The notes under the pieces are model-generated. The model was not told where the DNA came from. It did no database searches and worked only from the letters and a program-made list of their open reading frames with translations. From Ochotona princeps (lineage: Eukaryota): a stretch of 64,000 nt of DNA. The stretch is taken from contig NC_080843.1 of assembly GCF_030435755.1 (NCBI RefSeq), forward strand, positions 68,862,485 to 68,926,484. Direction: 5' to 3'. The translations under genes were made by a program, and so were the position numbers. Below, piece after piece: positions 1 to 64,000 of this stretch; position 1 is the first letter of the stretch; each line of letters begins with the position of its first letter.

Positions 1-133
1 GCATTTAGACTGGTTTCCTCTGGAAGATGAGCCAGTCTGATCCCTTTCTTGAAGCTTTTCCTAGTGCATTTTGATGCCGTGGGTGTTTGCCCTATTCCTG
101 GTGTTAACTCTGTGAAGTTCCATATCTATGACC

Positions 134-276
134 TGTTTTATAGATGACAGTGCTCGATCCCAGATCCTGAGAGAGAAAGTCATTGAATTGGAAACAGAGA
201 TAGAAAAATTTAAGGCTGAGAACACATCCTTAGCTAACCTTCGCATTGAACGAGAAAGTGCCTTGGAAAAACTCAG
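134..276 (+). CDS. CENPJ: CENPJ (CPAP) internal coding exon (partial gene; 5' exons lie outside the window)
   Basis: Acceptor ttttatag at 131-133 and donor AG|gtgagt at 277. Translates to [44 protein letters not shown], a coiled-coil segment matching CENPJ. The exact acceptor and entry phase are uncertain. Confidence 0.72.
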
Positions 277-349
277 GTGAGTTTATATGTACAAGCTGGG
301 GAAGAAAGCCGGTTCCCGAGTTACAGCTTTGAGACTGTTTCTGAAATAC

Positions 350-690
350 CTGAGCCGTGCTGTGGTGTGGTGGGCTAATCCTCCTGCTGAGACACTGGCA
401 TCCCATGTGGGCTCCGGTCTGTGTTCTGGCTGCCCTGCCTCTGCTCCTGCTTCCTGCTGATAGCCTGGGAGAGCAGTGGGAGATGGCTCAGGTTCTTGGG
501 GTGCTGCACCCATGTGGGAGACCTGGAGGAAGCTCCTCGGGTGCTCTAGGGTTGGCTGAGCTCCAGCTGTTGTGGCCATCTGGGGAGTGAACCAGTAGAT
601 GGAATATTGCTCTCTCTGGCTCTCTCCCTCTCTCTCTAACTCTGCCTTTCAAAACTAGAAATAGAATAAATAAGATAAATCTTTAAAAAA
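350..690 (+). mobile_element. C repeat SINE (lagomorph tRNA-derived), older copy
   Basis: It has the C-repeat body (…gggagagcag…atggc(t/c)ca…tgcaccc(a/g)tgtgggagacctgga…ggggagtgaaccag…) and ends in a TA-rich tail. Confidence 0.65.
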
Positions 691-1142
691 TGTTTGAAAC
701 ATTACAAAACTATTTAATTTTATTTAAAAGACTTTCTGTGTACCTGTTCCTTTTCCAGATGTCTTTGACAGCTGGGGTTGAACCCAGCTGGAAGCAGGAA
801 GCAGGACCTGCCTCTGCCGCCTCCAGGGGGTGTAGGAGGGAAAGCTGAAGTAGAAGTGGAGGTGGGGCTGAACTCAGGGCACCCTGATATGGGTTGCAGG
901 TGTCCCAGGTAGCAGTCTAACCCACTCCAAAACATTTCATTATAAACGAAAAAGAAATGAAATGTTACGCATAGAATTAAATGGCTCAGTGTAGTCAACA
1001 CTGTACTGAAGGGGGAATTTGCTTACTAGTGAGATTATGAATTGAAATTGGAAAAGCAGTTTGAAGTCACAAATTCAAATGGTACCTTGGCTATTTTATT
1101 CATTTGTAGCACAAACTGGGAAGCTTAAAACAGTAGGCATAC

Positions 1143-1470
1143 GTGGGGCTTGGCAAGATGGCTTAGTAGCTAAATCCTCGCCTTGCATGTGCCAGGATCC
1201 CATATGGGAACTGGTTTGTGTCCTGGCAGCTCCACTTCCCATCCACTTCCCTGCTTGTGGCATGGGAAAGGAGCAGAGGACGGCCCAAAGCCTTGGGACC
1301 CTGCACCTGTGTGGGAGACCCAAAAGAAACTCCAGGCTCCTGGTTTCGGATTGACTCAGTTCTGGCTGTTGCGGCCACTGGGCAGTGAACCAGTGGATGG
1401 AAGGTCTTTCTTCTTCCTCTCTCTACATGTGCCTTGCAATTAAAAGTAAATAAATCTTTACAAAAACACC
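1143..1470 (+). mobile_element. C repeat SINE
   Basis: Head …ggcttagtagctaaatcctcgccttgcatgtgccaggatcccatatggg…, body …cttgggaccctgcacctgtgtgggagaccc…, tail …taaataaatcttta. Confidence 0.8.
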
Positions 1471-3324
1471 CCCCCCCCCAAAAAAAAAAAACCCAATGCC
1501 ATAGACATGCATGTATTTTCTCATGGTCTGGAGGCGAGAAGCCCCGAGTCAGGGTGTAAGTGAGGTCACACTGTTTTTCTTGTCTCTTTGCTTGTTTCTG
1601 TATCCGTGGTCCCTTGACTGTGGTCCCTGTCTGCACTGGGGTTCTCCCTGGTGTGTGTCTGTAACAGCCGTGTTGTTGGAGTAAAGTCCACTCTACTCTA
1701 GAATGACCTCACCTTGACTTTTTATGTCTTCATTGCATCTAAGAAGATCCTGTTTGCAGAAAGGTTGCAGTCGTAGGCATGAATATCAAGTTATGTTTTG
1801 AAAGACCCAGCTCCACTAGCAACGGTGAGAAGCATGGCAAGTGTGATTTTCCAACATAGCTCATGATCTGGCCTGATTTTATTGTGTGGCAAAACCTGAA
1901 CCATAGTACATACCTTTGCGTATGAGGAGTCGGTAGTGGGTGAGTGTGCACAGGTGAACATGGGATACCGACATCCATCGAGACGCCCCACGTGGGCGGC
2001 AGAGACCCGTGCTGCAGAGCCCTTAGCTGCTGCTCAGGGTGCCCGCCAGTGGGAGGCTGTCCGGGAGAGTGACCTGGACTTGCATCCGGGCACTTTAACA
2101 CCATTGCTCCAAGGGGTACTTTTTTTTGTTTTGTTTTTTTGTTTTTTTGTTTTTTTGAAATATTATATCTGTTTGAAAGGCAAAATTAGAGAGCTCCATG
2201 TTCCATCTGCTGACTCACTACCCAAAGGGTCACAATGGCCAGGGCTCGGCCAGGCTGGAGCCAGGAGCCAGGAGCCAGGAGCTTCATCTAGGTGTCATAT
2301 GCCTAGGGCCTCAAGCACTTGGGCCATCCGCTGCTGCTTTCCCAGAAGGAAGTGGAGCAGCCGGGACTCAAACTGGTGCTTAAGTGGGGCACTTGTGCCA
2401 CAGGTGGGAGCTTAACTCGTTGGCAGCACAGCTCCAGCCTGGCTGTACCTTTGGCTGTTGTGAAGGATATTGCTGTGGACACTGTGTACACATCTCTTCT
2501 AGTTTTTGCGTTTTCTTTCTTTTTCTGAGGGGCAGAGTAACAGGGTGGAAATGAGTGGATTCTCCTGTTCACTGACCCCTTCCTTGCATTTGGCACTAAG
2601 CCAGGCTGAAGGCAGGAAACAGGAATTCCAGCTCGTCTCCCACGTGGATGGCAGGAACCCAAGCATTTGGGCCATTATTTGCTGCCTTCCATTAGCAAAA
2701 GCTTGGGTGGAGGTGGGACTTGATTCGAGGCACTCCTGAACGGGGTGCAGCCTGAATTCTGGGGGTGTGTATACCCGGGGGCTGAAGGACTGGGCATATG
2801 GCCGCTCTAGATGTAAACTTTGAGAAGCCACGCTAGTTGGTGCCTCCTCTGGTAATTGACAAGGGTTCTGATATTCTGTGTCTTACCAACATGAACTGTT
2901 TTTCCCCTTAAGAAAATTCTCTTTAATTTTCAAGTCAGAGGAACACAGAGAGTGCTCCTATCTGATGGTTCGTTCCTAAAATGCCCTCAAAAGCCTGGAC
3001 TGGACATAACAGAAGCCAGGAGCCAGGAACTCAATCCGGGTCTTCCCTATGAGTGACAGGGACCCAGCTGCTGGCTGCCAGTGTTGAGGTGTTGGCCCCT
3101 TGGGCCCAGAATCAGGAATGGAGCTGGGAGTCGAACCTAGGTACCATGGTGTGCATTGTGGGCATCTAAATGCCAGCCCTTCTGCCAATAAATGTAGATA
3201 CATGGTTATGAGTAATATGGTCATTAGAAGGGAGAACTTATCCCAAGCCCTTTCATCATCCAAGATAAATGCTTAAACACCTATACTTTATTATTTTAAA
3301 ATATAAATTTCTGAGGCTGATACT

Positions 3325-3600
3325 TTGGTGGAGTGGTGACATCCCACGTGGGTGCTAGTTCGAGTCCTGACTGTTCCATTTTTTATTCAGCTCCCTGCGA
3401 ATGAGCCTGGGAAAGAAGCAGAGGGTGGCTTAAGTCCCTGAACCCCTGCACCCATGTGGGAGACCCAGAAGAAGCTCCTGGCTCCCTGCTTCTGACCAGC
3501 CCAGCTTTTGCCGTTGAGGCCACTTGGGAGAGTGAGCCAGTTAATGGAGGATTCTGTCTCCATTCTCTCTCTGTAACTGCCTCTTAGTCAATCTCTCTCT
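3325..3600 (+). mobile_element. C repeat SINE (diverged)
   Basis: The C-repeat body is …cctgcacccatgtgggagacccagaagaagctcctggct…gccacttgggagagtgagccag…. Confidence 0.6.
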
Positions 3601-3664
3601 CTATATCTATATCTATATATCACAAAGGACATTTACATCCTAAAATAATGATTATCTTTTTTAG

Positions 3665-3990
3665 TGTTTATTTTTATGTCTTTATTTAAATGAGTTACAC
3701 ACACACACATAGCGATTGATTGATCTTCCATCTGCTGATTCACTCCCCAAATGGTTACAATGGCTGGAACTGGGCTGGGCTGAAGCCAGGAGTCAGGAGC
3801 TTCTTCTGGGTCTCCCACGTAAGTGCAAGAATCCAAGCGTTCGGGCCATCTTTGACTGCTTTTCCAAGTGCGTTGGCGGGGAGCTGGGTTGGAAGTGGGG
3901 CAGCCAGGTCTTGAACCTGGCGCCTGCGTGGGATGCTGGTGCTGTAGGGGGTGGCTTTGCCCACTTCACCACACTGCTGCCCATGGCTAT
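3665..3990 (-). mobile_element. C repeat SINE (minus orientation)
   Basis: Reverse-complement C-repeat: …gatcttccatctgctgattcactccccaaatgg…ggagcttcttctgggtctcccacg…. Confidence 0.75.
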
Positions 3991-4440
3991 CTTTTCGTAG
4001 AGCAATTTCACTGTGGTAAGCTCTGTTCCAAGCAAAAACCAAAATTTGAATTTAGGCAGTGTGTTTTCCTTCCCATCTTACAGATGGGGAAACTGAGGTA
4101 CTGTCAAGTTCACGTCTTTAGTGACAGCTCCAGCTCCACCCCAGACGGCCGCCTCCAACTCTGGACTGTGTTGTCTGTTGTCCGTTAACCTGCCTTTGAA
4201 TGCAACGACATACTAGACCTCTTACCCTGTCGGTACTGCCTGTGAGTGTGTCAGGGCATCTGTGTCCCTGTCAGATTGTCCTGCACGTGGTAGCTTTGGG
4301 AAAAAAAAAAAGATCTTGTGAAGAGTTTCACGAACCTCTGCCACTCTGGTCAGCATCTGAGAGTCCATCTTGCTGCTGTTTCTCCATCGTGGGCAGTGAG
4401 TGTTAGCAGTTTGTGAAGTGCTGCTAACCTCATCACCTTT

Positions 4441-4473
4441 TTTTTTTTTTTTTTAAAGATTTATTTGGACAAC

Positions 4474-4504
<31 letters not shown>

Positions 4505-4720
4505 ATGATTCTTCCATCTGCTGGTTCATTCCCTGATGGTTGTGTTGTCAGGGCTGGACCAGGCTCAATGTAGGAACTTCCTCCGGGTCTACCCAGGTAC
4601 CCACTGCTCTCAGAGTTAGGAGGGAACTGGATTAGAAGCAGAGCAGGCGGGACTGGAGCCAGCACTCGGATGCAAGCTGCTGATGTTACAGCTCAACTCC
4701 CCGTATTACAACCCTGACCC
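4441..4720 (-). mobile_element. C repeat SINE variant (minus) with a (GA)n tail
   Basis: It reads …aaagatttatttgg…gattcttccatctgctggttcattccc…. Confidence 0.6.
4471..4505. repeat. (GA)n microsatellite inside a C-repeat tail
   Basis: The sequence is gagagagagagagaaagagagagagagagaa. Confidence 0.85.
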
Positions 4721-5753
4721 TTTGATGTTTCCAGATGATTGAGTTCAGCATAGTTTTACGTTTAATGGTATTTATGTTTGTTTTGTAAATTTCTTTATGA
4801 CCTTTGCTCATTTATCCAGTGGGAGTTTCATCTTACTGTTTGCAGATTTGTAGATCTATTAAGGACTCAAAAGTGCTACAATTGTCCCATTTTCTGTTTT
4901 TAATTTTTACATTTTGTATATAGTATGAAAGTTATATCAAGTGTGAATATTATATTCATACATGTACACACACATGTATATGGAGTGTCCAGCCAACCTC
5001 AAGCCTTTAATTATTGCTCGTACTGCCACTGAAGCTCAGAGTCTGGTCTGCGCTTCATATCCCACTGGCTACTTGATGTCTTTTCAAAGAGCTCTTAAGT
5101 GTCTTAAATGGATAGTTTCTGGAAGAGCTAGTTCCTGCTGTTGCCCGCAGACATGGTCATCTCACAGTCTTCTCCTGATGGGCCAGGGCACGCTCCTGCT
5201 CTCAACCCACCTGTCACTCCACCTGGCATCCTGAGTGGCGTGTGCTGCTCCTGCTGCCTGCCCGTGCTCTGCACACAGCAGCCAGAGCCCGCCGAGCCCT
5301 CACAGCTGCCGTCCTCAGCCTCCCCAAGGCTGGCATCTGCTCCTCCCGATGCTGTCTGACCGTGGGGCATCTCCTTCCGTGGGCCTTGCCCCCTGGCTTT
5401 GCCTCATCGGACCCTTGGCGCTGCCTCACCCTGGGCGTGACGGAAGACGCCACCGAAACCACAGCCTCTCACCCTCCTATTTCCTAACCTCTTCCTTGCT
5501 TTATATTTCTCCTTGATGCTTCTACGTCTGTATGTTTAACTTGTTCATTATTCTCTTCACTCTGGTTTCCCTACCACCTAGCGGAGAGCCAGCCTCACCG
5601 TGGGCTGCCCAGTGGATGTTTGCAGGGTCAGTGCCCTGTGGGCCCGAGAGGACTCGCCAGGGCTGCAGTTCCTTAGCTACCCACTGGGTGGTGCTGTGAT
5701 GCCACACAGGAGAGTGAGCTGGTCCCTGGAGCTGATAATATTGGTTGTTTTAG

Positions 5754-5919
5754 GAAAGAAATTGCAGACTTTGAACAACAGAAAGCGAAAGAATTGGCTC
5801 GAATAGAAGAATATAAGAAGGAAGAAATAAAGAAGCTACAAAGGGAACGTAAAGTATTTGAAAAGTATACTACAGTTGCCAGAACTTTTCCAGATAAAAA
5901 AGAACGTGAAGAAATACAG
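5754..5919 (+). CDS. CENPJ: CENPJ coding exon
   Basis: Acceptor tgttttag|G and donor CAG|gtatgc. It is phase-compatible with the previous exon (ag+g=R). Translates to [56 protein letters not shown]. Confidence 0.85.
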
Positions 5920-6600
5920 GTATGCCACTTCTTTGCATTTACTCATTTAAATTATGTTTCTCTTGGAGTTATCTGATGTGTCAGGGAAAAAAACAGGTGT
6001 TCATTATTCATTCAGCAAATACTGTGTTAGCAACATGGCATCAAGCACTTTTTTTTTTTTTGTATCAAAGACTACAAATTACCAGCTTTTTTCCATTAGT
6101 AAAGATTTGCTAGAAGCTTCCTTGACCCTGACATGATCCGGATGAGTTAGTGAGCCAGGCGTGTCAGTGCAACAGTGCTGTGTTAACCTTTGTGACCTAC
6201 TGCGTACAGATACTGTTAGTTCTGTTCATTTATAACAGTAGACGGCCTTAATATACTGGATTGAGTTTAACTGTAAAACTTAAAAACCCATAGGCCAAGT
6301 TACTGTTCTGCTGTATTCACAGCTAGAAACAGGATGTGAGCTGGAGAGTGTAGCAATTAAAAGGAACTAGTGCGTTTCTTGTAAAATTGTAAGCCTTCTA
6401 GAAGAAAAAAATTATGAATATATTTGTAGCGTTGCTATGGGCAAAGATTTTTTTTTTTTAAAAAGTCACAACTAACAATAAAAAAGTTGGGTATATTGGA
6501 ATTCTTCAACACATTTTCAAAAGAAAAATTGCCTATTTATTTTCCACTTACTCTTTCCGAGACAGAGATCAAAAGGCAGAGGGAGCACTCTCATCCAGTT

Positions 6601-6941
6601 TTTTTTTTTTTTTTTTTTTTAAGATTTATTTATTTTATTACAAAGTCAGATGTGCAGAGAGGAGGAGAGACAGAGAGGAAGATCTTCCGTCTGATGATTC
6701 ACTCCCCAAGTGGCTACAGTGACTGGAGCTGCGCTGAGCCAAAGGCAGGAGCCAGGAGACTCTTGTGGGTCTCCCACATGGGTGCAGGGTCCCAAGGCTT
6801 TGGGGCGTCCTTGACTGCTTTTCCAGGCCACAAGCAGGGAGCTGGATGGGAAGTGGGGCCGTCAGAATTAAAACTGGCGCCCATATAGGATCTTGGCGTG
6901 TGCAAGGCGAGGACTTTAGCCACTAGGCTAACACTCCAGGC
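6601..6941 (-). mobile_element. C repeat SINE (minus)
   Basis: It begins (T)n aagatttatttattttattacaaagtcagat…gatcttccgtctgatgattcactccccaagtgg… and ends …ggcgaggactttagccactaggc. Confidence 0.85.
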
Positions 6942-6954
6942 CTATTTTTAAAAA

Positions 6955-7272
6955 GCATTTACTTGTTTTTATTGAAGTGGGAGATCTACAGAGAGGGGGA
7001 TAGACAGAAAGATCTTCTGTCCTCTGGTTCACTCCCCAAGTGGTTGCAATGGCTGGAACTAAGTCAATTTGAAGCCAGGAACCAGGAGCTTCTTCCTGGT
7101 CGCCCACGTGGGTGCAGGGTCCCAAGGCTTTGGGCTACACTCTATTGCCTTCCCAGGCCTCAAACGGGGAGGTGGATGGGAACTGGGGCAGCCAGAACAT
7201 GAACCAGTTCCTATATGGGATCCTGGCGCATGCTAGGCGAGGGCTTTAGCTGCTAGGCCACTACACCGGGCC
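6955..7272 (-). mobile_element. C repeat SINE (minus), in tandem with the previous copy
   Basis: It reads …gatcttctgtcctctggttcactccccaagtgg…ccaggcgagggctttagctgctaggccactacaccgggcc. Confidence 0.85.
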
Positions 7273-7865
7273 TGGTATCTATATTTTTGTACCTGGTTTA
7301 TTTTATTTAACATAATGTCCTCTAATTCCATTCACGTTCTTGCAGGATGACAGGTTTCTTCCTTGTTTGTGGCTGAATATCATCCCAGGGTAGACAGACG
7401 CCACGCTTTGCGCCGTCATCCCACCGTGATGGGCATTCCGGCCAGTTGTGTTTCTTGCCTGTTGGGAATCGGGCTGCAGGCACTCTTTGCCCCAGGCTCA
7501 TTTCATTTCCTCTGAACGTCTGTTTGGTGGGAGCATAGTTGGGTCGTATGATAGTTCTGTTTGCAGTGTTTTGAGGAACCTTCAAGCTGTTTTAAAAGGC
7601 ATCCGTGTGTGAGTTCCGCCTTCTCCACCTTGGCAGCGCTGCAGCCAGCTTGCTCAGAATCCGCTGCAGCCCTGCGGGGTGCCGATGGAGCGTGCCCGCT
7701 GTCCTGGCACAGACATTCGTTATTCACTCACAACCTTCCCAAACCCATTTTACTTTAGGATTCCCTTTAGATACTCAGTGTTCCCAGCTTGGACACTGGG
7801 ATCTTTAGTTCATGGATTCCATTGTCCTATAGCTTGTCCTTAAAGGTTTGAAAGTAGCCCTGCAT

Positions 7866-8178
7866 GGGGCCCAGCATGGTAATCTAGGGGCTAACTCCTT
7901 GCCTTGCATGTGCCAGGATCCTATATGAGCGCTGGTTCATGTCCCTGCAGCCCCACTTCCCTTCCAGCTCCCTGCTTGTGGCCTGGGAAAGCAGCAGAAG
8001 ATGGCCCAAAGCCTTGGGACCCTGCACCCGCGTGGGAGACCTGGAAGAGGCTCCTGGCTCCTGGCTTCAGATTGGCTCAGCTCTGACTGTTGCGGTCACT
8101 TGGGGTGTGAACCAGCAGACAGAAGATCTTTCTGTATATCTGACTTTGTAATAAAAATAATTAAATCTTAAAAAAAAG
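7866..8178 (+). mobile_element. C repeat SINE
   Basis: It reads ggcccagcatggtaatctaggggctaactccttgccttgcatgtgcc…gggagacctggaagaggctcctgg…aataattaaatctta(A)n. Confidence 0.85.
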
Positions 8179-8494
8179 GTATTCCAGGCTTCTGATTATT
8201 GCAACCCATTTTTCCCAACCTGATGACTTGGAACGCTATGCTGTCGTTTCCGGAGCCCACTGAGCCACGTGGTGCTGTCTCCACATCTCCCTGTCCACAT
8301 GGCCAGCCTGCAGCTGCTTGCCCTGGGTGCCTCCAACCTACCTCCTTTCCCCACCACATTTGTCTGTCTCCTGACTTCTCACTTTTTGGAAATCTGGATG
8401 TGCAAGCCCTGTTGACATCAGTACTGCATTCCTGGTTCACATTGACTTTGCTTCTGTCTGACATCTTGGCACTGCTTCCTCTCCCTCTCTTCTC

Positions 8495-8620
8495 GCCCCG
8501 ATCCCCCACCCTGCCTCCCTGCCAGCCTCTGGCCTCATGCCCCCACCCCGCTTCCCTGCCAGCCTCTCGCCTCATGCCCCCAACCCGCCTCCCTCCCAGC
8601 CTCCCGCCTGCTGTGCCTGC
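8495..8620. repeat. GC-rich tandem repeat (about 42 bp x3) in a proline-codon-rich block
   Basis: The sequence ccc(a/c)ccc(t/g)(g/c)c(c/t)tccctgccagcctct(g/c)gcctcatgccccca repeats three times. Confidence 0.65.
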
Positions 8621-9593
8621 AACCTCCCATCCAGTCTCTCCCTTTGCCATGGAGACCGTGGCTTCTGCTCCCACACCAGATTCAACAGTCACGCCACCAC
8701 CGCACGCCATCCCTTACTGTCCTCTGCCGTATGGGTTATCAGTTATAGACATGCCATCACTTCTTGAAGCTGTAGGCTTGGTCCTACAGCCGGAGGTGTA
8801 GGCGCGGAACTCCCTGGAGGTGCTGTCTGCCCACACGCTCCGGTTTGCCCCTCACATGTCCCACTTCGCCTCTGGCCTTGCTGCCGATGTGGCGATGGTG
8901 GCAGGGCTCAGGTTCAGCGAGGGGTGCCTGGAGGCAGCCTGCGACTTCCTGCGCACAGTGTCCTGCAAACTTCCTGGCTCAGGCGGCCCCAGCCTCTGGT
9001 GTCCTGCACTGGCCCGGCTCCCCCTGCGCCCACCGCTGTGATCTGTCTGTGGCTGCCATGCCGCACACCTGTAGCTGAGGGCATCAGACACTGGCTGCGC
9101 CTGCCTTGGGCCAGAGGCCTGCGACTCTTCTTGGGGCTCGGCTTTCTCTTCTGCTACACGCTCGAGTCACCACTTTGGAGCTGAGGGCCTTGGGCTTGGC
9201 TGCTGGCGCCTCACCCTGCGAACATGGTCTGCGTCCCCTCTGGCCCGAGAGCCTCCCTGGCCAGCCTCCCGCCTCCTCCGCAGAGGGGAGCTTCAGGCCC
9301 CTGGCTGTCAGCTCTCAGCGCTCCTGGAACTTCCTTCCCCTCGCTGGCCTGTGGCCCGCACGTCCTGGCAGTCTGAGCTCACTCTTCTCAGAGTGGCCTG
9401 GCTCCCTGCCGTGAGTGAGTGCCAGTGTGCCCCTAGGTGCTCCCTGAATGGCCCCAAGGTGTCAGTTGGTTTCCTTCTTGCCCCTGAGTTGATATCTTAG
9501 AGTTCTGTGTCTGCTGAGCAGAGCTGTTCTGTTGCAACCGACATGTCTGTCTGACCCTGTAACGCTGTCTCGTGTGTGTGTTTTTTTTGAGAG

Positions 9594-9800
9594 GCTTTGA
9601 AACAGCAAGTAGCAGATTTGCAGGAAGATTTGAAAAGGAAAGAAGCAAAATGGTCAAGCGCACATGGCCGTCTCCGGAGCCAGATAGAAATGTTAGTCAG
9701 AGAGAACACGGACCTGCGGGAGGAGATCAAGGTGATGGAGCGATTCCGGCTGGATGCCTGGAAGAAGGCGGAAGCCATTGAGAGCAGCCCGAAGGCCCAG
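9594..9800 (+). CDS. CENPJ: CENPJ coding exon
   Basis: Acceptor ttttttttgagag|GCT and donor CAG|gtgcgt, phase 0 to 0. Translates to [69 protein letters not shown]. It sits inside a CpG-rich block. Confidence 0.85.
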
Positions 9801-11055
9801 GTGCGTGCGACTGCCGGAAAGCAGCCCGAGGCCGTGGCAGGTGCTCCCGTCTGTTCTGGGGGGGCTGTCGGACATGTGATGAACATGTGACACTTCGATC
9901 CATCAAGACAGAGTGAAGTGCTGGCGGCCGGGCAGCGGGGCGGCATGGTGCCGGGGTGCTGTGGGCCGGGCAGCTCCAGGGCGGGTGGGGGAAGGGCTGC
10001 CCGCGGTGTGAACGTGTGTCATGCCCTGCGCCGACATCTCAGCGGTGAAGACGACGCCTTTGATGCCATGGGCATTCTACCACAGTTGAAAAGCCCTGCT
10101 CTGTTCTGTACAGGGACTTTCAGGCTCGTTATTGTAAGTCTTCTAAAGGAGCTCTCCCCCAATAGGCAGTTGGTCCCGGTGTGGGCGGCTTGAGTGAGTG
10201 TGCCAGTCACGTGCATAGATTTGTTCTGATCCAGTGACGGTCTTCACCTGTGCGACGCTGGTCTGCGCCCCGGAGGTGCAGCAGCGAACCAAGCAGATGG
10301 CATCCCTTGCCCTCAGGGAACTTCGATTCGAGCTGCAAGGGCAGCTGGGGACGGCCATAGCACGATAGAGTGATACCCTGTGTGGCGTGTGAGATTGATG
10401 AGGTTAGGAGGAGAAGCAAGATGGGAGGAAGTGGCCAGCGGCAGGTAGCAAGGACACAGCCGGGGCTGGCTGGCAGGACTGGCAGAGCAGCCTGTGGCCT
10501 GCGGGCAAGTAGGAAGGCCGGAAGCCACCGGGGAGAGTCAGAGGGTATTGCGGCCAGCAGTTTCTTCAGCCTGCATGAGTCCTGTGACTTGGGAGCCCCT
10601 GGAAGGCTTTGGGGGCGGCCTGACCTTTAAGTTCAGCGAACTTGCTCTGTCTGCCGCTGACTTGAGAACCGGTGGAGGGGCCTGGGAAGAGTTGGCAACA
10701 GAGTCTGTTGCAGGAAATCAGACCCTGGCAGCTGCCCCGTCTGAGTGGTGTTAGAAGGACATGGAGCAGCTGTCCAGATCTGGTTCCGACTGGGGAAGGG
10801 TTTGACAGCAAGAAAGGAGTCGTCGCCAATCCCAGTTTTTTGTTGGTTTTGTATTTTGGCCTCAATGATCAAGAGAGAGAGACCACGAAAAGAGAACGTA
10901 GAATGGGTGTGCTCTGAGAATGTGGGTGCGGGAGCCCAAGTGTGGACAGGCCTCCTTTGAAATGCGGAAGAGATGGCCATGTAAGTGTCAGGAGAGGCGC
11001 GGGGGCTGCTGGGATGTCAGGTGGGGACCGACAACTGAGCCCGGAAATACTTCAG

Positions 11056-11094
11056 GTGAGTGAGTGAGTGTGTGTGTGTGTGTGTGTGTGTGTA
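11056..11094. repeat. (GT)n microsatellite
   Basis: The sequence is gtgagtgagtgagtgtgtgtgtgtgtgtgtgtgtgtgtgtat. Confidence 0.9.
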
Positions 11095-11699
11095 TAGGCA
11101 GAATTAAGTGGAGGGGAGAACGCAGAAGTGGGGTGATGGCTGGAGCAAAGTCCTGGGGCAGTGAGCAGGTGGGCCTGGGAAGGGAGGCGAGCGGCCAGCA
11201 CCCCTCCCTCTGCCCCCAGCCTGGACCCAGGGATTTGTCCTCCTCCGAAAGCTGGGCACACTGCTCAGCTAGTGAGCGTGGAGGAGGAGGCCTGTGAGAG
11301 TCGGAAGAAGCAGAGAATGTGTGCCGATGGAGGGCAGAGGGTGAGCCTGGGCTGCACGGAGTTCCCTGGGGTAGAGAGCTTGCACCCACAGAACTGTACA
11401 CATACATGTTTGTTCCCGTTGGCTTTTGGGGTGTAGGGTGGGAGACATATTTCAACTGAGATGTGGTCACCCACGTGAGAGGGGCGCGGTTTGTAGAGCC
11501 TGCAGTGAAACACAATGTTAAACTGAGGGCAGAAGCTGCCAGGTTTGGGAGCTACAGCAGACATGCGTGGGGCGGTTCAGCCCAGGACCTGGTGACCCGA
11601 GCGTTGTCTGGGTGTATGGGTTTGCAGAGAATGAGCTGGAAGGATTGGATATGGCAGAGCGTGACACTTCCTTGTCCTATTTTATCCCACATCTTCGTG

Positions 11700-11935
11700 T
11701 TTGGGAGGCTCAGCTGCTGGTTCACTCCCCGGTAGGCCCACCCTGGGCCGGCTTGGTGGGCCAAAACCAGGAGCCAGGAACTCGTAGGGCTCCTGCGTGG
11801 GTGTCCGTGACTAAGCCCTCACTGCTGAGTCAGCATCAGCATGCAGGAAACCAGCTTGGGAGCAGAGCTGGGATTTGAACTCAGGTACCCTGATTTGGAT
11901 GTTGGTGTCTTAACCACTAAGCTAAACAGCTGCTT
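11700..11935 (-). mobile_element. SINE fragment (C-repeat-related, minus)
   Basis: It reads …ctggttcactccccggtaggcc…ccaggagccaggaactcgtagggctcc…. Confidence 0.5.
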
Positions 11936-12139
11936 CCCACTTGTTACCTCGCCACCCTCAGATTTCTCAGAATAGAACAGATGACAGAACCCTGCGGTGA
12001 GCACCTGAGCCCCAGCTGACTTAAACGCTGTGAATGTGTGCCTTGTTTTGTAGGGTTTTCTGAAGCATTTGGAGGTCATGGTGGAAATCTTGGTACTTCT
12101 CCCTGAATACCTTTTTTTTAAGTAGCTCTTTGAGGGTGT

Positions 12140-12460
12140 GACACGATGACTGAATGGCCAACTGCTCACCTTGGAAGTGCAAGGATCCCATATGGGCGCT
12201 GGTTCTAATCCTGGCAGCCCTGCTTCCCATCCAGCTCCCTGCTTGTGGCCTGGGAAAGCAGTCAAGAACGGCCCAAAGCCTTGGGATCCTGCACCCGTGT
12301 GGGAGACCCAGAAGAGGCTCCTGGCTCCTGGCTTCACATCAGCTCAGCCCTGTCATTGCGGCCACTTGGGAAGTGAAGCAGTGGGTGGAAGATGTTTCTC
12401 TATTGTCTTCTCTTTGTAAATCTGCCTTTATAATAAAAATAAATCTTTTTTTTTTTTTAA
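12140..12460 (+). mobile_element. C repeat SINE
   Basis: It reads …ctcaccttggaagtgcaaggatcccatatgggcgctggttctaatcctggcagccctgcttcccatccagctccctgcttgtggcctgggaaagcag…ataaaaataaatc(T)n. Confidence 0.85.
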
Positions 12461-12625
12461 GCGGAGTGGCAGAAAAGGAGAGAGGCCGACTGATTGGTTC
12501 ATTCCCCAAATGGCTGCAGCATTTGGGGATGGGCTGATCAGAAGGCAGGAGACTGAAATGCCGTCTTGTCTTCCCTGTGGGTCGGGGAGGTTCTGAGGCC
12601 TCAGGCTTTGCTCTTCGCTGCCCTC
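12461..12625 (-). mobile_element. C repeat fragment (minus)
   Basis: It reads …gactgattggttcattccccaaatggctgcagc…. Confidence 0.5.
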
Positions 12626-13292
12626 CCAGACACATGATCCTGGAGCTGGATGGAGAGGAGAGCAGGCAGGAGTTGATCTGGAATGCTGGTGTCTAAAAGG
12701 GTGGCTTAGCCAGCTATGCTACGGCTGTGTCCCCTTTTGTATTCTCTCATGGCACTGATGTTTTGGAAAAGACCCAGCGAATTGTAGGACGCATCACATT
12801 CTGGGAATTTTCGAGAAGAATACTTCAAAATTAAAAAAAAAAAAAAGATTCACAGTTATCGATCAGTTTTATGCTGGATCTGTTCATGACCGTTCTGGGG
12901 AGTTCGTGTGTGGCGCCGAGGCCAGCTGTGTGACGAGGCTGGCAGCGGTGTCCGTGGGCATGAGCTGGTGTCCAGGACGCGCTGAAAGCGCCTGAGCCTC
13001 CTTCCGGGGAGCTGTGCGCTGCGCAGGGGACCCCTCAGCCACTGGAACCTCAGAACCCACGCCTCTCTTCTCTCTGGCTGATCCTGAACAATCAGAGGAG
13101 ATTGGCCAGGTTGCGGTGTGTGTGTGGTGACGCACTTTGTCCTAGCATGCCGAACTGAACGTGCAGGGGGGACTTCAGGAAGTTTTGGGGACATTAGAGT
13201 GAAACGATATTTGTTTTGGTGCAAAAATTTCAAATTCCCGTGTCGTTTGTGGTAACGTTTATCTTCCCTGAGTGCTATGAAGACCCCTAGAG

Positions 13293-13296
<4 letters not shown>

Positions 13297-13333
<37 letters not shown>

Positions 13334-13570
13334 CATGCGTGCCCACAGACGTGCTCTCTGCAGGCCATCTCAGCGTGTGTGTGTGTGCGCATGCGTGCCC
13401 ACAGACATGCTGCCTTGCCAGGCCATCTCAGCGTGTGTGTGTGTGCGCATGCGTGCCCACAGATATGCTCTCTGCCAGGCCGTCTCCGTGTCCCTGTGGT
13501 GACAGCGGCAGGAATGGACAGCCTTGCTCTCCGTGTCCCTGTGGTGACAGCGGCAGGAATGGACATCTGC
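13297..13570. repeat. (GT)n microsatellite plus GC-rich minisatellite (3x ~58 bp and 2x ~44 bp units)
   Basis: The sequence gtgtgtgtgtgtgcgcatgcgtgcccacaga(c/t)(a/g)tgct…ccaggccatctcagc repeats three times, then ccgtgtccctgtggtgacagcggcaggaatggaca repeats twice. This explains the artefactual 236-aa minus-strand ORF at 12856-13566. Confidence 0.8.
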
Positions 13571-13599
13571 TCGTTGCGCTTAGTGTTCTGATATAAAGA

Positions 13600-14290
13600 A
13601 GACTGTTGCTTATTTTATATTCAAAATTCTTATACTTTTTTTTTGAGATTTTTTTTTATTATTATTATCATTTTATGATACAGTTCCACAGGCTCCTGGT
13701 ATTTCCCTTATTCCTGCCCCAATTCCCGCCCCCCCAGTTCCTCTATATCATTACTATAGTACAGGTCTTCATACACAGCCATATGTCCATCATGGCGGGT
13801 ATGGACAGTGGCAGAGAGTCCAGCATCCTATTGTCAGGTATAGTGAACAGTTTCATTGTAAGTCCATCTCTGTCTTGAAGTAGAGATGCATACTGCATTG
13901 TATCCTCACATCTGGATATGATAGTCTCCATTTCACAGCTACTGTACATCCCCTTAAATGAAAAGTCATAATACAAAATCAACAATAGAAAGAAAAATAG
14001 AAATTTACAACGCCATGAAGTTAAATAACATGTTACTAGATATGACAGTCTCCATCACACAGCTACTATACATCCCCTTAAATGAAAAGCCACAAAACAA
14101 AGTGAACATCAGGGAGAAAAAAGAAATTAACAATACCATGAAGTTAAATAACATGCTACTAAATGACTGAAGAAATGAAAATCAAGAACCTTCTTGCAGA
14201 AAGTGATGCTACTGTATGATCTATGAGTCAGTGAAGAATTTAATCAGAAGAAAGTATTTTGAAGAGCTGAAACAAACTGATAACATCAAA
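13600..14290. repeat. Unclassified interspersed element with an internal 2x ~125-bp tandem duplication (13915-14165)
   Basis: The segment ttatgatacagttccacaggctcctggtatttccctta… recurs at 28466 and 63035. The two tandem units share …atgacagtctccat(c/t)(a/t)cacagctact(a/g)tacatccccttaaatgaaaag…ccatgaagttaaataacatg(c/t)tacta. Confidence 0.45.
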
Positions 14291-16632
14291 ACCCATGCGA
14301 TATAGTTTCCGCTGATTTTTGTTGGTGAAATGTGTCTCTTCTAGACAACAAATAGATGGGTTTTATTTTTTAATCCAGTCTACTAATCTATGACGTTTGA
14401 TTGAGCTTAAGCCATTTACATTCAGGGTTAATATGTATGGGTGGTACTTTGGTCCTGGCATTTTAGGAATGGGTTGTTCACTGGTTTAGTCCTCTCTTGT
14501 CATTTTACTGGGATGTTCTTCACATTTGCCTTTGGGTTTGGTAGGTGCTATTCCTCTTCTCTGTCAAGAGAACATCTTGAAGTATCATTTGTAGGACTGG
14601 TTTAGAAGAGGCAAATTCTTTTAATTTTTCTTTGCTGTTGAAGAATTTTGTTTCTTTTTCAAAGACAAAAGAAAGCTTTGCTGGGTACGTTATTCTGGGC
14701 CCACAATTTTTTTCTTTTAGAATCTGGAATATGTCACTCTTCTTGCCTGTAGAGTTTCCTGTGAGAGATCTCCTGTGAGTTTAATTGGCATTCCTTTATA
14801 TGTCAATTGATTCTTTTCACGTGCACATTTAAGGATCTTTTCCTTATGTTCAATTGAAGAGAGCTTAATGATCATGTGTCGTGGTGAAGATCGCTTTTGG
14901 TCAAGCCTGTTGGGAGTTCTGTGCCCTTCCTGGATCTTGTTTCCCAATTCTTTCTCTAGAGTAGGGAAAATTTCCCTTATTATTTCATCAAATACATTTG
15001 TAGAAGACAACCCAGTTTCTCTTTCTGAACCTTCTGGGACTCCCATAACTCTTTAATTAGACCTTTTAATAGTGTCTTTCAATTCTTGAAAACTTTTTTT
15101 GCCCTTATCCAGCTCTGCTTCCAGCTTGTTGTTCGCTTTCCTCTGATGAAAGGAAATATTTTCCAATTCTGAGATTCTTTCTTCTGCTTGCTTCATTCTG
15201 TTTTGGAGACTCTCCACTGTACTTTTAATTTGCTCTACTGTGTTCTTAATTTCTGATATATCAGCCTTGATTTGCTTTATTGCTGCTATTGTTTGTGTAA
15301 AATATTCCTTAAATTCTTTGAACTCTTGTATTTGTTTCTCATCGTTGATCAAAGCTTTAAAATTAGTTTTCTGAATTCTGCGTCCCCCATTTTCTCGATG
15401 TTTTCCTCAGTTAACTCTGAGGTTGGCATAGGGTTTTGTTCCTTTTCAGGGGAGTTTTCAGTAATATTCATTGTGTCTCTGTCTCTTCTTTTGCTCTTGG
15501 TCACTGTACTTGTGGTTAGCCGAGTCTTCTCCTTGGGGCAGGTTTCTAAGCTGTGTCACCCACAGGTCTACAGTTAGATTTTACTTACTGCAGTTGGTAC
15601 ATGGTTCTTTGTCTGCAGTCAGTTGTGCCACTCCCTCCAGTGAGTTCCAGGTCTGGGTTCTTAAGTTAGATTTCTACCAAGAACTCTGTAGCCCCAGCTC
15701 CTGGCTCACCACTCTCCACCTCCTGTGATACGGTGCTGAGGCTGCACCATTGTCTGTACAGCCTTTCTCCCACTTCCGGTTGGAGCAGTTCCCAGGATTA
15801 GGGAGAGACCAGGTGTCCTATATAGCTAGGCTGTTGGTGGTGCTGATCTTGTCGGAACCTGTTGGATGTTAGGTCTGGGTGCCACACGGACCCGTACAAT
15901 GCCACAGTCGGTATTATTTTCCTTTGGGACCAGTGCAATCCAAGGAACTCAGTGAGTTCTTGCGAGCTCAGCACATGTGCAGTTCACTGTTGTTCCCTGC
16001 AGTCCTAAAGCTTTTGCTACAGTGTACACAATGGTGCCTGCTATATCACTATTAGAGTTCTTGATCTGCTGGCCATCAGGTCTGAAGGCTACCCAGACCT
16101 GTCTTGGGTGGTACCTGTAGAATGCCACGTTGATGCAGTTCACTGAGTCAGAAATGAGCTCACTCCCAGCTCAGCGCATGCTCAGTCCTTTCCCTTGCCT
16201 TTGCCTCCTTAAGCAAAATGGCGCCCAATTCAGCTCTAGGGGGCTGACTGGGCTGTGAAATCCACCCTGTTCTCACACTGCCCATCTGGGATCTGCTGCT
16301 CTGTCTCCGCTCCTGGTCAAATCAAACGGACCTGCCGGACAGACAGTTCTTTGTCTGGGTTCACCTCCCAAGCTCCTTGTGAAAGTCCCTTCCCACCTGG
16401 TTGCTGGTGGAGTTCAGATCGCTGTTTGCTGAATGCCGCTGGAGTATCAGTCACTGCAACACCACACCATTGTGTCCGCTGCTTTCCTGTGTCTGTCAGT
16501 CTCCAGGTACCCCTCTGCTGTTGTTCTGTCCCTTCCTGTTTCCTGGAATGTGTCCTCTCTGCTTCATCCTGATTAAATGTTTCTCAGTCTGTTTAAACAT
16601 GTCCTTACCCTATTCCGCCATCTTGATTCTCC
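14290..16632 (-). mobile_element. LINE-1 5' portion (5'UTR, disrupted ORF1, start of ORF2) in a CENPJ intron
   Basis: Two minus-strand ORFs encode the L1 ORF1p coiled-coil (…IKNTVEQIKSTVESLQNRMKQAEERISELE… at 15053-15352) and the ORF1p RRM/C-terminal domain (…HMIIKLSSIEHKEKILKCAREKNQLTYKGMPIKLTGDLSQETLQARR at 14717-15046). The ORF2 start (…YHPYILTLNVNGLSSIKRHRLVDWIK…) lies at about 14300-14480. The 5' terminus ggagaatcaagatggcggaatag (reverse complement of 16611-16632) resembles the canonical L1 5' start. Confidence 0.8.
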
Positions 16633-16655
16633 TAAAATTCTCTCTTCTACTTTAG

Positions 16656-16740
16656 AACCCATCTGTTCGATTTCAGAAGAGTCATATTCCTCCTGGAACC
16701 CACGTAGAGAAACCCAAGAAAACCTACTTGCCAACACAAG
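16656..16740 (+). CDS. CENPJ: CENPJ coding exon
   Basis: Acceptor tctcttctactttag|AAC and donor CAAG|gtaaga. Translates to NPSVRFQKSHIPPGTHVEKPKKTYLPTQ(G) and ends in phase 1. An L1 5' terminus lies 23 nt upstream. Confidence 0.8.
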
Positions 16741-16823
16741 GTAAGAGGCTGTATGATCTTTTGTTGTAAATCCTTTCAGATTATGAAGAATGGCAAATTT
16801 ATACTTAATTTAAGAAACCTTGT

Positions 16824-17110
16824 GGGCCTGGTGCGGTAGCCTAGTGGCTGAAGTCCTCACCTTACATGCACCGGGATCCCATATGGGTACAGATTCATGT
16901 TCTGGTGGCCCAGCTTCCCATCCAACTGCCTGCCTGTGGCCTGGGAAAGCAGTTGAAGATGGCCCAAAGCCTTAGGACCCTGTACCCAAGTGGGAGACCT
17001 GGAAGAGACTCTGGGTTCCTGGCTTCACATTGGCTCAGCTCCAGACACTGTGACCACTTGGGGAGTGAACCACTGGATGGATTGTCTGTCCCTCTTCTCT
17101 CTATACATAC
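16824..17110 (+). mobile_element. C repeat SINE (3'-truncated)
   Basis: It reads gggcctggtgcggtagcctagtggctgaagtcctcaccttacatgcaccgggatcccatatgggt…. Confidence 0.85.
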
Positions 17111-17857
17111 AGGGGCCACCCCTTGCCTCCGCCGGGTGCGGGCGATAGTTTTTCACCGTCTGCAGAACACTTCTTGCACCTTCTGGTTATATGAATATGT
17201 TGTGAATTAAATGTGCAATAGCGGTTCAGTATAGTTTTTTTTTTTTCCCCCTAATTAAATTTCTGTTTCATTTGAGAGGCAACGAGACTTAGCCAGCCCC
17301 CCATCTGCTGGCTCACTCCTGAAATGCCGGCAGCAGGCTGGGCTGGCTTGAACCCCCAGGCCTGAAGCTCTGTCTGCCGTCCCAGGTGGATGGCTGCTGA
17401 CCCCTGCCCCTCCCAGGGCCAGAGCCCTTGGGCCCCGGGATCCGCTGCTGCTCCCCGGGACCCTGGGACGGGCTGCGGGGATCCCCCACAGTGGGTTCAC
17501 TGCTTTGTCTAGTGCCCATTCCTGGTTTTTCTTTTCTGACATGGAATGTATTGATTTTTTTGAAAATGTGGGGTTTTTTTATGACGTGGAGAAATTCCTC
17601 CTAATCTCATTGTTTTCTTCTATGAAATTTTGTTTTCGCCAATGTTTTTAATCTACTTAGAAATTTTTAAGATTGTTTCATGAATTTTTAAAAATGTGTG
17701 TAACATGTGAACATATGCCATCTGACGATTACAAAGCCCAACAGTCGGGTGACCGCCACTGAGGTGAAAAACTAGATGGTTGGGGGCTGGTGCTGTGGCA
17801 TAGTGGGTAAAGCTGCTACTGTGGTACCATCATGTATTGAGTCCTGGCTCCTCCATT

Positions 17858-18176
17858 TTTTTTTTTTTTAAGATTTACTTTATTTTTATTGGAAAATCAT
17901 GTACAGAGAGAAGGATCTGCCATCTGCTGTTTCACTCCCCAAGTGAGCGCAATGGCCAGAGCTAAGCCAATCTAAAGCCCGGAGCCAGGAGCTTCTTGAG
18001 AGCCTCCCATGCAGTTGCAGGGTTCCAAGGCTTTGGGCTGTCTTTGACTGCTTTCCCAGGCCTCAGGAAGGGAGCTGGATGGTAAGTGGAGCAGTCAGGA
18101 CACGAACTAGCGTCCATATGGGATCCCGGAACATGCAAGGCGAGGACTTCAGCCAGTAGGCTACTGCACGAGGCCC
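17858..18176 (-). mobile_element. C repeat SINE (minus)
   Basis: It begins (T)n aagatttactttatttttattgg…ctgccatctgctgtttcactccccaagtgagcgcaatggcc… and ends …ggcgaggacttcagccagtaggctactgcacgaggccc. Confidence 0.85.
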
Positions 18177-18605
18177 ATGGCTGCTCCACTTCTGACCTAG
18201 CTTCTTGCTAATGCACCTGGACAAACAGTGGAAGATGGCCCAAGTGCCTGACCTCCTGCACCGAGTGGGAGACCCAGTGAGACCCAGGCTCCTGACCTCT
18301 GACTGGCCCATCTCTGGTCATTGTGACCATCTGGAGAAGTGAAATAGCAGGTGGAAGATCTCTAACTCTCCCTCTGTAACTCTGTCTTTCAAGTCAATAA
18401 ATAAATACATCTTAAATAAAGAGGCCTAGTGTCTCCCATGCGCTTGTAAGGGCCAAGTCCTTGGGCCATCCTCCGCTGCTTTCTTAGGCGTGTTAGCAGG
18501 AAGCTGGATTGGAAGTGGAGCAGTTGGGACTTGAACCAATGACCATGTGGGCTCCCCAACTTGCAGATAGCGGCTTTCCCCACTGTACCACAACACTGGC
18601 TCTAA
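18177..18605. mobile_element. Two abutting partial C-repeat copies (+ then -)
   Basis: The stretch 18180-18425 is a plus-strand body and tail (…gggagacccagtgagacccagg…aataaataaatacatc). The stretch 18425-18605 is a minus-strand fragment (…ggccatcctccgctgctttc…). Confidence 0.55.
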
Positions 18606-19673
18606 ATACCCAGCTGGTTTGTTGTTCTAGTTGTGTGTCTGCTGCACTGCAGGGAGTGAGCGACCCCAGGAGTCAGCCCACACTCCTGGCCCTGATGGTG
18701 CCCAGGGGGCGGATAGTCAGCTGTCCGCTCATCCCCAGCCTGAATGTGAAACCCAGTAGAGTTTGGGTTCTGGTTCTGCCTCTGTCCGTGACTGCCTTGG
18801 TTGTCTCCCTGCAGCGTGGCAATGTTACTCTCTCCTCTGCTGCGCGTAGCACTGAGGTGGAGGCAGGTGGGCTCCCGTGCTGTCCACGGAGCGCCTTGGC
18901 CACTGAATCCTTTCGTGCTCCGCCCACGGGCTCAGACTCAAACCCAGGTTCCTGTTGGCTGCTTTCTTTTTTCGCCTGCAGTCCCCGCAGTCCCTGTGCT
19001 GGTCCTTCCGAAGGCTATATTTTCCAAATTCCTCATAGCTTGTGCCGTGCCCTGGGGAACTGCCGATACTTGGCACTTGGGACCGTCCCCCGGGGATGCT
19101 GAGTGGTGTGGACAGCACTGTGTCTGTCTCGGTGTCCCTGGTGCCCCTGGGCCACCTAGCAGGTGTCACAGCCTGCAGGCCCGGCTTGTCTCTGCTGTTC
19201 CCCAGGCCAGGCTGTGAACTCAGCATCCGGTACACTTCCAGAGATTGAGCTCATTGTAGTTAGTGTGTGCCCGCTGTGTAATATCTCACTGAGGCTGCAC
19301 GGAGCTGGTGTGCTGCTCCCGGCCTACAGGTGGGGCATTCAGCCAGGAGTTTGGTGAGGGCACCATGTTTTCAGCTGCCCTGTGCCACACCCTTTGCAGT
19401 GCTGTGAGCGTCCGTAGGACACCCTTGCAGTTGCTAGGCTTGCCTCCTCCCGCACACTTCCAGCCCTCTGAGGTTAGACAGTGTCTGTCACAGGCCCCCC
19501 AGTCTGTGCAGATCTGAATGTGTGCAGATTAGCACAGAGCAATGGTCAAGACTTCTTCATAGACAGCAGGCCATGCAAGGCGGGTACGAACTAAGGGCAT
19601 GTTTGGCTATACCAGTAACCGTAACGTTCCCAATTAAATATTGAAACTAACTCTGACAATTTTAATCTTACAG

Positions 19674-19738
19674 GAAATCCATCTCGAGAGTCCAAGGTTG
19701 TACTTCCTCGCGAATTAAGCAGTTCAGATAAGAGACAA
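19674..19738 (+). CDS. CENPJ: CENPJ coding exon
   Basis: Acceptor ttttaatcttacag|GA and donor CAA|gtaaat. The phase-1 entry gives GNPSRESKVVLPRELSSSDKRQ. Confidence 0.78.
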
Positions 19739-19932
19739 GTAAATCTGTTTCTGTTTTTCTATATGCAAACATGGATGGCTCAGACTGAAGAGCTCAGGCC
19801 ACTAAACCTGTGTAAAGGAGGCTTCTTACTTACACTGTAAACATTTCATGTGTGACACCAGCACCTGTACTGCGTGTCGAACTCTGTCCCGTTGGACCAT
19901 GGCTTGACGGCCCCTTGTGTGTTTTCTTATAG

Positions 19933-20055
19933 AGGGCCTCTCCCAGAGAGCAAGTCGAGCCAGCGGACTTCCCAGAGTCTCACAATAAGGAAAACAAGGA
20001 CGACAATGAGGATGAAGAAGAAATCGAAACAGCCATCAGTCATCCTGATGGGAAG
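19933..20055 (+). CDS. CENPJ: CENPJ coding exon (acidic stretch preceding the G-box)
   Basis: Acceptor ttttcttatag|AGG and donor AAG|gttagg. Translates to RASPREQVEPADFPESHNKENKDDNEDEEEIETAISHPDGK. Confidence 0.8.
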
Positions 20056-20730
20056 GTTAGGAAGCTCAGTAGAGTAGCGGATGTGCAGGACTGCTGACGG
20101 TGGCTTGGGAGTGGAGGCCCTGAGCTCTCACAGCAGCACAGTGTGCTTCCGCTGAGTTCTTGCAAGAAGCCCCTGTCATCCTCACCACGGTGGCCTGTCC
20201 TGTGTCCCTCCTGGCCAGTCGCTATATTTCTTCCTGGCCTGCGATTTTATTCCCCTTCCTTAGGGCAGGTGGCGAAGGAGAAAATTTGGTTGGCTTTTGT
20301 TGCTAGAGGGACTAAAAAGAGACAGGATGTTGTTGGGAGGTGCTGAAGGACTTTTCCTTAGGTTTCTGGAAAAAAAAATTTCTTTTGCTTCAAATATCCT
20401 AAATGGATGCATTTTTATTGAAATTCTGGGGCAAAGATCCCTGCTAACTTGGAGCACTGAGACAGCAGCAGCCCGGAGGGAGCCGGTGGACTTCCCCCGC
20501 CCGTGCAGGGCTGGCCTGGGGAGCAGCCTGGGCTCACACAGGGGTCGCGGAGCAAAGTTTCTTTTTTTTTTTAGGTAAATTCTACCTAACAAATGGAAAA
20601 GGAATGAGAAAGTTACAAAATGGGATTTGCAGCCCCCTCGTGAGCTTTCAGAGACTGAAAGTAAAACGGGAACATGTCCTGCTTGGATGGCTTCAGGACA
20701 CGGAACCTATCCGGCATCTTGTGTCTTTAG

Positions 20731-20868
20731 GTGGAAAAGGTTTATAAGAACGGGTGCCGCGTTACCCTGTTTCCCAACGGAACTCGGAAGGAAGTCAGTG
20801 CCGACAGGACCGTCACCGTCACTTTCTTCAACGGTGACGTGAAGCAGGTCATGCCGGATGAGAGAGTG
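20731..20868 (+). CDS. CENPJ: CENPJ G-box (TCP/T-complex 10 C-terminal domain) exon
   Basis: Acceptor gtgtctttag|GTG and donor GTG|gtgagt. Translates to [46 protein letters not shown], the strongly conserved CPAP G-box repeats. Confidence 0.9.
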
Positions 20869-20933
20869 GTGAGTGGCCCCGGGGCCCGGGCGGGGGGCCG
20901 CGGCGGGGAAGGGGCTGACTCTGTGCCTTGCAG

Positions 20934-21018
20934 GTGTACTACTACGCCGCTGCCCAGACCACTCACACCACCTACCCGGAAGGCCTGCAGGTCCTGCACT
21001 TCTCCAGTGGACAGATAG
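20934..21018 (+). CDS. CENPJ: CENPJ G-box exon
   Basis: It follows a 65-nt GC-rich intron. Acceptor ctgtgccttgcag|GTG and donor ATAG|gtgtgc. Translates to [28 protein letters not shown](E). Confidence 0.88.
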
Positions 21019-21112
21019 GTGTGCACCTGCTCGGCGCCCGCTCCCCCCTTACCACGTTTTTTTTTCCTTCCCTAAAAAAATAATTAGAGTCACCTTTTTT
21101 TTTTTTTTTTAA

Positions 21113-21262
<150 letters not shown>

Positions 21263-21674
21263 TAGAATTTTTCCAGTTTTCATGGGGCAAGCTTTATGAC
21301 CAATTGGATTGTTTTCAAAAAAATGAAAGCATTCCTATTATTCTCGTTCAAAATTTCAGTGAGTTTTGAAGTGAACAAACACCTTTGAAGTGAAACTGTT
21401 GGCATTTTGGAGTTTAGAATCAGATTTGCAGATTTCGAAGGACTTCCAAAAGTTCATGGAACTTAGTTCTCTCAGTTCTGTTTCCCGCAGACTGACGCCC
21501 CTCGGATCTCCGCACCGGGAAGCTCCCGAGGCGCGCACGCAGCAGCCGGGACGGACACGAGCCAGTGTTCCTTTAGAGATGTTTGAAATTTGGAAACAGT
21601 TAAGACAGAAAGAAGGCAGACCGCCACTTGAGGCTTCTTGTTTTGTAAAAGCGGCATCAATTTATTTATAATCG

Positions 21675-21972
21675 ATTTCTTTTTGAGAGGCAGATTTACA
21701 GAGAGAGGAGGAGACACAGGGATTTTGCGCCTGCTGGTTCACTCCCCAAATGGCTGCAGTGGTCACAGCTAAGTCAGTCTGAAGCCAGGAGCTTCTTTCA
21801 GGTCTTCCATTTGGGTTCAGGGGACCAAGGATTTGAGCCATCCGTCCTGCTGCTTTGCTAGGCTGTAAATAGGGAGCTGGATTGGAAGTGGAACAGCTAG
21901 GACTTGAACCAGCGCCTATGTGAGGTGCTACTCAAGCAGAGGATTAGTTTGCTAAGCCACAGTGCTGGCCCC
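21675..21972 (-). mobile_element. C repeat SINE (minus)
   Basis: It reads …gcctgctggttcactccccaaatggctgcagtgg…agccacagtgctggccc. Confidence 0.75.
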
Positions 21973-22241
21973 AAAAGATGTACTTATTTATTTGAAAGGG
22001 AGGGTTACAGAAGGAGAGAGAGAACCACCCTGCTGGTTCTTAACGATGAGCAACAGAGGTGGCAGGGGTTAAATTAGACCACATCTCTTCCTTATTTTGA
22101 ATGTTTGGACCTCTGTCCCCAGCCAGCAAGTGCTTTACTCTGCTCCTGATCCAGTTTCTTAAAAATCAACCACCCTTTTCATTTTCTTGAGTGTTAAGAG
22201 TTCTTCAGTCCACGATAAGGAGCTTTTCAAGCCATTTTTTA

Positions 22242-22556
22242 GGGCTCAGCACAGCAGCCTAGTGGCTCAAGTCCTCACCTTGCACACACTGGGATCCCAT
22301 ATGGGCGCCGGTTCTAATCCCGGAAGCCCTGCTTCCCATCCAGCTCCCTGCTTGTGTCCTGGAAAAGCAGTCGAGGATGGTCCAAAGCACCTGTGTGGGA
22401 CCCTGCACCTGTGTGGGAGACCCACAAGAGTCTCCTGGCTCCTGCCTTTGGCTCGGCTCAGCTCCGGCCATTGTAGCCACTTGGGGAGTGAATCAGCGGA
22501 CGGAAGATCTTTATCTCCTCTCTGTAAATGTGACTTTCCAATAAAAAGTAAATCTT
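22242..22556 (+). mobile_element. C repeat SINE
   Basis: It reads gctcagcacagcagcctagtggctcaagtcctcaccttgcacacactgggatcccatatgggcgccggttctaatcccgg…ccaataaaaagtaaatc. Confidence 0.85.
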
Positions 22557-22728
22557 CAGTCATGTTTTAGGAACCTTTGGTGAACTTTGCTCATCATCTG
22601 GCCTGTTTTCACCTTGCTCACCTAGTGGCAGTTGAGTACTCGTTAACTTCAGTGTGGCTCACATGGTCTACATGAACTTAGTGAACCTGAAATCTATGAT
22701 GTCAATCTGGCAAAAGAAAAAATTAAGT

Positions 22729-23043
22729 GGGCCCAGTGTGATGGCTTGATTGGCTAAATCCTCACCTTGCAAGCTCTGGGCTCCCATTTGGGCACTGGTT
22801 CATGTCCCAGCTGTTCCACTTGGCAATCCATCTCCCTGCTTGTGGCCTGGGAAAGCAAAGATGGTCAAAAGCCTTGGGACCCTGCACCCATGTGGGAGCC
22901 CAGAAAGAAGCTCCTGGTTCCTGGCTTCAGATTGACTTAGCTGTGACCACTGCAGCCATTTGGGGAGTGAACCAAAAGAAGGAAGATCTTTTTGTCTGTC
23001 CTTTTCTCTGTCAGTGTTATCTGCCTTTCCAGTAAAAATCTTG
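22729..23043 (+). mobile_element. C repeat SINE
   Basis: It reads gggcccagtgtgatggcttgattggctaaatcctcaccttgcaagc…ggggagtgaaccaaaagaagg…. Confidence 0.85.
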
Positions 23044-23685
23044 AAAGAATGAGCCAAGTTAGGACAACTGTGGTCATGCGAGCGGCCTGAGTCTGCCCTG
23101 TGCTCAGCCGGTTTGAGTTCTAGTTGGAGGACAGACTGTGAGCTGCAGTTTGAGAGATTTCAGATATTTCCAAGTAATTTTACTTTTACATTTGAATTTT
23201 TCTTCTAAAACAAGAGGTAATAGTAAGGAAAGTTCCATTTACCCATGCATTTGGCTTCAGCCAGTGCTAGCTGAGGGCATGGTCTGTGTGCCCAGGCACA
23301 CTACAGTTACTGTATGTTTGCCTTCGTGGGTGCGCTGATGGCATACAGTGGTTCTGGCCGTTCAGTGTGCGTGAACTTGTGTTTAGCTGCAGCTTGCAGG
23401 CTGCCTGCCCCACTGGCACCGGAGTCTCAACTTGCACGAAGTACAGTTGTTACTTGGACAGAAAAAGCCACATGACAACAGCACGTGTGTTTCTGGAAGG
23501 GTGATTCCCAGTTAGCTCCAGCCCTGTTTCCAGACTGTTGAGAGCAGTTTGCAGGAACATCTGACTGTCCTGTAGTCATGATGAGCCAGTGCACTTAGCT
23601 TTTCTTCATTTTTTCATCTCATTGTATCGGATCAGACCTTAAGTCTGACCTGCCCTTTCCAGACACACAGCAAACACTCAGATTT

Positions 23686-24000
23686 TTTTTTTTTAAGATT
23701 TATTTTATTTTATTGGAAAGTCAGATATACATAGGGGAGGAGACAGTGAGGAAGATCTTCTGTTCATTGATTCACTCACAAAGAAGCCACAACAGCTGGA
23801 GCTGAGCCGATCTGAAGCCAGGAGCCTGGAGCTTCTTTCAGGTCTCCCATGTGGGTGCAGGGTCCCAAAGCCCTCGACTGCTTTCCCAGGCCACAAGCAG
23901 GGAGCTGGATGGGAAGCGGGGCTGCCGGGATTAGAACCAGCTCCCATATGGGATCCCGGCACGTGCACGGCTAAGGACTTTAGCCACTAGAGTCCTCAGA
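23686..24000 (-). mobile_element. C repeat SINE (minus)
   Basis: It begins (T)n aagatttattttattttattggaaagtcagatatacatagg… and ends …cggctaaggactttagccactagag. Confidence 0.85.
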
Positions 24001-24312
24001 TTGATGAAAAGGGTCAGAGTTCTAAGAGCCAGATATTAAATGATCAGTTATTTCTGGAGGCTGAACACATACATAAAAAATGAAAACCTCAACATTTGGT
24101 AGCGAGTATGTATGCACTGATTCAAGTTTTTCTTGGCACAAAGGGTTCTAGTCTAACTGGGCCTGTGAGCAGGTGGGAAAGCAGAGCGGGGAAGCTGCAG
24201 CTGTGTGGTGAAAGGACTCAGGCCAAGAAATGACTGCACGATCAAAGGCTACTTGGAGTTTTCTTGTTATATGTCTCGTATTTTTAAGGAAACAATCCTT
24301 TAAATTTCACAG

Positions 24313-24505
24313 TGATGGCAACAAAATCATCCAGTTCAGTAATGGCCAGAGAGAACTACACACTGCCCAGTTCAAGAGACGGGAGTATCCGGACGGCACC
24401 GTTAAAACCGTGTATACGAACGGGCGGCAGGAGACCAAGTACACATCCGGTCGAATCCGCGTTAAGGACAAGGATGGCAACATTCTCTTGGACACAGAAC
24501 TGTGA
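24313..24505 (+). CDS. CENPJ: CENPJ terminal coding exon including the stop codon
   Basis: Acceptor aaatttcacag|T. The junction codon tg+t gives Cys. Translates to [63 protein letters not shown], with the TGA stop at 24503-24505. It is followed by a 3'UTR containing a (GT)n tract and an AATAAA signal. Confidence 0.9.
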
Positions 24506-24584
24506 TGGCCTTTTGTGACAGATCATGAAGTAACGCTGATTTTATTTAAAAATGTACTGTGTGGATTAATTTATATAGAACATG

Positions 24585-24620
24585 CTTGTGTGTGTGGGGT
24601 GTGTGTGTGTGTGTGTGTAT
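24585..24620. repeat. (GT)n microsatellite in the CENPJ 3'UTR
   Basis: The sequence is gtgtgtgtggggtgtgtgtgtgtgtgtgtgtat. Confidence 0.85.
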
Positions 24621-24641
24621 AAATAGAAGACTGAATTCTAA

Positions 24642-24647
24642 AATAAA
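24642..24647 (+). terminator. CENPJ: CENPJ polyadenylation signal (AATAAA)
   Basis: AATAAA lies about 140 nt after the stop codon in a T/GT-rich context. It is the first canonical hexamer after the stop. Confidence 0.6.
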
Positions 24648-24746
24648 AGTTTAACTTCTTCATTTTCATGCTCTTTGAAATTTATAAGGGGAGTTTTCTG
24701 ATGCACCTTTCTGTGAGAGGAGGCATCATTACGATTTATAAAGGCT

Positions 24747-25071
24747 TTTTTTTTTTTAAAGATTTATTCATTTTATTACAAAGTCAGATATACACAGAGG
24801 AGGAGAGACAGAGAGGAAGATCTTCAATCTGATGATTCACTCCCCAAGTGAGCCGCAACGGGCCGATCCGATGCCGGGAACCTGGAACCTCTTCTAGGTC
24901 TCCCACGCGGGTGCAGGGTCCCAAAGCTTTGGGCCGTCCTTGACTGCTTTCCCAGGCCACAAGCAGGGAGCTGGATGGGAAGTGGAGCCGCCGGGATTAG
25001 AACCGGCGCCCATATGGGATCCCGGGGCTTTCAAGGCGAGGACTTTAGCCGCTAGGCCACGCCGCCGGGCC
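24747..25071 (-). mobile_element. C repeat SINE (minus), young CpG-rich copy just 3' of CENPJ
   Basis: It begins (T)n aaagatttattcattttattacaaagtcagatatacacagagg… and ends …ggcgaggactttagccgctaggccacgccgccgggccc. Many CpGs are retained. Confidence 0.9.
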
Positions 25072-25847
25072 CTGTAAAGGCTTTAGGTGGGTTATTCTAT
25101 GGGTTGGACATGGATGTAAAGGCCCACACGTAGCTCGCCTGCATGCCCACATGCCCACATGCCCAGCAGCCATAGGGCCTTGGCGTGTACACAGTCTGTC
25201 ATCCCTGCAGGCAAAATATCACCATGCTCGGTAAGTGTAGACAGCGGCTCACTCTAACAGGGTGGCAGGTTGCGACGAGCACCCCAGGGGGTCTGCAGTG
25301 TCACCCCAGGAGCAGGTGAACTTGGCTGGCTGTGGGACTTGTCAAAAATGGGATGCTTGATGTCATGAACTGTAACTGGCCAGTCAGGGCCACGACTGCC
25401 TCGTGGCTGTCCCTGCGAGGTGTTCTGGAAGGAATCTGAGTCACCTCTGTGCCTGCAGACCTCTTCCTGTCATGTGGAGCAGCAGGACACCAAGTGTTGA
25501 CGGTGAGTTAAAGACGACCACATAACCATTCCAGACGGAATAGTTACAGACGTGCTTTAAGTAAGAAAGGAAAGCACAGACTTACAAGGAAAAGGTTGAT
25601 GAGTCCAAGCTTGTCAGAAGATACTAAAAAAGGGTGAAAGACAAGCCACAGACTAGGAGAGCATTCGCACTGGAGTCTTACTGCCTCTACATTCAAGGAT
25701 TCCCGAGTCAGTAGGTAACTGCAAACAACTCAACAGAAACAAGGACCCAAACAATCAACAAGGAGTAGGCTGGCAAATGCATACTAATGGCAATGAGGTA
25801 CCTTTTTATACCAGCGTTATATCAAAAAATATATTTGGGGGCTGCTA

Positions 25848-26135
25848 CAGCGGCACAGCACATTAATCCCCTGCCTTGTGGTGTCAGTACCAGATATGGC
25901 TGCCAGTTCATGTCCTGGCTGCTCCCTGCTTGAGACCTGGGGATGCAGCAGAGGACGGCCCAAAGCCTTGGGACCCTGTGCCCATGTGAGAGGCCTGGAA
26001 GAAGCTCCTGGCTGCTGGCTTTGGATTGGCTACCTCTGTCTGTTGGTGGCCATTTGGGGAGTCAATCAGTGGTTGGAACACCACCTCTCTCTCCTCTCTG
26101 TAAACCTGCCTTTTAAATAAAAATCAATCTTGAAA
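25848..26135 (+). mobile_element. C repeat SINE (diverged)
   Basis: It reads ggggctgctacagcggcacagcacattaatcccctgccttgtgg…gggaccctgtgcccatgtgagaggcctggaagaagctcc…aataaaaatcaatc. Confidence 0.75.
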
Positions 26136-26784
26136 TAAAATACTTGAAAGAGTGACAGATCTTCCATCCACTGGGTTCTCCCCATGCACCCACAATCGCT
26201 GATCCTGGGCCAGACCAAAGCCTGAAGCCAAGAATTCCAAGCCTCCCCTGTGGGCGGCAGGAGCCCAAGCACTTGAGCCACCGTCTTCCCTCCCACAGTG
26301 TGCGTGAGCAGGAAGCTGGGGTAGGAGATAATGAAGGCAGAAGTGGGCGCCCAAGTCCTGACTTTACCTGTTGTGTGACAGTGCCCCCCTCCTTACTGTA
26401 TTCTGCCCAATAAAGGTCCTGCCACAGCAGCTCGTGACAGAGGGACCTGGACTGATGGAGAACTGGTCATTTTTTTTCTGAAAACAAAGACCCCTTCAGT
26501 CCTGGCTGCTCTACAGCTGTGCCTGGGAAGCAGCACCTGACAGAGGTCCCGGCTCTGGCCTGCCCAGCCCAGCTGGGGAGTGACCAGTAAATGGAAGATC
26601 CTACCCTTCTCCCTTTATCAATCTGCCTTTCCAATAAAATGCGAATAAAATCTCCTTTATGGATGGATTCCTCAAGGAGGGGCTTCGGGGCCTTCATCTA
26701 GGCTGGCAACATTTCATTTCTTAGCTCAGTTATCAAAGTTTTTATGTACCTAGAATATTTCACTTTGAGATTATAGTAAAACAG

Positions 26785-27360
26785 GACCATGTTTGAAAGC
26801 AAATATTTATTTTTTTTCCTGCTTTTCTCATACAACTTCTAACAGTTGAACAAAGAATGGGACAGGAGTGTGGAAGATAGCCAACTGCAGAACAAATCAA
26901 GAAAATAGTCCAAATGTAACAGAAATATCCTTCCGGGTGCTGGAGGTGCTCTGCACGTACACCTGCAAGACAAAATGTGCGGTCAGAGCCTGCCTGGGAG
27001 CGTGACACGGCAGGCTGGCGGCCTGGGTGCTGGCTGTGCGTCACGGGCCACACCTGTGTGGTGCTCTGGCAGTCATTACAGCACCCCAAACATTTCTGAG
27101 ATACCCCATTTGATACTTAATGCTCAACAGGTGCGCAAGGCCTTGGTGGCCAGCGTGGAGGAGAGACCGCTGAGCTCTGTGGTGAGCCCTCTGAGGAATC
27201 CGAGGGACCCAAGGGTGCTTTGACGGGCCGTTTCACAGCTCTTGGGAGGGTCGTACTTACATCAGTCATCTTTGTCTGCGAGCCCCATCTCTACTAACGA
27301 CATGTGAACTGGATACTGCTCATCGTCGTATAAAGTCACTACTTGTTCTGGTGTCTGAGC
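26785..27360 (-). CDS. RNF17: RNF17 putative terminal exon (CDS 27262-27360 plus about 475 nt of 3'UTR)
   Basis: On the minus strand there is a pyrimidine-rich acceptor ttttcttgacaactctgtcttaattttag|GCT at 27361. A phase-0 ORF reads [32 protein letters not shown]. The ...V.L....GLA ending is the canonical C-terminal motif of an extended Tudor domain. AATAAA on the minus strand sits at 26805-26810. It is phase-compatible with exon 30002-29813. Confidence 0.5.
26805..26810 (-). terminator. RNF17: RNF17 polyadenylation signal (AATAAA on the minus strand)
   Basis: The plus strand reads tttatt here. This is the first AATAAA downstream of the putative stop at 27262-27264. Confidence 0.45.
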
Positions 27361-27616
27361 CTAAAATTAAGACAGAGTTGTCAAGAAAATCCAGTCACTG
27401 CTGTCTTCCTCTCCTTCCTCTGTCTGGCCACTCCCACAGCGGGGAAGTCGCTTCCTGCGTTGATCTGTAATGTACACTACTTCCAGAACGTGTCTGCAGT
27501 TGTTTCCTTCTTCCCTGTCATAACTGAAATTCCACAGGGCTTCCATGTTGTCACCACATTCCACATAGAAGACATTATGCTTTTCACGCATAAACCAACC
27601 AAGCTTTTTCATTAAT

Positions 27617-27938
27617 ATGTATTTTTTATTGTAAAGTTAGATATACAGAGGAGAGGAGATCCATAGAGGAAGCTCTTCCATCCAATGGCTCACTCCCCAA
27701 GCATCCGCAATGGCCGGAGCTATGCCGATCCAAAGCCAGGAGCCTGGAGCTGCCTCCGGGTCTCCCACATGGGAGCAGGATCCTAAGGCTTTGGGCCGTC
27801 CTCCACTGCTTTCTCAGGCCATAAGCAGGGAGCTGGATGGGAAGCAGGGCTGCCGGGATTAGAACTGGTGCCCATATGGGATCCTGGTGCATTCAAGGCG
27901 AGGACTTTAGCTGCTAGTTTATTGCACTGGGCTCCCAA
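27617..27938 (-). mobile_element. C repeat SINE (minus)
   Basis: It reads …attgtaaagttagatatacagaggagagg…ctcttccatccaatggctcactccccaagc…ggcgaggactttagctgctag. Confidence 0.85.
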
Positions 27939-28099
27939 CCAAGTTTTATTATTCATAGAGGTGAAAAAGTAGCTATAAAGGAATCCTTGCTTGTCTTGTG
28001 CCTGTCTATATTTTCTTTGGTTTCTTGAGAATTCCTACATGAGCTAGTCTTACCACTACACACAGCAGAGTATATGGATTTCAAAAAAACATTTTTCAG

Positions 28100-28915
28100 A
28101 GGTCAGTGTTGGTTAGGCCTCCGCAGGTGACACTGCATCCCACAGGAGCATGAATCTGAGTCCTGGCTGCTCTGCTTTTAATCCAGTTCCCCACAGGTGT
28201 ACCAGGGAGAGCAGTGGAACAGAATCCAAGTACTCGGGCCTCTGCACCTACCTAGGAGACCCAGAGCCCGGATCACAAGTCCAGGCAGGCATGGCAAAGG
28301 AGGGAAGCAGGTAACAGGGTGACTGGAAGAGAACAGCCCGTTCTCCACCCCTCCAGCCAACTGCGCAGGGGATCCAGGAATCACTGATTTTATGATATTC
28401 AATAAGAAGTCTGTTAAATCAACAACCATTTTTTTAAAAAAATGTTTTTTCTGAAATTTTGAATTTTATGGTACAATTTTGTAGAGACTGGGACCTCTCC
28501 CCTCCCATCCCACCCTTCGACTGATTTTTCCCATGTTGCTACAACAGTATAGTCCTTCATAAGAAGGCGTGATTCCATCAGTCAGCAACAGTTCTTTTGT
28601 ATAACATTTCCAGTGTTAAAACATGACGCACAGGGGCTAGTGTCTGACACAGTGCTTAAGATACTGGATGTGCACCTCCTAACACCTGAATGCCTAGGTT
28701 CGAGTCCTGCTTTGTAATAGCAGTTCCTGGTAACGTGCACCCTGGGAAGTGGTGATAACAGTTTGAGTACTTGAGTCCTTGCTACCATGCGGGAGGAGAC
28801 CTGGACTGTCAGGCTTCTGACATCAGCTTGGCCCACACTCCGCTTTGTGGAATGAACCATCGGATGGATGATCTCTGACTTTACATTTTAGACAAATAAA
28901 AATAAAATATGAAAC
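28100..28915 (+). mobile_element. Two diverged SINE-like elements (28100-28340 and 28630-28915)
   Basis: They carry tRNA-derived SINE hallmarks (…tgagtcctggctgctctgctttt…; …ggttcgagtcctgctttgtaatagc…aatgaaccatcggatggatgatctc…aaataaaaataaaat). Confidence 0.45.
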
Positions 28916-29364
28916 CGAATTAAAAGCATGATGCGTGGACAGAAGATACAGTCCAGGCCAAGTCCACCGTGGGCTGCTGCTGTGTGACACACTGAACCTC
29001 AGGGGAAGAGAGCTGCATTAAACACCATCTGGATCTTCTCATCTGACCTTTTGATACAAGTTCAATTCCACTAATTAAAAGTTAGTACCAATGTGAGTTC
29101 ACATCAAGCTTTCCCCTCTTGTTGACGCCCCTGGCTGTCTCGCTCACTCGGGTGATCACCCTCGCCTGATCCTGTCATTGCTCCCTCCCAAGCTACCTGT
29201 TAATTACCCAGTCATGTGTGTGTGTTCTCTATTAGCTTATAAGGTGTTTGATGATAGGATGCTCACATCTTGATCCTTTCTCTTATTCATTACATCAGTG
29301 ATGTATTACTAAAGTTTGTCAAATACAAACTACACCATTTTATAAGTCTTGAAATTAATCCCGT

Positions 29365-29697
29365 TGGGGCCTGGCGGCGTGGCCTAGTGGTTAAAGTCCT
29401 CGCCTTGAACGCTCCGGCATCCTGGTTCTAGTCCCAGCAGCTCCACTTCCCATCCAGCTCCCTGCTTGTGGCCTGGGAAAGCAGTCGAGGACGGCCAAAG
29501 CTTTGGGACCCTGCACCCACATGGGAGACCTGCAAGAGGTTCCTGCTTCCTGGTTTCAGATTAGCGCAGCACTGGCCATTGCGGTCACTTGGGGGAGTGA
29601 ATCATCGGATGGAGGATCTTCCTCTCTGTCTCTCCTCCTCTGTGTATATCTGACTTTGTAATAAAAAATAAATAAATCTTTAAAAACAAAAAAAAAT
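29365..29697 (+). mobile_element. C repeat SINE, young copy with TSD
   Basis: Near-consensus ggggcctggcggcgtggcctagtggttaaagtcctcgccttgaacgc…aataaataaatcttt(A)n. It is flanked by aaattaatcc direct repeats at 29355-29364 and 29694-29703. Confidence 0.9.
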
Positions 29698-29812
29698 TAA
29701 TCCTATTGTATGCATGACATTATTGTATTTTTGCATTTAGAATGGCATAGAGACAAAACACTTTACAAAGTTAACAGGGGTAATGGCATTTTGGTAATTT
29801 CTACCTCCTTAC

Positions 29813-30002
29813 CATGGAGGAAGCGTACAGCTGTTTCCCTTGAAGGCAGTCTATCATCGCCCACAGGGCCTCCATGCTCCACTTGGGACAGTACGGTATT
29901 CTTGTCTTTCCTGAATCCTTCAGGGGAGGTTTGAACCCAGCCAAGAGAACCTTTATGGCTCGGGCTGGATACTGCATAAGATGGAGAGGAATTTGACGCA
30001 GT
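29813..30002 (-). CDS. RNF17: RNF17 exon, SN-like C-terminal part of the last extended Tudor domain
   Basis: Minus-strand acceptor tttcttttgtgacag|ACT and donor CATG|gtaagg. The phase-2 entry continues from exon 31106. Translates to [64 protein letters not shown], which fits the eTudor LP.QAI.C.LA..P...W...A pattern. Confidence 0.75.
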
Positions 30003-30099
30003 CTGTCACAAAAGAAATTTCAGCGTTCAGAATGTTTCAATTAAAATCCCCTTACTGCTTAAACACTCCTAAAACATTTCCAGAAAGCTTCATGTCGGA

Positions 30100-30960
30100 A
30101 TTCCATAGTGATTTTTTTGGTCTATGATATAGAAAACACAGGCAAAAAAAAATCAGACAAAGTGGACTTTACCCAAATTAAGAAAAACGTATTGAGAGAG
30201 CCAATCAACAGTGATTACCATGAAATGGGAGAAAATACATCTAAAACTAGGCATTTCCCGTAAAATAGATAAATGCGACAGAAATGAAAACAAAAACCAC
30301 AGTGAACTATCACCATGTACTCATTTGAATGGCTACTATTAAAACAATCCACGAAGCTCCCCAAAACATAAACATTAATGTTTTGTTGAGAGGCATGGAG
30401 AAATTGGAATCCTTGGCACTACTGGTGGAAATCAGAAAAGTAAAACGGTATAATGCTACAGAAGAATATGGTAGGTCCTCAAGAAACTAAGAACAAGTAG
30501 TATGTAATGTAACAATTCAATTTCTGGGCATTTACCTAAAATAACTGGGAGCAGAATGCACAGTCAAGTTCATAGGCACACCACTGACACTAGCCAAAGG
30601 CAGTCCAAGTGTCCACTCATGGATGAATGGACAAACCAAATGCAGTACATACACACAACAGACTGTTTTTCAGATTATTCCGCCTTAAGAAGGGAACATA
30701 CTAATAACAGGGAAGAACCTTGAAAACATCATGCTAAGTGAAATATACCAGTCACGAAAAACAAATGCTATGTAAGAGTCAAGTCCTGGGCAACAGAGAC
30801 TACATTACGGATTATTACTAGGGCTGGGAGAACGGAAGGGCACACCACTGTTGCCAGCAAACACGTTTGTTGCCATTTGGGTGCATATTTTAAAACCGCT
30901 AAAATGGTTTACCTGCATGTATGTGTATTTTAACACACCAGAAACTCCTAGATGTTAAAA
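30100..30960 (+). mobile_element. LINE-1 3'-end fragment (older L1 subfamily)
   Basis: L1 ORF2-end and 3'UTR-like sequence (…catgtactcatttgaatggctactattaaaac…ggaaattggaatccttggcactactggtggaaat…ccactcatggatgaatggacaaaccaaatgcagtacatacacacaac…ctaagtgaaataagccag-like). Confidence 0.7.
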
Positions 30961-31105
30961 ATTCCTAACACATAAACAGCATTTTTCTTTAAAAGGATGA
31001 ATCGAATCTCCCCAATTAAGAGCCACAAAAAGCCAACCAACAAACCGACAAAACATCTGAAAAACAAAACTATGACTCATAACTCAACTAAACCAAAAGT
31101 TTAAC

Positions 31106-31281
31106 CTGTTTACTGTCAGTTTTTCCGTTGATCCATAATCAACAAATTGTACCAGGATAGTTAAAGGATGAAATTCTTTAATGGAAACAATTTTTGCTCT
31201 GTACCACAAGCCATCATCATATTTTGCAAGGCAAGGCATTTCTGGAAAGACACAAAAACAATAGTCTTCACACTGCATTAT
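31106..31281 (-). CDS. RNF17: RNF17 exon encoding a complete Tudor core
   Basis: Minus-strand acceptor aatgtctttaag|ATA and donor AACAG|gttaaa. Translates to [58 protein letters not shown](R). This carries the canonical Tudor signature G.WYRA...V.FVDYG..E. Confidence 0.88.
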
Positions 31282-31837
31282 CTTAAAGACATTTTTAATT
31301 ACAGACAAAGACAAAGGAATCATTACAACAGTATGTCCACCATCCTGAATTAAACATCAGGAAATTGGCTTCTCCTATTTTGTTATATTTCCTACATTTT
31401 TTTTTACTAATTCCTATGAGTTAAAGCTCCTACTCTCACTGCCCATGGCTTAGATCTGATACAAACTTCATTTGGGGGCATCATTTTTTTTTTTTTTTTG
31501 CAAGGGACAATCAATACAGTCTGCTATCTCTCCCTTCAACGCTGTGCTCCTCTGCAACGACCACCAGAATTACATTTTGAAAGTTTAACCATACTGCTCT
31601 GTGGTTTAAAGTTCTTGAATGATATTTGAACCACCTGCAACATCAAGTACTGAGCACTGTAGTCCACAGGCTTCTTCATCAGCTCTCAACAATCTATCAC
31701 ACACCCTCCAATCAGTTACCGGAACAGAATTACTTAAAACCCTCATGCCTCTGCTTCAGCTGTCTGGCCCTCCATCCACAATGTTTTTCTGAGTTACTCC
31801 TATGATAAACCTATGTATTCTTTTAAAAAAGTTTATT

Positions 31838-32158
31838 TTTTAAATATTTATTTATTTTTATTGGAAAGGAAGATATGCAGAGAAGGGGAGAGACAGAGAA
31901 GAAGTTCTTCCATTCGATGATTCAGTCCCCAAGCGGCCACAATGGCTGGAGCTGAGCCAATTCGAAGCCAGGAGCCAGGAGCTTCCTCTGGGTCTCCCAC
32001 ACGGGTGCAGGGTCCCAAGGCTTTGGGCCATCCTCAACTGCTTTCCCAGGCCACAAGCAGGGAGCTGGATGGGAAGCAGGGCTGCTGGGATTAGAACAGG
32101 CACCCATATGGGATCGTTCAAAGCAAGGACTTTAGCCGCTACGCTATCATACAGGGTC
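31838..32158 (-). mobile_element. C repeat SINE (minus)
   Basis: It reads …tttatttttattggaaaggaagatatgcagagaagg…gttcttccattcgatgattcagtccccaagcggcc…aagcaaggactttagccgctacgc. Confidence 0.85.
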
Positions 32159-32169
32159 CATAAAAAGAG

Positions 32170-32580
32170 TATTTTTTTTTTTATTTGAAAGGCATATTTT
32201 TACTGAGATAAGAGAGACAAAGAGAGGTTTCCCATCTGCTAGTCCAATCCCCCAACAGCTGTAATAGCTGGAGCCGAGCTGCTCATGTTCCCCACATGTT
32301 GGCAGGGGCTCAAGGACTTGGGCCATCCTCTCTGCTCTCCCGGCCATACGCAGAGCTGGGTCCACAGTGGAGCAGCGGAGACTCAAGTGGGAGAAGCAGG
32401 GAGGTGGGTCCTCAGTGGAGCAGTGGGGACTCAAGTGGGAGCCCATGAGACTTTGGTGCCAACATCTACTCTTCTTTCCAAACTCAGTTCCAGTATGACC
32501 TTGCTGAAGCCCTGGGGACTAACTGGTCAGCAGCCCTACACTGAGCATCCCCTTAATAGGGGCGTTGATTTCCATGCTAT
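32170..32580 (-). mobile_element. C-repeat-related SINE variant (minus) with an internal ~40-bp duplication
   Basis: It reads …ggtttcccatctgctagtccaatcccccaacagc…. The block cagtggagcag(c/t)gg(a/g)gactcaagtgggag occurs twice. Confidence 0.6.
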
Positions 32581-33437
32581 ACTTGGCTTACTGTCTTTTC
32601 TGCTAATTTGTTCTTCAGTAAAGTAATGTACTTTGTATCCCTAATGTGGCACCTGGTAAAGCAATGCTTAAACAAAAGTGCTAATGAACACTGGTTGAGT
32701 AAATTTGTAAAATCAAGATAGTATTCACCTTCCCTTTTCATCATACCCGCCTGGATTCCAGAGCACACAGAATGAATATATATCCAAAGCAACACAGGCA
32801 GGAATTCTCCCTTCCAGACTACAAATCTGAGCACAGCAAGGGATGGTAATCAATCTACTCATTATTTACATATATATCCAGCCAGGTGCCCATCTAACTG
32901 CTCATGACTCCAATGGCCACACGCTCACAGTACTATTGAAAGAGGAATGGTGGGGAGCAGAGAGAAGAGCTGGAAGCAAGATCAGGGCAGACCTGAAGAC
33001 GACAGCTAAGTGGAGGTCTTGCCTGGGGGAGGCTATTTCCAGGCAGAAGGAACCACAAGTGTAACTTACCAGCCCACAGTAGGTCACAGTCAAGTAAAAT
33101 ATCACTGAATAAAGTCAGCTAAGACATTAAACGCATGTGTTCCTTATCCTGCTAAAACACCTTCTGATACATGCAAAGTGACAAGAATAAATGCATTCTT
33201 CTATCACTTATAAAAACGTAGACTTCACTCTGAGCATTCAAGGACCCCCCAATGCCACAAACTAGGTTGATTTTCCTCACAGGACAATCACACATATTTA
33301 ACAATGGTGTGAAAACTAGATTGGAAAGAAAGATTGGAGATCTGGCCTATCCTGAAAGACTTAGGAAACAGTGTCCCAAAGTGATCAGTGTCCCAAAGCC
33401 TCACTGTATTGAGCTAGCAATAAAATTCACATTCAGA

Positions 33438-33760
33438 AAGTCTTCTTGGGCTAGTATGATAGCTCAACAAGCTAATCCTCCGCCTACAAGGATGAGCATC
33501 CCATATGGACACCAGTTCATGTCCTGGCCTCTCTACTTCCGATGCAGCTCCCTGCTTATGGCCTGGGAAGGCAGCAGAGGATGGCCCAAGTCCTTAGCAC
33601 CCTGTACCCATGTGGGAGACCTGGCTTAGCACTGGCTTAGCTCCAACAACTGCAGCCATCTGGGGAGTGAACCAGCAGATGAAAGATCTTTCACTTTGTC
33701 TCTCCCCTCTTCTTAAAATCTGCCTTTCAAATAAAAATAATCTTTAAAAACAAAACAAAA
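33438..33760 (+). mobile_element. C repeat SINE
   Basis: It reads gggctagtatgatagctcaacaagctaatcctccgcctacaaggatgagcatcccatatgg…ggggagtgaaccagcagatg…aataaaaataatcttt. Confidence 0.85.
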
Positions 33761-35372
33761 CAAAAAGAAATTGATTTTTTTTCTTTACGTCTTCTTTACG
33801 CAATTTTTCAACACAGCCTGATCTTTGGAAGGTAAAAATGGACACAAAGGAATCACTTCTCTTGAGTTCACCTTCCTGATCTGGAAAGTGGGAGAGATGA
33901 GCCACGGGGAGCCCTGGGGATGGAGATCACGCACCAAACGAAGACGCCAGCAGCCCACCTGTCACACCCTCAGCAAACAAACAAAACACCTGCACGAGTC
34001 CCATAAAAAAAACAAGCCGACCTGTTCTAAAATCCGTCAGAGGAGGAAATGTGTCTACATTCTTGTTGGACCTCCGCAGCGCTTCTTCAAGGCTCTCAGG
34101 CTCTGAGTCCCAGCTGACTCCGCTGTCATCCGTGTCACTGTGATGGTTAAACTGATTACAGCTCTCTACAGAGTCAAGGCAAATGTAGACCTAAGTGGGA
34201 GGAAGAGAAGGAAGCAACTTTCAAACTTTGTCATTTCTAGCATTCACTGACATGGACAGAAGTACTCTGGGAGAGGGCCTCCCACCAAGGCGCCCGCCTC
34301 TGTCTGCCGCCCCCGCCTCTGTCTGCCCCGCTCCAGGGAGTCCCTCCTGGACAGGGAACAGTTGGGCGAAGGTGTGAGATACGCAGACCGGGCAGTAACA
34401 GATCTGGGGTTTCTGGGTGTGACGTCTATCAGGGACTGGATGCTCAGGAAGTCTAGCCATGAGCAGGGTCTGCAGGAGCCCTGGGCCAGGTGCAGAACTG
34501 TCACATTCGTGGCTCTTCCTGGAAGTGAACTCTGTATCCCTTGACCCCCCGCCCCCCCAAAGTCCTAACCACTGCCCCATGAGAGATCCTGTGCCAGAAT
34601 CTTAACTAGTTCCTGGGTTCCTGACCTTCGTATTGTTTTAAGTTGTAAAACTTGTGGTAGCTGTTATACAGTAATAAATAACACACAAGCTATTAAGAAA
34701 TTATAAAAAACATGCAGCAGCTACACGAAGTTCTTTCCTGCATGATGAAGGCATCCTTTAGAGAATGGTTTTCTGAGGAGAAAGCTGAAGAAGTTGTCAA
34801 TGTTACTCATCTCTTCTCCATTTCTTTCTTGTTAGCCAAGGAGACGTTAACTGCATTTTCTTTAGTACGTTTTTTTTTTTTTTCATTCAGTCAACAGTCA
34901 CTCACCGACTGAGCACTCTAGATCAGACACTATTCTAGGTTCTAGGGGTATGTCACTGAATACGAGAAAAAAATCCCCGTGTCCACGGAGCAACTCGGAG
35001 GAGAAGGCAGACAACCCTACACAGAACTGTGGCACAGCACAAGCTGCCAGGAAGTGAGCAGTGGTCTAGACACGCACAGAGCAGGGCCAAGGGCACCAGA
35101 ATTCACGAATGCACGGAGGGGACTGAGGTGTAGAAGATATCATACATAGGAAAGTTCCACCTTAAAAATCTACACATGTGATACAACACCGGGAACACAA
35201 CAGTGGCTAAGAAATGTTCTCCCTATCAAATGTCATAGCTTCTATATGTCTGAAGAGGATATCAGTACAGGGAGGGCACATTAGAGGTTATCAATTGTCA
35301 ATTATTTAAAGTCAGGGAGCTGGAGCTGTGTGTGAGACCCAGCCTGTGGGTGTATTCTGAGTTCCCGCATAC

Positions 35373-35467
35373 TTCATTTGGCGAGACCACATGTTTCACT
35401 TGAACAGCAAAGAGTTCTCCGGGGGGAGGCAGAGACGAAGACACGTAAGCTGGCACAATGGGGGTCT
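35373..35467 (-). CDS. RNF17: RNF17 exon, N-terminal SN-like strands of an extended Tudor domain
   Basis: Minus-strand acceptor ctgtctgaaacag|AG and donor GAA|gtatgc. Translates to (x)[31 protein letters not shown]. It parallels the other two eTudor N-parts (V.V.HV.SP). Confidence 0.68.
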
Positions 35468-35687
35468 CTGTTTCAGACAGAAGCAATTCCTAGAACAAGA
35501 CAAAAAAATTCAGATCTGAAAATGACAACTATAAAACAATACAGTATAGGAAATTACTATAGTGCCAATTTACTTTCAAGGAACAGAAATGAAGCTGTCA
35601 GATACTAAATACAATACGATTGTGAATAAACATGACAGAATGTGATGACCAAAATGTTTAGGCCTTTTTTGTACCTCAATCTTTTTT

Positions 35688-36006
35688 TAAAAAAAGATTT
35701 ATTTATTTTTATTGCAAAGTCAGATATACAGAGAGGAGGAGAGACAGAGAGGAAAATCTTCCGTCTGATGGTTCACTCCCCAAACAGCTGCAATGGCTGG
35801 AGCTGAGCCAGGAGCCAGGAGCCTCTTCCAGGTCTCCCACACAGGTACAGGGTCCCAAGGCTTTGGGCCGTCCTCGACTGCTTTCCCAGGCCACAAGCAG
35901 GGAGCTGGATGGGAACTGGGGCTTCCGGGATTAGAATCGGCGCCCATATGGGATCCTAGCATGTTCAAGGCGAGGACCCCAGCCACTAGGTTACCATGCT
36001 GGGCCC
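35688..36006 (-). mobile_element. C repeat SINE (minus)
   Basis: It begins (A)n gatttatttatttttattgcaaagtcagatatacagagagg… and ends …ggcgaggaccccagccactaggttaccatgctgggccc. Confidence 0.85.
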
Positions 36007-36630
36007 AGTTCCTCAATCTTAAGCACGGACATATTTCTACATAGATGCAGAAATTTCTGGAACAGCGGTTAGAAAATGGTCAACAATAACTGCCAGTAGT
36101 GAGTAGCACTTGGTGCCTGAGATGCAGAATGGAGGATATTTCCTTTACACATTGTTAAATTTTTAGAAATAGTTACTTTATACTAAAAACCAAAGCAATA
36201 AATGAAATGCTAAGAGATTTAGGTAAGTTTACAAATAATAAAATAGGCATCCATCCTCTGTTTTAAGCTCCATAAAAGTAGAAGGCAAACTACAGAGTTA
36301 TGTGATCCCAATAAGGACTATGGGAGTCAGCAGTCACTGAAAGTGAACATACGTACCAAGATGTGGGGTTCAGTTTTTCTACAAATACCAGCAGAATCTT
36401 CCCAAAGTTATTTTTTATTCTAAAGAATGCAATAATTAAGCAGTAAAAACACATTCAGATTTGTAGGCTAATTTATTGCTATCTGACATTTTCAAATTGA
36501 TGGCAACAAAAAATGCTTGAAACAGAAAGCTCAACAAAGACTGTGAGCCATTGTTGAATTTTACTGAGGTATTACAAGGTCAGCACTTTGTAACCAGAAT
36601 GCTATTTTTATCATCACAGAAATGAAATTG

Positions 36631-36955
36631 TGGGTCCAGCGCATTAGCATAGCGGCTGGGGTCCTCGCCTTGAACAAACACGTCAGGATCCCATATGGGC
36701 GCTGGTTCTAATCCTGGCAGCCCCGCTTCCCATCCAGCTCCCTGCTTGTGGCCTGGGAAAGCATCAAGAATGGCCCAAAGCCTTGGGACCCTGCACCTGA
36801 ATGGGAGACCTGGAAGAGGCTCCTGGCTCCTGGCTTCAGAGTGGCTCAGCTCCAGCCGTTGCGGCCACTTGGGCAGTGAATCATCAGATGGAAGATTTTT
36901 CTGTCTCTCCTCTCTGTGTATCTGCTCTTCCAATAAAAATAAACTTAAAAAAAAA
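36631..36955 (+). mobile_element. C repeat SINE with TSD
   Basis: It reads gggtccagcgcattagcatagcggctggggtcctcgccttgaacaaacacgtcaggatcccatatgggcgc…aataaaaataaactt(A)n. The TSD aaatgaaattgt lies at 36622-36633 and 36953-36964. Confidence 0.9.
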
Positions 36956-39194
36956 TGAAATTGTACTGACTGTAAAATCTGATTTATTAAAACTCTTTCT
37001 ACAACAACAAAAAAAACCCCACAAATGACAGAATAAAAATATATATACTGGACTTCATTAAAGTTTAAACTTTGGAGCTTAAAAGGATATTGTCAAGAAA
37101 TTACAATGACATCCACAGAATAGTAGGAGCTACTTGCAAATCATGGATCTGGTAGGGGTCATGGATCCAAGAAATATCAACAGCTGTTAAACCAAACCAA
37201 ACCAAACCACCCCCCCCACACACACGGGATAAATAACCCCACTAAAATATGCAGTGGATTTGAATAAATATTTTTGCCAAAGAAAATACAGAAACAGCCA
37301 ATAAGTATGTGAAAGGATGCTCCACATTATTAATCCCTACGGAAATGCATGTCAGAGCCGCTTCACATTTGTTACAGGATGGCTAGGAAAAATGTCGGCT
37401 GTCAAACGCTAGCAAGGATGCTGAGGAGGCAACTCCCAGCCTGACTGTGAAAAACCTCTTTTGAAAGCAGCTTCACTGCTTCTTAATGACTTACAAACCG
37501 TGCACACTACTCAAATGTCCATCCATCCCTATGTGCAGAAAAACGTATCATGTATAACATGAAGTTTAATTCATCAATAAAAAGGAATAATGTATGTATG
37601 ATTCCACTTACAGGGAACGTATAGAATAGGCAGAAATTAATTGGTCATAAAGCTGGGAAAGGGAAGAATGGGAGATGACTGTTTCTGACATGAGGTCTGT
37701 TTTAAGGTGGTAAAATGTTCTGGAATTATGTAAGGGATGATGGTTGCAAAAGTCACTAAATAATACCCTAAACTACTGACTTGTGCCGGCACACGCCAGA
37801 TTGGGGCTGGAAGCAGAACCTGCTAAGTTGTAGCTCCCACTGGTGAGTGCCAGGGCAGGGGCTGACCAGGCAACTGCATGTACCGCTAGGTGCACTGCCT
37901 GGTGCAGGTGACAGACCAAACGTCACTCTGCACTGGCTGGCACACACACGGGCAAGTCTGAGGTCACCCCAGGACAGGTTTCTTACGAGATTCCTCAAGT
38001 AGATGGCTGGACTCAGATCCCAGCCACAGGGAAAATCACAATATATGTGTTATGACCTTAGAGTGCATGTATCAGGACTGGGCCTCATCAGTTGCCTATG
38101 GCTGAGCCGTGGACAGCATGCCCGGATAGACAGCTCATCTAGGCCAGCAGAGGCGTCAAGTGCCTGTCAGAGGTTGGGAAGCAGAACAGATCAGAATACT
38201 GTGCTTCACAACATGTTCTTGGGCCTGTGGATGCGTTAAAGTAGACCTGGTCAACCAAGAAACCTTGGAAAGATTTTCCTCAACCCTGGAGCAACAAAAC
38301 TGACAATGTCTCAGAGCTATCAAAACCATTCAAGTACCGCCCTCAGCACTCTTCCCCCCTGTTCCCCCCCCCCCCCCGTTATGGTCTCTAAGGAGGGGAC
38401 CACAGATACGGACGGTCCTTTGATGGCTGTCCTGATATAATTTGACAGCAAGGAGTGGCCCCTCCCCCTGCATCCTTATGGGTATAGGAGGAAAAAAATG
38501 AAAATATTGGTCCAATCCACCTTTCTCTATAAATTGACCTAACCCACCCTAATCAGGCACACATGGGTATGTATCCCTCTTAACTATGTAAACAATATTG
38601 AACATAAAATAAAATTAAACTAAGTTGTACATTGTCTATGGCATTTAAACTTAATAAGTGAAACTCTTACTTGTGAATCTGGTTTCCAAAATACTTGCAT
38701 TGTAACTTACCTCAAAATTTATTTCCCATCTTTCCACCTCGTAGTTTTTATCATAATCTGTTGGCCTCTGAAATCACGTAATACTGCCATTGAGTAAAAC
38801 CATCTTAAACTCTACTACTGTTTTAATGCACATCTATAGTTTATACCCATAAAAACTGGGAGCATGTCCTCATTGGAAATCATCTAGTTATTTCATTTTA
38901 ACACGGAATCCCGAGTAATCTTACTACTTATACTTCAACCATAAGACTTCTCAAAATAATGCTAAGATAACTATTATGCCAATAAGTAATTAAATAAGAA
39001 TGGAAACTTTTACTTTCCCCTTTTAAATGTGAAGAGTAAACTGGAAGAGATTAAGTAACTTTTATAAGATCAGATTAACAGATGGAGAGCACCTTTTACA
39101 ACTCTCACCATGTCTCCGTATTAAAGAAAAAGCTGGTAGTCAAGACTACACATACAAGGTCTGTCTGAGAGAACAAACCAGTTTTCTATTATTG

Positions 39195-39465
39195 CTTGGA
39201 ACATTCTGGGGCTTGCAGTGTGGAGAAACAGGTTTGCTGCTGTTTAGTGTTGGTTCAAGTCTCAGTTGCTCTGCTTGCTATCAAGCTCCCTGCTAATCTG
39301 CCTTGGAAGGCATTGGGACCCGGGCCCCTGCCACCCATGTCAGAGGCCCAGATGGAGTTTCTGGCTCCTGGATGTAGCTTGGTCTAAGACACTATGGCCA
39401 TTTGGGCCAATGGATGGAAGATCTTTCTTTGTCTGCCTTTCAGATAAATGAATAAAGTTTTTAAA
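39195..39465 (+). mobile_element. C repeat SINE (5'-truncated, diverged)
   Basis: It reads …gctccctgctaatctgccttgg…cccatgtcagaggcccagatgg…aatgaataaag. Confidence 0.6.
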
Positions 39466-39849
39466 GAAAACATCCAGTGTTTGATTTTCGTGTGGCTACC
39501 TAAATGAATACTATAAAATCTAACAAGTGAACTAGGTAACTCTAGAATGAAAAAATCTAGACATTTAAAAAATGCCATTATTATTTATATACCCTATTAA
39601 TACACAGGGACTTTGGCTGCATAAAATGTGAAACTGTATCTGTAGCAAGCAGATTATGTTTTGAGAAATATTAAATATAGAAGCACTGGTAAGGAGCTGC
39701 TTGTTGGATAAGCTGAAAATGTGGCTGAATGAGCCATAATATAAGACAAGTTGTAATACATAGTTTTTATGTCAAGTAAAAGAAAAAAATATTTTATCTG
39801 GGGAGAGAGCCTTGCTGAACTGAATTCTATAAATGTTATAATATGTATC

Positions 39850-40150
39850 CCTATCTTTTAAAAATTATTTTTATTGGAAAATTAGATATAACGAGAGGAG
39901 ATGGGAAGCTCTTCCACCTGTTGATTCACTCCCCAAGTGGCTGCAATGGCTGGAGCTGTGCTGATCTGAAACCAGGAGCCTGGAGCCTCTTCCGGGTCTC
40001 CCAAGTGGATGCAGGATCCTTGAGTGCTTTCCCAGGCCAGAAGCATGGAGCAGGATGGGAAGCAGGGCTTCTGGGATTAGAACCGGTGCCCATATGGGAT
40101 CCTGGCACGTCCTAAGCGAGGACTTTAGATGCCAGGCCACTGTGCCAGGC
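39850..40150 (-). mobile_element. C repeat SINE (minus) with TSD
   Basis: It reads …attggaaaattagatataacgagagg…ctcttccacctgttgattcactccccaagtgg…agcgaggactttagatgccaggccactgtgccaggcc. The TSD gtatccctatctt lies at 39845-39857 and 40157-40169. Confidence 0.85.
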
Positions 40151-41052
40151 CTAATACGTATCCCTATCTTAAGCAGTACTGGGTAACACATGGATGTCTC
40201 ACTGGGTTTGAAGGTACAGAAACATTAATCGTTCAGGACATTTATACAGCACAATGCAGAACAATGTTTCTCAACAAACAATTTACAACTTCTCTGGATT
40301 CTCTAACATACCAGAATTATAATAAATATGAGGTGTAACAAAAAATATGACATTTAACTAAGAATTTTCTAAAGCTTTTGTAGAAAAACTAATATACTTA
40401 CTTCCTTCAGTATTTCTTCAGAATGGTCAGAAGTACAAAATTTATAGTGTGCCATAAAATAAGAAAGTGACATTCCATCAAAATACAGAAGAACAGATAA
40501 TTTCTCCCATGGGTTTTCAGGTAATTCCTATTTAAGTTTAATAAATAAGGTAATTACTATATCAAGTCTATTGATGAACAAAATTCTAGTCAGAAAACAT
40601 AATTAGGCTTTTGATAATCACAGAATTACCACTTAGTTTGACTAGTGATCCATTTAACAAAAGTTATTTCCTAGTGTTCTGGCAGGTCAAGAAGTAGTAA
40701 CTTTATTGTTTTGGTTTATACAAAATATGTTCAGAAGGAGAGAATTTACTAGTGATTTACTAGGCAGCAACTTATTATCAACTCATTCTACACAGCATGT
40801 TTAGATGATTGTAATAATTTACAGTAAGTAGGAGAAACAAAAGGTATGGTCAGAGGGTGGAAAGATGGAGTTTAACCTAAAAGTCCTCAAATGATAGGAA
40901 TCAGAAGACGTTAACAGACTAAACAGCAGGGCTCATGAAAATGTCTCTGAAACTCTGACAGACAACCACCAGGTACTGACTGTGTTCATAACATGCCAGC
41001 CAGCTGGGGAAACCTTTTCCACTGGGCCCACATTCCTCCATAAGATTTCTTG

Positions 41053-41083
41053 TTTATTTATTTTTCTTATTTATTTATTTTTC

Positions 41084-41142
<59 letters not shown>

Positions 41143-41153
41143 TCCTTACTGCC
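41053..41153. repeat. (TTTA)n microsatellite
   Basis: About 25 consecutive tttatttattta units. Confidence 0.9.
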
Positions 41154-42360
41154 CAGACTTCAGTCACCACAGCAGCCAGAGGGAATACCAGAGTGGGCTG
41201 TTCACATCTCAGCCTGGTCCCCACTGTCCACTTTCCTGTGCTTGCTCCTTCTGCTCTGGTTCTACCCTGGACACTTCCTCCCACGACCATTTTAGGGCCT
41301 TGGCTCTGTTGCATCTTGCAATGCTGTCTTCTCTGAGGCTGTGCTGGAGGCAGATTCCTCCCTGGCCGCACCGCTATGGTTCTTCCCTGCTTTGTTTTTT
41401 CCCCTCGTACTTAGCACTGATAGACTCTTGAGCTCATGTTTTCCTTTTTTCTGGGCACATCACTAAAACAGAGGCTTCACAAAGGCAGGGCAGACCTTTA
41501 CTGTGTGTCCATGCCAAGAAAAGAGCCCAGCGTGGTCATCTCTCCTCAGCAGTCACAAGCAGGTGTGGGTACGGCTACGGGCACGCACATTCGCAACCGG
41601 GAAACTGAAGAGTCTTTGGAACAATATCAATTTTCCTGCTGACTGTGCTAAGCTGAGCAACACTAAGACAGTACTTTGACTATCTGAACAACTTCAACCT
41701 GTGCCTTGTGTCATGGCCTGCCACGGAGACCGAGAGGCTAGGGAGGGCTCTTAGCACTTCACATATGCCATGTCATAGTTAAGTGGTTGGGGGCTCTCTG
41801 TAGGCCTCAATTCTCCCATCATTACCTTTTAAACCACAAATTTTCCTTACCATTTTACATCTCATACATAGTTATGGTTTAGTCTAATGATCTTGTCCAG
41901 AAACCTCCACTGGGTCCCGCCAATGGTCTCTAACTACCAAATGCCACTCACCATTTGTTCTTGTAAAACTTCATCATATATCAAACTGCTAATATGGTTT
42001 CCTAGAAGCTTCTCTCTGTGCATTTATTTTCCCCCAGTCAGAAAAACTCCATTATGTTTTCTTTAAAGGGATACCTCAATTCACACCATCTCTAAATTGC
42101 TATTATACTCCTTCTCCCAATGTCACTAGACCCAGAGCATGTCAGACTGTAGCTTCAGGGTGACCTTCCTAAGGTCCCATCTTCTCTTACTATAACATAA
42201 GGTCTAGGGGTTGGGAGTCATAGAAGTTTCCGTCTGAGTTACTCTAATCTAACCCACTGCTATAGACACAGCAATAATAGCATCCTGCAAGCTGCTACAT
42301 ATATATTAAAAAATCGTCATAATTTAATACTGTCTTCCGTATCAAAATAAGAGTCTTTCC

Positions 42361-45300
42361 CTTGGGCCTGGGGGGTGTTAAACTTCCAGCAGCCTCTTGC
42401 CTGCTGCTGGGTCTCAGGACGGGGCTTCTCATGCCTGGATCCTAGACGCCAGCCACCGGGTGCACGTGGTGAGCTGTCCCTTGGCCTGCCTGGGCTCCGC
42501 AGGCTGCTCCTTTTGGGATGAGTACACGGAGGGGGGGGGGTCTCCATGGCTGGGCAGGTCTGGGGCCCACCCACAGCCCTCATTGAGTGGTGGATGGGAT
42601 TGGGGAGGGGTGCGACCTTGGGCCTGGGGGTTTAAACTTTCAGAGGCCTCCCGGGCTGTGGGTGGGTCTCAGGATGGGGCATCTCCATGCCCGGATCCCA
42701 GATGCCAGCCACCACGTGCACATGGTGAGCTGTCTCTGGGTGGCCAGAGTGCCACTGGTGCCAGGCCCCGCCTGCTGGCCACCCAGCTGGGAGCTCTGGG
42801 GTTTTGGTTCTTTGAATCACTGCTTAGGTTGCTCCAAGTTGAACCCACTGTGCTTCTGGGATGTGAATCAATCCTAAAGATTCCCAATGACAGTAACTCT
42901 TCCTTTGAAGAACTTGTAATCACTGAACAATGCTGAGCACTGAACACCAGTCCATGCAAAAGCTAAGGCTCAGGGCTTGTCCAGCAGGCTCATATCCTAT
43001 TACCTGACATGATGATGGATCAGCAGACGGGGTCACATTAGGCAGGGCCATGACATTAACTAGCACTTGAGAACCATATCCGGGGGTAGATTCTGTGGGT
43101 GATGTGTGGGCCAAACCCTGTGGAAATTCTAGCCCCTCTGGTTAGCTCAAGAGATGGGGTGGTGATGGACTAAGCTAGGTGTGACCAAGGAGCCTGCCAT
43201 CAATCACAGGTATAGGAACTGACAGCAGTCTAGACTGACTGAGGCAGCAGCACCCAAATGTTAATCCTGAATAGGGGGTGGGGTGGGCTGGGCTGTAACT
43301 TTCACCAGCTCATACAAGGCCAAATGGAAGGCCAGACTTCACTGGGCACTGGCCTAAAACCCAATGGCATGTATGAGAACTGGGTCTGGGAGGGGATCAA
43401 GTGGAGCAACTTGGGAAACTCCCTTTGCGAGTCATAGCTCCCACTGGTGAACATGTGGTCCAGACCTGGGAGTCAGACAAGCTGGGCAAAGTAGCTCCAA
43501 CAGCTGGCCAATGTGTGAATTGGTGATGGAATAGGGTGTACCGGGCAGGACTGAGCAAACCTTAGCCCACAAGCGAAATTAGAGACCAGGATGGAGCACA
43601 GGTCATGCCGAGCTAGGCTCTTGCACCTACTGGTCTGCGTCAGCCAGGAACGCTAAGCCACAGTGTCTAAGGCAGGGGTCGGGACAGGTGAGGGGCTGAG
43701 CCAAGCTGAGTCAGAGCAACCATTGGCAGGCGTGTGATCTACTGCTGGGAACAGGCCCGGTTGGGGAGCTAAGGGGACAGCCCTAGCTGGGTTGAGGTTC
43801 CCACCAAGGGGTGCTTGGGCTGGAATGGGGGCTGCGTTCTGATCAGGAAACAGTTGTAGTCTCCCTTGGCACAAGTGTGGACTGGGAGTGGATACACCGA
43901 GCCGGACCAGACTCCAACACCCTCTGGTGTCCTAGAGGACCAGGGTAGATGTGGGATGGACTAGGCTAGGTCTCAACCCCTACTGAGCCATGTGTGAGCC
44001 GTATGTGGGAATGGACGAGCCATGGCTGGGCTGAGACATCCAACAGCAAGGACCAGTTTGGGTTGAAGGCCAGCCGGGAAAAGCCACTGTTCCTGCTAGG
44101 ACAGGAGGTGAATTGAGTAGGGCTGGCTCATGGACCCCCTGGTATGCGCGAAATCTGGTATTGGGAGAGGTTCTGATGGAGGAGCCTGGGCAACTCCTCT
44201 GGAAGGACATAGTCCCTGCAGGTAAGTGCAAGAAACATGGTAGGAAGCAGTCCAGAACAGGCCATGGAAAGTTACCCACTGGCATACACCTGGCATGGGT
44301 CAGGGGCAGAACAGGCTGAGTCAGTTCACGTCATCCACTGATGAATCTGAGCACCAGAACAGAGTGTGGGTCGGGCCAGGATTGATTGCAACAAAAACCA
44401 GTGCACAATACGGAACGCCAAGGTGAGGTGACCTGTATCGAATGAGACTGCAGCACCCAACAGCACACGTGAGAACTAGGAGGAGAGGGGGCCAAGACAG
44501 CATGGGGAATATGGGGGGGGACCCCTCGCCGGACAGCTACCCCCACTGCAGAGTGTGAGCTGGGATGGGGGCAGACCAGACTAAGCAGGGCTACAACACC
44601 TGTGGGCCTCATGTGGACTAGATCAGGGACAAGCCAGGCTGAGCTGATTATTCCTACTGGTGCAAACAAAATTAGAGTGGGTGAGGGTTGTTTGGGCTTA
44701 GCTGCAGCATCATCTGGCAGAAGCTGGCACTGGGAGCTAATTCTGTCAAGTCAAACCACAGAACTACCTGGAGAGTGCATAATCCGGGAGTGGGAGAGGC
44801 CTGGGAGGGAAATAGTGGGATCCTCCCTCTTGGGTTACCACTCCCATGGGAGGGTATGAAAACTAGGACATGGGCTAGGGTGATCAGACAGAGATACCCA
44901 ACAGCATCTGGGTGGGCTGCATAGTGGAGCTGGTTAGATGGAACTAAGCTTTAATACCCACTGACATGTATGAGAGCCGAATGGGGTGTGGGACAGACTG
45001 GACTAGTCTGCTACACATACTGGCAAACCAAGGTAGGAGGCGGGCCTGGTGGGGGTTATCGTGGGTCGCTCTGACTAGGCTGCAGCTCCCAGTGGGTTAT
45101 GCGAGGGCCGAGTATGTGCTGGGCAGGACAAGGCTAGACTGCAACACCCATTGGTTCTAGTGAAAGTCGGGGCTGAAAACAGAACCAACCCAGCAATTGC
45201 AACCACCAGCTGATCAGGGCAATGGACTGTGCCGAGCCCTGTACTTGCTAGTACATACAAGAATCTGGTCTGGGAATACCTCAGACAAAGTTTTTTTGGG

Positions 45301-45740
45301 GATCTTCCCAACCGAAATGGCAGACTCAGAACCCTAGCCAAGAAAAGACAGTAGACAGAACAAGTCAATCAACCACCTCAGCTATATGTTGGCAGCGAAA
45401 TACTGGGCAAATGGAGACTCTATGATGGACTATGTCAATCAGTGGATTCTTCAAAGACCTCATCGTGCTTGGAGTGGCAAGATTGGCAGCGATTCATAAC
45501 TGGTGAACTATCAAAACCACCTGAGCAAAAACCTCGGACAAGCCCCACATCCGGGACCTGGGGTGGGTGGGAAACTGGGTGGGGCTTCTCCCTCAATATC
45601 CCCCTTTAAACATGAAGGAAACAATATGGAAATAATAGTCTTACCCACTTCCCTATAGCCGTTGAATCTTTTTACCCTAATTAACTATGTAAAGATTTCC
45701 AAAAATATAATAATAAACAAAAAACATTAAAAAAAAAGTC
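42361..45740 (+). repeat. Composite element: 2x ~255-bp tandem units, then about 2.3 kb of degenerate ~60-70-bp minisatellite array, a unique tail, AATAAA and an A-tract
   Basis: The two long units start at 42361 and 42616 (cttgggcctggggg…ttaaactt…cag…cctc…gggtctcagga(c/t)ggggc…). From about 42950 to 45200 a motif recurs dozens of times: CCCA(c/t)TGG… (6-12 nt) …(a/c)TGTGtGA… GGG, for example cccactggtgaacatgtggtcc, caaccattggcaggcgtgtgatctactgctggg and cccctactgagccatgtgtgagccgtatgtggg. The element ends …ccaaaaatataataataaacaaaaaacattaaaaaaaaag at 45738. Confidence 0.6.
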
Positions 45741-45948
45741 TTTCAAGTTACTATAATAGGTTTGGAAGTTCTTAAGTTCAAAATTGCATTTATTTAAAAC
45801 AAGCCTAAGAATCAAACTTTTTTATGTAAATAAATTGTATTCACATAAGAATATATGCAACATTGCTTATCATCAAAAATATCCTTCAATTATGTTTGTT
45901 ATAATATCTTACAGAAAACAATTTAAACTTATTTTAAATACAAATTAC

Positions 45949-46029
45949 CATAACATGAATTTCCACTTCTCTCTTTGAAAGCAATTCCTGAAGAAGTTCT
46001 ATTGAATCAGATTGCCAGACATTTCCCAC
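45949..46029 (-). CDS. RNF17: RNF17 exon, eTudor C-part helix
   Basis: Minus-strand acceptor ttcaattcccaaatag|GTG and donor TATG|gtaatt. It is 81 nt, phase 0 to 0. Translates to [27 protein letters not shown], which aligns with ...[24 protein letters not shown] of exon 30002-29813. Confidence 0.68.
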
Positions 46030-46794
46030 CTATTTGGGAATTGAAAATTTAGATTCTCACTTTCACAAATAACAGCAGGAAGCAAATGAAGATATGCAAA
46101 GTTAGCCAAAACAGGTAATACTAAATAATATAAAATACACGTTTTTCAAAGACTATAACGGGAATATGATAAAATATTACAATGTTTAGAACTTGGCAGA
46201 GCTCCCTAGAGAGGATTTACCATATTTTATGCTTTAAAAACACACTGAAGACCTTACATTTAAAACTTTACAACAGACCAATATGCCAAAGCAGTGCTGG
46301 CAGAAGGCCTGTAAAACATTCATGAACGAGCAGTGACAGGTTGGCCTGTGTTAAAGTTCATGGGTCAAGGAAGCTAGCCGTGTGGAAGTGCCCCGTCCAA
46401 CTACACTTCTCTTGGCATCTTGACCGCAGCAACACATAGGAACCCCAGGTAAACCCACCCAGCTCTGCCCGTCCGCAGCCCTGGGCCACAGACACACACA
46501 GCCCTGGAAGATGCTAAAAGGTCTGAATTTGAAAACATTTCCACAAAGGAATTTCTCTCAACTTGTCGTAAATGTTTATTATGAGAAACACATACAGACA
46601 CACCCTGTTTGTCAGATGACCCCTCAAATGCCACAATGGCAGTGGTTGGGCCAGACAAAAGCCCAGAGCAAAGCCCCAGTTTGGGTTTCCCAAATACTTG
46701 AGCCATTGCTTGCTTCCGCCAAAGGGGGAAGTTAGAACCAGCAATATAACCAGTTTGTCCCAAGTCTTCTTGTTTGTTGCCAAATGTTCACTTT

Positions 46795-47104
46795 TTAAAA
46801 ATTTTAATTAGAAAGTCAGATATACAGAGAGAAGGAGAGACAGAGAGAAACATAATCTATCCTCCCCAAGTGGCTGCAATGGCCGGAGCTGCGCTGAGCC
46901 AAAGGCAGGAGCCAGGAGACTCTTCCGGGTCTCCCATTCAGGTGCAGGGTCCCAAGGCTTTGGGCCGTCCTTGAATGCTTTCCCAGGCCACAAGCAGGGC
47001 ACTGGATGGGAAGCAGAGCTTCCGGGATTAGAACTGGTGCCCATATGGGATCCCTGCGTGTACAAGGTGAGGACTTCAACTGCTAAGTTATTGCACCGGG
47101 CCCC
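46795..47104 (-). mobile_element. C repeat SINE (minus) with ~20-bp TSD
   Basis: It reads …gaaagtcagatatacagagagaagg… and ends …ggtgaggacttcaactgctaagttattgcaccgggcccc. The TSD ccaaatgt(t/c)cact(t/c)ttttaa lies on both sides. Confidence 0.85.
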
Positions 47105-47573
47105 AAATGTCCACTCTTTTAAGAAGGTTTTCTTACAGGAAACCATAAATAAAATTTATTTTTCATCTTAATAGACCTACAAATTACTTTTTTTTTGGAA
47201 TTCTTTGATCTTGATAATTCAGTTTCTACATTATCTTAAGAAAAAGGAAAGCTAAAAAGTAACTCCTATTCCAATGTACCAAAACGAAAACATCAGTGTT
47301 TAATTGAAGTTTGCTTAACAATCAGCATTTTAAAAAGTATTTTTAAACATTACATTGAAATACTATCAGATTAATCTCATGGTGGATGTATGTCATGCCT
47401 TTTTTAACGAAAAATTTTTCAATATTTAGTTTTTATTATAAAAATGTACAAACTTAACTGTACATATTTATAATTTTTAACAGCAAAAAGGGATTTTATT
47501 TTGCATTTTTATTTCTAACAAAGCATTAATAAAGTATTTAAACATAATCACCCACAAATCCTCCTGTACTCAC

Positions 47574-47693
47574 CGGTATGGTGTGATGGAGCTGACAAGG
47601 AATACAAAACTGGGGTATATCAGGATGTAACAAAACAGGGTAAAGATGACACTGTGGAATCTTCTCCGTGAATCCATGATCCAAATACTGCAC
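47574..47693 (-). CDS. RNF17: RNF17 exon, Tudor core second half
   Basis: Minus-strand acceptor cttgttgcag|GTG and donor CCG|gtgagt. It is 120 nt, phase 0. Translates to [40 protein letters not shown] (V.Y.D.G..E.....L..L.P..P.). It directly continues exon 49904-49741. Confidence 0.8.
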
Positions 47694-47744
47694 CTGCAAC
47701 AAGCAGCAGAAAACTTTACTTATTCTGAAAGTCAGAGACTGTAA

Positions 47745-47965
47745 GAGAGACGAGAAAGAGAGAGCTGACCTGTTGGTTTACTGTTCAGATGGCTGCAAGG
47801 GCCAGTGACCACAGGCAGAGCCAGGAGCCGGGAGCCCCACCTGGGTTTCCCATGTGGGTTGGGGGGGGGCCCTAACACTGCGATCATCCCCCACTACTTT
47901 TTCTAGGTCATCAGTAGGAAGACTGCTGGGATGCTGACTTTGCTATGCCACAATACTGGCCTTGG
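47745..47965 (-). mobile_element. C-repeat-related SINE fragment (minus)
   Basis: It reads …gacctgttggtttactgttcagatggctgcaagggcc…ccaggagccgggagcccc…. Confidence 0.5.
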
Positions 47966-48851
47966 CAGTCAGCATGTAAAAAATGAACAGAAGTTAATAA
48001 AAAAATATCTGAGTTTATCACAGATACGGTGAGTGTGACTATGAAATGTATATTTTTCAGAGAAATCATAATCTAAACTTTAAAGGGTATCAAGTTAACG
48101 AATAAAAAATTCATTTAATAAATGGCCTTACAGAAAAATATTGAAATACTTCAATGTGTTAAACAGAAACTCAAGTACAAGAATTTTTAAAAAGTATTTG
48201 ATTTTCACATAAATAAAGTTATGAACTGATAATGACTGTTCCACTTTTCCTGTGTATTAAAGAAGAGAACAACCCATAGCAAATGACCACTTGTAGTCAC
48301 AGGCATGACTCTGTAAGCATGCAGATGCTAATCCTCACCCCAAATTCAGACACCTGACTTCCAGTAGACCACAGTGGTGCAGTGTGTTAATGTGTTAATG
48401 TGCCATTTGGGATGCCACCACTCAAGTACAGGACTGAGGCCTGGTTACTCTGCTTGCCACCCACCAGCACTTCCCGGCAGGCAGCAGAGAAAGGCTCAAA
48501 CACAAGTGCCCTGCCAAGCAGGTGGGAGGCTTGTGGGGTCACTGGCTCTGACTTCCGCCTGGTTAGCACCAGCTGTCCGCAGGCGCCGCTGCAAGAGCTC
48601 AGCAGTCAGGAAGCACATGCTTGGAGGGCAAGTCCGGGATAGCCATGCACTGAGGGCGTGGATCAGGGTAGGTCACAGAACCTAAATTTTAATTTTCAAA
48701 CTGGAAAAATAATGATAGCTATGTCCAGAATAGTTGCTGTAAACAAAACATCAACATGAAAGCACATAGGTAAAATACCTGGAATACTATATAATTATTA
48801 GGTATCACAGCAAACAGAAAATAAATTTCCCAAGTAAAGAAACAAAAGTAG

Positions 48852-49192
48852 GGCCCGGCGGCATGGCCTAGTGGCTAAAGTCCTCGTCTTGAAAGCCCCG
48901 GGATCCCATATGGGCGCCGGTTCTAATCCCGGCAGCTCCACTTCCCATCCAGCTCCCTGCTTGTGGCCTGGGAAAGCAGGAGAGGACGGCCCAATGCATT
49001 GGGACCCTGCACCCGCGTGGGAGACCCAGAAGAGGTTCCAGGTTCCTGGCATCGAATTGGTGCGCATCGGCCCGTTGCGGCTCACTTGGGGAGTGAAACA
49101 TTGGACGGAAGATCTTCCTCTCTGTCTCTCCTTCTCTGTGTATATCTGGCTATAATAAAATGAATAAATCTTTAAAAAAAAAAAAGAAACAA
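48852..49192 (+). mobile_element. C repeat SINE, young CpG-rich copy with TSD
   Basis: Near-consensus gggcccggcggcatggcctagtggctaaagtcctcgtcttgaaagccccgggatcccatatgggcgccgg…aatgaataaatcttt(A)n. The TSD agaaacaaaagta lies at 48839-48851 and 49186-49198. Confidence 0.9.
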
Positions 49193-49740
49193 AAGTACTT
49201 TCTTCCTACTAACTTAGTTATATCTGAAAATTTCAGGTACTCAATGTCTGATAAAGTACTTAATCATTTTTGTTACTTTATTTTATAAAATTCAATTTAA
49301 ATGAAGTTATTTTAGTCTATATTTTTATGAATGCATTTTAAACTATTTTTAAGACTGCTGAAATTTGAGTGATACTTCATAAGTCAGCCCTTTCTCTCAA
49401 AGCATCAGCTATGTGAAATAAATTTTCTAGGTTGATATTTAACATATTTAAAGAGAAGTCATTTTACTAGACATCAGTATCAAACAGGGCTACCAATTCC
49501 AACTGAGCAGATCACCCATCAACGCATCAGTGGTCAGATCCCTACCTGGGTAACTTTGTTTTTTTGGCTTTTGTTATCTAGGTTATTACATATATTTGAA
49601 AAAGATATCTACTGAGTGAACTTTAAAACTGAACTTATCAAAAGATCTTTTAACTACATCCTCATAAGTTTTTATACTTAAAGGCCACTTACGTTCCAGC
49701 ACTTAATTTGAGAAGAGTCACAAAACCACATGGCGCTCAC

Positions 49741-49904
49741 CTTAATTGTGCTGCCTGCAACTTCCACGACCTTGCCCCTGTACCACAAAGTGTCAGATCC
49801 TCTTATTGCACAGGCTTCTCCCTTCTTCCACAAATAAGGTTCCAAAAGACCAAGGCACTTTAGATTATTCTGAATTTCATTCATCATTTTTGACAGCTCA
49901 AGTT
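49741..49904 (-). CDS. RNF17: RNF17 exon, linker plus Tudor core first half
   Basis: Minus-strand acceptor ttctggtttgaataatttcttcag|AA (phase 1) and donor TAAG|gtgagc. Translates to (E)[54 protein letters not shown]. Confidence 0.8.
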
Positions 49905-51182
49905 CTGAAGAAATTATTCAAACCAGAAAACATTTAGGAAGAATTCTCCATTACTTTGCAATAAGAAGTCATTATCAATCTTATTTAAGCACTTTACATC
50001 TTTGCTAATAAGGACTTAAAAACAAGTCACATAGAACTCTCATAGTTTGTTTCAAAACATTACCGACAGCATATATGATAGCGCAAATATCATCAAGAGC
50101 TCTAAATGTACCAGATGGCCTAGTAGGAAATAATTACTAATTTGTAAGTTTGATAACACATCTAAATAAAATAGTATATGCTATATGTTACTTGATGTTA
50201 AGCTACGGTACAATTCTGGGGGTATAAACTGAAATTGCTTTACTGCTAATAAGTCCATTATTTCTACAGTAAGTCGAGTTTTATAACTAGTATCACAAAA
50301 GGCAAGCTCTGTTAACAGTTGTGGGACCCTGAATAGTTCTTTTTCTTCCATAAGCCTCAGTTTATTTTTTCTATAAACAACTTGCAACCCTAGCTCTTAA
50401 TTATCAGCATGGCATTCAGTACAATGCTTCGTTTGGAACAATCCACCAATTTTAGTACTAAGTAAGTATGTGCACGTGTCAAGGCCAGCTTCTGGTTCAA
50501 GTACTATTACTATAGGTTTCAAAACACTGTTTACTAATTCTGTAACAGCCAAATGCACAGGTTTATTCTTTTTTTTTTTTAATTAGAAAGTAGTATTTAG
50601 GAGATAAACAAAAGAGAAGTCTTAGTGAATTTACAGCTACCATCCCCTCCTGGGGGAGATGGACTTAGGGAGTTATTGGCACCTAAGTTCTGTGAGTGCT
50701 GAGTTACAGAATATATCCCACCCAATGGGAGCATTTGCATAAAAGCCAAAGGACATATCAGGATGGGTCTACACGTTTTCAAAGGATTCTGAATCTCCAG
50801 TCACTTGTTAGGTTTTTCTCCTTATTTGTTTTCTAATGTAAACTTAATTTTTGTCTTACAGAGCCCCTGAACCTGTCTGAATGACAGGTCTTGGAGATCT
50901 GGAAGTCCCCCATGTCCCCACCACGCCTGGGCGTCTTAACCCCAACGTGGGCAAGCAAGGAAGACAGAGAAGTGAACTACAGCTTCATGTGTACTAGCAC
51001 CGATTTAAGGATTTACGAGTCGTTTTACCTAATTTGGGAGAGTTATTCAATCTGCCTTAACAGAGGAAATGGGAATTTTCTGAACAGTATTTTCTTCTCC
51101 TACTAAGAACGCCCTCACTATAACATAAACGGCCATGCTAAAACAATAGAACATCCTAATAATAATGTGCAAGGCATTAGCT

Positions 51183-51462
51183 TTTTTTTTTTTAAGATTT
51201 ATTTATTTTTATTGGAAAGGCAGATCAGAGAGAAAGATCTTCCACCTGCTGATTCACATCCCAAGTGGCCACAATGGCCAGAGCTGAATCAATCTGAAGC
51301 CAGGGGCCTCCTCTGGGTCTTCCACATGTGTGCAGGGTCCCAAGGCCCTGGGCCATCCTCCACTGCCTTCCCAGGACAAAAGTAAAGAGCTGAGTTGAAA
51401 GTGGAGCAGCAGGCACACAAACCAAGGTGAGTATCCAGCCACGAGGCCATAGTGCTGAGCCT
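51183..51462 (-). mobile_element. C repeat SINE (minus)
   Basis: It begins (T)n aagatttatttatttttattggaaaggcagatcagagag…gatcttccacctgctgattcacatcccaagtggcc…. Confidence 0.8.
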
Positions 51463-51653
51463 GTGCTAGGCACTGTTAAAAGCACATTGCATGCTTTGCA
51501 GAAAAATCATTTAATCTTCTTAAAAATCCTTTTCAAATGAGGTTCAAAGAAATTCACTGCTTGCCAACATATATCATGCATATCTATCTTACTAGACGCC
51601 TGGAGATGTGTAGTGTGTGTTCACCGACTAACCTTACAGAATAAGACATCTAC

Positions 51654-51952
51654 CTGATAATTTGGGTACTATAAATATAGTTCCATCATCACCAATGCAG
51701 CTGACGACTGCGTCAAATACTTTCATCTTCGGGATAGTTGGTGGTTTGTAGCATCCAGGGGCTCTTGGTTCTGAGATTGTTTCCTTAAAATCATGAACTG
51801 TGTTCACGTTGTGTTCATTGGTTGTGTCAGCAGATGTTTTGTCAGGGTCGATGCTAAGCTCAGTACACTTGGTAGTTACTGAATCTTCCTGTTCCGGGGG
51901 CAATTCTAGAGACTTCTCAGATGCTGAACAGCTGTCAGCTAATTTATTAACT
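51654..51952 (-). CDS. RNF17: RNF17 exon, inter-domain linker plus eTudor N-part
   Basis: Minus-strand donor TCAG|gtagat. The acceptor is most likely ttcttcttggatgttacag|A at 51953; alternatives lie at 51938 and 51923. Translates to (R)[99 protein letters not shown]. Confidence 0.7.
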
Positions 51953-52420
51953 CTGTAACATCCAAGAAGAACTCATTTGAGCATGAATAAATACAAAAAC
52001 ATGCAGAAAACCAAACATTTCTCAAATAAACTTGAAACAAACTGTTTGCTACATACTGTATACGAACGTAAGTTATAAAAAATATTTTAAGTTAGAAATT
52101 GAAGAAAATGACAGTATAACTTCATCTCAATGTTTTAAAATAGTGTTGCCTCTTTTCACACTACTCTCCAACAGTCATGTGAATTACATCCTAAGTATTG
52201 TGCAATTAATTAACTATTGTTGGAAAATATAACACCTGCAAGTTGATTTTAAGAAATTACAATCTGTTCCACACACAGAACATATACATGTGGCAAGTTA
52301 TCAACATTTAAAAAACAATACAAAGAAATTATGATTTCTAATTAAAAGTAAGGTGTTATTATTAAAATACCAGGCTTAATTTTTTTTACTTCATTTTTTT
52401 CTCAGTTTAAAAAAAAAAGG

Positions 52421-54005
<1,585 letters not shown>

Positions 54006-54029
54006 GCTTTGTGTCTGATGTTGTAGCAT

Positions 54030-54560
54030 TTCAGACTAAGCCTCTGCCAATGGTGCTGGCATCCCATATAGACAGCAGTTCAAGTCCCAGCTGCTCCACT
54101 TCTAATCCAACTCTCTCCTTCTGGCTAATGTACCTGAGAAAGCAGTGGGAGACTGCCCAAGTGCCACCCTGTCAGGAATTCTAGGCTCCTGACTTCAATC
54201 TTGCCTAGCCCTGGTCACTGTGGCCATTTGGGGAGTGAACCAGCAGAAGCAAAATTTTGTTCCTCTCTCTGGAACTCTGCCTTTCAAACAAATAAGGAAA
54301 TAAATCATTTAAAAGTGGTATTGTCGGTGAGTTAAGGTGCTGTTCTGCTTCTCATCTAGCTCCCTGCTGAAGTCCATAAGAAAGCAGTAGAAGATGGGCT
54401 AAGTGCTTGGGTCCTCAGCACCTACAGGGGAGACCTGGAAAAGCTTCTGGCTTTTACCTGGTCCAGCCCTGTTGGTTGTAGCCATCTGGTGAGTGAACCA
54501 GCAGCTGAAAAATGCCTCTCTAGCTTTAACTCAGTCTTTCAAGTAAATAAACTGCTTTCT
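54030..54560 (+). mobile_element. Two tandem diverged C-repeat copies (54030-54305 and 54320-54560)
   Basis: The first reads …gcatcccatatagacagcagttcaagtcccagctgctccacttctaatcc…ggggagtgaaccagcagaagc…. The second reads …ctgcttctcatctagctccctgctgaagtcc…ggtgagtgaaccagcagctg…aagtaaataaac. Confidence 0.7.
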
Positions 54561-55713
54561 CTAAGTATGCCTATTGTACAATAAGTAAATAAGTAAAAAC
54601 CTCAGAGCATTACCAATGCTGTTTTAGCAGAATTATAACAGATATTCCTAACTTTTCAAACACCCAGCATAAGTGGCAATCCTCTAAAGTGAACATCACA
54701 CCAAGATCAGTGGTAGGCAACTCTAGCACTGACATGCCTAGCTTTTTTTTTTTTTTTTTTACTTTAACACTACTTTTATCAAGGAATTGCAGTAGTCCAA
54801 AGCCAGAAAAACCCAGAAGAGACATGTATAAGTTAGGATATACTAATTTGATTTAGATTAAATGCATGAGCTTGACCGTCCTGGCCATTCAACCTGCATC
54901 GGACCAGGCCCAAGTAAGCTAGATAACAACTTGGTGTCCCCTAAAGGGCTCGATCCCCAGAATTCTAGTCATGCAGGATAGACCTTAATTCATTTACTAT
55001 ATTTGAAGCTGGGGCTCTGCAGAGTCACTAAGCTGGGTTAGGTGATTAGGGTAGTGGCCCCATTGTGAAATCACAATGGGAACTGTGTTGCTTCTGCCTG
55101 CTGCTTGGCCCTGGGATCCCCTTCTGCCCAGTTAGTGAGGCAGCCGTCCCTTGGACTGGAAGCTCTGAAACTGTGTGCCTATCTCAGGTGCTGCAATCAG
55201 CGTGATGAAAAACTGACTAAATACACACGCACGCTGCAACGCAGCCACTCAGAAATTTTGTTTGTAATCCCAGCACACCCCTACATCCTCTGCACCAATG
55301 GTGCTTAATCCCAAATTTAGTATGCAAAAGAATCTTTAAATACAAATATTGCTCATTCTTTTATTAAACCTATTTAGTATAAATACATTTTGATATATGA
55401 CCACCAGAATTTCAGCACTCAGCCCAAACCTGTCTGCGCACAAGATGCCAGTGGCTCTGATTTGTTACCTGTTTATATAGTTCTCTCTTTGGTTTCAGTG
55501 TAAACACTCAGGGAAAAGTGTAAAAGCTAACATATCAGTAGGGAATTTGGGAATTTGCCTCTGAGTTGACTTCTGAGCAATTAACTGGCAAATGATCTGT
55601 AAGGGCAAGTAAGATGCAATTTCTGTCTGAAAGAACACATGTTTGGAGTTTTCACAGGTAAATGAGAGATGCATCCACCAGGAACTGATGTAAAACAATG
55701 TTAAAGTCTGTAC

Positions 55714-55829
55714 CTCCGTTCTCTCAAAGCCAAACCCTTTTTAATCAAATACTTAGAAACATCCACACGCTCTCCTTTTTCGTCTCTGCAGAAGATTTTC
55801 ACAGGTAAAGGCCATGTCGTACTGTTGTC
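55714..55829 (-). CDS. RNF17: RNF17 exon, terminal strand and helix of an extended Tudor domain (GLA motif)
   Basis: Minus-strand acceptor ttgatttatcactgcag|GAC and donor GGAG|gtacag. Translates to [38 protein letters not shown](ag). This is the typical eTudor ending P.V.....D......V....L...GLA. It is phase-compatible with exon 51952. Confidence 0.55.
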
Positions 55830-56859
55830 CTGCAGTGATAAATCAAAGTATGAATGGAAATGAAATACTCTGTAAGCAAGAAAAAATTTCCCAACAGAGA
55901 AAAGTTACATATTTAAATATTTCAGAAAGACAGCATGGAAGACAGTTAACGGGGATAGACAGCTGTTTTTTGAAATATGCAGGATCTCAGGGTCAAGACG
56001 AAACTTACCATGCCCTGTCCCACCCAATCTCCACCTCAAAAAGCAATCGGAAAATATTCCCCATCAAACTATGGAAGGTAAACAATAATTAACACGGTAT
56101 CTCTACTGCCTTAAACTCTTTGTGAATCATAAAATCAAAATGTATTCTATAAGGTATACCTTATTTCCCCTATAAAAAGTAAAAGAACAACAAAATACAT
56201 AGGGAAAAATGAGGTATCTAAGACTCTTATAATCATTAGGAAAATAAAACATTTAAAAATTAGAAATGTCAAGAAAATAATATTTTTAGGTATCCCTAAA
56301 AGATATGTATCTTTTTCAATCCATGTTCAAACCTCATAATACACTGTCGTAGGACAATTGATTAGATCTGTAGGAAGATAACTGATTAAGAGGACTCTGG
56401 GGAGCCTTGCCAGTGTGGATCCAGGGCTAGCTACAATCCTGAGAAAACATTCTGGAAGCAGTTGATTTGGAAATACAGAGACCAGGAACTCCCTAATCCT
56501 CAGGTTTAGGTAGCAGATCAAAGAGAGATGCTCCCTCGGGTTTGATCAAAGACAGGCAGGGGTGCCTCAAGTCAACTCATCCTTACTGTTGATGTGTAAA
56601 TTCCTCAAGCCCTCCTTCCTTAAGCTGACTTGACCCTCAGTCTTCAGTCTGATGCTGTTAAGAAACATTGGCTATTGACCACCAGCCAGTAGCCCATGTG
56701 TATGATTATTGATCCTTGCACCAAGTCCGTTGCTGCAGGACAGCAAAAACACTATCAATACAAAGATCATTAAAAAAAGTTTATGGCAAATCATATTACA
56801 AAAAAACCAATGCATGGATTGCAAAAAATTTTGCTCCAAGACTTAAAAAATTTTTATTT

Positions 56860-57075
56860 TAGCAGCAGAGAGGATGGCAGGGTTCACATCTGCTGGCTTA
56901 CTCCCCAAAAGGCCACAATGGCCTCTGGGTGTGGTTTGAAGCTGGGAGCTATCAACTTAAGCCATCACCACTACCTCCCAGCAATAGGCTGGAGTTGGAG
57001 CAGGGGGTACTGAACTCAGACATCCCAATATGGGACATGGGTGTTCTTATCAATAGACCAAATGCCTACGCCTAA
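56860..57075 (-). mobile_element. C-repeat-related SINE fragment (minus)
   Basis: It reads …ttcacatctgctggcttactccccaaaaggccacaatggcc…. Confidence 0.5.
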
Positions 57076-57174
57076 ATTTATCATTAAAAATTTTTATTAC
57101 ACAGAGAAAGAGATCAACTGACTGACCCATGGGTGACCCCAATTGAATATCTGGCTTCTTTCTGGCTCAGCTTT

Positions 57175-57489
57175 TTTTCTTTTAATTGAAAAGTCAGATT
57201 TACAGACAGAAGGAAAGACAGAGAGGAAGATCTTTCATCCACTGGTTCACTCCCCAAGTGGCCACAACAGATAAGCTGAGCCAATCTGAAGCCAGCAGTC
57301 AGGAGCTTCTTCTGAGTCTCCCATGTGGGTGCAGGGTACGAGGCTTTGGGCTGTCCTCGACTGCTTTCCCAGGCCACCAGCAGGGAGCTAAAAGGGAAGG
57401 GAGCTGCCAGGACCAGAACCAGCACTCATATGGGATCCTGGTGCATGCAAGGCGAGGACTTTAGCCACCAGGCTACCGCTTGGGCTCCC
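57175..57489 (-). mobile_element. C repeat SINE (minus), nested inside an older plus-strand C repeat
   Basis: It reads …aaaagtcagatttacagacagaagg…gatctttcatccactggttcactccccaagtggcc…ggcgaggactttagccaccaggctaccgcttgggctccc. The flanking ggctcagcttt is duplicated at about 57160 and 57490. The host copy continues 57490-57575 (…ggagagtgaatcagcaatgaaagatctttctctctgc…). Confidence 0.8.
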
Positions 57490-57589
57490 TGGCTCAGCTT
57501 TGGCTGTTGTGGGCATTTGGAGAGTGAATCAGCAATGAAAGATCTTTCTCTCTGCTATTCAAATTAATGTCTTTAAGAAAATAATTTCA

Positions 57590-57885
57590 GGGTCAGCACT
57601 CTGGCATTGTGGGTAAGGCTGCCGCCTGTAGTACCAATCTCACACGGGCATGAGTTCATGTCCTGGCTGCTCCACCTCCCAATCCAGCTGCCTGCTGGTG
57701 TGCCTGGGAAAGCAGTGGAGGGTGATCCATGTCCTTGAGGCCCTGCATCTGCTTGGCAGATCCAGATGAAGCTCCTGGCTTCACACCTGTCCAGCTCCAG
57801 CCGGCAGTCAACTAACGAATCAGAGATCTCTGCCTTTCCCTCCCTCCCTCTGCCTTTCAGGTAAGTAAATGAATCTTACTTTGAA
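57590..57885 (+). mobile_element. C repeat SINE (diverged)
   Basis: It reads gggtcagcactctggcattgtgggtaaggctgccgcctgtagtacc…tcctggctgctccacctcccaatccagctgcc…aagtaaatgaatc. Confidence 0.75.
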
Positions 57886-58039
57886 AAATGTTTTCACTGA
57901 AGGCATTTAAAAGAACTATTTAAAAAATAAAAATAATAATTCCAAAAACCTTCAGAAATACATACTCTCATGTTTCACATATACATATATGGGTGTGTAT
58001 ATTTATGTACATATATGTAAATATAATTTTCTCAATTTA

Positions 58040-58310
58040 TGAGAGGCAGAGACTCTTAAACATACACAGTTCTTATCTGCTGGTTTACTTCCCAAATACC
58101 CAGAAAGGTTAGAGCAAAAGCTAAGTCAACTACATGGAAGGCAGGAGTACCATCACTGGGGTTGTCCTTGCTGCCTCCTAAGGTCTGCACTGACAGGAAG
58201 CTGGGGCCAAGACTGGGGCCAAGAACTGAACCCAAATACTCTGATGTGGGTGTCTTATCAGCTGGGCCAAATGCCTGCTTCTCACACATTTCCCAAATGC
58301 AAATGATCAA
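58040..58310 (-). mobile_element. SINE fragment (C-repeat-related, minus)
   Basis: It reads …ttcttatctgctggtttacttcccaaatacccag…. Confidence 0.45.
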
Positions 58311-58992
58311 CCCAAATATAAACTTCGCAACAAAATCCAAATAGCTGTTTTCTCAACAAGAAGTCAGAACTGATGAGAGTGTCAATGAAAGCATCGGTAC
58401 CTATCTCTTAATACCGACCACCCTTACCCACCTGTAAGATTATAGTTGCTACGGCTCCAGTTAGGTACAAGGAGAGGCAGTCGCAAGCTGTGGCTGTCCA
58501 CTTGTTACTCCCACCAGTTGGTCTACAAAGCAAAATGACAATGTTTTTATACAAAAAACACTATGTAAACATATGCACATATTTTGAATCAACTAAACAG
58601 TGAATAATCAATTAAAACACAGATATATGTTATTTTCACAATATTTTTGTCCATTTTCATAACTTTCTGTTCTTACCTTTACATGGATCTGCTCTGCAGC
58701 TACACTAAAGACCTTTGAAACTATACATGCCAATTAGACTAACTTCTAACAGAAATGATGTGTTTCTCCCTGATGATGGCTGGCACATAGATGTCATACC
58801 AGAAATGTTCAACAGAAAGTCTTCTGAGACAATGAGTCCATTGCGTACTCTCAGAATTTTTCTAGAAGTTAGATTTAAGGCCATCTGTAACAGTTTACAA
58901 AAATTTTACTTGTTTTTAATTCTTGATCTGATTCAACATAATTGAAATCATTTGATAAATATGCAACTTCAAAAGATTAGAAATTACATCAG

Positions 58993-59320
58993 TAGGCCTG
59001 GTGTGATGGCTAGGTCACTAAATCCTTGCCTTGCATGTATCAGGATCCCACATGGGTGCTGGTCCACTTCCTGTTCAGCTCCCTGCCTGTGGGCTGGGAA
59101 AGCAATACAGAATGGCCCAAAATACTTGGAACCCTGCGTCCATGCGGAAGACCTGGAACAAGCTCCTGGCTCCTGGCTCCTGGCTCTGGATCAGCTCATC
59201 TCTGGCCGTTGCAGCCATTTGGGGAGTGAACCGGTGGACGGAAGATCTTTTTCTCTCTGTCTCATCTCTGTAAATCTGTCTTTCCAATAAAGCAAATAAG
59301 TAAATCTTAAAAAATTATGC
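58993..59320 (+). mobile_element. C repeat SINE
   Basis: It reads taggcctggtgtgatggctaggtcactaaatccttgccttgcatgtatcaggatcccacatgggtgc…ggggagtgaaccggtggacggaagatc…aagtaaatctt(A)n. Confidence 0.85.
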
Positions 59321-59477
59321 CAGTATCAAATTTTGACAATGGCAGGCAATAATGAACAGTAAAAAACACTCAATATTTGACAGATCAATGAAAACATATC
59401 TACTTTCACAATCCATTGTTTTAGTTTTCTTAATGGAAATCAACTTTAGGTATTTTATTTTTATTTATTTATTTATT

Positions 59478-59805
59478 TTTAAAGATTTATTTATTTTATT
59501 ACAAAGTCAGATATACAGAGAGGAGAGACAGAGAGGAAGACCTTCCGAACGATGATTCACTCCCCCAAGTGAGCCGCAACGGGCCGGTGGTGTGCCCATC
59601 CGAAGCCGGGAACCAGGAACCTCTTCCGGGTCTCCCACGCGGGTGCAGGGTCCCAAGGCTTTGGGCCGTCCTCAACTGCTTTCCCAGGCCACAAGCAGGG
59701 AGCTGGATGGGAAGTGGAGCTGCCGGGATTAGAACCGGTGCCCACATGGGATCCCAGGGAGCTTAAGGCGAGGACCTCAGCCGCTAGGCCACGCTGCCGG
59801 GCCCA
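59478..59805 (-). mobile_element. C repeat SINE (minus), young CpG-rich copy with TSD
   Basis: It reads …taaagatttatttattttattacaaagtcagatatacagagagg…gaccttccgaacgatgattcactcccccaagtgagccgcaacgggccgg…ggcgaggacctcagccgctaggccacgctgccgggccc. The TSD aactttaggtatttta lies at about 59444-59459 and 59806-59821. Confidence 0.9.
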
Positions 59806-61058
59806 ACTTTAGGTATTTTAAAAAGATTCATCTGAAAGCAGAGTTGGTCAGAAACAGAAATCTCTTGTATGTTTCTGACCATCAAATGGAGCCCCGAGAA
59901 CAGAGGAACACTACTCACCAGGCTGCCTGGCACACAAGCACACCCTGAAGTCTCTAACACGGCTCTCAGATCCAGAATTTCACTGAATTGACTCACTAAG
60001 TAAGTACGTAACATGGTCAATATTTTCATGTTAAATGGCTTGCAGCCATCAACTAACCCAATCAACACAACACGTGGTTTGATGGAACAGGGTTTGGTAC
60101 CTATGTCTTTATTGAACTCAAGTTCACCTTATTTTTTTTTTTTTTCAGTAATATTATTCCAAGTTAGTGTTGTATACCTCTCTGGGAAGGTGTACAATCT
60201 GGCTCTATTTTGAAAGTCTGACAAACAATGCTAGCTGTAAGTTCCTTGTCAACATTTCTTGTAAGTCTTTGATCATCTGTTCTCTGACAGATTTCTCAGC
60301 AGTTTGCTAACCACAACACTGCTTGAGTCCTTCTGTGTTCCTGTAAGTAAGTGGTCTTTATACTGTAGGTTACTTTGGCAACTCGATGCCGGTGCCTGGC
60401 ACAGCAGTGAAGACACCTGCTGGGGTGTCTGCATCCCATATCACAGTGTGTGGGTTCCCACCCTGGCTCTTATGAGTCCTCTCTTGTACAGGATCTTCTC
60501 TATTTCACTCTTTTCCCCTAATGTGCCTGTTTTAGATTTCCAGGAAATGCTAAAGCTATGCTGTTCCTGAAAAGATCTTTTTTACATTCAACAGTTGGAA
60601 TTCTAGACCTTTCCAACTCACTTATTTCCCCGATGTCACCAAATTTATGGGCTCAAAATAGTTACCATCATCTCCTCTTAAAACCTCAAATTAACTAACT
60701 TTATGGAAACTTCAGGACACATTAGTAAATTAAAACTGATAAAAATTCATCTAATATTTAAAATAGCAAAAAATGAGAAAATTTACTCAGCTAAACACTA
60801 CCTTATGTCAACAAGCGAGCATTCCAAAGATAATCTTCCCATTGTCTTTAGGCTTTCTTCAAGTTCTCTTAAACAGTTAATATTCACTACTACTTCAACA
60901 CCCACGTCATACAGCAAGACCTACGGAAACAACAATTTTAAGTCTAGGGAAACACATCATCTCAAAATATTTTTTATTAATTGAAAGGAATAAAAATGGG
61001 GGAAAACATGTTAAAATGCATTCGTTGTCATCTTTATGTATTTTAACTTGGCCTTTAC

Positions 61059-61209
61059 CTCCACCAACGTGTCTGTGACCACGCTGATGATCTGACCTCT
61101 TCGCCACTGATTGTTCTCCGGAACCTTAACAGCACAGTGCATGTCATTTTCCCATTTGACAGGTTCCCATTTGGAGTGTTCGTAAGCAGCTATCATCTTT
61201 TCTTCTAAG
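61059..61209 (-). CDS. RNF17: RNF17 exon, linker plus Tudor core first half
   Basis: Minus-strand acceptor ctctccacatag|C and donor GGAG|gtaaag. Translates to (S)[50 protein letters not shown]. Confidence 0.8.
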
Positions 61210-61754
61210 CTATGTGGAGAGAAAAGAAAAAAGCTTTACTTTCCAAACTTTTTTCTCATGTGATTCTCCCCATTCTCCGACGTCCACCCGGACACCTTGT
61301 CTTCGTCTGAGTGTATCAAACATAGCTGCATCTCAGCTCTCTGAGCTAGTTCCTCTGTCTGCCTATTCCCACCCTCCTCTTTCAGAACACAGGTTCATCT
61401 TGTGAGGTCTTCCTGATACTCTAAAACTACATTCTCCAAATGCTTTATTTTCTGTATCAAATTTGCAGACATCTGCCATGCTAAAAGTTTTATTTCTTCA
61501 TTGCTTCTCCCTCTACCAAGCTCCCTAACAGCAAAGACATGTCTATGTTTTCACTACCTTCTGCTGGCTATCCTACAGCAGGCACTTAATAAGTGCTTGT
61601 GGAATAAACTGTAATGTAGTCAAAAATAACAAAGACAAATATTAGCCTTACATTTTTAAACACAGAATATTTAGTTAACATACTCTTGCTACTTTAAAAT
61701 TCTACACTTATGACTGAAATCAATAAAATCATATGCACTGCTTCTATATTATAC

Positions 61755-61982
61755 CTATTAATTAAGTTTTCGGTTAATAGCCACTGAACATAAATCTTCT
61801 CAGGAGACACTACATTACAGATATGCACGGGGAGTTCCTTATTGTAAAGTGACTGGAGATTCTCGTCTGGCAGAGATCTGGCAGACACAGCACTGAAGTT
61901 CTTCACTTCATTGGAAATAATTTCTTCTGGGGAAGGATCCCACACTTCAGTATGCTTTTCAGAATTATTCTTCAGGGTATAT
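61755..61982 (-). CDS. RNF17: RNF17 exon, eTudor N-part
   Basis: Minus-strand acceptor cgtcatttttcag|A and donor AATAG|gtataa. Translates to [75 protein letters not shown]. The motif V.ICNVVSP..IYVQ is present. Confidence 0.8.
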
Positions 61983-62029
61983 CTGAAAAATGACGAAAAA
62001 TCAGAATAGTTTGTATTTTTAAAAAAGGT

Positions 62030-62348
62030 TAACTTATTTCTATTGGAATGTCAGATATATAGACAGGAGGAGAGACAGAGAGGGAGATCTTTGGTCTGTT
62101 GATTCATCCCCCAAGCGGCCACAATGGTTGGAGCTGCAATGATCAGAAGCCAGGAGCCAGGAGCCTCTTCCGGGTCTCCCACATGGGTGCAGGGTCCCAA
62201 GGCTTTGGGCCGTCCTCGACTGCTTTCCCAGGTCATAGGAGGGAGCTGGATGGGAAGTGGGGCTGCTGGGATTGGAACTGGTGTCCATATGGGATCCCAG
62301 TACCGTGTAAGGCGAGGACTTTACCCACTTGGCTGCCACGCCAGGCCC
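62030..62348 (-). mobile_element. C repeat SINE (minus)
   Basis: It reads …ttattggaatgtcagatatatagacagg…gatctttggtctgttgattcatcccccaagcggcc…ggcgaggactttacccacttggctgccacgccaggccc. Confidence 0.85.
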
Positions 62349-63239
62349 TGCATTACTTTTTGAATGTTTGGATCTGGTTAGATTTATGGACATTTTAGTT
62401 TTTATTTGCTGCTTTGCAGTTTTGACATTAGTAGCAATTGCTAAAGGTACTCCTTTTGCCCCACAAATATAAAAGAAACTCAAAAAACCCTAAAAATCAA
62501 AGCTTGTTTTCAAAACATGATTGAAAATACCAAATTTGCTTATAACTTTCCGTTGATACTTTGTGTCCAGAGAGGAAAAGAATAGTTCAAATTTTCAACT
62601 TGAATATTTGGCCAAAAAGTGTCAATTAGGGCAGGGATTTGGCTTTGCTGTTAAGGTGCCCCTCGGACACCCACATTCCATGCTGGAGCACCAAGGTTTG
62701 GGTCCTGGCCCTTTTCCCTATCACGGCTTCCCACGCGGAGTACTCTGGGAAGCAGTACTGATAGCGCATATTAACCGGGCTCCCGCCACCCACAAGGAAG
62801 ATCTGCATGGAGCTCCTGGCTTCCTCTGTTGCAGACAGTATCACTGTAGATTTCTCTGATGGGAGCTGTTTGCTCTCAATAAGCACTCATCATCAGGGAT
62901 GCCTACAATGCTTTTTTAAAAAAGTTATCAATCTCTTTGCCAGTGAGAATATAGCTGAAAAATAATTACTACTAAAATGTATTAAGCAAAATAATTATTT
63001 TATTTATTTACTTTCTATTTTATTTTTAATTTTATGATACAATTCCACAGGCTCTGGGATTTCCCTTACCCTTCCTCAAAGTTCCTCAACTGATTTCTCC
63101 CATATTATTACAACAGTGTAGTCCAGTTAAGTGTTTTAATACTTAATAAACCCAATTCGTTTAGGTTAATTGTAAATAAATAGGTATTTTTACTTGTATA
63201 AAGGACAAAATTATTTTTTCACAAGATATGAATAGTAGG

Positions 63240-63570
63240 ACCCGGTGGTGTGGCCTAGCGGCTAAAGTCCTCACCTTTGAACACCCCGGGATCCCATATG
63301 GCAGCCGGTTCTAATCCCGGCAGCTCCACTTCCCATCCAGCTCCCTGCTTGTGGCCTGGGAAAGCAGTTGAGGACGGCCCAAAGCCTTGGGACCCTGCAC
63401 CCGTGTGGGAGATCCGGAAGAGGTTCCTGGCTCCTGGCTTCGGATCGGCATAGCACTGGCCATTGTGGTCACTTGGGGAGTGAAACATCGGATGGAAGAT
63501 CTTCCTCTCTGTCTCTCCTCCTCTCTGTCTATCTGACTTTGTAATAAAATAAATAAATCTTTAAAAAAAG
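63240..63570 (+). mobile_element. C repeat SINE, young copy with TSD
   Basis: It reads ggacccggtggtgtggcctagcggctaaagtcctcacctttgaacaccccgggatcccatatgg…ataaaataaataaatcttt(A)n. The TSD agatatgaatag lies at 63226-63237 and 63568-63579. Confidence 0.9.
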
Positions 63571-64000
63571 ATATGAATAGTTAACTATAGCAAATAATAA
63601 TTTTTGCTAAAACCAAGGAATGTGTCCTTAACGCTCGACATTCTCTATTCTTTCCTTCTGGAAACACTCTGGTTCTTGAATCACCCTTTTTTGGACTTTC
63701 CTTTCCTCCCCGTAACTGATAATCCTCAGCATTGCTTTGTCCTCAGAAGAGACTGAAACAAATGATAACACTGACTATTTCATTCATTATCTTCTCACTT
63801 GCCAGTTAATATCCTGCTACATCAATGAGCACTACTAACCGGTCCTCTTCTGAGTTTCAGACCCATGTTTTCATTTTCTCCATTCATACCATTCAGCAAG
63901 CACTCACCGAGTGTGCATTGAGACAGAGCTAGGGACCAGACATGTCAGAGGGACCAAAAAGGTACAATATGTCGTATGCAGACTGCTTTAAATTGGGCAT

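Follow-up and report, generated by a model that had tools for sequence, protein, structure and literature searches.

A 3.4-kb non-coding retroposed element with a decayed internal tandem array in an RNF17 intron of Ochotona princeps

An intron of the RNF17 gene of Ochotona princeps contains a block of 3,378 bp (copy 1) which we take, with a probability of about 0.55, to be an insertion of a multi-copy, non-coding, polyadenylated and L1-mobilised retroposon family of the lagomorph lineage. The element is an ordinary kind of mobile DNA, yet unusually long and with a decayed internal array. The analysis covered a window of 64,000 nucleotides (contig NC_080843.1, positions 68,862,485 to 68,926,484 of the forward strand), to which all coordinates refer and within which copies were sought. 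One extra copy (copy 2) was found there, and it is on this copy that family status is based. The features of both copies are as follows.

37770..37784, plus strand: 5' target-site duplication of copy 2, AAACTACTGACTTGT; the host sequence here is an old L1 3' end
37785..38616, plus strand: copy 2, 5'-truncated and older, 832 bp, comprising the last 2-3 array units and the tail (nhmmer, Smith-Waterman, alignments)
38617..38628, plus strand: 3' target-site duplication of copy 2, AAACTAAGTTGT, after which the old L1 sequence continues
42352..42359, plus strand: 5' target-site duplication of copy 1, AGTCTTTC, directly preceding the GC jump and module A1
42360..45737, plus strand: copy 1 of the retroposon, 3,378 bp, non-coding (composition, ORF, protein and Rfam searches)
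42360..42484, plus strand: 5' module A1, 125 bp, GC-rich, containing CACGTG (blastn, repeat finding, alignment)
42616..42740, plus strand: 5' module A2, second copy of A1, 256 bp downstream of it, 81% identity by blastn
42741..43064, plus strand: unique stretch linking the 5' modules to the array, about 320 bp, without internal or external match
43065..45177, plus strand: decayed tandem array, 17-21 profile-detectable units (nhmmer profile, held-out test)
45178..45711, plus strand: unique 3' tail, homologous to copy 2, with a G-rich tract at 45553-45584
45712..45717, plus strand: AATAAA of copy 1, the sole AATAAA on the plus strand of the element (read in the sequence)
45729..45737, plus strand: A9 tail of copy 1, starting 11 nt past the AATAAA (read in the sequence)
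45737..45744, plus strand: 3' target-site duplication of copy 1, AGTCTTTC (read in the sequence)
45939..46029, minus strand: RNF17 exon, donor GT at 45938-45937 (read in the sequence)

The edges of copy 1 are sharp, with the GC content jumping abruptly at either end. Overall GC is 0.54 in copy 1 and about 0.40 in the flanks, and local values range from 0.52 to 0.66 in the block versus 0.22 to 0.42 outside it. The plus strand is skewed towards G over C and A over T (G 30%, A 25%), while the CpG observed/expected ratio of 0.22 equals that of the background. The first letters at the 5' end are CCTTGGGCCTGGGG...; the reverse strand of copy 1 starts with a long pyrimidine tract. The original prediction of an element of ~3.4 kb, in which unique 3' sequence leads to AATAAA and an A-tract, was confirmed by the composition of the block and by the succession of tail, polyA signal and A9.

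The target-site duplication of copy 1 is perfect over 8/8 bp and matches at 14/16 positions in an extended form (AAAATAAGAGTCTTTC at 42344-42359 versus AAAAAAAAAGTCTTTC). This flanking direct repeat (AGTCTTTC) was absent from the description in the original prediction. The predicted empty site, before insertion, reads ...ATCAAAATAAGAGTCTTTCAAGTTACT.... A duplication of 8 bp implies a bottom-strand nick at GACT/CTTA, one of 16 bp a nick at TTTT/GA. The consensus of the L1 endonuclease is 5'-TTTT/AA on the bottom strand, from which the nick under the 8-bp duplication departs; the 16-bp duplication leaves almost no distinct A-tail, the tail merging with the A-rich start of the duplication. Both the distance between polyA signal and tail and the length of the duplication fall within the ranges for L1-mediated insertion by TPRT (10-30 nt and ~7-20 bp, respectively). 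The duplication, the A-tail and a suitably spaced polyA signal together bear out the proposed retrotransposed insertion.

The element is also non-coding. The longest stop-free stretch in copy 1 is 184 aa, and none of its 43 six-frame pieces had a match at E<=1e-3 among 5.8e9 proteins, by which a protein-coding processed pseudogene is ruled out. No Rfam family matched copy 1 at gathering or permissive thresholds, and no MIR or other ancient repeat was found within the element. An exact look-up of its 179-aa ORF in public assemblies gave no record, five 15-24-mers from the element occurred in no paper in a full-text literature search, and other copies gave 0 matches with two metagenome patterns and one genome-contig pattern in collections which probably hold no lagomorph DNA. 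The negative protein search was dropped as evidence on copy number, on which it is uninformative because the protein database has essentially no lagomorph non-genic ORFs: the C repeat has about 2 million genomic copies, and C-repeat ORFs matched only one protein.

The original prediction described two direct repeats of ~255 bp at the 5' end. Repetition at a spacing of 256 bp was found, but the repeated part is only the ~125-bp module, 81% identical between A1 and A2, and the remaining ~131 bp of each period are unalignable. Part of the module recurs in inverted orientation (I1) in the spacer between A1 and A2 (42485-42615). The folding stability of the region 42360-42880 exceeds that of shuffles (z = -3.3). 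We infer that the duplicated 125-bp module is a candidate internal promoter. The 5' region is unlike an active CpG-rich promoter today, because its CpG observed/expected ratio is that of the background.

The units of the array all lie on the same strand, spaced by 57-80 bp or multiples thereof. They share the core motif CCCACTGGCA..GTGAGAAC.GGG..TGGGAG; the 35-nt core consensus is CCCACTGGCATACGTGAGAACCGGGTCTGGGAGAG and the mean pairwise core identity is 58%. A profile was trained on seven hand-cut units from 43356-44034 and then iterated. In the held-out stretch 44035-45200 it detected eight further plus-strand units, versus a mean of 0.04 in 100 dinucleotide shuffles, with no minus-strand units in this test and nothing significant elsewhere in the 64 kb. 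TRF was blind to the array even at a score of 30, and blastn also failed to detect the units. The degenerate 60-70-bp tandem units of the original prediction are thus real by profile, but the array is TRF-negative and measures about 2.1 kb (1.8 kb of it well supported) rather than 2.3 kb. The further idea of a secondary-structure or recombination hotspot was not supported: folding of the array is no more stable than that of shuffles (z = -1.1), the 3.4 kb contain only two G-quadruplex motifs, and long inverted repeats are absent. The unique 3' tail of copy 1 amounts to roughly 560 bp.

Copy 2 is located about 4 kb from copy 1 on the same strand. Plain blastn missed it; nhmmer detected it by two collinear matches to copy 1 (E = 5e-5 and 1.4e-4). 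In Smith-Waterman alignment the two copies scored 23, while shuffles gave 12.2 +/- 1.4, with 18-20 as the highest value among 300. The similarity is distant; it amounts to about 53% along the full MAFFT alignment and to ~70-80% in conserved blocks. At its 3' end copy 2 reads AATAAA(38608-38613)-ATT-AAA, the same end point as in copy 1. In the vole orthologue the 3' end of the host L1 is uninterrupted and the target segment of copy 2 is present once, with no insert. The original prediction had made its case depend on additional copies with the same 3' end, and copy 2 is such a copy. Since it also has its own duplication, we regard the element as a member of a multi-copy family and not as a one-off retrocopy; the candidate of a one-off lncRNA or UTR retrocopy was dropped after nhmmer had revealed copy 2. 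With N copies in a genome of about 2.7 Gb, the remaining ~60 kb would include another one with an estimated probability of ~N x 2.2e-5; 150 retrocopies of a cellular RNA would give about 0.3%, and 10,000 members of a family about 20%. A much older second copy 4 kb away implies far more copies than the retrocopies of cellular genes attain, and the genomic copy number of the family should be high.

Exons on the minus strand between 61982 and 29813 match RING finger protein 17 and PF00567 Tudor, which confirms the predicted location in an RNF17 intron. Copy 1 begins about 195 bp past the donor of exon 46029..45939, in the intron that follows. Both copies are antisense to RNF17, because the gene lies on the minus strand and the copies on the plus strand; this orientation is expected for elements with a polyA signal that survive in introns. 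The vole RNF17 locus is collinear with the window and contains no sequence related to the element. The corresponding intron interval in vole measures 3.3 kb, less than the element, and at the site of copy 1 the vole alignment ends 33 bp short of the junction. An RPS14 processed pseudogene with the same hallmarks (AATAAA, A9 and a ~15-bp duplication) is located at 53033-53574, and L1-driven trans-mobilisation has therefore operated at this locus. The window contains ~35 C repeats, accounting for about 20% of the DNA around the element; no SINE lies inside its 3.4 kb.

For the relation of the element to known repeats, tblastn with human ORF1p and ORF2p detected no ORF1 or ORF2 remnants in 42360-45737, and the same search located L1 pieces at 14288-15397 and 52421-53025. 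Neither blastn nor nhmmer matched copy 1 to any of the ~35 C repeats or to either lagomorph L1 copy of the window. It has no UTR homology to the window L1 at 16640-13650. The alignment is confined to the terminal ~50 A-rich nt and is not significant; 84 of 1000 shuffles reached the score of this resemblance between the 3' ends. LTR features were not found: no repeat is common to both ends, the termini read CC...A(n) instead of TG...CA, and the duplication, at least 8 bp long, is above the 4-6 bp of LTR elements. Nor does the array qualify as a satellite or minisatellite, being TRF-negative and sitting between unique parts inside a duplication-flanked unit. The original remark that the element could be matched to neither L1, C repeat nor LTR structure held for the L1 and SINE copies of the window, and L1 homology was rejected on these L1 copies and the ORF queries.

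Both copies might nevertheless be 5'-truncated members of an autonomous lagomorph L1 subfamily, the 3'UTR of which has grown to at least 3.4 kb by tandem expansion and which possibly stands in Repbase as a fragment, e.g. L1B_OC or L1C_OC. Truncation at the 5' end, an A-rich end and duplications of 8-16 bp are L1's own behaviour, two copies in 64 kb would be an L1-like abundance, and the window L1 bears internal tandem repeats in its 3'UTR. A G-rich tract is a conserved feature of L1 3'UTRs, and that of copy 1 lies about 150 nt ahead of the polyA site. Rabbit L1 3'UTRs are unusually long (1.2-1.58 kb), and the Repbase entries L1B_OC and L1C_OC are 'fragmented and shorter than normal' (PMC8346653). 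We consider such an origin possible but doubtful, as 3,378 bp show no trace of ORF1 or ORF2 by tblastn, the two L1 copies of the window are dissimilar in 5'UTR, 3'UTR and 3' terminus, and the composition (G 30%, A 25%, GC 54%) contrasts with the A-rich sense strand of L1. Moreover, the 3'UTRs of the described rabbit L1 families reach at most 1.58 kb.

Less probably, a single cellular Pol II transcript (a lncRNA or a very long 3'UTR) with an ancient array, outside any transposon family, gave rise to the two copies as separate processed retrocopies. The hallmarks all match those of the RPS14 pseudogene, coding capacity is absent, and an old, non-homogenised array (58% core identity) fits a long-lived single-copy locus. 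Two retrocopies of one RNA within 8 kb are, by our estimate, very unlikely unless thousands exist, and there is no Rfam family match. The copies also differ greatly in age or sequence, and the source has therefore remained capable of retroposition through tens of millions of years. An orphan L1 3' transduction, in which read-through into downstream DNA was followed by 5' truncation removing all L1, would explain why duplication and A-tail are present and L1 sequence is absent. It appears very improbable in view of the same 3' end in copy 2, which has a very different age, and of 3.4 kb free of SINEs although C repeats form ~20% of the surroundings. We find it hardly credible that no retroposition took place and that a native GC-rich intronic minisatellite lies beside a chance A-tract or the A-tract of an adjacent element. 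A degenerate array for which a profile is needed would suit such an origin, but an exact 8-bp repeat stands precisely at both composition boundaries (estimated chance about 1.5e-5 per placement, or about 6e-3 with 20 positions of slack at each end), the polyA signal is 11 nt ahead of the A-run, and the homologous copy elsewhere bears its own duplication. The vole locus, with no related sequence and an intron interval (3.3 kb) shorter than the element, also argues against it.

If the element belongs to an L1-mobilised retroposon family, as we prefer, its Pol II transcript would carry a GC-rich 5' region with the duplicated 125-bp module and an array, roughly 2 kb long and composed of ~65-bp units, that had aged and decayed before copy 1 arose, and would close with the unique tail of roughly 560 bp. 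It would end 11 nt past the only AATAAA of the element and be polyadenylated. L1 ORF2p would then nick an A/T-rich intronic target and prime cDNA synthesis on the A-tail, and second-strand cleavage a few bases away would generate the target-site duplication of 8-16 bp. Lacking coding capacity, the element would probably be dependent on L1, whose endonuclease and reverse transcriptase must copy it in trans (TPRT). A bolder version, put forward tentatively, is that of an undescribed lagomorph family of ~3.4 kb, dependent on L1 and active for tens of millions of years, which with its own tandem-module promoter and ~65-bp array might be an independent functional analogue of SVA and LAVA.

Like the hominoid SVA, LAVA, PVA and FVA elements, the element is of kilobase scale, non-coding and non-autonomous, and combines tandem repeats in its interior with a unique 3' domain bearing AATAAA and A-tail, and with L1-type duplications. 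Further common traits are truncated 5' ends and a bias towards the antisense orientation within introns. The sequences are unrelated, and the element has neither a (CCCTCT)n head nor a SINE-like (Alu-like) domain, nor similarity to the C repeats of the window. Its units of about 65 bp are invisible to TRF with ~58% core identity, in contrast to the homogenised 35-50-bp VNTRs of SVA. An analogy to a VNTR of SVA type, as originally drawn, does not fit an array so old and non-homogenised. The term 'composite', in the SVA sense of borrowed modules, found no support either, none of the modules having a match among the repeats of the window. The 3' domain, which in SVA-type elements derives from another known element (SINE-R/HERV-K, L1 or a gene fragment), matched neither the L1 and SINE copies of the window nor any protein. 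The SVA class is treated as hominoid-specific (PMC4432496, PMC7353768), and our literature search found no SVA-like family of rabbit.

With 5'-truncated L1 copies and L1 3'UTR fragments (rabbit L1_Oc) the element shares the insertion mechanism, its hallmarks and a G-rich tract upstream of the polyA site, and the 3'UTRs of L1_Oc are likewise long with internal repeats. In contrast to these fragments, it has no ORF2 and no similarity to the UTRs of the window L1, is GC- and purine-rich instead of A-rich, and is longer than any described rabbit L1 3'UTR. A YY1-type box, AAGATGGCGGAATAGG, belongs to the rabbit L1 in the window; none was noticed in the element on reading by eye. Processed pseudogenes such as that of RPS14, made by L1 in trans, also combine AATAAA, a short A-run and a duplication of 8-16 bp, but the element has no coding sequence or identifiable parent. 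The head-to-tail, GC-rich module at the extreme 5' end of the retroposed unit recalls the monomer promoters of rodent L1 5'UTRs, from which the element differs in having only two modules, alike over 125 of each 256 bp, with a candidate promoter role.

Should the element turn out to be an already catalogued L1 3' end, the finding would be routine annotation. RNF17 is a germline gene of the piRNA pathway, and an antisense insertion ~195 bp from one of its exons may have effects on exonisation or splicing. L1 hijackers of the SVA/LAVA type have been held to be a hominoid speciality. An independent lagomorph family of similar overall layout, if true, would mean that this lifestyle evolves repeatedly, and would offer another system in which to study which properties suit an RNA as a substrate for L1.

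The element studied here, copy 1, lies in the RNF17 gene, as originally predicted: minus-strand exons at 61982-29813 match RING finger protein 17 and the Tudor family PF00567, and the 36-kb RNF17 locus of the vole is collinear with the window. Closest to copy 1 is exon 46029..45939 (minus strand); copy 1 starts approximately 195 bp into the next intron, antisense to the gene. No sequence related to copy 1 was found in the 36-kb vole locus, and the vole alignment ends 33 bp before the copy 1 junction, which leaves copy 1 with no formal empty site in the vole. Read on the minus strand (45700-45745), that is in the sense of RNF17, copy 1 opens with T9AATGT6GTTTATTATTATATTTTTGG, a long run of pyrimidines, and AG dinucleotides come next; this is a possible candidate for a cryptic 3' splice site. 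A 1-kb metagenome contig (L002; ENA ERZ27256642, contig k141_1223077) carries an RNF17 exon with 88.7% identity to 29808-30019; it is mammalian, non-lagomorph host DNA within the metagenome assembly.

The boundaries of copy 1 are sharp. At its start, 42360, GC content goes up from about 0.42 to 0.66, and beyond 45740 it drops from about 0.45 to 0.22; the plus strand of copy 1 has more G than C and more A than T. AATAAA occurs once on this strand (45712-45717), and an A9 run (45729-45737) is found 11 nt past it, so that the predicted polyadenylation signal and oligo-A tract are indeed present. The octamer AGTCTTTC, which the first reading does not mention, abuts the first base (42352-42359) and recurs directly after the A-run (45737-45744), the last A of the run being common to both. 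When this duplication is extended leftwards, 14 of 16 positions are identical. The flanking pair indicates that the 5' end and the A-tract belong to one inserted unit of 3,378 bp (42360-45737), which answers the concern that the A-tract might be part of an adjacent element. Copy 1 is a genuine retroposed element, with clear boundaries and no coding function. The longest stop-free stretch is at most 184 aa, and Rfam yielded no hit at gathering or permissive thresholds. Forty-three six-frame pieces, searched as one joined query against 5.8 billion proteins, gave no match at E<=1e-3, in a collection almost devoid of lagomorph non-genic ORFs where the C repeat itself matched one protein only. This sole match to the translated C repeat, P0075 (Ochotona princeps GRIPAP1 isoform X2), appears to be an annotated isoform with an exonised C-repeat SINE.

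Two direct repeats of about 255 bp had been proposed for the 5' end. The repetition at 256-bp spacing stands, but only 125 bp of the period are alike (42360-42484 and 42616-42740, 81% identical); outside the module the two periods do not align. Part of the module recurs in inverted form in the spacer, and the module region folds more stably than shuffled sequences (z = -3.3). The array that follows was not detected in copy 1 by Tandem Repeats Finder, even at score 30, and blastn revealed no self-similarity within copy 1 except for the 5' module. A profile of seven hand-cut units (43356-44034) found eight more plus-strand units in the held-out stretch 44035-45200, compared with a mean of 0.04 matches in 100 dinucleotide shuffles, and thus the degenerate tandem units are real. 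There were no profile matches on the opposite strand and no significant ones in the rest of the 64-kb window. Iteration gave 17-21 units within 43065-45177, spaced by 57-80 bp or multiples thereof. Their core consensus, CCCACTGGCATACGTGAGAACCGGGTCTGGGAGAG, agrees with the motif read initially. Mean identity among the cores is only 58%, indicating that the array was already old when copy 1 arose; with both the duplication and the A-run intact, the units probably diverged long before the insertion. The results lend no support to the suggestion that the array is a hotspot of secondary structure or recombination: array folding is close to that of shuffles (z = -1.1), copy 1 has two G-quadruplex motifs in its 3.4 kb and lacks long inverted repeats, and the array units are not homogenised.

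A second member of the family, copy 2 (37785-38616, plus strand), was revealed by nhmmer with the whole of copy 1 as query. In the 128 kb searched, two matches on the same strand and in collinear order (E = 5e-5 and 1.4e-4) relate 45123-45712 to 37814-38612. The stringent Smith-Waterman score is 23, versus 12.2 +/- 1.4 in dinucleotide shuffles and a control maximum of 18-20 (three kinds of control, 300 trials each). Conservation is seen in the blocks GA(G/A)CTATCAAAACCA, GGAAA.AA.ATG.AAATA.T.GTC..A.CCAC and CCCT..TTAACTATGTAAA, and both copies end in AATAAA...ATT followed by A's. The 5' part of copy 2 contains two or three array-type units, e.g. CCCACTGGTGAGTGCCAGGGCAGGGG, and its flanks are AAACTACTGACTTGT and AAACTAAGTTGT. 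Copy 2 sits in an old L1, within its 3' end, which resembles that of L1MA; this L1 has weak collinear ORF2 matches (37081-37496). This fragment (37081-37784 and 38629-~38700, plus strand) has an orthologue in the prairie vole RNF17 locus (L001, 29560-29810, minus strand) and therefore predates the lagomorph-vole split. The vole orthologue of the L1 3' end lacks the 832-bp insert; additional vole DNA near or just downstream of the L1 end consists of rodent B1-type SINEs. Aligned alone with the vole, the right flank of copy 2 does not reach significance (190 of 500 shuffles), but it is collinear and at the expected place. Its own duplication, the 5' truncation and the vole site without the insert identify copy 2 as an independent, older insertion of the same family, and so the expected further copies with a common 3' end and their own duplications are represented by one. 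Copy 2 would have inserted in the lagomorph lineage, after the split from rodents. Pattern scans of metagenome and genome-contig collections, which probably contain no lagomorph DNA, yielded no other copy.

The window, which is lagomorph DNA, also contains the following features, of which the two L1 copies served for comparison:
16640-13650, minus strand: fairly young, internally deleted lagomorph L1 with 5'UTR, ORF1 (15397-14538), ORF2 start (14461-14288), 3'UTR and polyA tail (near 13650)
52421-54000: older L1 fragment, ORF2 C-terminal part and 3'UTR
53033-53574, plus strand: RPS14 (uS11) processed pseudogene with an intact 149-codon ORF (53070-53519)
13295-13486: (GT)16, then 2.9 copies of a 58-bp unit, beside the L1 polyA end
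8491-8609: 3.2 copies of a C-rich 37-bp unit
41053-41143: (TTTA)22 microsatellite, about 1.2 kb upstream of copy 1

The L1 at 16640-13650 is fairly young and has lost most of ORF2 by internal deletion; its 5' end carries AAGATGGCGGAATAGG, resembling the YY1 box of human L1, and its 3'UTR has internal repeats of about 130 bp. About 35 SINE copies, which we take to be C repeats, make up about 20% of the sequence. At 11857-11953 (minus strand), ARAGORN called a tRNA-like pseudogene with an odd anticodon loop; with 73% identity over 70 nt to the MIR consensus, it is probably what remains of an old SINE rather than a tRNA gene.

Non-LTR retrotransposition by L1 leaves a duplication, an A-tail and often a 5' truncation. 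A non-coding polyadenylated RNA would have been the template, reverse-transcribed by L1 ORF2p at a nicked target, and these three hallmarks would result from that reaction. The RPS14 pseudogene shares AATAAA, A9 and duplication with copy 1. Its ORF matches 40S ribosomal protein S14 (E = 2e-86), and it has a TOP-type 5' start (CTCTTTCC), AATAAA at 53547-53552, A9 at 53566-53574 and a duplication of about 15 bp (AAGAAGCTGTGCTAT and AAGAAATTGTGCTAT). It sits in the ORF2 C-terminal part of the old L1, which resumes afterwards. These hallmarks indicate that the L1 machinery acted in trans within the window.

We estimate a probability of roughly 0.55 that copy 1 belongs to a multi-copy, non-coding, L1-mobilised retroposon family of the lagomorph lineage. 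Copy 2, revealed by nhmmer, speaks against copy 1 as an isolated retrocopy of some non-coding cellular RNA. In a genome of about 2.7 Gb, the remaining ~60 kb would contain a further copy with a probability of about N x 2.2e-5: some 0.3% for 150 retrocopies of a cellular RNA, and some 20% for a family with 10,000 members. On these estimates, and given copy 2, a repeat family is far likelier than a gene transcript that was retrocopied more than once. The main rival, that both copies are 5'-truncated members of an L1 subfamily whose 3'UTR is exceptionally long, is disfavoured but retains a modest probability. The base composition of copy 1 argues against it, as does the absence of ORF2 across 3.4 kb and of any likeness to the UTRs of the window's L1 copies. 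The comparison covered the two L1 copies of the window; the subfamily could be another one of the rabbit, perhaps one with a fragmentary Repbase entry such as L1B_OC or L1C_OC. In line with the first reading, which saw no L1, C-repeat or LTR match, copy 1 has no ORF1 or ORF2 remnants, no similarity to either window L1 or to any of the window's C repeats, and no LTR-type terminal repeats; its last ~50 nt faintly resemble the L1 terminus, but 84 of 1000 shuffles score as high, so that the likeness is not significant. In a published survey of rabbit L1 families (PMC8346653), 5'UTRs span 473-1,248 bp and 3'UTRs 1,201-1,581 bp, and no SVA-like family is described.

The proposed analogy with SVA holds in part. 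Like SVA and LAVA, the copy 1 family would be a long non-coding RNA mobilised by L1; unlike them, copy 1 has no hexamer head, SINE-like domain or homogenised VNTR. If copy 1 were a known L1 3' end, the finding would be routine. A common 5' start across the genome, if true, would point to an independent family and be of greater interest.
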